From NCBI GenBank assembly GCA_025558095.1, contig JAIVFI010000030.1:124001-188000 (forward strand): a stretch of DNA of 64,000 nucleotides. The letters run 5' to 3'. This document shows, one piece after another, positions 1-64,000 of the stretch (the first letter of the stretch is position 1; each line of letters starts with the position of its first letter). The notes under the pieces were generated by a model that searched no databases, was not told where the DNA came from, and saw only the letters and a list, made by a program, of their open reading frames with translations. Position numbers and translations under genes: made by a program. This stretch comes from Hyaloraphidium curvatum SAG 235-1 (taxonomy: Eukaryota > Fungi > Monoblepharomycota).

Positions 1-1354
1 CTTCTTGCCGTCCCCGGAGTAGGAGCCCAGCCGGCGCGCGGGATCGACCTCGAGCAGGGCGAGCACGAAGGACCTGGCGTCCGGGGAGAGCCGCGCGATC
101 TTGGCGCGGTCGATGTACTGCTCGGGCCTCAGGGTCTGCTTGCGCGCGTAGGCGTTGATGAAGACCATCGAGAACGGAATCATATCGTTCAGGCTGTCCA
201 GGAACGGGCCGTTGTTCCCGCCCTCCGGGCGTTGGACATTGCCTGTGAGTATGTTGTACGTGAGCACCCCCAGTGACCACCAGTCGGATTCGAGTCCGTC
301 TGAAAAGGCGGTGAGAGGGAAGAATCAGCTGCTCCGGCCCGGCTTCCGCGCGCTGGCGACTCACAGGGGGGTGCTTGAACGCCCACGGGGAAGACAATGA
401 CCTCGGGGGCCCGAACACGGTAGTCGCATGCGCCCGCCTCGGACAGGTCCAGCAACATGTTGGAGGCTTCGACGGCGCAGCCAAAGTCGGCGACCATGGG
501 CCGGCGCTTGGCGTCGAGCAAGATGTTGCCGGCCTTGAAGTTGCGGTGGATCTGATTTACGGGACAGGTGAGCCGTGGCCCTTCAGACCGCGAACTGTGT
601 AACCCACGATGCCCTTGGAATGCAGAAACCCGAGGGCGATGGCGAGCTGCCCGATCATGATCCTGGCCTTGTCCTCGGGTATCCCACCCGGGCGGGAGAA
701 GAATTTCCCCTTGCCCGCGACCTCGCTGTCGAGATCCGACACGGCCTTTGACATGGCGATGGAGAAGGAAACCACCAGCTTGCTTTCCACGACGCTCCGG
801 CCCATTCAGTGGCCCCAGTATTTGACGATGTACGGCCCGCCGCTCACCCTCTGCATCTGCAAGCGGGAGCGGATCAGCGGCGGTCCGGATGGGGGCGTGC
901 GGACGGGGAAACCCACCAACTGCGGTTCCGTGCGCGACGACCTCCGGACCGCGGTCGGGCGCGGGTCTGGGCCGCAGGGCAGCTCCTGAAAGTATACCTG
1001 CTCCTTGATCGCAAACATCCGCACCGGGCTGTTCTCGACGGTGTCGATCGCCGCCGGCTTGGCGGCCTTGAGCGAGGCCAGGAGCACGCGGCCGAACGCG
1101 CCGGAGCCGAGCTCGTGGCCGACGTCGAAGTAGGCCAGCGGGCCCACGGCCCTGTTGCTGTTGCGCACCACGCGGTTCGGCAGCACGATCTCGGCGGACA
1201 CCGCCGCCGGCTGGCCGCGTGCGGCGGTGCAGGCGGGGCCGCCGCGGCCGCCGCCCGCGCGAGAGCCGCCGCGGCCACGCTCGGCCGCATCGGCCGGCAG
1301 CGCGCTGATCAGCGCGAGCGCGAGGAGCGCCGCGAGCACCCGGCGGGCCGCCAT
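1..1354 (-). CDS. Ser/Thr protein-kinase-fold protein with N-terminal signal peptide; probable pseudokinase (3' end runs off the window)
   Basis: ATG at 1354 gives MAARRVLAALLALALISALPADA. Motifs across spliced exons: GSGAFGRV, FAIKE, LHSKGI|IHRNFKAGNILL, VADFG, RAPE, SDWWSLGVL. Confidence 0.85.
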
Positions 1355-1657
1355 CGCCGGTATCCGCGCCTGCGGGTGATTCTGCGAAGCGAGGTGGGTC
1401 CTGCGGCCATCGGCCCGCCTAGGCATCTCCGCCCATCATCCAAAACCACCGTCACGCCGATCCAGGAGCTTCTACTGTTCACATCCAGGTCAATCTCTGC
1501 TTCTACTGTTCAAATCCAGGTCAATCTCTGGAAGTTGTACCCTGCCATCTACCCCCTGCGCGAGGCGCAAGAGGCCCTCGTTCGCCACGGGGTCGCCAGT
1601 GGCGGCTGCCTTCGAGCAGTATCGAGAAGTGATTCGATCGGCACATCATCAGCACAT

Positions 1658-3196
1658 CTATCCGAGCTTCTGGATCCCGCACATCGATTCCATGGTCACT
1701 GTCACGCCGAGCCCGCGCACGATGCCCCACAGCGCCCCGAGCGCCGTGAGCGCCGTGACGGCCAGCGTGCGGACCAAGCCCCACGTGACGGTGAGCCCCA
1801 ACCACCTGGCGAGAGGCGCCTCGGCTGCGAGGCATCCCAGCAGGGCAGCGTGGTCCCTGATTGCGGCGGCAGCGGCCGGCGGCATCCCGGGCCGTTGGAC
1901 AAGGAGGCGGAGAAGCGCGCTCCGCCCGGAATCGAAGACGTCGGCGACGGCTGCAACGCGGGCGTTGGCAGCGGCGATGTCGAAAAGGTACGAAAAGGAA
2001 AGCCAGCTGTTGTAGAAGAGGACGATGAGCTGCCAGGCCGTGAAGCATGATCCGACGGCCTCATGGAGGAGTCAAGAGTCAAACGAGCGCAAAAAAACGG
2101 CGATGGCAAAGTGACCCACGGAGTTCAAAATCAGGCCCAAAACCAGACAAGGGAGCGTGACAAAAGCCAGATTCCGAGCAAAGGAATGCAAGTAAGCCAA
2201 AGGTCCTTGAGACCAGAGTCCAGCCAGCCGACGGTGGAAAGCCACGTAGGCGCTCGAAGCACCATTCTCAGAGCCAAGCCCAGCAAGCGATTCCGGGTCG
2301 TCACGGGCGGTCCGGATCAGTTGGCCGATTACGATAGTCGCAGCCCGCCGTTGTATGCGCAGCGATAGTTGGGTCATGCGCTCGTTTGAAATACTAGCGT
2401 TCCTGAAAACGATGACCGGCACGCTGACTAGCACCAAGGCACAGAGGAGAGCGCCCACAAGGGCACCCCACCAAGTGGCCCACACAACCGGGCCCAGGGT
2501 GACGAGCGGGGTCCAAAGCGTGGCTGGGCAAAGAAACAGGACAATGGTGACCTTCAGAATGTTGAGAAAGAGGTAGCTTGCGGCAGCCTGCCCCGGGAGC
2601 TTCCCGGCGCACGAGGTCCCTGGGCAAGAGCACAGCTGGTCGTCCCGGGCTGAGTGTTCCACGAGCGACGAAGGCGCGGAGCAGACTCCAGCCACCGTAG
2701 GCAGCAAAGATGCCCACCGGGATATCTGCCTCGCCCAGTGGGGCACAGTGTCCTGATCCGCCCACCGTGGGCGGACCCGGAGGGATTGGTACAACAAGAA
2801 GAACAAGGTCGGCAAGGAGGAGAGGGCATGTGCTATCATGCCCGCGGCAAACGGCCCGGAGGGCAGCGTAATCCAGGGCGAGGCGTACGCCGGAAGGGCG
2901 GCCAAAAGCACCAGTGCCCCAAGACGGTGGACCGCGAACGAGATGTCCCCCAGCAGACTATTGCGAACCGGCTTCCTCAGCCACTCCAACGCGCGCGCCA
3001 TGAGCGCCAGCAGTGGTGAAAACCTTGCCGTGGCGGCCGCCGCCTCGTCGAGTGGAACTGCCGGAGGCGCGGGTTCCTTGGCGCCTTCCTCCTCGTCGCC
3101 CGCGGCAAACACGTCCGGCGGATCCGCGGCGGCGACGGGCAGGATCGCGAGCCATTCCTCCCGCGTGAAGGGCGCGTCGGAAGAGGCCGACACCAT
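1658..3196 (-). CDS. Multi-pass membrane protein, possibly gustatory-receptor-like/DUF3537 (7TMIC) fold
   Basis: ORF 2072..3418 joins ORF 1658..1885 in frame once a 60-nt GT-AG intron (2060-2119) is removed. It has about 6-7 hydrophobic segments and ends RWLGLTVTWGLVRTLAVTALTALGALWGIVRG. Confidence 0.7.
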
Positions 3197-4085
3197 GGCG
3201 ATTTGGGCGCTACTGGGAATCGAACGTGTTGACTTCTGCGGAAGGGATGGCGACGATGGCGATCGACGCAGCCACATGCGATTTGGCGAGCCACAAAATT
3301 TACAGAGGCTCCAGCGGTTCCAGTGTCGGGTCCTCGAACGGTTTTGCACTTTCAGCGAAGCGCAAATAGGCATCCGATCTCCTTTTGGGGGTCTTTTCTC
3401 TGTCGAAAACCTCAGCACTTGTCGGGAGCCCCGGATTGGGCCGGCCTGCCGATCCGCCGGGGTGGCTGTGCCAGGGATCGGATCGCGTCCTCAAGCTTTA
3501 ATGGAAACCCATCTTGTCTGCCGCCCGGATCGGAGTTGTATTCACCGTCGGGGCGCCGCAACGCCCGCTCGGGCACGGGGGCAAGCCGCGGTGTGCCTTC
3601 CCGGATAGGAACCCGGTCGTTCCCGTGTCCTTTGGGATGAAGAGGCGCTGTTCTGCGCTTCCCGCGCGCTCGAACCCCGCTGGCTGGGCGCCAGTGCGTC
3701 AGGAGGCGAGGGGGACGGAGCCCCGGAGCTGAAGGCGCGAAGCCCGCCAGACCTGGCCACGACGGGGGGACAAGTCTAAACTGTTCGCTTTCGGGGCTCC
3801 AGTGTAGGCTTTTGATGGTTGAGAGATCGCGGACGGCTCCCGATTCGGCCGAATTCGGCCGGCCATCAGCCAGGCGGACCAATGTTGCGTCCTTTCAATC
3901 TTGCGTCCTTTTTGTCATTGCGCTCCCAACCCCCCCGCAAGTTCGCCCTCATCGTCAGTTGAGCTGCCTGTCTGCCACGGTCCGTTGTGTGCGCTGGTTG
4001 CAGACTGTGGGGAGCGGCGGCGAGCCGCACCACGGGGCAGTCCTGTCGGGCGGACTCGTCGACCCTCTCCAGGACGTCCCCCGCC

Positions 4086-4836
4086 ATGCCGTCCCCCGCG
4101 AAGTTCCTTCTCGTGCTCGGCCTGCTCGGGGCCTTGGCCGTCTCCGCCGGCGCTGTGTCGTGGGTACCTGCGCTCCCCCGCGATGCCCGCCAGGGTTGAC
4201 GCTCCGGCTCGGCAGGACCCCGCACGTCGTCTTCAGCCGGTCCTGCGCCGAGTGCGACGTGGGCGCCTACTGGTGAGCAGATCGTCCTTCCCTCGACGCA
4301 ATGCCCGGTTCTGACTCGGTCCCCGCCAACGACGCTGTGCCCCGCGACGACGCCGCGATCTCCGCAGCGAGTTCAACCACCCCGACGCCCCCGCCAACGT
4401 CCCCCTCGCCTGCGTGACCCACGGCTCTGTGCGCTCCCTCTACAGACGCTACGCTGGCCCCGGCTCCGTCTGCTCCACCGTCGCCGACTGCGGCAGCACC
4501 CCCGACATAGCTTGCGAAGGCGACTGGGTCAACAGCCGCACCGACGTCGCGGCCACGTACGACATCTCCACGAGCAAGATCTGCAACAACGGCAGCCCCA
4601 TCTACACCACGACCTTCCCGGCCACGGGCACGGTGATTACCAACACCATGCGCAACACGTGCCTCAGCGTCTGCGGCACGGCGGCCGGCACCGTGTTCCC
4701 CGCCCTGACGCAGATCACGCTCATGGGCACCACTCTGACCTGCAATTGTCTGCAGACGTGCTCGACCGTCAACACGGGCGGGTACTCGGCGGTGCAGCTG
4801 TGGTCGGTGACCGGGATCTGCTACATGGATGACTGA
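4086..4836 (+). CDS. Small secreted cysteine-rich protein (about 3 exons)
   Basis: Signal peptide MPSPAKFLLVLGLLGALAVSAG; two GT-AG introns; Cys/Thr-rich last exon (ORF 4414..4836). Confidence 0.7.
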
Positions 4837-5215
4837 TCAGACACTGGTGACTTCAAAAACAAACGGTGGTAGTGTGTCGATGGAAGGAACAGTATTTGGG
4901 TGTTGGATAGCGCGAACTCCTTCAACTTAGGCGGATATACATTGCCTCTTTCAGCAAGAGAGTGTCCTTCAACTTTCCTTCCGTTCCGTTTCTCCAACTG
5001 CGGAGTCGCACGCTGCCGGGGCATCCACAACGACTCTGCACCACGGAGCTCTGTGCTCGCCTGCACGGGCGCGCATAGCATGCCGCGGTCCCCTTGCACC
5101 CCTGTCTGTCCGCCTTTTGTCCGCCGCCGCAGATGATTTGTCAACCGTCGACTCGACGCAATCACCGCCGCCGCGAACCATCCAATCCGATCCACCCACC
5201 ACAACAGCAGCAGAC

Positions 5216-5416
5216 ATGCCCAACAAGACGCCCATGACCGGCGACGCGGCTGCGAGGATCCAGTCGGCAACGGCCAAGTCAAGGGGGGCTGGCGATACCT
5301 CCAAGGACAGCTTTCCAGCCAGGGCGCAGGCGGCCGGAGCCAAGAACGAGGCCGGGGCCGGGAAGGAGGCCCGGGGAGGGCGGCAGGGCAAGGGCGCGGA
5401 GGGCGAGAAGAAGTGA
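5216..5416 (+). CDS. Small hydrophilic SMP/LEA-like (seed maturation protein-like) stress protein, copy 1
   Basis: MPNKTPMTGDAAARIQSATAK...DSFPARAQAAGAKN matches the short fungal 'MT..DA.RIQS...GFA.RAQ.AA.KN' pattern. Confidence 0.75.
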   Translation: MPNKTPMTGDAAARIQSATAKSRGAGDTSKDSFPARAQAAGAKNEAGAGKEARGGRQGKGAEGEKK

Positions 5417-5448
5417 AGTTTGGCGAGGGAAGGTGTGAGAACCTTTTG

Positions 5449-5761
5449 GCGGAGGCGTTGGAGCACCTCTGAATGTCCCTCTCGGTCCCAGGAATCCCAG
5501 AACCGGATCGCTTGAGCTTTTTCCACTCCTGCAGAGATCGGAACTATCAAAAATAGCTTGATTGCCGGGCTGTAGCCGCCCAGAGCACCTTGATCACGAC
5601 CGTCGAACTTTACCCTCGCCTGATCGTCCTCTGTCCGGCAACTTCTGCGATTCCGAGCTAAATGGCACAAATAAGAGCTGACTATCTGCGACATCCATCC
5701 CTTTTTTATCCCCGCCTGGGGTTGTTGTTGGTGCGAACTCCACGCTCGCGGTGTGAAATCG
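5449..5761 (+). repeat. Degenerate dispersed repeat, copy A (homologous to 13115-13443 and partly to about 6190-6290)
   Basis: Shared blocks such as ggagcacct, agatcggaact, tgattgccg.gctgtagc, ctgcgattccgagcta, ggtgcgaactc and cgcggtgtgaaatcg occur in the same order and orientation. Confidence 0.8.
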
Positions 5762-5964
5762 TTTTGGAGAATATCCGTATCTGTACAAAAAGGATATCAT
5801 CCCGCGCCGGCCGGTGGCACGTAGCCTCGCTTCCGGAAGGCGGTAAAGATATCAGTAGTGCCGCGAATACATAAAGTAGATAGGCGTTGACGCATGTTGC
5901 ACATGAAGGTAGCACCGCCGCGAACCATCCGAACCAACCCGCCGCACAAACCAAGGACCCAAAC

Positions 5965-6216
5965 ATGCCCGACAAGACGCCCATGACCTGCGGCGCCGCC
6001 TCGCGCATCCAGTCCGCCGCGGCCGAGGGCGGCGGGGATACCTCCGAAGACGGCTTTCCGGCCAGGGCTCGGGCGGCCGCGGCCAAGGACGAGGCCGGGG
6101 GCGGGAAGGAGGCCCGGGGAGGGCAGCAAAGCAAGGGCGGCGGAGGCGAGAAGGAGATAAGTTTGGCGAGGGAAGGTGTGACGTGGAGCATGGGGAGGCG
6201 TTGGAACACGTGCTGA
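5965..6216 (+). CDS. SMP/LEA-like protein, tandem copy 2 with stop codon lost (possibly decaying)
   Basis: MPDKTPMTCGAASRIQSAAAE...GFPARARAAAAKDE. Copy 1 has AAG TGA AGT TTG where copy 2 has GAG ATA AGT TTG, giving a 19-aa extension. Confidence 0.6.
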   Translation: MPDKTPMTCGAASRIQSAAAEGGGDTSEDGFPARARAAAAKDEAGGGKEARGGQQSKGGGGEKEISLAREGVTWSMGRRWNTC

Positions 6217-6440
6217 CCGACCTTCCTCTGCTCGAGAAGTCCCGACGCAGGATCTTTGAGCGTTTCGCACCTTTGCATATGGCGGAAGTAGCTCTTTTGT
6301 CGGCAAGGTCTGCGGTTCCGCTGCTGTTTTGGGCAGAACTAGGGCCGCTGGCGCGCGCAAGGACGCCGGGGATCCAGCCGGATCCGACCTGACTCAACGC
6401 ATGTGCCAGTGTTTGGACGCACCCCACCTGCCGCGCCCCC

Positions 6441-7158
6441 ATGCCGCCGCTGTACGCCGCCCTGTCCGTGCGCCTGTCGCGGCTCGTGCTCCCTGCCGTC
6501 GGCTTCTTCAGCACCGTGGCGCTGTTCCGGCTGCTCGACGCCCCCGCGCCCGCACGTGCGTCTCACAGCAGCCACCCTCGTCTCCTCGCCGGGCTACCTC
6601 GCCGGCGTGCTGTTCCACCGCCCGTCCGCGGCTGCCCACGCGGATCTCCTCCGGCGCTCGAAAGGGCACACGGCCACGATGATGGGGGACCAGCCCTTTG
6701 TCGTGCAGACGTACGCGGGGCGGTACCTGGGCCTGCCCAAGTGGTTCAACATGGCCTTCAACTTCTTCGACGTCGGGGGCTACTACGACCCCGAGCGGGC
6801 GAGGATCGTGCATTTCGCGGGCAAGTACAAGCCGTGGCTGCCCTGCGGCGCGTTTCCCGAGTCCAAGATCTTCTGCGCCGAGCCGCACCCGGCGATGCGG
6901 CAGTGGTGGGATGCCTTTGCCGGGGCCGCGCGGGAGCTGGGCCTGGAGGCGGCGGACTTTGCCAACTCGACGGGGACCTGCCAGGTTCTGTTTTCCGACC
7001 TCATGAATGGCGGCGGGGGCCTGCTCGGAGGCCGGCCGGGGCCGGAGGCGGCAGACCGGCTGCGGCGCCGGACAGGAAACGGCGACGGCGCCGTGGTCCG
7101 GGCCAGCGGCGCCGATCAAGAAGCGGACGAACCTAACTCGCCTGCATCCACGAGGTAG
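6441..7158 (+). pseudogene. GT8 (glycogenin-like) glycosyltransferase paralog with internal deletion and frameshift
   Basis: The N-terminal anchor (frame of 6441) shifts into ATLVSSPGYLAG|VLFHRPS...GDQPF...VHFAGKYKPW. The central DxD-containing region present in the 11.4-12.5 kb paralog is missing. Confidence 0.7.
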
Positions 7159-7293
7159 CTTGTAGGGACCAGGGCGCTTTTCGGTGTATCGGTTCTCTAT
7201 ACTGCGGCGGGCGGCTGTGATCCATCCCCCCGATATTATGGTCCGGCAGTCACATCAACGAGAAGACGAGCGGGGCTGTATAACGAAGACACC

Positions 7294-9264
7294 ATGCTGC
7301 GGCGCGGGCTGCTCGTGTCCGCGCTCGTCTCTGTAGTTGTGCTGCGCGCGCTGCTCTCTGCGGTGCCCGCGGGCGCGCCGGGCGAGCGAGCCGGCGCGGC
7401 ACCCGCGCTGTGCGCCCCCGGCACGGTGTCCGTCGTCGCCGCGTGCCGCGACCGCGCGGCCAACCTGCGGCGCGCGGTGGCCAGCTGGCTGCGCGTGCGT
7501 GGCGCGTGCTCGCTGACCGTCGTCGACTGGGACGGCCGCGACGAGCTCGGCGCGGTGGTGCGCGAGGCGCTGCACGGCGCCGGCGCGACGGGCGCGGAGC
7601 TGCGGGCGGTTGCGGTGCTGCGCGTGTCCCCCGCGCCCGGCGGCCCGCGCATCGCCTGGGCGCTGACGCGCGCCTTCAACGCCGCCTTCGCGGCGGACAA
7701 GGCGCTGCGCTCGCACGGGCTGCAGCACGGCGGCACCCTGTCCATGGCTAACGCGTCGAGCGGCCCGCCTGACAACCAGGTGCTCTTCAAGGCCGACTGC
7801 GACGTGCTCGCGTCGCCGGACCTCGTCGCCGCGCTGCGGGCCGCGAACTCGAACGGCTCCGCCGGCTCCGGCGCCGACTCGCTCGTGCCCCCCGGCTCGT
7901 ACGTCAACGTGCCCTGGCCCCTGCAGCGCAGCCCCAAGGAGCTGCACCTCAGCGGCTCCTTCCTCGCCCGCGCCGCGGACGTGCACAGGGCGGGCGGCAT
8001 GGACGAGCGCATGCGCGGCTGGGGTCCGGACGACCAGGACCTGTACCGGCGCATGGCGCTGCGCAGGATCTTCCCGCCCGTCGGCGCCCTGGAGCACATC
8101 CCGCACGGGGACATGGAGAGGCTGGCGGCGTACGGGTTGAGCTACCCGAAGCCGGTGAGCGCCTCGAGGATCGTCAGGATGCTCGCCGTCGCGCCCCCCT
8201 GGGACCCGGCGTCGGCTACCGTACTCCGCATCGACCGGGTCGAAACGAGTGGGGACGCCCCCGCGCTCGTCCTCGCCGAGGCGCAACCGGTGCACCTTCC
8301 CGCGGACCTCGACGGCTCGATCCCCCCCGAGGCTCTGCGCAAGATCGACGCCCAGGCGTGCGCCGAGGCCCTCAAGTTCTACGTGCTCGGTTCCGGCCCC
8401 GAGGCGCGCCGCGCTTTTTGCACCCTGCCCCGCGCAGCGCGCACGATCCGCTCGTTGGTGGCCGCCGCGCCGGAGCGAGGCAACGACACCGTGCTGCTCA
8501 CCGCCCGGCTCTCGGGCAGCCTCGTGCGGCGCATCGAGGGCCTCTCGTGCGCGCTCCGCAGGGCGCGGGAGCTGGGCTGGCACCTGCGCGCCGTGTGGGA
8601 GCCCGACGCCGATTGCGCCTCGGGCGCCGAGGACGTGCTCGACGCCGCGGGGCTGGACCTGTGGGACCGCCCCCCGGGCCCGGAGGAAGCCGAGCTGCTC
8701 GCGAACCGCACGCTGGACTTCCCCGACCTGGCATCGCTGGATTCGCGGGCCTTTGCGGGCGACCCGGCGTGGGGCAGCAGGGTGCGCGACCGCACGCGCG
8801 TTTGGCACGCATCCGCCGATCCCGGGCCGGGCTGCGCGGCTGGGCGCCCGGGCAGCCTGGAACCCAGCGCGGCGGTCCGGCAGGCCGCGGACGCGCTTCG
8901 GCTCCGGCTGCCCTCCCCTTACGACGCCCTGCACCTCGGCGCCGGCGCCCCCGACGGCGACCCCGCGGCGATCGCCCCCGCCTTCCCCGCGCCGGCGGCC
9001 TTCTTCCTATCCGCGGACGAACCCCCGGCCCTGCTCCGCGCCGCCGCCGCGCTGGGCCCCCGCGCGGTGCACTTCCCCCCCTGCGCCGGCGCCCGCACGG
9101 CGGAGTGCGAGCGCGCGGCGGCGGCGGCGCTGCTGCTGCTCGCGGGGGCGCGGAGGGTGCATGTCCGGGGGTCGGAGGACGTGAGGAGGGCGCTGAGTGC
9201 GCTGGCGGTGGGGGAGGGCCCCGAAATTGTCGGGATCGGCGGGGTGGATGGCGGGGCGGGGTGA
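7294..9264 (+). CDS. Type II membrane glycosyltransferase: GT2/GT7 (galactosyltransferase-like) domain fused to a degenerate GT-B/fucosyltransferase-like domain
   Basis: Intronless, 656 aa, N-terminal TM. Motifs: VSVVAACRDR, VVDW, LTRAFN, KADCD (DxD), GGMDERMRGWGPDDQDLYRRM (GT7-C). The C-terminal half has GSLVRRIEGLSCA..RELGWHLRAVWEPDADC and FFLSAD. Confidence 0.8.
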   Translation: MLRRGLLVSALVSVVVLRALLSAVPAGAPGERAGAAPALCAPGTVSVVAACRDRAANLRRAVASWLRVRGACSLTVVDWDGRDELGAVVREALHGAGATGAELRAVAVLRVSPAPGGPRIAWALTRAFNAAFAADKALRSHGLQHGGTLSMANASSGPPDNQVLFKADCDVLASPDLVAALRAANSNGSAGSGADSLVPPGSYVNVPWPLQRSPKELHLSGSFLARAADVHRAGGMDERMRGWGPDDQDLYRRMALRRIFPPVGALEHIPHGDMERLAAYGLSYPKPVSASRIVRMLAVAPPWDPASATVLRIDRVETSGDAPALVLAEAQPVHLPADLDGSIPPEALRKIDAQACAEALKFYVLGSGPEARRAFCTLPRAARTIRSLVAAAPERGNDTVLLTARLSGSLVRRIEGLSCALRRARELGWHLRAVWEPDADCASGAEDVLDAAGLDLWDRPPGPEEAELLANRTLDFPDLASLDSRAFAGDPAWGSRVRDRTRVWHASADPGPGCAAGRPGSLEPSAAVRQAADALRLRLPSPYDALHLGAGAPDGDPAAIAPAFPAPAAFFLSADEPPALLRAAAALGPRAVHFPPCAGARTAECERAAAAALLLLAGARRVHVRGSEDVRRALSALAVGEGPEIVGIGGVDGGAG

Positions 9265-9443
9265 AGCCGCGGAAGACGGGGGATGGGCACCTCCTTGTCT
9301 GCGTTGCCCGCCTCGCAGCAGGCCCATCCGAGGAAGTATCTCATCCTATTTGTGCACGGTTTCGGGACGCCCTTCGAGGAATGGCGGATCGATTGAGGGT
9401 GTAGGGTGTCCCGACGCGCTGAACCGCGCCTCGCACGGACGCG

Positions 9444-11352
9444 ATGTCGCAAACACAGGCGGCGCGTCCGGGGAGCGCCACTTACGGCGGCCTGCTTGTC
9501 TATGCCCTCCTCGCGATCGCCGGGATCCTCTTTGCCCTCCTGTGGCTCCAGTCCCAGGCCGACGTGCCGGCGGCGACCGCGGTTTCGGACGCTCTCCGCC
9601 CTCCCGGGGCTGCCCGGACAGCAAACTCTTGTTCGGGCGCGGACGCCGAGCCGCGCGTACGCCCCGCGGCGCCGGTGGCGCGCCCGGAAGGAACGGCAGC
9701 GGCCGGCGCACAGGGGCCCGCTGGGACACCGGCAGCGGCGGACCCCGCCTTCCTCGCCGGCAACGTCGAGAGGACCTACTACGGCCCCCTGATAAAGCAC
9801 CTGGCCAATTTCGGCCCGCCAGAGGCCGCGTGTCTTCCTTCCCTTGACGGCTCTGCGCCGGCGGTGTTCCCGCCAAAGAAGCGCAAGTTCGACATGGTCC
9901 TCATCCTGGCGCAGGGCCGTTCGGGCTCCACCACCCTGATGCGGCTGCTGAACACGATACCATGCTATAACATCCGCGGCGAGAACCTCTTCCTTTTCGC
10001 CAGGCTCCTGGGCAGCGGCACGCGGGGCGCGCTGTCTGCCGACACCTTCCGAGAGGGGGCGGTCAAGCTCCAGTCGCACTACGTGCATCCCTGGAACGCG
10101 ACCCGCTACGGGGAGCCGAAGCTGCCCAAGAAGCCGTCGTACTTCAACCGGTTCGACATGCCGCGCCTGGAGGACCTGCTCAGGCTCGTGGTCGGCGAGG
10201 TGCTCGAGCACGTGCCGGGCTACGTGACCTCGGGCTTCAAGGAGATCCGCCTCTTCAACCTTGACGCGTTCAGGTACAACGTGTCGGTCGGTTTCCTGGA
10301 GCACTGGACCGCGCTGTTCCCTCGGACGGCCGTCATCTTCGGGTACCGCGAGAGGGACATCCTGAACAGCGCGTGGTGGAAGGATTCCGACCGCGCGCGG
10401 ACGGAGCAGCTTTTGCAGCAGCAGCTGGAGTGGTTCCGGGAAGTCCACGAGCTGATAAAGTCCCGGAAGCGTTTTGGCGCCGGTGTGAAGTCCGCAATGG
10501 TCGAGTTTGACGACCTCGTGGCTTGCAACGACGGCTCCTCGAGCGGGTTGAAACAAGCGTACGACATGCTCGGGGAAACGTTCGACGCGGCCAGGTGCCG
10601 GGCGCTGATGGAGAACAATGTGGAGGACATGGGGCTGGCCGCTTCCGACGGCAACTTCAGAGACGAACAGGTCGGCGGCATGGGGTTCTCATTGGCCATT
10701 GCATCTGATGATTCTTTAGGGATTCAAGAACTGGTTCTACGGCTATCGGGAGCTGGCGAAAGGCAAGCTGTCCGACTTCAAGCTGCTCAACTTCAGCCGT
10801 CCGGTCGGGGACGGCACGGACGAGAAGGAGTTCGTCGGCCCCAAGAGGGACGGATCTCCGGATGAGGTCTGCACGATCCGGCGGGGCGCCCAGCAGCCTG
10901 CAATCCCCGATCGGGGGAAGGACCTGGCCTACGCCGCGTGCCGGCAGTGGCACGCGGACACGGAATCGGCCAAGGTCAGAATCGACCTCCAGACCCGCAG
11001 TGTGCCGGCTCGGTGCGCCGAGGGCGCTGCGCTGGTGCTGAAGTTGCTAAAGGACGGATCCGAGGTGCTGCACGAGAAGCGGTACGAGCTCGTTGATGCC
11101 GGTCGGGATCCGCCGCCGCCACCGTACAAGGTAAGCGTGGTCACCGGGCTGCCTAGGGGCACGGTGCTCGAGTTGTGCCTGGAGCCGAGGGTGAGGGTGT
11201 GCAGGGGACTTGGGGTGAGGATGGTGGTGAACCGGCACGGACCCACTCGGGGGGGCAAGGCTTCGGAGAAACCCCTGATTTCCCGTAGCGGCTGGAGCCG
11301 ATACCCACGGTCTCCTCCTCGAAGAGGACGAAAAAAGCCGGTAGATCCTTGA
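9444..11352 (+). CDS. Type II membrane PAPS-dependent (carbohydrate-type) sulfotransferase with C-terminal extension
   Basis: N-terminal TM; 5'-PSB loop AQGRSGSTTLMRLLN; IRGEN; GFKEIR; FP.TAVIFGYR...SAWW. Intron 10671-10719 joins to the frame ending at 11352. Confidence 0.8.
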
Positions 11353-11376
11353 TAATGTTCTAAAGCATCTGTGCGT

Positions 11377-12452
11377 TCACGGATGCGCGCTGCTGACCGA
11401 TGCTACTAGCCGCGATCCGCTCACGGCTTTGTAAGCATCTGCGTGTGCCCGAAACACCCTTTCAAACTCGATGACCACCGTATCGTTCTCGCCCGCAAAG
11501 TCTGTCTCGGTCCACCCCATTTCCCGGAACGCGGCGGCAAACTCGGCGTTCCACCCCTCCATGTAGGGGTGCTGCTGATCGCACACGGTCTTCGTCTCGG
11601 GATGCCCCACGCACAATGCCCAAGGCTTGAAGTTACCCGCAAAGTGGATCACCCGCGGCCCTTCCGGCCCGGGGTAGCCCGGGTGGGGGAACAAGGTTCT
11701 GTACTTGAGGATGCTGTTGTAGCGCGCCGGGACCCAGATGGCCACCCAGGCAAATTCGCGGACGAGGAAGGGCTGGTCCCCGTATTTGCCGGCCGAGTAC
11801 GTGCCGGCGCGCTCCACGAGGTTGCGGAAGCCGTCCTCGCCCGTCGGCCTGATCCAAAAGACACCAGCCTGCGAGAAGACGCCGTGAGCAAGACCGCGCG
11901 CAGGACGGGATTCGGGATCCGGCCCACGTTGAAAGCACCCGTGAGGGTCTCGTTGTACGGCGGCACGGGCCTGAAACTCGGCTCCAACACCGCGGCGAGC
12001 GGCGCGCCCGAGTCCCGCAGCACACGGAAAGGCACGTCAATCTCGCCCACAAGGTACGCGTCGGCGTCCATGAAGGCCACGGCGTCGTACTGAACCAGCT
12101 TGAAGACGTGCAGCTTCACCAGCATGTCCCTCCAATAGGGGTTCACGGCCACGGGGAACGGGACGGCCTCCACGTCCGCCACGCGCCAACCGGCTTGCTC
12201 GAGCATCGTCCTGTGCCGTGTACTTAGCGTGTTCCCGGGCGGAACCAGCGCCAGTCGGTCGCGCGCGGGCGAGTACCGCTGCAGCGTGCGCCCGAGGACG
12301 GCGGCGCCGGCGACGAACTCTGGGGCCGTCACGAGCGTGGCCACGGCCTCGCGCGGCGCCGAGAGAACACGCCCGGTGAAATACGCGCCGGCCAGGAGGG
12401 CGGCCGCCGCGGCAAGGGGGTACAACCGCCCCGTAAACAACGGGCGGGTCAA
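11377..12452 (-). CDS. GT8 glycogenin-like glycosyltransferase, membrane anchored (true ATG probably in an upstream exon)
   Basis: TM segment, ATLVTAPEFVAGAAVLG, KLHVFKLVQYD, FMDADAY (DxD), AFN|AGVF across an intron, GDQPFL, VIHFAGNFKPW. Confidence 0.85.
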
Positions 12453-13114
12453 TTGACTTCGTCCTCGTTGTGTTTGTCTACGGGCGACGACTCCGGCCCC
12501 GAACCAACGGCTGAAGGGGGGGCTGGCTGCAACGGCTCTGTGGCGCTACGGGAGGCGAGGGTGGTCCTTAAGGGGCAGGGCTCGGTGAATCGCGGTGAAG
12601 AGATCAGCGGCATGCAGGTCGTCGTGTCCAAGTCTTTGTGCCGCGATCCCAAGGTCTAGATCCCAAATCCGTGCTGATTTGCAAGGAAGAGAACTTTAAA
12701 GAACAGGCAAAAGGAACAGGCAATATTCGGTTTCTCTGCGGCACCGATGGGACACCACCTGTTCCGATGGGACACCGCCTGTTTGCACTGCCTCCGAGGG
12801 GAAGAAGAAGTGAGCGTCGGCGAGAGAGGCTGGTCTGGTCTGTTCTGGTATTTCCGTCGGCGTCGTAAAACACGAGGTAGATGGATGCCACTAGGTTATC
12901 GCGCCGAAGCGCTGTGTCCACCGCCGTCAATTCCTTCCCGCCAAATCCACTCCGCCATCGCCGCTTGGCGATTCAGAGCTCCGGATCGGGCTTCTTCTCG
13001 CGCACTTTCAAGGCCGGAGCCACGAAGGATGCTACCCATTTGCGAATCCGGGGAGGCAGGCGGTCATCATCCAGCTTTGTCGAAGGATCCAGTCGAAAGG
13101 TGGGAGAGATTGGG

Positions 13115-13443
13115 GGCGGAGTCGCTGGAGCACCTGCCTACTCTGTTCGCTCTCGGCCACAAGAATCCTAGAGCCGGATCTTTCGATCATTTTCACTCGT
13201 GCATAGATCGGAACTTGCTCAGATAGCCTGATTGCCGTGCTGTAGCGCCCAGGGCACCTTGTTTTCAGCCAATCATGCACCTCATTCTGCTCGCTTGATC
13301 GTCTTCTGTCGGCAATGTCTGCGATTCCGAGCTATACATCACACTTTAGAGCTGCCACTGCACAGCATCTATCATCCTCATCTTCCTCCATGGGTTGGTT
13401 GGTGGGTGCGAACTCTCCCCGCTCTCGCGCGGTGTGAAATCGG
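13115..13443 (+). repeat. Degenerate dispersed repeat, copy C (direct repeat of 5449-5761)
   Basis: Colinear conserved blocks with copy A (see that feature). Confidence 0.8.
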
Positions 13444-13548
13444 TTCAGCAGCTTCATTCCGAATTATCGCCGCCCCGCCGCACGCCGGAGCCCCGAGGCT
13501 CGCCGATTCCGCCGCGTGCCGAGCAGCACGTTGCGGTGGACGCGCGGG

Positions 13549-15144
13549 ATGCCGGCGTCTTCGTCGCCCGGCGGGCGGGGTCGGGCGGGGGGCCCGGGCA
13601 CGCACGAGCGCGGGTCGCCCGGCCCCCCGCCGCCCCGCGCGCCGCCACCCGCGCCGCCCGGCAAGGAGAACGGTCTCAGCAGCTCGCCGCCCCCGCGCGG
13701 CCCCCCCGGCAGCCCGCGCCGCTCCCCGCCGCGCGCCGCCGCGGCCAAACACACCGGCGCTTCCGCACCGCGGCTCAGTCAGCGCCCGCTCCCAAACTCC
13801 GACGCCGACCCCGACTGGCGCCCTGATTACTCAGCGTTCAGGCTGCCCGCGCCGCCGCGCCCCGTTCCGCAGCGCTGGGTGCCCGGCTCCCGTGCCGCGC
13901 ACAATGCCGCGGACAACCCGGGTTCCCCCGAACAAAGGAACCACGCCCCCGGCCCCACGCTCCGCGTCGCCAGCTTCAACCTGCTCGCGCAGTCGCTGCT
14001 GCGCCGCGACCACCACCCGCACACGCCCAAGGCCCACCTGAAGCTGGCATACCGCCTGCCCCTCCTCCTGTCCTCCCTGCTCTCACTCGGCGCCGGCGTC
14101 GCGTGCCTGCAGGAATTCGACCGCTGGGACGCGCCGCACACGGCCCGCCTCGAGGCCGAGTTCGCCGCCTGGCGCATGCGCAAGAAGCGCGTCAAGGGCA
14201 GCCGCGTGGAGCGCGAGGACGGGAACAACGGCAACGAGGGGCAGGGACTGCTCGTCTGCGTCTCTCGGGGTCTGCTCGCGCAGGGATGGTCGGCGATGGC
14301 CTACGAGGGCATCTTCCTGGACGAATGCCTGCCGACGGTCCCCGTGCCCGCCGACGGCCCCGGGCCGCCTGCCCACAACCCCCTCCCTCTGATGCTTACC
14401 CGCGGCACCGAAACCGGCAACGTCGCGCAAATCCTCCTCCTGCACCGCCCGACCTCCTCCCGCCCCCTGCTGATCATCAACACCCACCTGTTCTGGCGCC
14501 CAAAGAGCCACCTCGTCCGCCTGCGGCAGCTCTGGGCCCTCTCGCGCCGCGCGGCGTCGTTCCTCGCCTCCCGCGGCGCGAACGATGCCGACGTGATGCT
14601 GTGCGGTGACCTGAACCTCAAGCCCGCGGACCCGCTGTACCCGCTGCTGTTCCGCGCAGGGCCGTTCGCACCGGGGGAAGCGGAGGCGCTCGAGGCCCGC
14701 TTGTGGGAGCTGCACCTCGCCGACCTCGACCCCGGCGTCCCGGCACCCCCGCGGTGGTCATGCACCGGCCTCTCCCAGTTCTTCTCGGCCGACACCGATC
14801 AGCCAGTCACCGTCTCCGGCCGCTGCTTCGGGAGCAGGCCCTGGCGCTCCCTCCTCCCCTCGCACGAAGCCTGCGGCCTCCACGGCGCATGGAGCACGGC
14901 GGCAGGCTACGGCGCGGCGCAGTGGCGCGGCCTGGTGGACTACGTCTCGCTCGCCGTGCCGTGGTCCCACCCCCGGGGAACGGTGTTCGCGGCGGCGCTG
15001 GAACCCCCCCGCGCTTCCGGACGCTACCTGCTGAAGACGGAAAGCGGGGTGCAGGCGTGGGGCGTTGCGGAGGGGATGCCGGGGATGGGGTGGGGGAGCG
15101 ACCATGTTGCGGTGGGCGGGGAGGTTGTTTTTGCCGACGGATGA
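13549..15144 (+). CDS. EEP-superfamily RNA phosphatase/deadenylase, Ngl/Angel/CCR4-nocturnin-like
   Basis: VASFNLLAQSL, CLQEFD, NTHLFW, LCGDLN, VDYV, GSDH. Confidence 0.85.
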   Translation: MPASSSPGGRGRAGGPGTHERGSPGPPPPRAPPPAPPGKENGLSSSPPPRGPPGSPRRSPPRAAAAKHTGASAPRLSQRPLPNSDADPDWRPDYSAFRLPAPPRPVPQRWVPGSRAAHNAADNPGSPEQRNHAPGPTLRVASFNLLAQSLLRRDHHPHTPKAHLKLAYRLPLLLSSLLSLGAGVACLQEFDRWDAPHTARLEAEFAAWRMRKKRVKGSRVEREDGNNGNEGQGLLVCVSRGLLAQGWSAMAYEGIFLDECLPTVPVPADGPGPPAHNPLPLMLTRGTETGNVAQILLLHRPTSSRPLLIINTHLFWRPKSHLVRLRQLWALSRRAASFLASRGANDADVMLCGDLNLKPADPLYPLLFRAGPFAPGEAEALEARLWELHLADLDPGVPAPPRWSCTGLSQFFSADTDQPVTVSGRCFGSRPWRSLLPSHEACGLHGAWSTAAGYGAAQWRGLVDYVSLAVPWSHPRGTVFAAALEPPRASGRYLLKTESGVQAWGVAEGMPGMGWGSDHVAVGGEVVFADG

Positions 15145-15743
15145 GCGGGCCTGGGGGGCATGCTGGAGGGGGGATCGGGAGGAGGGGACGGCGGACTGTG
15201 TCGTATTTGGCCGAGTATTCCGGATGTATTGTATTGTATTTCGAGGATCGTATTTCGAAGGGTGTTTGGCGCGAAGCTTGGTCCTCGTCCGCCCATGGAG
15301 CTCCGAGGAAGGCCTGGAGCGGGCTCGGCGGCCCCATCCCGCGCCAGGAGCTCACAGACCGGCGAACTCAATCGAATCCTGACATGCGGATGCGTTCCGT
15401 TGATCCGCAGATGTGCGAAGAGGCGCTGGCCGTGGCTTGGGAGACAGCGCCAACCGGTGGCCAAGCGCCCCTTCGGAAGCTCGACCGGCAGACGCGAATC
15501 CGGCTCGGAACCCCGCGAATACACCGAATTCACCAAAGATGCATTCGAATGAATGGATTCGGACTTCCGACTGTCCGGAGAGTGCCTCGGAAGTCTTCTT
15601 AACCTGGACCCGCAATTGGGCCCTTCGTCGATCGCGCCTGTCTCCCGGAGCGCAACGCACGGCGATCTCACTCCGCTGCCTCTCCCCCGCGGCATCGCCC
15701 CTCGAATCCGGCTCTTTCGCGTTCGCTGAGTCCGATCGGCGAT

Positions 15744-17928
15744 ATGCCGCTCCTCGACAAGCACGTCCAGGACGGGGCGTCCTACGACTACATTGTTGTC
15801 GGGGCCGGGTCAGCCGGCGTTCCCCTCGGTGCGCCCCTGCCTTCCCGCATCGCGGTCCGCGGCTGATTTTGGACGTTGGCAGCGTACCGCCTCGCCGAGG
15901 ACGACAACGTCAGGGTGCTGCTGCTCGAGGCCGGCGGCGACAACACGGACGACCGGATCCAGCTCGCCTGGCGGTTCTTCGAGGTCCAGTTCGACGAACA
16001 GCTGGACTGGGGATACAAGACTGTCCCGCAGAAGGATCTCTACGACCGCGTGTACAATTGGTGGGGTCGCTGGTGGCATCGCGGACGAGGGCCGTGCTGA
16101 CGATGCCCGCCTTCCGGACGATCCCGACGCCATTCGCACCGCCATGTCACCAACGATTCCTGCTTTCCCGACGTTTGCAACGCGCCACTCGCACCACCCT
16201 GCCTCGTCCGATCGCAGGCCTCGGGGCAGGACCCTCGGCGGCTGCTCCTCGATCAACGCCTGCGCCTACGTCCGCGGCAACCCCAACGACTACGAGGAAT
16301 GGGAGCACAAGTTCGGCTGCAAGGGCTGGGGCTACAAGGACGTCCTGCCGTACTTCAAGAAGGCCGAGACGATCGACCCGCACCGCGGGGACTTTGACCC
16401 CGACGCGCACGGCAAGGACGGGCCGCTGCATGTGACGGAGCTCGGGCTGGACCAGGTCAACTCGTACACGCCGCTGTTCGTCGACGCGTGCGACAACGCG
16501 ACCAAGCAGGGATTGGTCGACATCCCCAAGATCAACGACTACAACTCCACCCAGGGGCAGAAGGGCTGCTGCATCGCCCAGGCCACCACCTACAAGGGTG
16601 TTCGTGAGGATGTCTGGACCGCCTAGTACGTTTCTCTCCGGTGATTGAAGTTGCGCCGCTGACACCTCCGAAGCATGAAGCGCACCGGCGCCATGAACAA
16701 GGCGAATTTGGATATCGCCCCCTTCGCCCATGTCGTCAAGGTCAACATTGATCCCCAGACCAAGCACTGCGGCTCCATCACCGTCCGCTTCGCGCCGACG
16801 CTCAACGAGGCCCGCAAGGCGCCCGACGTCGTGATCAACGCCAACCGCGAGATCATCCTCTCGGCCGGCTCCGTGGGCTCGCCCCACATCCTCCTCAACT
16901 CGGGCGTCGGCCCCATGGAGCACCTGGATTCCGTCGGCGTGACCACGATCATCAACAACCCCGCCGTGGGGAGCAACCTCAAGGACCACCTGTACCAGGT
17001 ACTCAACTACGAGGCCGTGGACGACGGGCCCGTCGCGGACCCGAAGCTGCCCGAGGCCGTGGGCGAGTGGTTCGCCACCAAAACCGGGATCCTGGCCGGA
17101 TCGTGCCTGGAGGCCCTGGCCTTCTACCACTCGGGCGTCGACCCCGAGTCCAAGCGCTGCGACTCGCAGATCCACTGGTTCCCCGCGGCCTTCAACACGT
17201 ACGTCGCGCATGCACGCACCTCCTGACCATGGTTTTAATCTCCTACTAGCCATAAGCCTCTGCCTCCTGCGTCCTTGAAGGCGTTCTCGCCCGGGGAAGG
17301 TTAGTGTTGGCAAGCTCCCCTCCGGAGCGTCGCTCGTGCTCATCAACGTGCCAGCTATATACGCGGTGACGATTATCCCAACGCTCCTGGTCGTCGATTC
17401 CGTGGGCACTATCCGCCTGATCAGCTCGGACCCGTTCGCGTACCCGTGCATCGAGCCAAATTACTTAACCGCCAAGAAGGACATCGCCCGCTTCGTCTCG
17501 GCCTGCAAGCAGGCCCGCCGCGTCGCCGAGACTGAGCCCCTCAAGTCCAAGCTCAAGCGCGAGATCTACCACCCCGACATCAAGTACGACCCCATCAAGG
17601 AGGAGGACAAGTACTTTGAAGACCTCATTAAGCGGGCGTCCGTCACCGTGTACCACCCCACAACGACCTGCCGCATGGGCCCCGACGACGACACCAACTC
17701 GGTCGTTGACCTCCGGCTCCGCGTCAAGGGCGTGACCGGCCTGCGCGTTGCCGACGCGAGCGTGATGCCCGACCTCGTCAGCGGGTGAGCATCCATCACT
17801 CCTGCTCGTCATTCTTCTTGTCTGATCTTCGAATCAGCAACACGAACGCTCCGTCCATCATGATCGGGGAGCGCGCTGCCGATCTCATCAAGGAGGACTG
17901 GATGGGCAAGGGCAAGCAGAAGGCTTGA
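15744..17928 (+). CDS. GMC oxidoreductase (choline dehydrogenase/AA3-like), multi-exon
   Basis: YDYIVVGAG, VLLLEAG, RGRTLGGCSSIN, EIILSAGSVGSPHILLNSGVG, VGSNLKDH, YHPTTTCRMG, LRVADASVMP, NTNAPSIMIGERAAD. Confidence 0.92.
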
Positions 17929-18241
17929 GTATTCGCGCATGGAGGATGCAGCTATCTATTGGAGCTATAGAGTCTTCATTATGAGCTCGAAGTCGTGCGA
18001 TCTGCCTCCAGCGCCCAGCACTGAAAGCAAAGGAAGCAATCCAGGTGGAGGCTGTCCGTGGGAGACAGCGGGGAGGACGCGTTTGGTCAACACGAAGCCC
18101 GCGGTTTCACACCGGGCCCCCTCCCTCAGCGGTGCTCGCTCGGTCACCGGTGCCGTTCCTCGTGCATAGAGATCGGCACGACGTGCCTGCCACAACCGGG
18201 ATTGCCTCACAGAGCTGAGCGCGAATCGCGGACACCCAACC

Positions 18242-19430
18242 ATGGCGGACCCGAAACCGGTCCGGATCCTCTGCGTCGGGACCGGAAACATGGGATCGAG
18301 CCACGCGAAGGCGTACAAGAAGCTCCCCGGCTTCGAGATTGTCGGGCTCGTCTCGCGCACCCCGGAGTCGCGCGGTGCCCTCAACACGCTGCTCGGTAGC
18401 GGCATCCCCGAGTTTTCCGACTACCGCGAGGCCATCGCCGCCACGAAGCCCGATGCGGTCTCGATTTGCACGTACCCCGATACGCACTCGGAGATTTGCC
18501 AGGCCGCGCTGGACGCGAACGCGCACATCTTCGTGGAGAAGCCGCTGGCCGCTTCCGTCGCCGACGCCGAGGCCATCGTCGCGCGGGCCCGCGAGCTGAA
18601 GCGCAAGGTCGTTGTAGGGTACATCCTGCGCCATCATCCGACCTGGACGCGCTTCATCGAGGTCGCGAGGACGCTGGGGACCCCGCTCGTCATGCGGATG
18701 AACTTGAACCAGCAGAGCTGCGAACCTAGCTGGAGGATACACAAGGAGCTCATGCGGTCATGCTCGCCGATCGTCGACTGCGGGATCCACGTGGGGCCGG
18801 CATTCACGGCGAGGAAGGCCGGTGGAAGCTAACTTTCACGTCCTTTAGTACGTCGACATCATGTCTCAAATGACATTGAGTCCTCCAGTGCGGGTATCTG
18901 GCATCGGAGCGCGGCTCTCGGACGAACTGCTACCAGGGATGGTCAACTACGGGCAGCTTCAGGTGACGTTCGCAAACGGCTCTGTCGGATGGTACGAAGC
19001 TGGATGGTGAGCCGCTCTCCCTCGGGCTCTGGACTTCGTTGATGCCGCAAACAGGGGACCGATGATGAGCGAGGAGGCATTCTTCATCAAAGACGTCGTG
19101 GGCCCCAAAGGCTCCGTCACCATCGTCGCCGGCAAGTCCGCCGAGGCGGGCCACTCGTCGGACCTCGAATCGCACACGGGCGCGCAGGCGCTGCGGCTGC
19201 ACCACTCCGCGCTCGGGCCGGACGGCAAGTTCGCGAAGAAGGACGAAATCCTCCCGACGGAAGGCGATCCCGGGCACGACGGACTGTGCGAACGGGAGCA
19301 GGTCTACTTTGAGAGGGCGATCAGGGAGGACCTGGACCTGAACGATCATCTGGAGGACGCGCTCAACTCGATGCGGATCGTGGACGCTGCGGACCGCTCT
19401 TTCCGCGAGGGCCGGACAATCGAGCTGTAG
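18242..19430 (+). CDS. Gfo/Idh/MocA-family NAD(P)-dependent sugar oxidoreductase, bacterial-like
   Basis: ILCVGTGNMG, HIFVEKPLA, GYILRHHP, IVDCGIH|YVD, GWYEAGW|GPMMSE. Introns at 18791-18848 and 19007-19054. Confidence 0.9.
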
Positions 19431-19517
19431 CGCCCCGCGATCGCATCTACCATGCCAAATACCGAGGTCTCCAAGCCACACCACGAACCGTGCCGCGTCT
19501 AGCATGTCTCCTCGGCG

Positions 19518-20892
19518 TCAGATAAGCCTCATCTCGTCCCGCATGATCTCCAATCCGCGGTCCCTCTTGCGCCCGCAGCTCCCCGCACCAAGCACGTAGT
19601 GGATTAAAGAAACAATCACCGCGGTCACCGTCGCGATGGCAAGCAGGTCTGCGTTCCCGTACCCGAGGGGAAGCCCCACCATGTCCCCGCACCGCGTGCC
19701 GTTGTCCGCTGGGGAAAGGTACCTCTTCGTGGTCACGTAGTGCGACGTCCATCCCCCGTGGTCCTTGTCGAACTTGGCAACGGCGGGCTTCTTTGGCCGT
19801 TCGTCGTCGAGCAGGTGGTCGGGGACGGGCTTAAACCCCGCGTCCAGCATCGAAACAGGCGGATCGGCGATCAGGTCGTCGTCGAAAAGATGCTCCTCGT
19901 CTGCGAGAAGCGGGGTATCCTGAGCCGCTCCGGCCCCGGGCAGCCCATCGTGCTTCCTCGTCACGTCCATGACGGTCCCGTCTGCAAGCAGCTTCTCGAC
20001 CCTGACCACCGGCAGCCCCTTCCTCTGCCTCTCCCCCGGCGCCGTGCCGTTATCCGGGTCATCGGGCGCAACCCACGGACCCCAGTCCGGCCTCGGTATG
20101 GCCGGCATGTACTCGCTCCTGAAACAGTAATCGTCCATCTCCGCCACCGGATCACACAGCATCCTGTACGTCTCGAGCGTGCGCGAGACGGTGTCGACGA
20201 GCCAGATGGCGTCGGAGCCGGACCAGTGGTTCGGCCACCTGGGCGTGGTTTCCTCCGGGATCCCGAGGAGCAGCGTGATGTTGGGCATCACCCTCCCCCA
20301 CCAAGTCACAAGCACGGGATCGTACCACGGCTCGAGCCTCTCCAGGCGGTCCGAGAGCTCGTCGAGCTGGTCCTTGTGGCAGCACGAATCGATCGGCAGG
20401 TGGAGGTGCGCGGCGAGGGGAAGGATGGTTTCGGGGGAGCGGCGCGAGTGCCGCGGGTTCTGGGCGATTAGGAAGGTCGGCTGCAGGGGGAAAGAGTGGT
20501 TCTTGCCAAAGACAGAGACCACGCAGATGGAGCGGAGGTAGCCGACGGGATCCAGGTCGTCGTCCGCGGAGAAGCGGTACTGCGACGAGGAGACAAGGTA
20601 AAGAGAGAAGAAAGAGACGATGGAGACAAAGAAGGGACGTGAGAGAATGAGGAGACGGGATAGAGAGAACGAGGGACGTTGGTTCCGGGAAGCGGGACGT
20701 GCCGGACGCGCTCCCCACCTGCGTATTGTCCACGTCCGGCCCTTCCGCATGTCGAATGATTATGATTCGCCGCGCGGACGCGGGCAGGACGAGCTGGAGC
20801 GCGAGCAGGGCCAAGGGGAGCGCGGCCCAGACGCGAGGAACGCTGGCGCTGCGCCCGGCTTCCCCCGGAAAACGCGCCCGGGGCGCCTTCAT
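19518..20892 (-). CDS. Secretory-pathway histidine-phosphatase (phosphoglycerate mutase-like) family protein with C-terminal TM helix
   Basis: Signal peptide, IIIIRHAEG, then after an intron L..VGYLRS and RSPETILPLA; C-terminal LLAIATVTAVIVSLIHYVLG. Confidence 0.7.
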
Positions 20893-21185
20893 GGAATGCG
20901 ATCGGGATCAAATGGATCCGATTGACGTTTCGGGCGGTCGACAGGATCGGGCCGGCTGCCTTGGCCGGAGCGCCGAGCCCGAGATAGTGCCGAGCTTCGT
21001 GCGGCCGCGGTCACCTGTCGAGCCGATCGCACGAACAGCTTCGGCGAGGCCGATGGCGCGGACAGATGCCACGTTCGGATCGCACTGCTAGGCCGAAGAA
21101 TTCTGTGGAAGCAGCCAGCTTCGCGCTGAGGCGGCGAAAATTGTCGTCGGCAGCATTAGCTCCTCTTCCATCTGCGGACAGATCG

Positions 21186-21215
21186 GACCAGACCAGACCA
21201 GACCAGACCAGACCA
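21186..21215. repeat. (GACCA)6 pentanucleotide microsatellite
   Basis: Six perfect GACCA units read directly. Confidence 0.95.
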
Positions 21216-21293
21216 GAGCTGGACAGCGTATGCATCTATACAAAACTTAGGCCTCGCGCCAGCGCGAGGCCGCAAATTTTTCGTCTACACCCC

Positions 21294-23001
21294 CTAAGCC
21301 CAGCGCCAGCGCCGCCCGGCAGCAACGGTGGCGGTACCGGCCGGAGCGGGGGCCGTGCCGAGGATCGCGGAGGAAACTGCCGACGCAGCGGGGGTTTCGG
21401 TGGCAAGAAGGCTTGCGGTCGTCGCGAGCGCGGCGCTCGCGGTGGAGAGCACGCTCGAAGCCGATTCCATAAAGGTTGTCGGCGACGAAAACACGGTGGT
21501 GGCCGTGGCCGTCGTGGTTCCGTTCGTGCCGGGTGCGGTTCCGTTCGTCCCGTTCGCCGGCGGCATGAGGACCTTGGGGGAGGGAACCGGCGTCAGCGAT
21601 CCGGCGCACATGACCGATCGCAGCTTTCCCACCTTGTCAATGACGTGCACCACACCCCCCTCGGTCAGCACGTCCGTCCGGATCACCCTGGCCCCGCCGA
21701 CGGTGATGTTCCCCAACTTGTTGGTCACCACGAGCGGTTCGCCCAGAAGGGTGTTGAGCGTGGTGTTGCCCGCCGGGATCTCGAACGACATCACCCGGCT
21801 TTCCACGACGTGGTACTTGACGATGCGCTCGATCTCGGTCGGGCCGAGGGTGTCCGCTTCGGCGGCCGCGAGGGCGTCGTTCGAGGGGGCAAAGACGGTG
21901 ATGTTGGAGGCGTTGCCCAGGGCCGCGGCGAGATCGGTGCCGTTGATTGCGGCCGCGAGGGCCGAGGTGCTTTCAAGGAATCCGAGGGTGGCGGCCGTCG
22001 GGTTGGGCGGGTAGAGCACCGAGTTAACGACGTGCACGACGCCGTTGGTGCAGTTCAGGGTGTCGACGACGCCCGCGTTGCCGAGCCCGTAGGTGAGCAG
22101 CAGGGGAGGTTGGCCGCCCTCCGGCTTGGAGGCGAGGAGGACCTGCGGCGATACGAGGGACAGGTTGCTCTCCGTCAGCAGGGTCTCGATCAGCGACCGG
22201 TTGGCGAGATCGGCCGGGTCCAGGGCGACTTTGGCGGTGTGGTACGCGAGCACGAGGGGCAGCAGCGCCCGGATGTTCTCGGGCAGAGTGCCGTTTTGGG
22301 CGCCGACCGAGCTGGCAAAGGTCTCCACGGCTTGATCTGGGGGAACGTTGGGGAGTGAGCGGGTCGTGCGATCGAGGCGCGTTCGAAACGTACCCGTCGG
22401 AGCAAAGAAAGTCACGTTGGGGACGCTGCTCACCGATCCGTTCAGAACGGCGAGGAGCGACGAGTCGTTGGACAGCAGCCTGCTGATCATCGAGAGGGAG
22501 TAGGAAGGCGTCGAGTGCCCCGTGCCGTTGCCTCCGGATCCGGCGATCACCTGGGCGCAGTTACCCACGACCGTGCCGTTCGTGCCGTCGGTCGTGCCGT
22601 CGCCGGGGAGCGGGGTCGCGGATCCCATCGCCGAAGTCGAGGTCGCAGACAACATGTCGGGCGTCGCGGTCGCCGTCCCGAGAAGCGACGAGGCCGACTC
22701 GCTGGCCGTCGCCAGCACCGCAGAAGCGGACGCGGATGCCGTGGCGAGGACCGACGAAGCCGTCGCTGAGGCGCCGGAAAGCAGGCTCGCGCCCGTCGCC
22801 GTGGCCTGGGACGCCTCGGTGGCCTGGCGCCGCAGGCGACGGTTCCACGGCCTGCGCAGGCGGTGCGAAGCTCCGGTCAGAACAGCAGAAAGACGGAGAC
22901 ACCGCGGCGCGGACCCACGTGGCACCGGCCGGTTCGGCTCCGAAGAGCGCGAGCGCGAAAGCCACGGAGGCAAGGCAGGGCAGCAGCGAAACGGTGCGCA
23001 T
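21294..23001 (-). CDS. Secreted fasciclin (FAS1 x2) domain protein with Ser/Thr/Ala-rich flanks
   Basis: Signal peptide MRTVSLLPCLASVAFALALFG; TFFAPT, LAYH, NGVVHVVNSVL; TVFAPSNDAL, VKYHVV, GGVVHVIDKV. Confidence 0.88.
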
Positions 23002-23512
23002 GGCTTTGGAGGTTTTGGAGTCGGATCGGTGATAAAAAGCCGAGACAGGCCGTCCGTAGAGCTCCTTATATACTCTGGCGGGCCATTAGAGGGCTTTTGC
23101 GGCACCGCCCCAGCAAGCGTGTAAGCCCCCATCCTACCGCAACGTGGCCGCTCACGGTCACATGCAAACCTGCAGCAGCAGAAAGCCACCACAAGCCGCA
23201 AGCACTCAGGACGCCTCGACGGTACTGGACGCCACGTCCGCGATCAAGTGCCACTGATCGGTCGCGGATGGGGTCAAACGCGCAAGAGGTCGTCCCGGAA
23301 AGCTCGATTACGCAAATAACACGCCCGATAAAGTCATCGAAAGAATGCCCGCCGGCGGGTTGCCGTCGTGCCGGTACTTGTGACCCGCCGCGACCGAGGC
23401 CGCCAGGGCGCCCGGCCGCCCGCGGGGTCGTTGGAAACCTTTACCTCGCGGCCATGGCTGGCGTGGGAGCCAACGATTAGCGTCCTCCTGGGGCAGGGCA
23501 TTCGGTCGCGAG

Positions 23513-24267
23513 TCAATACCCACCGCAGCAGCAGCACAGGCACGCCAGCAGCGCCGCCATGCAGCCCGCCTGCTCCTCCGCGCTGGGCCCCTGCGGCTGC
23601 GCCGGCTGGCCGGGCGTGACGATGGTCGTCTGCGTGGGGGGGTAGTACCCGCCGGGCTGCTGCGGGTAGCCGGGCTGCTGGGGGTACTGCGGGTAGCCGC
23701 CCTGGCCGGGGGCGGTGCTGTACGCGGGCTGGCTGTAGCCGGGGGCGCTGTAGCTGGTGGGGGCGGGGTACGAGGGCTGCGGTTGCGGCTGGTCTGCGCG
23801 TCGGAAGGGAGGTGCCACGAAAAGATGCGGCACGGGGAAAGTGACATCCAGGAGGAGATGCCGATGTGGGGGGAGCATCGACATCAGCGGTCCGTCCACC
23901 GCGATGGCTGCCCTGCGAACCCACAGCCGGGAGCCTGGTACGCGCCGGCGGTGCCGGGAGCCGTGGCGGCGGGCGGGGCGTAGCTGGGCGCGCTGTACCC
24001 GCCGGCGGGCGCGGCGGGCGGCGGCGGCGGGTACGCCGTGGCGGGGTCGCTGCCCTTGCCGACGTCGGCGTCTGCGGGCAGTCAGCACGGCGGCCCGGCG
24101 ACGATGCGGTCTCAGCACGTACACTGGACGGGCGATGGCCGGGCGGCGGGGCAGGCGAGGGGGCGGCAACGGCGGCGTCAGGCGGGGCGCGGCGGCTCCG
24201 CGGGGCCACGCACGGGGTCCTGGTACACTCCGGCGCCGACGGGCGCGGCCTTGGCCTGGCTGGTCAT
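23513..24267 (-). CDS. CYSTM (Pro/Gln/Tyr-rich, Cys-rich TM module) protein, copy 1
   Basis: PQQPGY repeats and a C-terminal GCMAALLACLCCCCGGY; multi-exon. Confidence 0.75.
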
Positions 24268-24583
24268 CGCCGAGGGCGGGCGGACGGCAGGAAGATGGAA
24301 AGGGGGACCCCTGCCTGCGCCCGGGCGCCCACCAAAAGGATCGGATTCGGCGGCGCTGAGGACACGCAACACGGTGGTACCGGGCCCATCAACGCAGGCA
24401 AAAGCAATCCGCGGGCAGGTTGCCAATGTTCGATGCGTCGCTCTGACGTCCGAATGTCTACGGGACCCCCGCGATCTCCACCCGATCTCGCCGCCTCATC
24501 GCCTGCTCCCACGCGCCCATGTGCAATAAACCGTCCCGCCCGATCCATCAAAGGAGCCTCCGTGCAGCTCCCCGCCCGATGCC

Positions 24584-25257
24584 CTAGGTCAGCGCGTCCA
24601 CTGCAACCACAAGCCAGCGTCAGCACCCCCTCCCCTTCCTTCGCGAACGAACGACGGCACCCACGAGCGCAGCAGCAGCACAGCATCGCCGTCAGCGCCG
24701 CACAGCACCCCCCCGCCGCCTCGGCCGTCCCGTCGCTCTGCTGCTGCACCGGCTGCCCCGGCTGCGTGACGATGACCGTCTGCGGCTGGCCCGGCTGCGC
24801 GTAGTACACGGGCTGGCCGGGGTACGGCTGGGGGTAGCCCTGCTGGGGGTAGCCCTGCTGGGGGTAGCCGTATTGCGGGGGGTATTGCCCGTACTGGGGC
24901 TGGCCGTCTGGAGGCACGTGCCCGTCCGAGGGGGAGAGGAAGGGCATCGGGTCAGTTCCGCCAAAATGTGCCCCCACGCCGCGGAAACGGCGGCACGGCG
25001 AGACCCACATGCCTGCTGCGGCGGCGGGTAGTACTGCTGCTGCCCGTAGGGGTGCTGCGTGGTCTGGATCACGGTTGCCTGCAACGAGCGGTCCAGTGAC
25101 CCGAGAGCGGCGCCGGCGCGAGGCAAAGACCCGTGCGATGCAGAATTGGGACGGAAAGAAAGGCACCGTCAGCCTCCATTCGTGTCCCCGGCACGGCACC
25201 GAGCCCCATGCGGTCCGGGAGGCCCCGGCGCGGGAGGCCGGCGCGGGCACGCACCAT
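24584..25257 (-). CDS. CYSTM protein, copy 2 (first exon is the ATG only)
   Basis: ATG|gtgcgt intron; YPQQG repeats; GGCCAALTAMLCCCCA|LDALT*. Confidence 0.75.
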
Positions 25258-25785
25258 GGCGCTTCGGAAGCTCCCCGCGCGCGCGCGATGGGCTTCAAAG
25301 CACGGCGATGTGGAGAGCCTGCCTGGTGGCGGGCAAGTGGGCTCCGGCACCGATTGTGGGCCGGGGTGGATCGAGTCGGATCGCTGTGCCGGCCAGCGCT
25401 CGGCGGCTCAGCGCCAAACTGCGCAACGCCCCGCGCCGGCCGCGCCCGTTCCAGACCTTTCCGTTATCTCTTCGGACGAAGGGGATCGGATCGGAAACTT
25501 TCATTTGATGGTGCTTCGGCTCCGAATCGTCTCGCATTCAGACTGGCCACGGTTCCGATTCGGATCAGAGGACACGACTCGGCAGTAACTGGGCGGTGGG
25601 CAGCCACGCAATGTCGAGGGCAGAAGCACACATGTCAATCGCAGCTCAAAATGCTACACAGCCGGGCACAATGCCGGTCAGCCTCGACAGCCCGTCCCAA
25701 CGACTCGCCCCCCGGCACCTGGGCATGGGGAGGGACCCGCCCGTCCCCCCGAGCAACCGCGCTCGCGCGCAAATGTCCCATGCGC

Positions 25786-26724
25786 TCAGAGCGCCGCCTC
25801 GGCCTGCTTGGGCGGCGAAGAGGCGGTGGAGAGGGAGGGGGATCGGCGCGACTTCTTGGATTCGTAGTCCTTGATGGCGGACTTGATGGCGTCCTCGGCG
25901 AGCACTGCGCACGGAAATCCATCAGCCGATGCCCGGCGGCGAGGAAGGGAACGGGGAATACGCACTGGAGCAGTGCAGCTTGACGGGCGGCAGCTTCAGC
26001 TCCTTGGCAATGTCCGTGTTCTTGATCGCCGCGGCCTCGTGCAGCCTCAGCCCCTTTATCCTCTCCGTCACGAGCGACGACGACGCGATGGCGCTCCCGC
26101 ATCCGAACGTCTTGAACTTGACGTCACGGATCTCCCCCGTGACCTCGTCCACGTAGATCTGCAGCTTCATCACGTCGCCGCACGCCGGCGCGCCCACGAG
26201 GCCGGTGCCGACGTTGGGGTCGTCTTTGGGGAGCGAGCCGACGTTGCGGGGGCGCTCGTAGTGGTCGATGACCTGCACGGGGGCCGGGGTGTGAGTATGG
26301 ATCACGGGACGGAGATCGGGGTGCCTCCCGCACGGCGGCGGGCCGACGGAAGCATAAAGAGGCCACTCCGCCGTCGCCCGTGGTGCAATGAAGCCGCACG
26401 GACGGCCGGCGGCGGTCCCGCCCGGCGATGTGCGCCGGCCGAAGCTTCCGAGCCCGCGCACCGCTGGCGGTCCCCGCCGTCGTCTGCTGCCCCGACGGAC
26501 CGGAAACGCACCTTCTCGTGGTACGCCCTCTTCTGCGGCGCAACAGCGGTCGGCGCGCGGGCCGACGGCTCGAACGGCCGCTTCAGGCACGTTGCCGACG
26601 GGGCCGGCGCCCGGCGGGAGAGGCAGGTCGAGTACTGGCACGCCGCGGCAGCCGGGGACGCAGAGGCCCCGCGGCGGGCGGCGGCGGCGGTGCAGCGAGA
26701 AGCAGCGGCAGAGAAGGCGTTCAT
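25786..26724 (-). CDS. ISU1: Mitochondrial Fe-S cluster scaffold IscU/Isu1
   Basis: Arg/Ala-rich presequence; YHEK|VIDHYERPRNVGS, GAPACGDVMKLQI, KTFGCGSAIASSS, LPPVKLHCS, LAEDAIKSAI. Confidence 0.95.
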
Positions 26725-26889
26725 TCTGGCCGATTCCGAGTGGAGATGGTTGCCTGTAGCAAGGGCACTTCTGGGCCAGTTGTCGGTTCCGAGGCGAGTT
26801 CAGCCAGGCCGGGCTCAACCACGAAAACTTCTAAGCAGCAGCGCCAGGCGTGCAATCCAGCTGTGTTTGCAAGAAATGTACATTCCGGC

Positions 26890-29800
26890 CTACTGTTCCG
26901 GCCCGGGGATCTCGATATCCCGCCAGCGTCCCGTCCCCGTCCTCCGGCTCTCCTCGATCCGCATCCGGACGTGCGCGACGCTGTTGCCAAAGGCCCGCAG
27001 CGCCTCGTCGCGCACCTTGCCGGTGCCAACCACGCCGCCAGGCGCGGCGGCGCCCATCACATTGTCCCCAAACACGGAGCCGGTCAGTGGACCCGGTGCG
27101 GCGGTGAGCGCCGAGGTAGGGAGCGAGGAGAGCTGGGAGAGGATGGAGGAGATGGATGCGACGAGGTTGGCGATCGTGTGCGGGAAGACCTGTGGACAAT
27201 ATCAAGAAGCGTGTCGTCAGGTTCATCCGACGGCATCCGCGTCCGGCAAAACCCACGGCCTCGTTGCCCTTGGAAAAGAACCACAGGTACCGGTCCAAGA
27301 TATCCACGAGCGCCTCGGCCTTGGCCGCGGGATCGAGCATGATGGCCGCGTGCGCCTCGGCCTTCTGCAGCACTTCCACGCACCGCTTCCCCGCCTCCTT
27401 GGGATCCAGGCTCGGATGCTCCCAGTACAGGAGCGAGGCCAGCGAGAGGCCCTTGCACTGGTCCAGGCGGCGGAGAAGCCGCGCCGCGTGGGTGGTGCAG
27501 CGCTGCGCGAGCACGGTGTAGTTCTCGGCCGAGAGCACAAAGAGGGTGCGGAGGATCTGAATGATGATGGTGAGGGCTTCGAAGGCCTTGCGCGAGTCGG
27601 GTATGGTGTTTTCGAAGATGGAAAGGGCCTGCACGACACCGTCGTCAGAATGTGCAAACGGTTCTGCGAAGCTTCAACACACCTCGGACACAAACTCGTA
27701 CGTCATCTCCTCGTTGCCCGTCTCGGCGCGCGCCCCCTCGTCCTCGACGGGTATGCCGGCCGGCAGGATGTCGGACGCCTGGGCGGCCTGCATCGCCAGG
27801 CGCAGGGCCATGTCGTGCGGGCTCATCAGTCCCTGCGCGAGCTTGGTCCCGGCATCGTCCAGGCTCTCCTTGGTGGTGTTGAACGAGCGGATGGTCTGGT
27901 GGAGCCAGCGGTACAGCGCCTCCAGCGAGTCGGCCGCGACAGCGGCCTGCGAAGCCGAGTCAGAAAATGACGTGTAGTTCGCTGCAGGGAAACCCACCTC
28001 GCCGTCGGCGACCAGCATCTTGTACTTCCTCGCCAGTTTGACCGCCGCATCCACCAGTGCCGGCACCGTGTACCGCAGCCGCAGGTCCCCGCCAGTGCCG
28101 AAGTACTGCCTCGCGGCCGACAGCAGCAGAAACTCCTCGTCAAGCGCCTCGCGCCCGCCGGCCTCCTCGCCCTCGCCGGGCACGAACCGGACCAGGTGCA
28201 CCAGCCGCGCGACCTTGCCCTGCTCCACCCCGACGTCCTCCCAGTCGAGCTTGCCCTTGCCCGGCTCGGGGAGCCGGCCCTCGGTTGACGCCTCGCCGAA
28301 CAGCCCACCGTCCTTCTGGTCGCGCACCATGACGTTGCACAGCTCGCCCAGGACCAGCTGCACCTGTACGGTGGACGCGATCGGCGTCTGGTAGTGGATC
28401 AGCTTGTCCGCCACGGTGTGGGCGATGGTGCGGCGGGTGGCGTAGGGCTGCAGGTTGAGCAGGTCCGTGTAGTGGCCGGCCAGGGACTGCGACCGCGGGG
28501 AAGTCGCCTCGGCCTGCTCGTCCGCGGGCTCCTCCTCCTCGGCGGGCGCCTGCGTCGCGGACGACGGGAACTCGAGAAAGATCATGAGGTTGGAGCCGTA
28601 CGCGTTGACGGGCGCCATCAGAAGCTGCAGCAGCAGGTTGATCGTCCCTGGCGCAGCGAGCTCGGGGCTGTCAAAACCGGTTATTACATGGATGTGGCCA
28701 CACAAGGTCAACATTACCCACCTCCTTGCCGCGACGGCGTTGGCGACGGCGACCTTGCAGAGGCCGACGACCTTGTCCACGTTGTCGACCTTTTCCGGGT
28801 ACGTGTTGAGCGACAAGTCGAGGAGCGACCGCAGCAGGGCGACGACGTCGGCGATCGTGAACTCGGGCCGTTGCTGTGGGAGGAAGGAGATCTTCAGTCA
28901 ACCACAGTTGGCCGACGGGCACCCGCATCTCCCCACCTTGACGAGCTCCGCGATCTGGGTCCAGAACACGTCAAACAGCTTGACGTCGTCCGGCACCCCC
29001 GTCAGCGGCTTCTCCGCAAACTCCTCCTGCAGCTTGGCCACGGCCTCTGGCCCCTCGGTCTGCGCCGACTTGAGCACCTCCTTCCTCCGTGCCTCCTCCT
29101 CCTCCCTGGACCGCGCCGCGTACGCCGCGAACCTGTCCACGAGCGATATCACGATCTGCTTCACGTTGACCTGCCGCTGCAGCTGCGCCGTGGCCGAGAG
29201 GAACTGGTCCAGCGTCCTCAGATGGAGGTCGTCGTGGAACACCTGGATGATGACCTCCATGAGGTACTCCTGCGCGATCACGTCGCGGCACGAGACGATC
29301 TCCTCGAGGATGGCGGGGAGGATGGTGGCCTTGTACACCTCGAGGTCGACCTCGTCGAGCTGGCTGAGGCGGACGAGGTTGGAGCCGACGAGCTGCCGCA
29401 GCTCCTTGCGCTCCTGCTCGCGCTTCTCGCGCTCCTTGCTCGGGCCCTGGTACTGCAGGCGGACCCACAGCTTGTTCATCTCGACGAAGTTCTGCAGGGT
29501 GAAGTGGAGCGAGTCGAGCAGCGTGCCGTGGGGTCTGCCGACACATGGGCGGGGAAAAGTGAGCCCCTCGTCCATCCATCGCCGCGCTTTCGGGCCCACC
29601 CGTCGACGGTCCCCTCGGGCAGGTAATCCCTCGTCATCTGGCTCAGGTACTGCCGCAGAAACAAGCCCCTGGTGGGGTGCTGCACGCCCCTCGACATCTC
29701 GAGCATGTCCCGCATGAGCTCCTTGATCGGCGGCACGTCCTCCTCCCACTTGTCCGCGTCGCCGTTTTCCCCCGCCGGCGCCCCTTCCGCCGCCGGGGCA

Positions 29801-30401
29801 GCCGGCGCGGCCGGCGCCGCGGAACCCGGCCCGGCCTGCTTCGACACGCGCATGTAGACCGACCCCACGGTGATCATCAGGTACAGCCTGGGCACGATGT
29901 TGCCGGCGTACTGCACGAGCTCGTACAGGTCCGAGAGGTGGTGCCGCCGCGCGACGTGCGACTCGTACAGGTACGTGGTCAGGTGCCGGAGCTCGTCGAA
30001 GATGGCCATGTCTGTCCGAGGCGCGTCAGGAATCGCCCCCCGCGGCGGCGGCAGCGGGACGTACACAGCTCGTAGTAGTATTTCGGCGTCAGCGACGACG
30101 TGCGCAGCTCGGCGAGCATGGTCGAGCAGTGCTTGAGCGCGTCCATGAGCCTGTTCCCGTCCTGACGCCCCCGTTAGCCCGGGCACCGCGGTCGGAGGCG
30201 GCGGCGACCCACGAGGCACTTCTTCATGTGGTACGCCTGCACCTTGACCACCTGCATCGCCTCCTCCAGCGCCTTGCCCTGGTCCGCCGCCTCGCCCCCG
30301 AGGTGCGCCGGCGACGCGGGCGCGTCGGCCGCCAGCGCGCCGCCGGACGGCTTGGCGCCACCGCCGAAGGACGACGCGACGGTGCCGATGATGTTGTTCA
30401 T
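26890..30401 (-). CDS. VPS35: Retromer subunit VPS35, multi-exon
   Basis: [73 protein letters not shown]. Confidence 0.96.
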
Positions 30402-30601
30402 GGCGGGCAGGCCCCGGGAGGAGGTGTGCTGGGAACGCGCAAGTCCGCCGCAGCCCGCAACAACGCACTTCCGATCACCCAACTCCCTGCCCAGCTACTA
30501 AAGATCGCACGTCCGATTCATCTCATAACCCATGGCACAACGCTCATGAAATGCAGACCACCTCTCTCCGCCCCCCGCTCCCCTCTCCCCCCTCCACACA
30601 C

Positions 30602-33140
30602 CTAGGTAACCGTCGCCCTGCGATGCAGCTCTAACCCCCGCGCCTTGCCCCCCTTCTCCTCCCCCCCTTCCTCCTCCCAATCCCCCTCCATATCCACGTC
30701 CGCATACTCCCCCTCGCTGTCCTCCAGGCTGCGCTTGAGCGGGTTGCCGGCCTCCCTCGCCGCGGCGGCGAACGCCTCGAACTCCCCCGAATAACGCCGC
30801 GTGGAATCGCTCGCCAGGCTCTCGCGCCACTGCTCGGGGGGCTGCGATGCCGTGGCCGCGGTGTCGATGGAGCGCGACCTGGAGTGCGAGTACAGCATCG
30901 GGTCGTCCCGCTCCGAGTCGGGGGTCTCGTCGGCGTCGTCGGCCAGCTGCGCGCGGATGCGCGCCTCGAGCTTCTTCTTGCGGGAAAAGCGCAGGCCGCA
31001 CGCGTTGCACAGACTTCCGTCGGAACGGGCCCGTCAGAATCTAGCTCACCCGCCGCACCAAACGAAACACGAACCTCTTTGTCCCGCTCGGCCCCCTCCT
31101 CCACTCGGGGCTGTCCGTCGTCCCGCAGATCTCGCACCTCTTGCTCTCGGCGTACGTCTGCCGCGCCAGCTGCGCCTTGTCCGCCTGCTTCCCCGCCGGG
31201 CCGCTGCCCGCCCTCGGCACCTCGGCCGGCTGCACCGGGATGGGCGTCATGGGCAGCGGCAGCCCCGCGAGCGCCTTGGCCCCCACGGGCGCCGACATGC
31301 TCCTCGAATGGCTCACGTACAGCGGCCTCCCTTCGGGCTTGGGCACCGGCGCCGGCGCCAGGAACACGGGGCGGGGCGCCGGCGCGCGGAAGACGTCCGG
31401 GTTGGCGTTGGCGCTCGCGGGCCGCGGCGGGGTGCCCAGCCTTTCCTCCGCAGCGGGCGGCGCGGGCTGCGGGACGAAGAACGCCTGGCCGACGGGGGGA
31501 AAGGCGGCGCCGGGGGAGGCGACGATCTGGTAACCCCCCACCACGCCTCCCGGCGGCAGTATCGCGGCGACGGGGACCTGTTGCTGGGGGTTGGGCTGCC
31601 CGATGACCTGCAGCTGGGGCTGCTGCACCGCCTGCGGGGCAAAGAACACCGCCTGCCCCTGCGGGAGGGCCTGGGGGACGGTCTGCATGTAGATCTGCCC
31701 CGGGACGAGCGGCTGCCCCGGGACGAGGGGCTGTACCAAGGGTTGCTGCTGCACGAGCACGCGCATGCCCGGGGCGGTGGGGATGAATGCCTGGCCGTAT
31801 CCGGGGTCCGGTGCGGGGGAGGCGATCAGTTGGGGAAGGCCGGGGGTGGGGGGGTAGGTCTGCTGCGGGTTGAGGAAGAGGAGCTGCGGTTGCGGGGCCG
31901 CGGCGGGAGGTACGGGTCGGGGTGCGTCGGCGTCGGAATCCATCTCGTGGTTGGGGTCGCGCGCCTCGGAAAAGGTGACGGGGCGCACGGGTGCCGAGAG
32001 GGAAGAAGGCGGCGGTTCGGTGCGCGTGGGCGAGCCCATCGTCGCCTGGGAGTCGGCGGCGAACCGCCTCCCGAGATCGCTCCCCTCGGATCTCCGCCGC
32101 GCGGCGATGGCAATCATCTCCTGCGAACGGGTCCTCCCGACGGGCAGCTCGGGCCCGAACGCAAACATCTCTGGCGCCGGGCTCGCGCTGTCTGCCAGCT
32201 GCCGCGCCCAGTCGAGGTGCTGCTGCTGCGCGGCGGCCTGCTGCCGCAGGATGGCCTGCTGCTCGTGGTGCTGCAGCTCGAGCTGGAGCTGGAGCTGCGC
32301 GGCGGCGTCGAAGGGCTGCTGGGCCATGGTGGCGCGGGGTGTGGTCTCGCCCGAGGAGGAGCCGGCGGGGGAGGCGTCGGACATGACGAGCGAGGTGGGG
32401 CGCGAGCGCGGCGGGGTGGCGGGCGGGTGCGGGCCGGGGAACTGGCCGAAGGGTTGGCCGAAGGGTTGGCCCAACGGTTGGCCCAACGGCTGGCCGGGGA
32501 GGTCCTGCTGGGCGGCCAGCATCTGCAGCTGGTGGCCCGAGAACTCGGCCTGGCCAAAGTGTCCAAAGTCGCCCTGCTGCCCCAGCTGTTGGAGCTGCTG
32601 TAGCACATGCTGCTCCTGTCGGGCCTGCTGGGCGTGGTGCGGCGCGACGCCGGCGAGCACCTCGAGCGCCTGGTGGGCGAGGCGGGCCACGCGCGGGTCC
32701 CCGTCGCCCAGCAGCACCTGGATGCGCGGCAGCACGCGCATGCGCTCCGCGTCGGGCGCGTCGAACATGGCGGCAATGTACAGCGCCTGCGCAAAGCCGA
32801 GCCTTGCGGCGTCGAGCGCGGCAAAGGCGGCGGCGGCCTCGCCGTCCTCCCCGTCCTCCCCGTCGTCCCCGCCCCCGTCCTCCCCGGTGGTCGGGCCCGC
32901 GAGGACGTCGTCGCCGTCGTCTGTCAGCCGCAGCAGGCACGTCGCGACCAGCTGCTGCAGCGCCGTCTCGCCGTCGTGCAGCAGGTTGCGCAGCACGCCG
33001 ACGACGCCGCGCGCCCGCAGCGCGCCCCGCGACCGGCCCGCGTCGAGCAGCGCCGCGATGCGCTGCGCAAACGCCGTGCGGTCGGCGAGCCAGGACTCCA
33101 TGGCGCTGGACAGCGGGGAGAGACCATCGGGAGGCTCCAT
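30602..33140 (-). CDS. GATA-type zinc-finger transcription factor
   Basis: CEICGTTDSPEWRRGPSGTK|SLCNACGLRFSRKKK (C-x2-C-x18-C-x2-C) split by an intron; Gln/Pro-rich middle region. Confidence 0.88.
32443..32496 (-). repeat. 12-bp coding tandem repeat (GQPL/GQPF x4-5) inside the GATA factor
   Basis: Translates as GQPLGQPLGQPFGQPFGQF. Confidence 0.8.
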
Positions 33141-34370
33141 CGGGGAGTCGGGGCCCGGGGAAGGCACCGCTCGGCTGCCCAGCGGTGGCAGACGGCCTGC
33201 CGTGCCGCGCCCGGTGGTGCGCTCCGCCTCGGTCCGCGGGGATCGCAGCGACCGATGCGTAAAGTCGCCTATTGCCGGTCCAAAGAGTCTGGCCCCCGCT
33301 CGCCCACGCCAAGCGCCATTGCCCCCTCCGCCACTAACTCGCGCCGCCCCAACTCAGCAATCTACAGGGACCATCCTCGCACTTGTTCCACCCTCCGGAG
33401 GTCCTTATCGGGGCTGCCGGGCCACCAATCACCCCCCCACGCCCGGCCGACCCACCCACCCGCCCGCCAGCCAGGCACCCCCGCCCGCCTCGGACCCCCG
33501 CCCCGGCCACCTCGCCCCTGCCCACCCCGGCATCCTCCCCCGTTCCCCGATTCGAAATTTCCTCGCTGGCGCGCCCTCCCCCCGCGGAGCAGCCGCAACC
33601 ACCGACCGACGGGATCCCTATCCTCAGCAACGCCAGCGGGGGATGGGGATGCCCGCCCGCCCGCCTCTCCGTACGGTCCCATCCCCGACCCCGCCGTCCG
33701 ATCCGTGCCCCCGCATCCGTCCGATCGTCCGCCCGGGCGCGATGGGGAACCACCGACCCGCACGGGCCCGCGATCGCCGCCCGCTTACCTCCCCTCACCA
33801 AGCAGCGCCCCTCCCCATCCTCCCATCACCTCCCCCCGCCCCCGCATCCGCTCCTCCGCGGTCTTCGGAAGCGCCCGGGACGGTGAGCGGGGGACATACG
33901 TCACCGGCCGCGCAGCACCCCCGCCCGCACGGCCAACCCCCTGACTTCCCGTCCTGACAGGGGGGCGGATCGATCCCCCCGATCCGCCGGACCGCGGGCA
34001 TCTCCCTCCAGCACACGGCCCCGTGCCCGCGCCGCGGGACCGCGCAGTCCCGCGGATGCCGCCCGCCCGCCCACCCGCCTTCCCGGCCCGACCGGCCGCC
34101 CGACACCAAACCACCGCCCCTTGCGCCATCCCCGGCAGCGCCCAATCAGTACAGTGCACAACAGCCCGTTGATTCATACGTACATCCATCACCGTCCGCA
34201 CAGCGGACTCTACTTCGCATGTCCGCCCACGCTTCCGTGCCGTCCGGCGTCTACAGTACACCCTTCCAACGCCCGCGCGGGCAACCAACGATCGCATCCA
34301 AGGAACAAGCAATGTACACCCATCCGTCACTGTGTCCGAGCACATCCGCCCCGGTGGGGAAGGAGGGGGG

Positions 34371-34872
34371 TCACGCCGCGCGGACCTCGCCCCGCGCGGG
34401 CACGACGTCGCCGGCGCCGCCGACGACCGCATCCGGCGGCGGCACGGGGGACGGGGTCCCGGGCCTGCCGGCGTTTTTGGCCGAATCCGGCGGGGGCGTG
34501 GAGGCGTTCGGCATGCTGCACCGCCAGCCCAGGACGAATGAGTAACCCGTCGAACGCCGTGGAAGCGCACCGAGGGGGCACGCACCAGAGCTGCAGCCGC
34601 ATGCTCATCAGGTCCTCGATGTCCTCCCTCGTCAGCGGCGTCACCTTGCCCGCCGTGCGGTCTGCCCGTCCGACCCCGCGTTAGTTACCGGCCGTGCGGG
34701 ACGGCGCCGCCGTTGACGCACCGTAGGTCGCGTCGGAGTACGTGAACCGTATCGACACCTGCGCGCGTCCGGCGGGGAAGCGGGCCATGCGAAGGTCAGA
34801 GGGGAGGAGCGGGGGGGGAGGGCGGGGGAGGGCGATGCCCACCTGGGGGTTGAACTTGACGCGGCGCATCAT
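34371..34872 (-). CDS. Small protein (about 95 aa) with Bni4/spinophilin-like PP1-docking module
   Basis: Spliced model: MMRRVKFNPQ|VSIRFTYSDATY|DRTAGKVTPLTREDIEDLMSMRLQL..., with three GT-AG introns. Confidence 0.6.
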
Positions 34873-35504
34873 GGTTGCGCTCCGGTGCGGTCCCGCGGGC
34901 TTCCCCCGGGGCCGGCGCGGAGCCGAACAAGCGGTCCGGGTATATGGGTTCGCGCGGGCGGCACCGTGCGGTCCGGGGCTTTTGGCCCCCCGCGGGGCGC
35001 GCGCGGAGATATCGGTGTGGAGAGGGCGCGGGGCGGGGTTGGGCGGCAACGGTGGGGACCGGGCCGCCACGGGCGTTTATGTGCGCATATGAGGGGACGG
35101 GCGCGCGGCGGGTTCGGAAACCGGGGGCGCCGGGGGCGGGGTTGGGAGGCAGCCGTTTGGGAGACTTGGGTTGTTGGGGCGGGGCGAGAACGCCCCGCGA
35201 CCAAAGCAGGGACAGCGGTCCCACAAATAGAAACACCGTTCTCGGACCCCGGGGACACCGCTACAGGTCGGAACATCCCTCCAGCACCACCAGCACCCGA
35301 GCCCTGACCTTCTGGAGCCACTTTCCTGGGGCTTTCGCTCACCGCGACTCATCGGCAATGCGGTACCTCAGCCACAGAGGGCTGGTGTCGCTTGAAAATC
35401 GACTCGTCGACCCTTCCCCCTTCTTCACAGCCCGCTCTTTCCTTGTCTTCTCTCCCTTCCCCGCCCCCCCACCGCCCCGCCTCCTCCTCCCCAGCCACTC
35501 CGCC

Positions 35505-35973
35505 ATGGAGTCTCCCCGCCCGCGCGCCGCCGCCCCCCCGCCGCCCGCCGCCTTCGGGCACCACCACGCCCGCTCCCCCTCGGCCTCGTCCGTCGCCTCC
35601 TCCTCCGCCTCCTCCTCGGCCCCGCCGTCCCCGCGCCCGCCCCGCCGCGTCTCCTTCTTCCCCGAGGTCCTCGTCGCCACCACCTGGTCGGCCGAGGTGC
35701 GCCCCCCGCTGCGCTCGGACCACCCGCCCAGGCACTGACCCCCCTCCCCCCCCTGCGCAGACGTACGACCGCCGCTCATCCGAGGTCGCCGCGCTCACCG
35801 AAGAGGACGTGCTGGAGGTGATCCGCCTGCGGAGGGAGTACCGCCGCGAGACGGGCCGGCTCGAGATGATGCGGCAGCTCGCCGAGCGGCAGCCCGCCGC
35901 GTGGGCGCAGCAGCAGGCCTACGGGGGGCAGTACGGGGGGTACTTTGCGCAGGGGCAGAACGGGTGGGCGTGA
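35505..35973 (+). CDS. Small protein with Bni4/spinophilin-like PP1-docking module
   Basis: RRVSFFPEVLVATTWSAE|TYDRRSSEVAALTEEDVLEVIRLRRE; one intron at about 35697-35760. Confidence 0.7.
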
Positions 35974-36768
35974 GGCCCGCCCGGCCCGGTGCCGCCCGGA
36001 TGGCGCACGGACGCTCGACGGCTCGGACACAAACGCTTTTTGCACGGCGCTTCGGCGCCGACCCATGGCCCGCGGGGCCCTCTACGACACGGTGAACTGG
36101 ACGCGCTCGACGCCAGGACGGCTTGCTCTCTCGGTCTGTTTGGAGGTGATGGAAAAGGAAGGGGCCGGTGCACGGACGATGCCCGCCGATATATCCATGT
36201 TTGCGCCCGGATGGGGCGGTAGAACGCACGGTACGGATAGATGGCGACTTTTGGAAGCAAAGGCGTGCGGTCCGCAGTCCGGGTGGGGGGGTGTCCGATG
36301 CTGCGGCGTTGCGGGGCTTATCTCGCTCGTCCCCCTCGTCCCCGTCCCCAGCAACCACGCAGACAACACGGGTCGCGCCCATCCATCCGCATCCGCACCA
36401 CCGCATCCGCACCGCGAATCGCCGCGGCAGCCTTGGCATGTCGCCGATCCGGATCGGCAGGGTGCGATCGGCGGTCGGATGAGTCAAGAGCCAAAAGGTG
36501 CCGATCTTCGGGTCCCGTCCGTGAGACGAAGCCAAACCGAGTGAAGAGTGAACGGGAGTCTTGTCTCCGTCCGGTACCTGAAGAGGCGATCCAGAGCGGG
36601 AAAGATGTCTCAATCTCTGCGTTGCAGGCAGTTGAACGCGGCCCTTCGTCGACGGCCTCGTTTCTCGCACTACGCCAGCGCATCCGCCTTAACGGTCGAT
36701 CTGGACTTCATCCGCCCTTGCCAATCTTTTCGTGTATGTAGGCGTAGTATTGGTTCTTCCTGTTAGAG

Positions 36769-38587
36769 ATGGCGAGGGGGGAATGGATCGGAGGGTCCGC
36801 CGCAGCCGGCGGTGCAACTCGACGCATTGGCGGGGCAACACCACCGTCGGCCATCGCGGCCACGTCCTCCGGAATGCCGACGGGACTGCCTCTTGTCGAT
36901 GCCGCCGACGATGCGGAGGTGCAGCGCCTGCTGGAGTCGGGCTGCCGCGTCGGACAGACCGGTGCCAACGGGAACAACGCGCTCCACTACTTCGCGTCGA
37001 AGGGGCACCTGGATACGAGGTTGAAGCTTGCCCTTGATCATGCCGAAGCAAATGAGCCCGACGCTTTGAACGCTCCAAATGGCAGCGATCAGACGCCGTT
37101 CTTTATTGCGTGTCAATCAAACCGCCCCGGGGCGGTCCGTCTGCTCCTTGATTGTCAAGGCGTGGACGTCACAGTGCTTGGAAACATAGGGACGTCATAT
37201 CGGCGTTCAACGGGTACTCCCCTAGTTGCGGCCTTGCAGAACTCCGGAAAGATCGACGATGAACAATGGAGGCCTCGCGAGGTTGTAGCGGCGCTGGTTT
37301 CGGCTGCGCGGGACACTTCGAGGGAACCGTCGAGGAGGCCCAGTCTTGATCTTCCAGCGGAGCTCTCAAATCAGCTGCCTGATTGGGCTCGTACATTACT
37401 GGGAGGCTCCACATCGAATCCGAAGGCAAGGACGCCCACCAAAAAGGCAACGGCAACCCGCCAGGTGCCCACCAAGAAGAAGAGCACGGCGACTGGAGAA
37501 CCCGGACGAGCGGCGCCCGAAACCGATTCCGAGGACTCGGACAATGAAGGGGATCCCGCGGAAGTGCCTATGCCACAAGCTCCAGGTGCCGGGAACCCCC
37601 TTAGCTTTCGCTTCATGACTTGGAACGTGAACGGGAGTCGGTCCCACGGTGTTGCCGATCCTGATGACTACCGTGCGCATTCCTTAGAACTCCTGGTCCG
37701 AGGGCCCAATCCCCCGGATTTGCTCCTTGTGCAGGAGCTGAAGAAAGGCCTGAAGATTGCTCCGCAAGCCGGTCCGATCCTGGATATTGCAGGATATGAT
37801 TTGAAGAGTGTTGAGGAAAGCAGCCCAAACGCGCAAGGGGTACGCCGCTTAACTGGACGTGTGAATGGGATCTTCAATCGTGAGGGACTGGGATTAGATC
37901 CCGTGAGGCACCATCGGCTGGATGCGTTTGTATTGCACTTGATGCAGGAGCGGGACGTGCAATTGAGGAACTTGGCTGGTGCCTGGGCAGCTCTTGGACC
38001 CCTGTGGAACGATGTGCGTAAGCCAGTCTTCTTTTCCGTTGCCTCTGAAGATGCTGATTGTGCTTTAGCTCCAGGACTTGGGCCGCTGGGTGTGCGCGGC
38101 TGTTGTGCCACGTGGAGACGACAACCTGTGTGTCGTGGGGAGCTTCCACTTCATCATGGCCCACCACGGGTCAAATAACCGAGATTCTGGCGTCATCAAT
38201 TACGCAAAGCTGATTCTCTTGCTTGGCGAGCTCCTTCTCAGGATGTTCCGCGTTCCTGTTATCTTTGGTGGCGACTTCAACATCCCTGCGACCACACTGG
38301 AGCAAGCCAAGACGGAACTTGTAGGTAACAACTACGGACACGGGACTCCGCTTGTCATCAGTTTTCGGACACATGTCCCTTCACAACCGTACCGCAGGAC
38401 CGGGCGTCAAGCTATTGACTTCTTTGTAACCTTCGGTTGGGAACCTGTTCTAGGGCAGACGGTCATGTTTGCCGACGTCAATCCCAGGGTGCAATGCATC
38501 AGGCACGTGCCTGAAGGACCTGAACTGCTTAGTGTGCTCGACCATGACCCCGTCGCTTTGGAGTTGGGGTTCAGGAGGGTCGGGTAA
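36769..38587 (+). CDS. Ankyrin-repeat + EEP (AP-endonuclease-like) fusion protein
   Basis: Ankyrin motifs GNNALHYFA, QTPFFIAC, GTPLVAAL. EEP motifs FMTWNVNG, LLVQE, GGDFN, IDFF, LDHDPV. Intron at 38014-38074. Confidence 0.8.
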
Positions 38588-38610
38588 TCAACGAGCTAAT
38601 TGTTCGGCTT

Positions 38611-38719
38611 GCTTGTCTTCACTGCGGCCTTCCCATGGCTTCTAGTACATCTACTGGCATTGAAAGCTTGTCTTCACTGTGGCCGTCCATGGCTTCTAGT
38701 ACATCTACTTGCATTGAAA
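38611..38719. repeat. Tandem duplication of a ~55-bp unit between convergent genes
   Basis: gcttgtcttcactg...catggcttctagtacatctact.gcattgaaa occurs at 38611 and again at 38666. Confidence 0.9.
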
Positions 38720-38839
38720 GCTGCAGAATCAGGGTATCGTCTACATCATCAAACGAGTGTTTGAATAGATCCCGCCCCAACGGCACCGCCCACATCGAGC
38801 CCACAGCCCTTGCCCGCAGAACGCCCCCGGCACCCCACA

Positions 38840-41046
38840 TCACCTCACATGCAGGTTGACCACGCTGCCCTGCGTCGGCGTGTAAAGCACCGAGATGGCG
38901 AACGGGTCGGTGGGATGGAACGCCACCGTCGCAAACCTCCTGTTGCACGACAAGGAAAGCCGAATCAGCACCATCACCGTGGCGCCTCCGACCCGCAGGA
39001 ACCCACTTTGCCCTCGCCCCCCTCTGCCCGCCCTCGTACGGATCCACGGCAAACTTGCGCTCCCCCGTCGCCCTGCTCCAGAACCGCACGGGCGCGTCGC
39101 CGACCAGCCTCGGCCGCTCCCACGGCCCGGCGGCGCGGTCGTCGTACGAGTACAGGCCGGGGTCGAGGTACGGCGAGTCTTGGTGGGCTTGGGGGTTGTG
39201 CGGGAGCGGGGAGAGGATGCGGCGGACCGAGGCGAGGATGCTTGGTGGGTTTCGAAAAGTCAGATTTCCGGCGGCCAAAGACGAGCGTCCGGCGGACGAC
39301 GTACCCGCCGTTCTTGGCCTTCCACACCGCGTGCATCTGCCTCGCCGCCGCCTCGCGCGCGTGGAGCGAGTTGGCCACCGAGGGGACAAAGTGCGCGGGG
39401 TCGGCGGGGTGCGGCACGCCGCGGAAGCCGGGGACGGTCTCGTACAGCCGGAGGAGCTCGTCCGAGGAGGAGTCGTAGGCGCCGAGGACGGTGGAGGTGG
39501 GGATGTCGAAGATGACGAAGAAGGAGGTCTGGTTTGCCGGAGGGTCGGCCTTTGGAACGTCATCTGGATGAGACGACGGGCACCTGCCAACCCGTAAACG
39601 ACTCGCCTTGCCGACGACGTTCTCCTCCGCTCCAAACTTGATCAGCAGCCTGTTCGCGTCCAAAAACTGGCATCTCCACATGACTAAGCCCTGGAACAGC
39701 CCCGCCGCGAGGTGAAAGTGCCTCAGCCTCCCCGCGCTCCCCGACGCCGCCGCGCGCCTGAACAGGAAAGACAGCACGCGCTGCTTGAGCCCGCTCAGCG
39801 GCGCCGCGGCTTCGTCGGGGTGCTGCCCCGGGAGCTCGATCTGGCGCTCCCGACCGGGCGACGGCGAGGCGGTGGGTGGGGGGACGCGGTTGCCGTTGGC
39901 GGTGGACCAGGAGGAGCTCCAGCGGGATGCGGTGGGGTAGGGCTCGAAGCGCGCGGCGCGGGCGGTGCGGCGGCGCGAGGGACCGGGAGAGGCGCCGTCG
40001 GTTTCCGGTTCGGGGGAGGCCGAGGCGGGGATCGCGGAGCTGGGGCGCACGGTCGCGTCGCTGCTGAGGTCCGCGGGGCCCGGCGTGGCCAAGCCGCGGC
40101 GCTTGCTCGCGGCATCGGGAGAAGGGGAGCGCAGGCGCTTTTTGGCCGAGGCGGAACGGCGGAACTCCTCGGCGTAATCGGCCGCGCGTGCGAGGCACGC
40201 CTGGTCGTCCGGGCCCAGCAGCCAGCCGATGCTCCTCACGTCCTCGAACCCGCCGTCTTTCCGGATCCGCAGGATGTGAATGGTCTGGTCCTGCACCGAA
40301 GTGACGGCGAGCTGGTCGTCGTAGAGGTGCACGCCGGCGAGGTGCGAAAGGTAGACAAAGTCCGACTTGAACGTCCGCCGCCCCAGCGTCTTGCCCGTCT
40401 CCACGTCGACGCTCCAGAAGGTCACGTCGTCAAGTGACGGCAGGCACGTCAGCGACGACGGGTTACGGCGCGCCTCGGCGCCCGTGGTGGTCGAGGGCAC
40501 GGCCGACGCGAGGACGAGGGTGCGCTTGTCCGCGGCAAAGAGGGAAAAGTCCTTGCACAGCAGCTCGTTGCCCGACGTAAGCGTGGCCTCGCACTGGAAC
40601 TCGAAAAAGGTCGAGAACGCGGTGGTCGGGCACGGCTCCTCGGGCGGCACGCCGTTGACCGTGGACGGGTGCGAGATCGCGTCCTCGGGGTAGCCCGGGC
40701 CCTTATAGCGGAACACCGCGACCGCGTGCTGGCCTTTCGAGAAGCAGACGATGTACTGCGGGGATATCTGAGGGGAGAATCGCGTCTGGCGGCACGGGTT
40801 TCGCACCTTTCCGTCGGGCGAGAACTTGCGGAACACGACCATCTGGTGTTCGTGGCTCAGCTGCACGTCGTACAGAGTGCGGCGCGGGTACACGTTCCAG
40901 TACACCTCGCGCGCGCGCTGGAGGTGCGAGTTGGGCCCCACGAGCGGCGCCGCGTGGCCACCGAGCTCGCGGTCACGGAGGTGCGCGACGACGTTCTGCC
41001 GCCGCAGGCGCCGCCCGCCCACAGTGAACCCGCGCGGCGCGGTCAT
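38840..41046 (-). CDS. DET1: De-etiolated 1 (DET1) homolog, CRL4/DDB1-associated
   Basis: RQNVVAHLRDRELG, FRKFSPDGK, LCKDFSLF, YLSHLAGVHLYDDQLAVTSVQDQTIHI, SPYLDPGLYSYD, FHPTDPFAISV...VVNLHVR. Confidence 0.9.
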
Positions 41047-41295
41047 CGCGGCCGGCGGCGCGGCGGAGAGGCCGCGTCGCGTAGGGCCGGTCGACGCCGC
41101 GGTCCCGCACGCAAGACAACTCACATCAGCTCTCGCATGCACCAACCCGCAAGTAGGACTTCACGACGTAGATCCATGTGTAGGACTTTACGGCATAGAT
41201 CCCAGTTTATATAATCCAGTTCTTTGCTGCAGTACATGCGATTCATTCGTTGATAAGACGTTCGCCGAAAGGGCGAACGTGTTGCCTGTCGTCGC

Positions 41296-44200
41296 TCACG
41301 TCCCTGGCGGCGAGATATACTCCGAAACTTGCGGAACAGAGAATTCGCTGAGAGTCGCGCTGGAGGTCGTTCCGCTCTGCCCAAGCTCCAGCTCAAGCAT
41401 GGATGTGTTGTTGGAGACGTCACGAAGATCCGCCACGGATGGGTCCGATGCTTGGTCGTGCGGAAGCAGAGACACGGCAGAAGCTGTAACGTCCACGCCA
41501 GTGGGACTAAGAGACGCATCCTCGCCACGATCTGGGGGTGCAAGCTCTCCCCCAGATGACACCATCCGTTCCAACACTCCCACCACCTCCATCATCGTGG
41601 GCCTAGCCGCAGGATCGTGCGCCCAACAATTTTCCATCAGCTGCTGCAATCCAGTGGGCATTGACGGCATGTTCCAATTCGAAATGGAAGGGTCAGGAGG
41701 TAGTTGGGGACGACAGGTCCGGTCCTGATTCAGCCTTATCCTTGCGGCATCGGCTCGGTCCTTTTCCATGGCGTAAAATGGTGGGTAACCGCCCGACCCA
41801 GTGATATAAATGAGCATGGCGAAAGCGTAAATGTCAATAGCAGGCTTTCGTTGTGGCCGAGGAAAGGTGACCATCATCTCTGGTGTTGTAAAAGCCCATT
41901 TAAGTGCTGATTCGTCCAAGTTGATACCTTTCGACACAGAGGCATCAATTCGAATCTGAAATTGTGCAAATTCGGTCAGCACGGCGTGAGGGTGTGGCCC
42001 TGTAGCGTCCACAAGAACAGTGTCATCCCGAACGTTGCCGTGAATGACGCAGCGTTCGTGCAGATGCGCTAATGCACGGGCGATGTCGAGCAGGAGGAGT
42101 GCTGAAGCACGATAGTACTGTCCTGCAGTCGGCGTTGGTCCCGCCTTTCCCCGCCAAATATGCCAGACATAATCGCCAAAAGAATCTCCCAGCACTTTCT
42201 GGAATACCAAAGCTTTCGGGGACTCGCAATAGCCAATGAGAGAAGGAACTGCACATAAGGAAGCACTGTCAGCAATCAGGTATCTGCCAACCTCTGATAG
42301 CGACCTACAATTGTTGTGCTTCCCTGCGTGTGCCCAGGTGATGACCTGCTCCTCGAAATCCGTGTCACTCCACGGAAACGTCTCTACCTTGATTGCCACG
42401 TTTCCTCCGAGGGGCATTGCTGACGATGCTCGAGCTCGCAACGTTGCCTCATAGTTCATCCCAGCACCTAGTTTTCCAATGGGCTTGCCCAAGGTAAGGT
42501 CGCGATGGAGATCCAGCTTCATAGCGGGTAACATCATGCGTGGCCTGCCTTCGACTTGGGCTCGAATGGCATCGTCAAGCCTCGCTTTTGCTAGAGTGAG
42601 CGACTCGTCTTGACTGTTGTGCAGCAGATCCAACACAGTCTTGCCAGAATTGTTCTCACGCAGTACATCAACCTCGGGTCGATCAAGCAGCATGTGGAGA
42701 CACTTAGCACTCCCGCCACGTGCAGCGATATGCAGTGCCGTGTTACCGTCTTTGTCGGCCAAATTGGGATCTACACGTTGTTCTTTGAGGAGGATCTCCA
42801 CGATGTGTGCTGATCCACCCTGCACGGCACGGAGCAGAGCTGTCATGCCATCATTGCGCGCCCTGTTTGGGTCCACACGATCCCCTAGCAAGAGCAAATA
42901 CCGGACCACGTGCGCCTGAGCCTTCCGAACTGCAAAGAGGAGCGGCGTGTAGCCATTCGAGTCCATCACATCCATATCAATCGTCTTGTCCTGAGCAAGG
43001 CGCCGAATGGCATCCTCGTTGCCGTTAGCAGCCAGCCTGTGCAACGGTGCAAATCCATTGATGACCAAATCTGCACGTCGAACTTTAACCGCATTGACCG
43101 ACAGCGTAATCTCTGGAGGTGGCACGTCGAATCCCTCCTTTTGTTCATTCGATGAAGAATGTTTCGCCTCCGTTGCAGCTTGCTCGAGTCTGCGTCGAGT
43201 CTCTGCACGTTGCTGTACAGTCTCCAGGCTGTCCAGGGAAAGAAACTCTACGTAGTTGTCTCCATTGTCTGAAGGCTTGAAAGTCCTCAGAATTCGAGCT
43301 ACATCATCACGAACTAGCTTGAATACGGGACGTTGCTGTGGATCCTGGGCCCAGCACCTCATGATGAGCATCCACACATCCTCGTTGACACCGGGCAGAT
43401 GAGATGGCCTCCTGCCTTCCTTCAAGAAGAGGCGGAGACGCTCCAGATCCCATCCATCGAAGAAGTTCCGCCCTTGATTGCAGACTATGTAGCACACCAT
43501 GGCAAACGAATAGACGTCAACGGGTTTTCCAAGTTTGTAGTCGCGTCCAAACTGCTCTGGAGCGGCACATTCTGGAGTGAATGCCGAGGCTGCAATGTCA
43601 TCCAGCCCTGCAAGTCCGAAGCTGGAAACTTTGGCAATGCCCCTGTCCACCAAAATCGCTCTGGGTTTCAGATTTGAATGGACAATGCTGAGGGAATGGA
43701 GAAACAGCATGCCCTCAGCGACATCAAGCATCAATTGGAGACTCAGTGCCATGTCCCAATGATGTTTCCCCAAGTAGTCGGTGGAAATGCCGTCCTCCGC
43801 GAGATTCATGACGAATGCTGGTGGGGATATGCAGTACGCTACGAGCGGTTGAATATTCCGGTGTTGGAGCCTGCCCCACATTCTGACCTCGTTCAGGAAC
43901 ACTTCCAGCGTCTCGCGTGAAGCTGTGGGCGCGTTCCGCATCTTGACCGCGACGGCTGTTGCCCCATGAAGACGTCCACGGTATACGACATGATGATGAC
44001 TGGTCCCAAGCAGGTAAAGGGAAAGCTCCAAGGCATCCTTTGATACCTCGGGAACCGATCGTGGCTTATCCCGGATTTGCCTTTCGATCAGTTGCTCTTT
44101 TGCGGTAGCAAATGTCGGCCGCATGCTTGGCTCCTGCGCCCAGCACTTCGTGATCAAGTCCCAAGTGGCGTCCGTAATGCCTTCAGATGCGTATGGTCTG

Positions 44201-44997
44201 ACAGGTCGGGTGCCTGCACGAATGGCCCAAGACTTCGAAATCGGTCAAAAGCCGATTCTGCCGGTCGACCAAGGAACTCACCACTTGGCGAGCCGACAAG
44301 GCAGAGCCGAATGGACGTTGCCCTTGCGCAGCAACTTCATACAGAATCATGGCGAACGAGAAGACATCCGCAGGCTTGCCAATGCTGGTAGGATCAGCAA
44401 ACTCCGGTCCCATGTAACCTGGCGTTCCTCCCCAAGTCGTGTCATCCTCTGAGCTTCGGAAGGGGTCGCGGAGCTTCGACAGCCCGAAGTCCACGATCTT
44501 GGCGATCCCCTCATCGACAAGAATGTTCCCCGGCTTGAGGTCCGAATGGATGATATCGAGGGAGTGCAGGTACGACATTCCTTTGGCAACGTCGAGGAGG
44601 TACTTCCAGCCCAAGCTAAGGTCCCAATTCTCACGTACCAGCGCTTGGCGGAGATCGCCGCCATCAACGAGGTCCGAAACCAACATGAGCGGCTCCTCGC
44701 AGTACGCCAGAAGTGGAAGCACTGAACGTAGCGGGACGGTGAGCAACCAATAAATGCAACTAGTTCGGACTGACCGTTGCGCTGGCGGATTCTGTCCCAG
44801 ACCTTAACCTCGTTCAGGAAGTCGCGTTGCGCGACCTCGTGTTCGCGGCCGAGCCTGATGACCTTGACGGCCACTGCTTCGCCGCGCAGTGTTCCATGAT
44901 ACACGGTTCCGAATCCGCCTCCGCCCAGAATGTGGGAAGTGTCCGGAATCACGATGTCCGCCGCCTCGACGAGGACAGACGACACGGGTCGCTCCAT
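41296..44997 (-). CDS. Tandem TKL-type kinase protein: kinase - pseudokinase - ankyrin repeats - pseudokinase (may splice on to a stop at 41121; start uncertain)
   Basis: K1: GGGGFGTVY, VAVK, HSDLKPGN, DFG, GTPGYMGPE. K2: AVAVK, HSNLKPRA, SSFG, APE. Ankyrins: APLHRLA, YTPLLFA, MTALLRA, NTALHIA. K3: HGNVRDDT, TEFA, TPE. Confidence 0.85.
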
Positions 44998-45398
44998 GGC
45001 GGCGCGGACGCGAGGCAAGGCCCCTGTGCAGCAATGCCGATTCCAGTGGTGCCGCCGGCCGTCGTTTTTGGCGATGCCGGCCTTTTACGTGGGGATGCGA
45101 TGTGTAGTGTAGAACGTGGCGCAAAGCATGTGGCGTCGCAGCTCTGCATCGCCTATTATGATAACAGACACTTTGATGAGATCGGTATAGATTCCGTCAA
45201 CATATTCTCTTTCACTGCGAAACACAGCAGCGTGTGAAACAGCTGGCCGGATCCTCGTTGCTGGAAATCGAACGGCGAACTGGCAGAGCTATCGATGAAG
45301 TGCTCCGCGGGTCATGGCAACGTCTGACCGCTCCCCTCCAATGCGATCGCGTTCCAGATGCTCGATCCGCAGCGCGTCCCACGCGCCAGGCCAGGGGC

Positions 45399-46994
45399 TC
45401 AAACGACAAAGAACCCGTGCGTCCCGTCCCTCCCCAGCTGCTCGACCAGCCCCAGCTCCCACTCAATATACCCCCTCATGGCCTCCTCTGCGTTGCCCGT
45501 GCCCTCGTACGGGCGCCGGTACCGGTCCCTCGGCTCGCCCGTCGCGAACCTCCCCTCGCTCCCCTTCTCGATCGGCAGCCCGGCGGCCTTCCACGCCTCG
45601 GTCCCGCCGCGGACCACGCGGACCTTCTTCCCAGCGACTCGTCGGAACTCGTCGAACGCGTAGTGGCAGAGAATGCTCGTCGCGCACGTCAGGACGTACT
45701 CGTCCGGTTCCGGCACCGTGGCCAGGGCGTCGAGCGGGCGGGAGCGCTGGAAGAACCAGGCGCCGGGGATGCGGCCGTTGCCGAGGTAGTTGCCCGAGGT
45801 GGTCATGTCGAGGAGGGCGGCCTTGCCGGTGGGAAGGAGCGCTGCGAGGTCCTCGGGTGAAATAAAGACGACTTCGGGGGAAGGCGGCAGGGGCAACGGC
45901 CACGGTCCGCGTTCGGTAAACTCGGCGGAGGAAAGCCTGTCGAGCACGTAAACTTCCCAGTTCATCTGCGCGAGCCACGAGGCCGTCATGTTGGCGCGCA
46001 CCCCGTCGTCGTCCGCGAGCACGATCCTGGCGCCGCGCACGGGGGCCACCATCTCGGTCTCTTGCACGAGCTGCCCGCCGGGGACGGTGCGGAACCCGGG
46101 GAGGTGCCCGGCCTCATACTCCTCAGGCGTCCGCACGTCGAAGAGATAGGTCGTCCGGCCGCGCTGGAGTTTCCAGTCCGCGATGGCGTCCAGGGTCGTG
46201 CGGCGCACCCCGGCGCGGTCCGCCACCAACCGCGCCCTGTCCGCGGCCTCCTTCTTCTTTTCCGGCGGGATCGCTTCGGGGAACTTGCGCGCCTGCCCGT
46301 GATCGAGCTCCAGCTTCTCCAGCGAGAACCCGATCGTGCCGTTGCGCAGGGCGTACACCGGATTCGGCAGGCCGGCGTTGATCAGCGACTGCGTGCCGAC
46401 GATGGACCGCGTGCGGCCCGCGCAGTTGACAATGACCGTCGTCTTTTCGTCCGGCACCATCGACGGCACCCGCAGCACGAGCTCCGCCCCCGGCACGCTC
46501 GTCCCGGTGGGTATACTCATCCGCTGGAACTCGTCGAACCGCCGCGCGTCCACGACGACTGGCTTGTTGGGCCCGTCCCCTGTAACCAGTGCGTGAACCT
46601 CGCGCGCCGAAAGCGAGGGCGTGTGGCGGACCGATTCCACAAGCTCGCCGAAAGCCTTGCTGGGTACGTTGACGTCGATGAACATCTCGCCGCCCGCCGC
46701 CTTCCAGCCGTCCAGACCGCCCTCGAGCACCGCGACGTCGGTGTATCCCAGCGCGGCAAGGCGCGCCGCCGCGATCTCCGCATCGCCCTCGCCGCCGTCC
46801 ATGACCACGACGGGCACATCGCGCCGCGGAAGCATCGCAAACGCATTGAGCTCCAGCCGGGAGAGCGGGAAGCACGCGGCAAACAGCGGGTGGCCCCGGG
46901 CGTGGATCGCCTCCTCGCGCACGTCCAGGAGGGCAATCTCGCGGCGCTCCAGCAGTGACGACCGCACGGACGCGTACGTCACGGTCTTGGTCAT
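45399..46994 (-). CDS. Four-domain rhodanese-related sulfurtransferase, proteobacterial type, intronless
   Basis: LLDVREE..HARGHPLFA, DVNVPSKAFGELVE, VNCAGRTRS, DVRTPEEYEAGHLPG, C-terminal RYRRPYEGT...WELGLVEQLGRDGTHGF. Confidence 0.9.
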   Translation of the reverse strand: MTKTVTYASVRSSLLERREIALLDVREEAIHARGHPLFAACFPLSRLELNAFAMLPRRDVPVVVMDGGEGDAEIAAARLAALGYTDVAVLEGGLDGWKAAGGEMFIDVNVPSKAFGELVESVRHTPSLSAREVHALVTGDGPNKPVVVDARRFDEFQRMSIPTGTSVPGAELVLRVPSMVPDEKTTVIVNCAGRTRSIVGTQSLINAGLPNPVYALRNGTIGFSLEKLELDHGQARKFPEAIPPEKKKEAADRARLVADRAGVRRTTLDAIADWKLQRGRTTYLFDVRTPEEYEAGHLPGFRTVPGGQLVQETEMVAPVRGARIVLADDDGVRANMTASWLAQMNWEVYVLDRLSSAEFTERGPWPLPLPPSPEVVFISPEDLAALLPTGKAALLDMTTSGNYLGNGRIPGAWFFQRSRPLDALATVPEPDEYVLTCATSILCHYAFDEFRRVAGKKVRVVRGGTEAWKAAGLPIEKGSEGRFATGEPRDRYRRPYEGTGNAEEAMRGYIEWELGLVEQLGRDGTHGFFVV

Positions 46995-47278
46995 CTTCAG
47001 ACGCGATTGCTCGTGCAGTACGGGGCGGAGTCTGGAGGTATTTGCTGTCGGCCCGGGGCGCATCCGCCTCCGCCCATCCGCATCCGCACGGAGCTCCGAA
47101 TCACGGTCCTACTCACTTCGCCGTCGGGCGATTGCGACATCGCACTGAAGCTTTGAAATGCTACATTATCAAATGCGGACGTGAGCAACCGACGGCATAC
47201 GACGTGCAGGGGCCGTCTTCCGAAAGAGGAACGCTCCAATTCCAGCAACGAACACTGATCCACAGTACTTCTCAACCA

Positions 47279-48070
47279 TTAGAGCTTGTAGCAGCACCCG
47301 GCCCAGGCCCCCGCCACGGGTTGGAAATTGTTGAAGCACACCGCTCCGGTCCCGTTGGTGGATCCCATGACCCCCGTCTCCAGATTGCATGGGAAGCCCG
47401 GGTACGCGACCCCGGCGGGGTTGAGCGCCGGCTCCGTGCTCCCCACGGACTGGATGCAGGGCATGCGGTTGCCGCATTGGCTGACCAAGAAGGAGCCGAT
47501 GTCGCCGCAGCACTGGCCTCCCGCCTCGGTAGGCCCGTAGCAGAAAGCAGCGGCGGTGGTGGCCGTGCCGGGGAGCAGGGTCCCCGTGGCATAGTCGCAC
47601 CCGCCGAACATCGTGGCCCCGGTGGGGCAGTTCTTTGCGTTGGCGCCCAGGATGCCCGCCTCGGTGGGGTTCATGACGCAGAGGTCGCTCGGGGCGTAGC
47701 GGCGGTAGAGCTCCCTGGCAGAGTGGAGCGCAACGCAGGCGACCGAGTCGGCGGGGGCGCCGGGGTAGGCGTACTCGCTGTGGGGCGAGGCGGGGAAGCA
47801 GCTGTCAGCGGGGGTTGCGCCGGATCCGGGGCCGAAGTAATCACCAGAACTCCTTCTCGGCGTCGCAATCGGCGCACGACGGTGCAAACTTTACCGAGGG
47901 ACCGACTTGCTGGCTCTCGGTGGGCCTAGACGCGTGGGGGGCAGGAGGCGAGGGGACGCCGAGGGGGAATCAGTCGAGCGATCTCGCCGGCCCGCCGCGG
48001 GCTCCCACCTCGCGAGCGCGCCCGAGAAGGCGGCGGCGGTCAGAAGGAACAGGACCGCGCACTTGGTCAT
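47279..48070 (-). CDS. Small secreted cysteine-rich protein
   Basis: Signal peptide MTKCAVLFLLTAAAFSGALA; last exon has many Cys and ends WAGCCYKL*. Confidence 0.7.
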
Positions 48071-48794
48071 CGTCGCGGCGGCAGGCGGGGATGCGATTGG
48101 CAGTGTTTGTCGGGGGCGGCGCAACTCGTGCGGCCGGTCAGACGGCGGGTCCACAATTGCACCGCCGGAGCTCCTGGCAGCCCCAAAGCGAGCTAAAACT
48201 CGGCGGTCTATGAGCAGTGACCTGCAGCAGACAGCCAAGCACATACGTGCGCGATTTGGAGCCGCTTGGTCAAGTCAATCGGGTCCAAAGTACGTGCCGA
48301 CTATCTTCCTGGCCCAACCAGGTCCGGCGGGCGGACGCCGATCTCGCTGGCCAGGAGCCCCGGCACGCGCTCGTGCTCCCTGGACGAGCGCCCCAGCTCC
48401 GCCGCGCTCGCGGGGTCTAGAAAGCCCTGCCCCACTTTGACAGCGCGCCGGCCTTGATGCCCTCACCAATATGCCTTATCATTCTTGTGTAGGACTTTCG
48501 ATGGCATTTTCGAGGTGCCAAAGCCGTGGCGGCCATCGTCCGGAGCATTGAGCTTGTCGGACTCGCCCTAAGCACGAAGTGCTCGGAGAAAGGCGACAAG
48601 GAAAGAAACCTCCGAGCACGTTCCCCGCCATCCCGTCCCTAGACTCGCCGCTCAATGCTCATCGTCCGATTCCCGGGGTTTGTAGCTAGATATGATGCGT
48701 TGCAGGAGCTCTCGCGGGTCTCCCAACGAGTCAAGCCGATCACGAGCCCACGTCCCTCTATCCTCAGTCACAGGGGACTCCGCTCAATCCCGCC

Positions 48795-51617
48795 ATGGAG
48801 TCGCCTCCGCGAGCGCAGGCGCGTGCGATCGCGAGTAACGATGCCCCCGGCTCTGTTGCGGCGTCGCCGTCCCGGGTATCCCTGCTCTCGTCGTCGCTCA
48901 AGGCGCGGCCGCTTCCGCCGAGCGCGTCCCCAGCCAGACTCGCACCCGATCAGGGCGGCATCGCGGGCGCCTCGAATGGCGGCAGAGATGGCGGGAAGGA
49001 CGCCGGGCGCGAGAGGGGCAAGACGTCGCCGCGGCCGCCGGCGCGCGTGCCGTCGGGGTCGTGGCGCGACCGGCCGACGTCGCCCGGCAGCGCCCTCTCG
49101 CGGTCGCTGGCGCGCAGCATCCCGGTCGCCGCGGGCTCGCCGTCGCAGGGCGGCTTCCGCGGGCCCGACGGCGACGCGCAGCCCGGCCGCAGGGGCGCGA
49201 AGCCGGAGTTCCCGGCTGCATTCACCCCGGCCGACGAACCCCCTTCGGGCTCGTTCAAGGCGCAGCTGGGCTCGTACAGTCGCGGCAGGGCGTCGCCCAG
49301 GCAGGCAGCGGACGGCCTGAGCTCGTCGCAGCGCGCCCGCGGCGAGGGCCCGCTGGTCCGCAGCGACTCGGCCTCCTTTGGCGGCGACGCGATCAGCGGG
49401 TCGTTCCGCACCCGCGGCGAGCCTGTGCGCCAGAATTCCGCCTCGGCGCTGTCGGCATCGATCCCGCGCGAAGTGCTGCGGCAGACCGCGGGCGCCCAGC
49501 CCTCGGCCCTGCAGGTCAAGCGCGTGCTGGACAGCCACCTGGTCACGCCGGAGCAGCTGGACAAGCGGCTGACCGCCACCGGCCTGGTCCAGGAGCCAGG
49601 CGAGGACATGGACGACGATATCGCGGGCCGCGCCACCTCGCCGCCAGTCGCCCTGGGCGCGGCGCACCACCGCCTCCCCGGCGGCGCGATCGTCGACGAC
49701 ATATACAAATTCGCCGCCGGCACCTCCTACCAGGCCGGGGGCTCGCAGCTGGGCGCCTCGTACATCGGCGCCGGCTCTCCCGGCGCCTTCAACGGCCGCA
49801 CCACCCCCCTGGACCGCTCCGCCACCCCCGTCCTGCAGCGCCGCCTCTCGGCCCCCGAACTCCCCTCCGCGGACCCCGACATCGGTCCCGCCTCGCCCGA
49901 CGTGACTGTGCGCGACATTCTTGCCCCCGGCGGCATGCGCCGCGCTTTCCTGGTGCACCGCGCGCGGACCGAGGGCGGAAGGATGCCGGCCATCCCCACG
50001 CGCAACTTCATCGAGTTCCTGGGGCTGTACGGACACTTCGGCCTTCTGGACCCGGACGACGTGTCGGACTACGGGAGCGGCGGGGAGGAGGAGGAGGAGC
50101 TGCCGGACGTGGAGTGGCGGATCGACGAGCTGGGGCACCGCAGGCGGCGGTACCAATCGGCCCAGGGCCTGGTCGTGGACACGGGGAGACCGTATTTCGA
50201 GGACGCGGAGGGCAAGATCCTCCCCTCGGGGTTCTTCGACGAGACCCAGCCGCTGCTCGGGGCCGCGGGGCCCGAGTACGGCACGAGCCCGTCAAAGACC
50301 TTTGCCCTGCTGCTCAAGGCCTTTGTCGGCACGGGGATCCTCTTCCTCCCCAAGGCCTTTTCCAATGGCGGCCTCACCTTCTCCCTCGTCTCGATGGTCA
50401 TCATGGGCTTCGTCAGCCTGTACACCATGCTCATCCTCTTCTGGTCCAGCCAGTCAGTCAACATCATCGGCGCCGGCTACGGCGATGTGGCCGAGGTGCT
50501 CTTTGGCCGGTGGATGCGGGCCTTTGTCCTGGGCAGCGTGGCTGTCTCGCAGGTCGGCTTCGGGACGGCATACATGATCTTCATCGCCCAGAACGTCATC
50601 AACGTGCTCTACGCCGCCGCAAACCTGTGCTCGCCGCTCGTGGTCTTGATTGCCGCGCAGGTGGTCTTCTACATCCCCGTCATCTGGATCCGCAGGCTGG
50701 GCGAGTTCGCCCTCCTGAGCCTGGTCGCGGACGTCTTCATCCTCACCGGCGTGGGCTACGTCTGCATGCGCGCGCTGGAGATGATCCGCCGCGAGGGCCC
50801 CGCGTGGGAAGCCGGCGGAAAGGGCATGCACCTCGGCATCGGCGCCTCCCCCGCGACCTTTGTCGGCACCGCCATCTTTGCATACGAGGGCATCAGCCTG
50901 ATCCTGCCCATCGCCAACGCTATGAAGGACCCGGGCAAGTTCCCGCTCGTGCTGGCGCTGGTGATGCTAGTGATCGGCTGCATGATGATCGTCGTCGGCA
51001 CACTGAGCTACATCGCCTTCGGGGACACGGTGGCGACCGTCATCTTCAACGCCATGCCGCGGGACGACCCGCTCGTCCCCGTGAGTCTTTTCCCTCCTGC
51101 CGCCCGTCACACGTCGCCTGACCCCGCCTCCAGATCATCCAGCTCCTCTATGCCCTCGCCATCGTGTGCTCCTTCCCCCTCAGCATCTACCCCGCCGTGC
51201 GCATCTTCGAGAGCTGGATCTTTGGCACGCGGGGGGGCAAGCAGAGCGTGCGGGTCAAGTGGCTCAAGAACCTGTTCCGCACCGCGGCGGTGGTGACGAT
51301 GGGGGCCATTGCGGTGTTCGGGTCGAGCAACCTGGACTACTTTGTGTCGCTCGTCGGATCGGTGCGTGACGCGCGCTGCTCTTGCCTCCGAACATGGCTG
51401 ACATCTTTCCCCCTGGCAGATGTTCTGCACGATCCTCATGTTCGTCCTCCCCGCCATGTTCGACCTCAAGCTCACCAAGATCCCCTGGCGGCGCGCCGCC
51501 GACATCGGCCTGATCGCCTTTGGCGTGGTCGCCTTCTTCTACATCACCTACAGGAACATCATCGAGTGGATAGAGGCGATGAAGGGGCCGCCGCCGGCGC
51601 CGATATGCCCGAAGTGA
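48795..51617 (+). CDS. Vacuolar amino-acid transporter, Avt3/Avt4-like (Aa_trans) with long disordered N-terminus
   Basis: DIYKF, PGGMRRAFL, TRNFIEFLGLYGHFG, LLKAFVGTGILFLPKAFSNGG, GTAIFAYEGISLILPI, KWLKNLFR. Confidence 0.92.
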
Positions 51618-51904
51618 GGCAGGGCGGGGGTTCGCGGATGGGGGAGCGGAATTGGAAATGCTGCGATACCCTAGATTGGAGACTTCTTCTGCTTGGACGA
51701 CTAGATCTGAAAGGTTGAACAGCTCTCTCCACTCACGAGCTTCAAGGCTGTGGTTGTTGATTCGAGGGCCCTCAACAAGCGTCGCGCGTGCACCTCAAAT
51801 CCGACCGCGCTTCTGCCCATCGGAGGACCTCCACCACTGTTATTCCCCCTCGGGCTGCCTTTCAATAAGCGCACTCTCCAGCCCTCCGTTTCCGGGAGGC
51901 GGAG

Positions 51905-53607
51905 ATGGCCCCCGTCGTGACCAACGCCTCGGCGAGCACCGGCCTCAACGCCGTGTCGGCCAAGGATGCGGAGCACCAAATCGAGCAGGAGGTCCAGGTA
52001 CGTACATCGTGTCGGCCTGGTCCCGATCGGTGCTCATGGTCTCTCGTATGCCCAGTCCTTCGCTGAGCACATCGGGAACCTGCTCGCCGAGCGGACCCAC
52101 CTCCGGCCAAAGTATCTGCCCCTCACCAGCTTCTTTGACTCGTTCCGGGACGGCGTGCTGCTCGGGGAGCTCATCGATGTCATCAAGCCCGGCGTCATCG
52201 ATGTGTCGAAGCTCAAGAGCATCGACCTGACCCGCTACGAGGAGGCCATGAAGAAGAAGGGCAGCGCCGCCGAGGTGGGCCCGCTGTCAACCAAGCTGCA
52301 ATGCAATTTGGGAAATAATGTCAAGTCGTTCCAGGTCTCGCCGTCCGTGGACACGGAGATGAGCAAGACGATGTTCGAGGTCACGGCCAACCTGAACCTG
52401 TCGATTAACGCCGCGAAGAAGGTCGGCATCGTGGTGGTCAACATCGGGGCCAACGACTTCCTGGACTGCAAGCAGGACCTCGTCCTCGGCGTCGTGTGGC
52501 AGCTCATCCGTTACCACCTGCTCTCGGCCATCAACCTGAACGACCACCCGGAGCTCGTGCGGCTGCTCGAGCCCAAGGAGACCCTGAGCACGCTGCTGAG
52601 CCTGCCTGCCGAGTCCACCCTCATCCGCTGGTTCAACTACCACCTGAAGAGGGCGGGCGTCCAGCGGACGATCCGCAACTTCTCCAAGGACATCCAGGAC
52701 AGCGAGCTCTACATCCGTCTTCTGCCCGAGGTCGCGCCGCCCAAGCACAAGGAGGACGTCAAGGCCCTCGCGGACAAGGCCGCGGAGGTCTCGCCCGAGA
52801 CCGAGACGGGTCGCCTGGCCAGGGCGCAGCTCGTGCTCGAGGCCGCGCAGATCCTCGGGGCCCGCAAGTTCGTCACCGCCAAGGACATCGTGCAGGGCAA
52901 CGCCAAGCTCAACCTGGGCTTCACCGCCACCATCTTCAATCGCGAGATCGGCATCCACCTGCCTTCCGAGGACGACATCCGGAGGCAGAAGGCCGTGGAG
53001 CAGTCCCACTTGGACCGGATCGAGGAGCTCGAAAGGGTCGTGGAGCGGAAGGACAACACCATCGGCCAGCTCGGCGTCATGATCCGCAACAAGGACGAGC
53101 GCATCCTCGACCTCAACGAGCAGATGCGCGAGGCCACCATCTCCCGCTTGGAGGAGAAGGACGTCATGGAGAAGAAGCTGCACGCCGCCAGGACTGAGTA
53201 TGCAAGGAAGCTTGAGGAGGCCAAGGCCGAGCTGGCGTCAAAGGCGCATGAGCTGGATGCATACAAGACGAAGGTTGCTGTGGGTTCCTCTCGCAACTGT
53301 GGAGTTTTGAAGATTGACCTAACCAACGTCCTTGTAGGCCGACGTGGGCTCCCTACGATCCCTGATGCTGGAGCAGTGCCCCGAGCTGGTGAACGAGACG
53401 GGCGACTCCACTGACGCCCTCGCGGTGGCGATCGAAGGGCTGCTCCAGGGGCTGCGTCAACGGACGGCCGCGATCGCGGAGATGGAGGAGAAGATGAAGC
53501 GCGAGAAGCAGATGCTGGACATCATGGGCACAAAGATTAAGGAGTACGCCGAGCAGAAGGCCCCGAACAAGATGTTTGGGATCGGAGCGAAGAAGGGCTC
53601 CCAATGA
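51905..53607 (+). CDS. Fimbrin/plastin-type actin-binding domain (single CH1-CH2 pair) fused to a coiled coil
   Basis: DGVLLGELID, NLNLSINAAKKVGIVVVNIG, LVLGVVWQLIR, HPELVRLL, LIRWFNYHL, NFSKDIQDSE, LNLGFTATIFN, followed by a heptad-rich E/K/R tail. Confidence 0.85.
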
Positions 53608-53912
53608 GGTGAGTCTACAGTGACCTGGCGCGCGAACTCCAACAGATTTCTGATCTCGACCGATGTCGTATAGCGGAGGCATACGGCTATAATGCAGAGC
53701 GACTGTTGGTTTCATTGATTGACACTCAACTTGACTCATTCATTGTGTGATATCCACGACAATATACCCACACCCGTCTGCAGACCGTGCCCAAGCTCCG
53801 TCAGACTAAAGGACGACTACAGCTCGTCGCTCGAGGTCCAACCGTGCCCTGCCACTGCGGGGGCCCCGCTGCCTTGACCCTGTGGCCGGTCTCACGCCAC
53901 GGCCTTCGGCCC

Positions 53913-54849
53913 CTACATCTTGGATGAGAAGCTGAGCCCTTCGAGCTGGTCGCTCAAGGAACTCGACAGCTCTTCGTTCAGAACGGCCTGCAGTCGGCGG
54001 CTAAAGACCTGCAGTCCACGGTCGATCAGCTTCTCCATGGTCCGTGTGTCCTGCGTTCCCAAGAACGAGAAGTCAAAAATCGATCTGTCGTTCACGACGA
54101 AGTCAAACAGGAAGCTCGGGATGCCGGTCACACCCTCCTAGAGAAGGTTAGATTCGGTGTGCCCGGGTGGGCATCGAAAACTCACATTCCGCCCGGCCTC
54201 TTCGTCATTCAGCACTTCCGACTTGAGCAGATCGCTGTTCAGGAACTTCACAAGGCATTCCTTGTCCTTTCCAAGAACACCGGAGCCTATCTCCGCAAGA
54301 ACGTTGGGGTCCGCGACGTCCGCGCCCCGTTCAAAGTACGCGGTCTGCACAAGATTGAGCAACGTGTACTGAAGACGGGCCTGGCCCTGCTGGTACGCCA
54401 GCCGAAGCAGGCGGTGGGCCGGAACCGTGGTAGGCCGCAACTTGGGATCCATCTGAGCGGCGTCCCGGGCGTCCGGATCCTCAGAGAACTTGAAGGCGAT
54501 GCCCTCCTCGCGACCGAGTGTTATTAGACGCCCGATTTTGGCCCTCACAACCGCATCGCGAGTTGTCGGCGACCGTGCGTCGTAGACGCTCGGAGGATTC
54601 AGCCGCGTCTCCGGTTTGATGAAGTACTTCGGGTCGATTAGTTCCTCGCGCACCGGAAAGACGTGCGGAACGCACTGGGAGGTAGCAGATATCCAATTGG
54701 AGGTCCGTTGTCTTGGTCTCCAGAATGCGCAGGACCCGTTGGAATCGACGGATGCCGACAAAGGACCACGGGCAGGTAACGTCGAGGTAGACCCTCACGC
54801 TCAGAGTGATGCTCGGTGGCGGAGGAACGGGGTCCGCGGCCGAAGCCAT
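53913..54849 (-). CDS. DsbA/FrnE-like thioredoxin-fold protein (in-frame upstream ATG also at 55002)
   Basis: VYLDVTCPWSFVG, AHRLLRLA, AYFERGADVAD, GVTGIPSF; introns present. Confidence 0.8.
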
Positions 54850-54998
54850 CGCTTTGCAGGATGCGCTCTGGTTATCGGCGTTGGCCCTGCCGGCCTTCGA
54901 GGAGGAGTGTGATTCGTCGCGAGTTCTGGGAGACACCACTCCGAGTCCGACGGCCTTCCCCGTTGATACCTCGTCGCTGAATGCACCATTAGGAGTAT

Positions 54999-57360
54999 TC
55001 ATTGGCCTCCTACCACCGGGAACAATCTAATTCTAGTCCCGACCCAGACCCGCAGAGTAGGAACCGCCGCTTTCGGGCTGTTGACGGCGATCGATCCGCC
55101 GCCGGCCTTCGCATAGCTCACAGCCCAAGCCCATTGCTGTAACCACTGATCGGCAGCCGCCGACGCCACATATGGGCGCACGGTGTGCGACTTGGGCTCA
55201 TAAAGGAGCTTGATTGCTTCGGAGTTAATCATCCGATCGATGAGCGCCCCATCAGTGACGGGCTCCGGCCCCTCACAAGCCTCGGCAACAACAGGAGTCA
55301 GTATCCCAGTCATCTCCAGCAGGCTTGCTATGGGAAGGAAGGGGAACCAGCTCTCCCACCACTGGGGGGTTGGGACGAAACCCGCAGAACGCCGAGTCCA
55401 GAACTCGACATCGACGTCGAACTCGGCCGCCTTTTCCTTCCCCTTGATGGGAGTGAGCTCTACGGCCGAGCCCTTCGGCGATCCGTTTGCGTCAGGATCC
55501 GGCTGATTCGAGTCTGCCCCGTCGTCGCCGCCCGCATGCCCCTTTAGGGCGAGCTCCGCAGCACGCGCGGTTTCCGCGAATGTCATTGTTTGGATGTGAT
55601 CAATCGCGCGTTTCTCGACAACGAGCGAGTACGCAGCGCGGACGTTTCCGGGGAAGTTGTAGCGCAGCATAGAGTCCGTGATATCCAAGGACCAAGCAAG
55701 CAGCCTCCAGTTATACGGCGCTCCGAGCAGGAAGGCCGGCTCCGACACCCGCACCAGCATCTGGAAGGCGCATCAGGCCAAATCCATCAACGCGAGCAGC
55801 AGAACCGACCTTATTGAGCTTCTGTGCTGTAGCGACGCTGATGGTCCGGATGAACGGGCTCAGATTGAAGACAACGAGGACCAATTGCTCCACCATGCCG
55901 TCCACTGCAATACCTCTTGGGTGGTGAAGGACAACATGGGCCACGGCAACCACCAAAGCGTCGCCATACGTTGGGACGGACGATCCCAGGCCCTTGATGG
56001 GAAGCACTGGCGGCGCGCCGGAGAGGTACGAGATACGTTCGCAGAAGTGGTTGTTCGAGGAAAGGAGGTGCAGCACGTTGGTGGCGATGCGACCCACGCC
56101 AGCCTGGGAAACGACTTTGGAGCCGATGTCTTTCAGCACGACGCAAAGCAGGCCGTGAAAAATGGGAGCAAGGAACTCCGAATCGAGCACATGGTCGACG
56201 AAATGGGCGTTGCACGACACCATGATCCAGAGGATGGAAACGGTCTCCTCGCCGAAGTGCGAAGGCTTGGACGACGCCGCCACCCAGGAATCGGACTTCG
56301 CGAAGTCGGTGAGCAGGCGCGAGAGGTTGCTTGCCAAAAAGCTTAAGTCCGACGGCCGGTGCAACTTGCTCAGATAGAAACGCACGGCATTCTGTGTCGT
56401 CGTCTTTGCACCGTCCGCGTCCAGCCCTAGCCGCGCTTCGAAGCACATGCACACGAGCCAACGCGCGCAGAGCCCCGCGAGCTCCTCCGGAATCGGCTCC
56501 GAGGAGATGAGGTACCCGTACGGGAGCCACGAGCTGCTGCTATAGGACAGGAACGTATTGAGGAGAGAACACAATAGGACAAGCAGCTCCTGTTTCTCGA
56601 TGTGAACGAGAACGTCGGAAGCCGGAGGCCGACAAAGAAACGGGAGAAGGTACCAGTCCGGTGCGATCGCGACCTGTTCCGGAGTGTCGTACAATCTCCT
56701 TGAGGTCATGGCAAATAGGAATCGCACCGCCTCGATCCGATTGGCCTCCCAAGTCGCAGAAGTGGCAGCCTCCTCGGAGCGACCGATTCCGGCCCGCCAA
56801 ACTTGCCGTTTCGCAGGCGAATCGTGATCGGGTGCCTCCCCGACCAGACCAGGCAAGGAGCACAAATCTATCGCAGCTTTGACGAGAAGATGTCCCAGAG
56901 GAACGTGAGCCGGTCCTATGTTCCCTGCCGACGTGGCTGAGGAAGCGTGATCTGACGACGCCACCGGAGTTGGCGGAGGCGGCGCCAGTAGCAGCTTCCG
57001 TTCAAGCTCGCCATCGGCTTCCTCGAAAAGGAACGGCACGAGCCTCGTCAGGATCCGCGCACAGTTGAGAACCTGGATGATCTCGTTGGTCTGCACAGGC
57101 ACACCGCCTCCGATGGCGGAGTCGAGGATGGCGAGGAGCCGCAAAGAGCATTTCAGGAAAAGCGTTTCGAAATTGGACCTCTGGTTCGAGATGAGAGTTC
57201 TGATCAGGTCCGTAGAGGCAACAAGATTGGAAACGTCGTCGGCGGTGGCAGGCACTTTCCAGAATGAAGACCAGAACGCACGGTGATCCGGCGAGACGTG
57301 CTCGGAACAGAGCCGAGAGATCTGCTGCCGCACCACAAGCTTGCTGTCCGTCTGCCCCAT
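54999..57360 (-). CDS. HID1: HID1/Ecm30 (dymeclin-superfamily) Golgi trafficking protein
   Basis: MGQTDSKL N-terminus (myristoylation type), LNCARILTRLVPFLFE, LLCSLLN, YLSKLHR, FVPTPQWWESW...LP, C-terminal WVGTRIRLF. Confidence 0.85.
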
Positions 57361-57362
57361 GA

Positions 57363-57734
57363 TCAAGCACTGGGACTAGCCGTCGGAGCGGCGCCGGCGT
57401 CGCCCGATGCAGATGCTTCCGATTCCTTCTTCTTCAGCGGCTTCAAAGCAGTTCCCTTCAGCGGCGGCAGTCCGGTCTCCTGCGTGATCTTGTCCAGCCG
57501 CTCCTGCTTCTCGCGAGCCTTCTGGCGCGATTCGCGCTTCTTCTTGATGTACTGGACCTTGACGCACTCCTTCAGCGCATCCTCCTGGACTTGGCACCTG
57601 CGAGACGCGTCATCGGGATGCCCGGTACCCCATCGATGCCATGCGCACTTGTTGAGCAGCTTGGCAAGATTCTGTTTCGTCAGGCAGTCGTTCAGCTGCT
57701 GGTACAGGTCATGGCATTCCTGCCAGTACGGCAT
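57363..57734 (-). CDS. Twin CX9C-like mitochondrial intermembrane protein, Cmc1/Cmc2 family
   Basis: ECHDLYQQLNDC...AKLLNK|CQVQEDALKECVK followed by a basic tail; 51-nt in-frame intron. Confidence 0.7.
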   Translation of the reverse strand: MPYWQECHDLYQQLNDCLTKQNLAKLLNKCAWHRWGTGHPDDASRRCQVQEDALKECVKVQYIKKKRESRQKAREKQERLDKITQETGLPPLKGTALKPLKKKESEASASGDAGAAPTASPSA

Positions 57735-57938
57735 CGCCCGCGATAGCTCTTGCTTGTAGACTCTGGCTGGCCGCCGGCGCTAAGCGCGGCCTCAGAGGCG
57801 CCGGGGCAGCGGAGAGGCGGATGGAGGCAGCCGCCGACGAAGGTATAGTGATCGGTCGCGCCCGCCGTCCTTGCGCTGGGCGACAGTCCCGTGATCCTGA
57901 GCTATGGGCCGAAACGCGTCTTTTCCATCACGTAGACG

Positions 57939-60810
57939 ATGACGGGGGACGAGGAGAACAATCCGGGCCGAATGGGACGCGTCACACCTCACCCGGAGGA
58001 TGTGGACGCGGACCTGGGCATCGATCCTGGGCTCATCGCCGGGATGAGGCTGGAGAAGGTGGATCGCTCGGGATCGACCCTTTCTCGACTGGTCCAACTC
58101 GATGTGCGGCGCCGCTGCATCGTGGTGGAGAGCAAGAAGGGCCTGCTCCGGGGAATCACCAACCGCGAACCCGTCAAGTTCATCGAAATCAAGGACATAA
58201 AGGAGCTCAGACCCGGCTTGAACACCAAGGAGCTGACGCAGATTAACAGGCCGGCCTTCGAAGTGGAGGATAGGGCGTTTTCGATCATCTACACGCGTCG
58301 CGGCCAGTACAAGGTCCTGAACCTGATCGCGCCCAGCCCCTCGGTTGCGAGCACCTGGATCACGGGGCTCCTGAAACTGGGTGCGGGCCAAGATCCTGTT
58401 CACCGGAAGGATGCTTTCCTTTTGGCCATGTGGAATGCAGCGGACGTGGACCGCAATGGCCGGCTCTCGGTCGCCGAGGCGGCCCGGCTATTCGAGCAGT
58501 TCAACATCCACAAATCGCGCGCTGAACTGGAGGACATGCTGCGTTCGGCGGGTGGTGGCCCAGATTCCCATCTCGATTTCGACGGACTAAAACGCCTTTA
58601 CAATATGGTTGCACGGCGGCCGGACGTGGACCGACTGTTTCAGATGGCCTGCGAAAAGGCATCCGTCTTGGACTTTGCACACTTCCGGAAGTTCCTCCTG
58701 GACGCTCAGAAGATGGACCTTCCGGAGGATGAAGTGCGGCTGCTGTATAGCGAGTGGGCCGATGAGAGCGGGATCGGCCGGGAGTCGTTTGGCAACTTTT
58801 TGCTTTCTCCTGGGGGGAGCATATTCGATCCCGGTCACCGCGGGGTGTTCCAGGACATGAAGCGACCGCTCTACGAGTACTGGATCAACAGCTCGCACAA
58901 CACGTACCTGCTGGGAGATCAGTTGCGGTCGAGCTCGTCGGTCGAGGCGTACATCCGTGCCCTCCAACGGGGATGCAGGTGTGTCGAGATCGATACCTGG
59001 GACGGGCCCAACGGCTTGCCGGTGGTCACCCATGGCCACACTTTGACGTCCAAGATTCCGCTCCGCGACGTCTTGAACGCCATCGCGAAGTACGCATTTG
59101 TAGCGAGCCCTTATCCAGTTATCTTGTCATTTGAGCAGCACTGCTCGCTGGAGCAGCAGAGAGTCGTCGCCAGGATGCTGGTAGAAGTGTTTGGCGATAT
59201 GTTGGTGACGGAGGCGCTGGACGTCGACGGTTGCCCCAGTCCCGAGGATTTGATGAACAGGATCATTGTCAAGGTGGATGGTTTCCTTCGCTTCCCGTTC
59301 GTCTGCTGACCTCCGACGCAGCACAAGAAAGCGTCGATCCAGAGCAGGTCATCGGCAACCCTTCGAACATCCCGATCGGTGTCGCCTGGAGGCGATCGCA
59401 GATCGTCATCGACAGCCACCATTGCAGCCTACTCTCCTGAACTCTTTGGCGGTGTCGAAGCTACGACGCCGACCGAGTCATCGCTGCTGGCCTTGCTTTC
59501 GGATTCCGAATCTGAGAACGAACTAGCATCGGACGAGTACGTCAGTGAGTGGAGATGTTCTTGTCGTCGAAGGCGTGAATCTCATCGCTGCTTCCAGTGC
59601 ATGCGGGCAAGAGGAAGAAGCTGAAGCCAACTGCCAAGGAATTGAGCGACCTTGTGGTCTACTGCGTGCCCAACTATCTCGGGAAGCTTCCGGAATGCTT
59701 GGGTGGGGAAAGCCGGGGCATACTTGCTCATCCATGGCTCACAGAAGCTTCAGGAGACGCGAGACCTGAATGCGTGACAGCCATCGGCGAAACGGTCGCA
59801 AACCGGCTAGTCAGGGAATCGTGGCCCGCATTTGCCGCTTGGAACATGCGGCAATGCACCCGCATTTATCCACGGCAGCTGCGCATCGACTCTTCCAACT
59901 TCGATCCTCGCGTGTTTTGGGACGCCGGAGCATCCATGGTACGAACGTGTCCTAGAAAGGGAAGCCGCGTTTCTTATTCCTTCCCGCGACCATCCAGGTC
60001 GCATTGAACTGGCAGACGAAAGGTGCCCTTTTAAGTCTGCTCGACATAACCGCTTTAGCTGACGTCGTTCACGTGGCCCAGATACCTCCATGCAGCGCAA
60101 CCGCGCCCTGTTTGCCGCAAATGGCGCATGCGGCTATGTCTTGAAACCGGAGTACTTGCGCGTCGGCCCAGCCGATGGAAGTCTTCCACAGCCACCAGCA
60201 AGAACCTGGCGGTTGAAAATTCGTGTAAGGCGAGCGACCATCGCCACGATCCCTGTTCTTAGTGGCGTGCATGCAGATCATTTCCGGTCAGCAGCTTCCA
60301 AATGCATTCGACGATCGCAGCCAGGAAATCGTCAACCCTTACGTCGCGATCGACGTTGGGGCGCACAACGCGCGTCTCCTCTCGAGCTCGAATAGCTGGG
60401 AACGCCGCATTCCGCCTGGAGCCATGGCTTTGGGCGCCAGCACCGACGATGATGCGGACGGGGCGGCTGCGCTGGTCGCTGCCACCTACTTCTCGCGGGT
60501 GGTGGCGTCGAACGGTTTTGGTCCCTCTTGGGAAGAAGTGTGCTCGTTCGTGTTTGCGCGGCCCGAGACTGCGTTTGTGCGCTTCAGAGTCTGGAACGCC
60601 GAGTCCACCGGGATGGACACTCTGCTGGGGACCTACATGATACATTTGCCAAACTTGATGCAAGGTGAAGTGCAATCGCGCGCTTCTCGATCGTGCATGA
60701 TCTCACGAATCGCAGGATACCGCCACATACCCCTGGAGAACGAGTCGGGCGACCCCGTGCCGTTTGCCACGCTGTTTGTGAAATTGCGACTGAAGCCATA
60801 TGTGGAGTGA
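57939..60810 (+). CDS. PLC1: Phosphoinositide-specific phospholipase C (delta-like; PH-EF-X-Y-C2)
   Basis: INSSHNTYL, GCRCVEIDTWDG, HGHTLTSKI, SPYPVILSFEQH, TRIYP...RIDSSNFDP, GYVLKP, C2 domain with GYRHIPL. Confidence 0.95.
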
Positions 60811-60879
60811 ATCTTCAATACCATGGGCGAAAGATGCTCGAGAAGCACTGCGATACAATCGTAACCAATGTGTAATGTA

Positions 60880-62472
60880 TCAAGCAATCCCAGTCCCCCC
60901 ATTTGCTCGCCGCTGCCGCCTTTCATTCCTTTGGTTCCGCTGCTCTGCTGCGAGGATGTGATTGCGAAAGTTGATTGTGTTCTGCACTGACTCCGTGCTC
61001 AGGTATGATCGGCCGTCCTGGACCACGTAATCCGTGACCTTCTCAAAAGTCACGAGGAATCGAGCCCAGTTATTGAACGGCTGGCAGCTTATGTGTCGCA
61101 GGCGCAGGCAGCGGTTGGCGCGAATGTCGCTCGGTTGGTACCTGCGAGGCCGGTGAGATGCGGAACAATCCTGCGATCGCAGCAACGCACCCTTCTTCAA
61201 CGGTCGGCATCCAGAACACCAGCCTGCCGCCCACGGCAAGGTACACGGCGGCAAACTCGACCAAGTCTGCGACTACATCGTCCATCTCGTAGGGAACGGT
61301 GGCTGGATACCGCGGGCGTTCGGGAGGTCGCTTTGACGGCGGAGGCTCCCTGTAGTTTGGTCGCTTGCCAATTTTCTTGGCACCCGCACGAACACCGTAA
61401 GGAGGCTGGCGAAGCGTGGGTGTCAGCGGGCGCGTCGCGGGAGTTCATGGCAAACCCACGTCAGTAATGATTGCGTCAAAGAACCCGACAGTGCGCCAGG
61501 GATGGTGAGCAATGTCGCAAACGACGGTGTCCACAACGCGGGGAGCACATTGATATTGCTGCACGTTGGTTCGAAGGTCCTTTCCCTCCGTGTGCTTCCA
61601 CGCCTCATACACCGTGCCGCCGCGAATCTGCCGCCCGTCAATGTCCGATCCGCAAACAAGTCCCCCAAAGTAAGCGCTGGTGACGAGAATAGAGCCCGTG
61701 CCAACAAAAGGGTCGAGAACCAGGCAACCGGGCCGCACCTTGCCCATATTGGCCATCACGAGCGAGAGTTCCGCGTCCATGCTGGTCGTGCCCAGGTACT
61801 CCCGCTTTTTGAGATCAAAAAGCTGCCTCGCTTCGCGATCGCCAGTGCCAATCTGGACGCCGAAAAAGACGTGGCGGTAGGCTTGCGCCGGCAAGTGCTT
61901 CCAATCCCCGTAGTCCTCCGCCACCACGAAGGTAGATTCGGCATTCCGCAAGTCTATGGGGCCACGGAACCCCAAGTAGGAGAGCGATTCGACCCGTTCC
62001 CGCTGCTGTTCCATGGAAAGAGTGGCACCGAATGCGAGGATGTTGAAGCGGAAGCTTCTCTCCATGTAGGGAACGAGCAGGCCCGGATCCGCAGCGATGC
62101 GGGCCTTGAGCACAGCGTGCAGCTCATCGTACGAATCTCCTTCGGCCCAAAGCTCCACCACGAGCTTGACAAGGACCGACCGCCTGGTGAGGCGAATCGC
62201 TTCCTCCCGCGATGACAGGTGGATCTTCACAAAGACCGCGTCCTGTTCCGGACGAAAGCCGCGGGAGAGACAAGGATGGGCAGACAATACAACCGCGATT
62301 AGGCCAGCATATGAGGAATGCTTGAGGGACAAACCGGGGGGGCGTTCTTCCACTCCGCGACGTCCTCCTCAGCCAGTTCGACGCCCTCGGCCTCCGCGAT
62401 CGATTGGAACTCCGGCAGCCAGAAGTCCCGATGCACATTGGGATACTGGAGCAGGAACGGAATCCGTCCCAT
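60880..62472 (-). CDS. TRM11: tRNA (guanine-N2, m2G10)-methyltransferase catalytic subunit
   Basis: FWLPEFQSIAE, DLKKREYLGTTSMDAELSLVMAN, LDPFVGTGSIL, GSDIDGRQIRG, FDAIITD|PPYGVR, GGRLVFWMP. Confidence 0.93.
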
Positions 62473-62808
62473 ATTCTCCTTTCTTCCCCCCCTCTTCTTC
62501 CCCTTTTTCTCCCGTCTCCCTTGCAATCTGCTGTCTCGCTCGGTAAAGGACTTACTACTCTATGCCTGAGGTGCCAAGCGCGGCGGTTCGGACACACGGG
62601 AGCTATCTCTGCGTCCTTTAGACGTGCGTATCGACTGCCGATGTGTTTCCCGCGGTCGCGCCGGGGCGGTGGCTTTGGCGCCGAGCGGAGGTCGCGGGGT
62701 TGCCGGGTCCGCTTTCCGGCCCCGTCGACACCCCGGCGGCACACCAACGGCGCCTGGGGAGCTCTCCTCCGTTGGTGGGCCGCGGTCTTTGTGCTTGGTG
62801 CACGCGTG

Positions 62809-64000
62809 ATGGCCGGTAGTTGCGTCCGGCGCGGCGTCGCCGGCGGTGCTCCGGCCCCGGCCCGAGCGCACGACGACACCGCGACCGAGGAACAGAAACA
62901 GGCCGCACGGAATGCCCACCGAGCTCTTATGGAGACGGTGTTCTACCACCACCTGGTCGGCCTCGGCTCCTTTGCCTTCCTGGGCGCCGGCCGCTTCGCT
63001 GCCCGGACGGCCCAGTCTGTGGCTCCCATGCCTGCGGCGACTTTGCCCTCGACCTCTGCCACCGCCGACGACCTCGACGGACCTCACCTCCACGGGAACG
63101 CGGCCATCGAGCTCACGCAGTGGTCTTGCGTGGCTCTGGTTCCTCACCCTGACGGTAGCGGCCGCCTCCTCCTCGCCATGAAGTCGCCGCACCCCATCTT
63201 CGCCGTCTCGTCCACCGGCATCGCCGTGGACAGCCCACTCGTCTTTGCCGCGCAGCTCCTTTTGCCCCTGCTCCTGCGCCGCATGACCAAGCTGCGCGCT
63301 GGCGACGAGCTCTTCGACCAGCACTCGGACTGGACCGGCGGAGTCCCGCCACAGCTCGCTGGCTACGCCCGCGCGGCCCTCCAGCCCGCGATCAGGCGGG
63401 CGATGGAGCTCCTTGCCGAAGGCGGCTTCGACGTCATGCTCCGCGGACGGCTGCAAGGCGATGGCCTCAACAGCGCGGCTGCGTTCGAGAAGGAGGAGGA
63501 CGAGCTGTCGGCCCCACGGGTGCGCAGCTCCGGGCCGTCGTCCATGATCGCGCCCGAAACCAGCGTCAAGGCCATTGCGCCAGGGCTCAACACCACGTCG
63601 CTCGGCACCTTCCTGGACCGCGAGATGCTGCCCGTTGCACTCCTGATTCCGGAACGCGTGAAGGAAGCCCTGGACGTCAAGGCCGACGCCGCTTTGCAAG
63701 GCCAGCTCGATCGGATTGGGACGGAAGGCATCGACGCCAACGCCATTCCCGACAAGCTGCGCAAGAGCGCGCGTGGCTTGTTGGCGCGGACGGCGCGTGG
63801 CAAGTCGGGCAAGGCAAAGGTGCTGAAGGCCGCGCGCGGGGACGGTGAAGAGGACGAGGACGGTGACCTGGACGATTCAGGGGACGAAGAAGAAGACGGC
63901 GAGGAACCTGGCGAGGAGCCGGCTGCAGGAAGCGCGCTGGAGAGAGTTCGCACGTGGTCTACACGGTGGCGAGATACCATTGCCAAGCGGCAGTGGTCGG
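62809..64000 (+). CDS. Hypothetical protein, partial (open to the window end; alternative ATGs at 62641 and 62929)
   Basis: Uninterrupted + frame with typical GC3-rich codons (METVFYHHLVG...IELTQWSCVAL...DGEEDEDGDLDD). It is absent from the ORF track, probably because it has no stop inside the window. Confidence 0.6.
   Translation, partial: MAGSCVRRGVAGGAPAPARAHDDTATEEQKQAARNAHRALMETVFYHHLVGLGSFAFLGAGRFAARTAQSVAPMPAATLPSTSATADDLDGPHLHGNAAIELTQWSCVALVPHPDGSGRLLLAMKSPHPIFAVSSTGIAVDSPLVFAAQLLLPLLLRRMTKLRAGDELFDQHSDWTGGVPPQLAGYARAALQPAIRRAMELLAEGGFDVMLRGRLQGDGLNSAAAFEKEEDELSAPRVRSSGPSSMIAPETSVKAIAPGLNTTSLGTFLDREMLPVALLIPERVKEALDVKADAALQGQLDRIGTEGIDANAIPDKLRKSARGLLARTARGKSGKAKVLKAARGDGEEDEDGDLDDSGDEEEDGEEPGEEPAAGSALERVRTWSTRWRDTIAKRQWS

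Follow-up and report, generated by a model that had tools for sequence, protein, structure and literature searches.

Do four neighbouring loci in a fungus encode a complete pathway for making a wall or matrix polysaccharide and sulfating it? The question is raised by positions 6441-12452 of the window (the whole 64,000-nt stretch of DNA analysed), for which the original prediction had proposed such a pathway in a fungus-like eukaryote. The host is indeed a fungus, the culturable chytrid Hyaloraphidium curvatum, with a genome of 31.9 Mb. The block comprises g1 (GT8), g2 (GT-A/NodZ-like, two-domain), g3 (Sulfotransfer_3) and g4 (GT8), and the close packing described for it was borne out: 135 nt separate the stop of g1 (7158) from the ATG of g2 (7294), 179 nt lie between the stop of g2 (9264) and the ATG of g3 (9444), and the stops of g3 (11352) and g4 (11377) converge, 24 nt apart. 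A hydrophobic N-terminal anchor is present in each of the four, as had been noted, and these families, with their anchors, agree with the expected glycan-type enzymes of the secretory pathway. The G+C content over 6-10 kb is 0.71-0.74, above that of the flanks. The features of the block and its surroundings are as follows.

5430..5764, + strand: left copy of a direct repeat that brackets the block; degenerate, and within tandem small-gene units (5168-5764, 5915-6320)
6403..12550: extent of the segmental duplicate (blastn; partner on contig C35, at C35:471.4-476.9 kb)
6441..7158, + strand: g1, GT8c-type pseudogene (by comparison with the intact paralog P0166)
7294..9264, + strand: g2, intronless, encoding a 656-aa type II protein (profile, fold search, homolog alignment)
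9444..10670, + strand: g3 exon 1, with signal anchor, low-complexity stem and Sulfotransfer_3 catalytic domain (profile, homolog alignment)
10671..10719, + strand: g3 intron, 49 nt, GT..AG, placed by the sequence, an RNA contig that ends at 10671 and the annotated paralog P0011, which joins ..EQ to GFK.. there; the joint is not directly observed for the window copy
10720..11352, + strand: g3 exon 2, with a beta-rich conserved C-terminal domain and the stop codon (sequence, homologs and a low-confidence model, CBM-like)
11377..11868, - strand: g4 exon 2, the GT8 C-terminal half (FNAGVFW join, HFAGNFKPW) and stop codon (sequence and paralog alignment)
11869..11927, - strand: g4 intron, 59 nt, GT..AG (joint 11867/11927 in two RNA contigs)
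11928..12452, - strand: g4 exon 1, GT8b-type, with anchor and DxD (DAD) (sequence and paralog alignment)
13097..13445, + strand: right copy of the direct repeat (72% identity with 5430-5764 across 354 nt)

The families originally assigned were broadly right by profile and fold, except that g1 is not an enzyme gene. Compared with P0166 (346 aa; PF01501 match, E 2e-10), g1 carries a 2-nt deletion near 6552, which leaves the signal-anchor exon in frame 0 and the rest in frame 1, and an in-frame deletion of 128 codons with its junction at about 6600-6607. The DAD motif of P0166 falls inside these 128 codons, and the DxD core is gone. The C-terminal part with HFAGKYKPW is kept and reached 27.6 bits against PF01501 in a six-frame search (cut-off 24.3), while intact GT8 paralogs scored 41.1 and 31.2 bits. 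With neither a complete reading frame nor a DxD motif, g1 is, to judge from the letters, a dead GT8. The second GT8 locus, g4, retains the motif as DADAY in exon 1, and scored 24.0 bits (24.4 with neighbouring matches in frame) against the same cut-off in the six-frame search. Reading of the sequence found no in-frame ATG ahead of its anchor, and where the alignment places the start codon of the paralog GT8b, an ATG, g4 reads ACG (12434-12432); initiation at a non-AUG codon is conceivable. The lesions of both genes are those of one assembly. The dN/dS of g4 against GT8b was 0.14 (0.14-0.22 between copies of the GT8b type), and the remaining C-terminus of g1 likewise has a low dN/dS against its paralogs. 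Across some 250 residues, g4 and the intact g1 paralog can be matched to PF01501 and to glycogenin-1 (the latter with E 1.4e-8), and they share DxD and HxxGxxKPW with glycogenin and the plant GUX/PGSIP proteins, the latter also having the type II anchor. However, scores were low, with E 1e-8 against glycogenin, g1 is without the catalytic core, and the search yielded no ortholog whose specificity is known.

The reading of g2 as a GT7/GT-B fusion agreed with the fold search. Residues ~43-330 form a GT-A domain of the GT2/GT7 type that resembles beta4GalT7 and chondroitin synthase (PF02709, 24.6 bits against a cut-off of 23, E 2e-5), and residues ~395-650 a NodZ/FUT8-like one whose motifs are degenerate. 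Foldseek returned beta4GalT7 (E 1.5e-7) and chondroitin synthases, together with NodZ (E 1.2e-6) and FUT8, and homologs of g2 give weak PF05830 matches. Of the 18 residues that are nearly invariant in the family, the GT-A half keeps 17, all but S81, and it also has the DCD motif. The NodZ-like half, from which most of the invariant residues have gone, carries G409S, N412R, R549G, G624V, S625R, S628E, S629D and F630V, at which 18-24 of 25 homologs have the other state; these fall in the nucleotide-sugar-binding HGLGNR block, the H-I-R arginine and the GS.WSSF block, and the fucosyltransferase-like half is probably inactive. Identity to any homolog is at most 33%, the closest being in the sister genus Gonapodya, and relatives also occur in red algae. 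Architecture and GT-A motifs are shared with proteins that combine a GT-A and a GT23/NodZ-like domain in algae and monoblepharid fungi (for example Gonapodya KAJ3342720 and Porphyridium KAA8497079), a family whose members are uncharacterised, but g2 has lost GDP-sugar-site residues in its NodZ-like half. The bifunctional glycosyltransferase PgtA of Dictyostelium is functionally comparable to these proteins. The genome has two g2-like loci, and the window holds the sole intact copy.

The putative sulfotransferase g3 scored 28.6 bits against PF13469 (cut-off 27, E 2e-6). Its language-model neighbours were Sulfotransfer_3 clusters (0.96), of which the nearest named ones are bacterial, and the AQGRSGST loop (5'-PSB) and the R..D...S.WW motif, with its 3'-PB arginine and serine, are kept in all homologs covering those regions. 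In a low-confidence model (mean pLDDT 55.7), the catalytic domain best matched the tyrosylprotein sulfotransferases TPST1 and TPST2, and also Stf1. The C-terminal domain, which is kept in relatives, matched CBM-type beta-sandwiches in the same model (E about 1e-4), and might weakly hint at a carbohydrate acceptor. With Golgi tyrosylprotein sulfotransferases and bacterial Sulfotransfer_3 proteins, g3 shares the Pfam family, a P-loop-like PAPS 5'-phosphosulfate loop, type II topology and its best fold matches; it differs from them in the extra conserved beta-sandwich domain, and profile searches matched it to no solved sulfotransferase. The homolog search located the family solely in Hyaloraphidium and a few other assemblies. 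The gene is under purifying selection, with a dN/dS of 0.20-0.38 against paralogs and 0.2-0.3 even against the outgroup paralog.

Transcription was followed in contigs assembled from one run, which is taken to be RNA from the presence of a splice joint; such contigs do not allow the expression of the members to be ranked or correlated. They cover g2, g3 and g4. Those on g2 (7921-8499 and 8607-8826) and g3 (9268-9623, 9863-10148, 10144-10671 and 10776-11336) are identical to the window, and no contig of this run lay on 6720-7919, which leaves g1 uncovered beyond 6720. On g4, depth reached 12519, and the bin 12320-12519 had zero reported differences from the genome. Contigs matching the window occur there beside contigs of higher depth that differ from it and probably derive from the C35 paralog.

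The block is not unique and is one of several paralogous copies. By blastn, 6403-12550 is a dispersed duplicate, 75-83% identical in nucleotides to part of a larger glycan-gene neighbourhood at about 470-486 kb of C35. Homology covers 6403-7042, 7292-7384 and 9461-12550; most of g2 (7385-9460) is without a counterpart there, and all that the C35 copy holds of g2 is its first 93 nt, after which comes an ORF found at least 86 times in the genome. Since g2 on C35 has been replaced by a repeat-element fragment and the window has kept it, the two loci complement each other. The parent locus also contains a GT2_4/GT92-like gene, a PS_pyruv_trans match and more GT8 copies. The order GT8c, g2, sulfotransferase, GT8b would predate the segmental duplication, and this order, with the extra glycan genes of the parent locus, upholds the view that the physical clustering is non-random.

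Abundance of such paralogs across the genome, named earlier as a condition under which adjacency would be expected by chance, was not what we saw. There are at least seven GT8 matches, at least eight Sulfotransfer_3 matches and the two g2-like loci, and it is because three such small families meet within 6 kb of a 31.9-Mb genome that their adjacency by chance is very unlikely. Synteny in relatives, suggested earlier as a check, did not extend to the cluster. A sulfotransferase locus at C35:378 kb is syntenic with two related assemblies, and the neighbours at the orthologous loci are helicase, ABC, mitochondrial-carrier and transcription-factor genes; neither GT8 nor g2 lies near the sulfotransferase in the two assemblies or at C35:378 kb, and neither a sulfotransferase nor a GT8 lies beside the g2 homologs of Gonapodya. 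By this comparison, the sulfotransferase of the cluster came from the non-clustered ancestral locus at C35:378 kb, and, since that locus is syntenic and free of GT8 and g2 in relatives, the cluster would have been assembled within this lineage. Its absence from relatives also means that conservation gives no support for a functional link.

We therefore read the block in the window as a half-decayed duplicate of a lineage-specific cluster of secretory glycan enzymes, with a proposed mechanism of sulfation, and give this reading a probability of about 0.55. The ancestral unit would have been GT8c, g2 (GT-A plus NodZ-like) and the sulfotransferase in one direction, facing GT8b, to which the parent locus adds GT8a, one more GT8 copy and the GT2_4/GT92-like and pyruvyl-transferase-like genes. 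A 6.1-kb segmental duplicate of this core would have moved to the window, after which the copies decayed in a complementary manner: the window copy lost GT8c (frameshift and DxD core) and the ATG of GT8b and kept the sole intact g2 and a transcribed, intact sulfotransferase, and on C35 the GT8s and that copy's sulfotransferase survived and g2 was lost. All products are predicted to be type II proteins of the Golgi membrane, oriented towards the lumen. The retaining, glycogenin-like GT8s may add alpha-linked hexose or uronic residues and the GT-A half of g2 a beta-linked sugar; the Sulfotransfer_3 enzyme may then move sulfate from PAPS onto that glycan, perhaps steered by its C-terminal beta-sandwich domain, to give an anionic glycan or glycoconjugate that is secreted or lies at the surface. 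A common sulfated-glycan product for the cluster is suggested by the signal-anchor topology of all members, by their clustering and by the weakly modelled CBM-like domain of the sulfotransferase.

The original prediction of an intact, self-contained four-enzyme pathway in the window can appeal to four adjoining loci of fitting families with short spacers, to the transcription of g2, g3 and g4, and to the low dN/dS of the g1 C-terminus and g4, but it does not survive inspection of the genes: g1 is frameshifted, lacks the DxD-bearing codons and has no RNA contigs over 6720-7919, g4 has no ATG before its anchor, the second domain of g2 is degenerate, and intact counterparts of g1 and g4 sit on C35. 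We consider it quite improbable. The same damage, to two of the four genes, could mean that the copy in the window is redundant and is being lost in its entirety, with g2 and g3 just unbroken so far and their transcription residual. The position of the block among tandem repeats, away from its original context, and the greater depth in one run of the divergent contigs that probably come from C35 paralogs would fit such a fate. Against it, loss of the only intact g2 in the genome would not be neutral if the gene is functional, its 656-codon frame keeps all GT-A invariants except S81, and the constraint on g3 holds even against the outgroup paralog; continuing loss of the entire copy is improbable.

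A serious, if unlikely, alternative is that local duplication and relocation made these genes neighbours and that they share no pathway; the sulfotransferase would then modify small molecules, lipids or, by tyrosine sulfation as in TPSTs, proteins, and unrelated glycans would be the substrates of the GT8s and g2. The resemblance of the catalytic domain to TPST1 and TPST2, the substrate diversity of Sulfotransfer_3, the ancestral sulfotransferase locus and its orthologs, which work without adjacent glycosyltransferases, and the restriction of the cluster to H. curvatum all point this way. Yet a sulfotransferase paralog was recruited between the GT8s and g2 and the arrangement was kept through duplication under purifying selection, chance co-location of the three families is hard to credit, the parent locus has further glycan genes, and the CBM-like domain would, weakly, suit a carbohydrate acceptor. 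Recent acquisition of the block as a foreign island, from an alga, a bacterium or a virus, is extremely improbable: the raised G+C, the bracketing direct repeats, the red algal relatives of g2 and the bacterial clusters nearest to g3 might suggest it, but g3 and g4 are both spliced, with spliceosomal introns, related fungi have the ancestral locus of the sulfotransferase in synteny, Gonapodya supplies the homolog nearest to g2, and the donor of the block is C35 of the same genome.

Returning to the half-decayed duplicate, the closest fungal parallels are gene clusters for exopolysaccharides and surface glycans, such as the galactosaminogalactan cluster of Aspergillus, and the pyruvylated-galactose (Pvg) pathway of S. 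pombe, in which secretory or surface-glycan genes are co-located and a charged product is expected; the pyruvyl-transferase-like match at the parent locus adds to the likeness. Unlike the H. curvatum cluster, these systems have no PAPS sulfotransferase and draw on gene families other than GT8, GT-A/NodZ-like and Sulfotransfer_3, whereas the H. curvatum cluster is duplicated, partly decayed and not conserved in the nearest relatives examined. All families in it are already known, half of the window copy has decayed, and its chemistry can be given only as a proposal. A literature search found no papers linking Hyaloraphidium with sulfotransferases and no biochemical evidence of sulfated glycans in H. 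curvatum. We hold it tentatively, as possible rather than probable, that H. curvatum makes sulfated, possibly pyruvylated, anionic glycans, secreted or at the surface, by a lineage-specific Golgi pathway, which would have been assembled by recruitment of a duplicate of a fungal Sulfotransfer_3-plus-CBM enzyme beside GT8 and GT-A/NodZ-like genes and, through duplication and complementary decay, is now split over two loci.

To our knowledge, sulfated glycans are not a known feature of fungi, nor has any membrane-anchored carbohydrate sulfotransferase been described from them. Early-diverging fungi may lack cytosolic sulfotransferases (PMC11677658). The g3 protein offers a concrete candidate. It is a Sulfotransfer_3 enzyme of type II topology that has a conserved beta-sandwich domain, was recruited to a cluster of glycosyltransferases and has stayed under purifying selection. 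The locus is a clear case of a eukaryotic gene cluster that was assembled, duplicated and then partitioned between its copies and, if true, the split Golgi sulfation pathway would be, as far as we know, the first genetically defined pathway of glycan sulfation in the fungal kingdom.

The original prediction had placed a sulfated-glycan gene cluster at 6441-12452 in a fungus-like eukaryote, and the host was correctly described, Hyaloraphidium curvatum being a monoblepharid chytrid fungus. Its genome comprises 31.9 Mb in 55 contigs, and the window has a G+C content of ∼65% and short, spliceosomal introns. The four genes were modeled as listed here, and each exon of the spliced genes g3 and g4 was used, by reference, as a separate query.

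6441-7158, plus strand: g1, GT8c-type; signal anchor in one frame, remainder in another
7294-9264, plus strand: g2, GT-A/NodZ-like two-domain protein; 656-codon frame without intron
9444-10670, plus strand: g3 (sulfotransferase), exon 1
10671-10719, plus strand: g3 intron, 49 nt, GT..AG
10720-11352, plus strand: g3, exon 2
12452-11928, minus strand: g4 (GT8b-type), exon 1
11927-11869, minus strand: g4 intron, 59 nt; joint present in two RNA contigs
11868-11377, minus strand: g4, exon 2

The intergenic spacers are as short as predicted: 135 nt between g1 and g2, 179 nt between g2 and g3, and 24 nt between the convergent stops of g3 and g4. The position of the g3 intron is marked by an RNA contig that stops at 10671 and by the annotated sulfotransferase paralog P0011, which joins the same residues (..EQ/GFK..), and both halves of g3 are conserved in two relatives. 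Public models of two sulfotransferase paralogs (473 and 548 aa; window 9444-10865 and P0003) run through the 49-nt intron and thereby lose the conserved C-terminal domain; the P0011 model, from a third paralog, is spliced, but its N-terminus looks truncated. Antisense ORFs over g2 and g3 (7255-8934, minus strand, 559 aa; 8919-10556, minus strand, 545 aa) are a consequence of the high G+C content and carry no gene evidence.

Lower bounds on family sizes in the 31.9 Mb were about 10 GT8 loci, at least eight sulfotransferase loci and at least two g2-like loci. From these counts, ∼1e-5 windows of 6 kb would be expected to hold all three families, as an order of magnitude. The physical cluster is real and non-random, its copies in the window and on contig C35 counting as one evolutionary event, not two.

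A six-frame search of the genome revealed GT8, sulfotransferase and GT8 matches side by side on another contig, C35. In blastn comparisons, window 6403-7042, 7292-7384 and 9461-12550 aligned with C35:471.4-476.9 kb, where the blocks lie inverted; identity is 75-83%, and the likeness extends through intergenic DNA. The gene order on C35 is GT8a, GT8b, sulfotransferase, spacer, GT8c, and the C35 copy of g2 consists of its first 93 nt only, followed by a repeated ORF.

C35:470-486 kb (wider region G000:C35:466000-492000): parent neighbourhood
Extra genes in the C35 neighbourhood: GT2_4/GT92-like gene, PS_pyruv_trans match, another GT8b-like copy, GT8c C-terminal fragment
L003:8822-9721 (L003 lying in the wider C35 region), plus strand: ORF of 300 aa in place of g2

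A Fungal_trans gene marks one boundary of the C35 neighbourhood, and PPR and BAR genes mark the opposite boundary. The 300-aa ORF has at least 86 matches genome-wide, many with stop codons, and its distant matches fall within 1318-aa open frames; a Pfam search with it gave no match, and it probably represents a transposable-element fragment. A separate 295-aa ORF on C35 shows a SAM-methyltransferase-like motif by eye only, its Pfam search being negative.

The window copy is flanked by degenerate direct repeats (5430-5764 and 13097-13445, 72% identity) and sits among tandem or dispersed units (5168-5764, 5915-6320 and 13097-13445) of a small gene encoding a short Gly/Ala/Lys-rich protein that starts MP(N/D)KTPMT, for which a Pfam search found no match. 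Pfam scans of the window flanks detected no more glycan genes and just one Exo_endo_phos protein; the remaining neighbours are unrelated.

Both GT8 genes of the window carry lesions. Compared with C35, g1 lacks 2 nt near 6552 and, through a second deletion that stays in frame, 128 codons (384 nt) including the DAD motif; this second deletion joins two ..AG motifs. In g4, ACG occupies the position of the GT8b ATG, and no in-frame ATG lies upstream. Both g4 and the intact g1 paralog are glycogenin-like GT8s. A word-indexed homolog search with the alanine-rich intact GT8c, confined to the 8000 candidates with the most words in common, recovered the query alone. Judged from its sequence, then, the window copy is half decayed. 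Since g2 is lost from C35 and just one other g2 paralog, a very weak one, occurs in the genome, each locus keeps, in intact form, genes that are lost at its counterpart.

Nei-Gojobori estimates gave a dS between the copies of 0.3-0.7. The dN/dS ratio was 0.29-0.38 between the sulfotransferase copies, 0.20 for g3 against the third paralog, 0.14-0.22 between g4 and GT8b and 0.17 between the retained C-terminus of g1 and GT8c, and g4 has diverged from the outgroup GT8a no more than GT8b has. By these low ratios and the comparison with GT8a, the lesions in g1 and g4 look recent, and g3 is under constraint.

Expression was assessed from the assembled contigs of one public run, which cannot rank expression. 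This run contains 48% of the sampled words of the stretch and represents RNA, because its contigs include the spliced g4 joint. Window-identical contigs cover parts of g2 (7921-8499, 8607-8826) and g3 (9268-9623, 9863-10671, 10776-11336). For g4, window-matching depth occurs alongside contigs of higher depth whose sequence departs from that of the window; the C35 paralog is their probable source. No contig covers 6720-7919, a coverage hole that proves nothing in assembled contigs of a single run. The contig at 9268-9623 begins 4 nt past the g2 stop and extends into g3, indicating either that the 5' UTR of g3 abuts g2 or read-through transcription. Another contig has a 52-nt skip at window 12050-12103, with GT..AG on the plus strand, within the minus-strand exon 1 of g4; the shorter side of the skip is only 27 nt at a likeness threshold of 90%, and the contig probably derives from a paralog.

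An exhaustive representative search returned 385 relatives of g2, the closest of which is a Gonapodya sp. JEL0774 protein (33% identity); another comes from Porphyridium purpureum. The Glyco_transf_7C match of g2 itself barely exceeds the cut-off of the Pfam profile, several relatives show GT2/GT7C matches, and two show weak NodZ matches. A fold search with the AlphaFold model of g2 (pLDDT 78.6) related the N-terminal half to beta4GalT7 and chondroitin synthases and the C-terminal half to NodZ/FUT8, so that the label "GT7/GT-B fusion" first given to this gene is a fair description. Column counts in a 26-sequence alignment showed that g2 retains the GT-A invariant residues, including DCD, and that its NodZ-like half carries substitutions at most near-invariant positions (G409S, N412R, R549G, GS.WSSF block); this half is probably inactive.

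The g3 product matches Sulfotransfer_3 in Pfam, its language-model neighbours are Sulfotransfer_3 clusters, and the AQGRSGST loop and R..D...S.WW motif are conserved in every homolog covering them. Solved sulfotransferase structures gave no match to g3 by sequence or by profile. We folded P0005, a natural full-length homolog, in place of g3, and obtained a low-confidence model (pLDDT 55.7). In a fold search its catalytic part resembled tyrosylprotein sulfotransferases, and its conserved beta-rich C-terminal domain resembled CBM-type beta-sandwiches (E about 1e-4); as the model is poor, both matches are leads only.

The nearest external sulfotransferase homologs (62-65% identity) occur in two Logan assemblies, where they are flanked by helicase, ABC-transporter, mitochondrial-carrier and lipase genes and, at the opposite end, by a fungal transcription factor. 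By tblastn, C35:378 kb, which holds the third paralog of H. curvatum, has the same neighbours; C35:473 kb, considered as the syntenic ortholog for its adjacent Fungal_trans gene, was dropped on this result. Neither GT8 nor g2 genes were found near the sulfotransferase at the two Logan loci or C35:378 kb, and they are likewise absent beside more distant homologs; a domain scan of two other H. curvatum loci (C9:780 kb and C41:270 kb) found only sulfotransferase domains. Gonapodya g2 homologs have no sulfotransferase or GT8 among their neighbours. It follows from these arrangements that the cluster sulfotransferase is a recruited duplicate and that the cluster was assembled within the Hyaloraphidium lineage and later duplicated. 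A foreign origin of the block was rejected because of its introns, the fungal synteny and a donor within the same genome.

One Gonapodya g2 homolog sits in a 20-kb run of glycan genes (L008, JADIIX010000020.1:191005-215610), comprising an Exostosin GT47, a GT7C protein, PS_pyruv_trans, a gene model joining TPT and a g2-like part, Methyltransf_21 and a nucleotide-sugar transporter. Near the P. purpureum homolog (L017, VRMN01000002.1), a Sulfotransfer_2 gene occurs at a distance of four called genes (about 4 kb), a proximity that may be coincidental in a sulfotransferase-rich organism.

The main rival to a shared pathway is that the sulfotransferase acts on a non-glycan acceptor, in the manner of TPST, and that the neighbourhood arose from duplication dynamics. 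The fold lead to tyrosylprotein sulfotransferases accords with such an acceptor. On the other side stands the non-random grouping of three families, whose members are plausibly enzymes of the Golgi lumen. The original prediction is borne out in part: the physical cluster holds, the window copy is half decayed, and joint action of the members in making a single sulfated glycan is a reasonable, still unproven idea.

A literature search found no paper connecting Hyaloraphidium with sulfotransferases or sulfated glycans, and cytosolic sulfotransferases may be missing from early-diverging fungi (PMC11677658). The locus belongs to a known kind, the fungal glycan-enzyme gene clusters, in this case one that includes a sulfotransferase.
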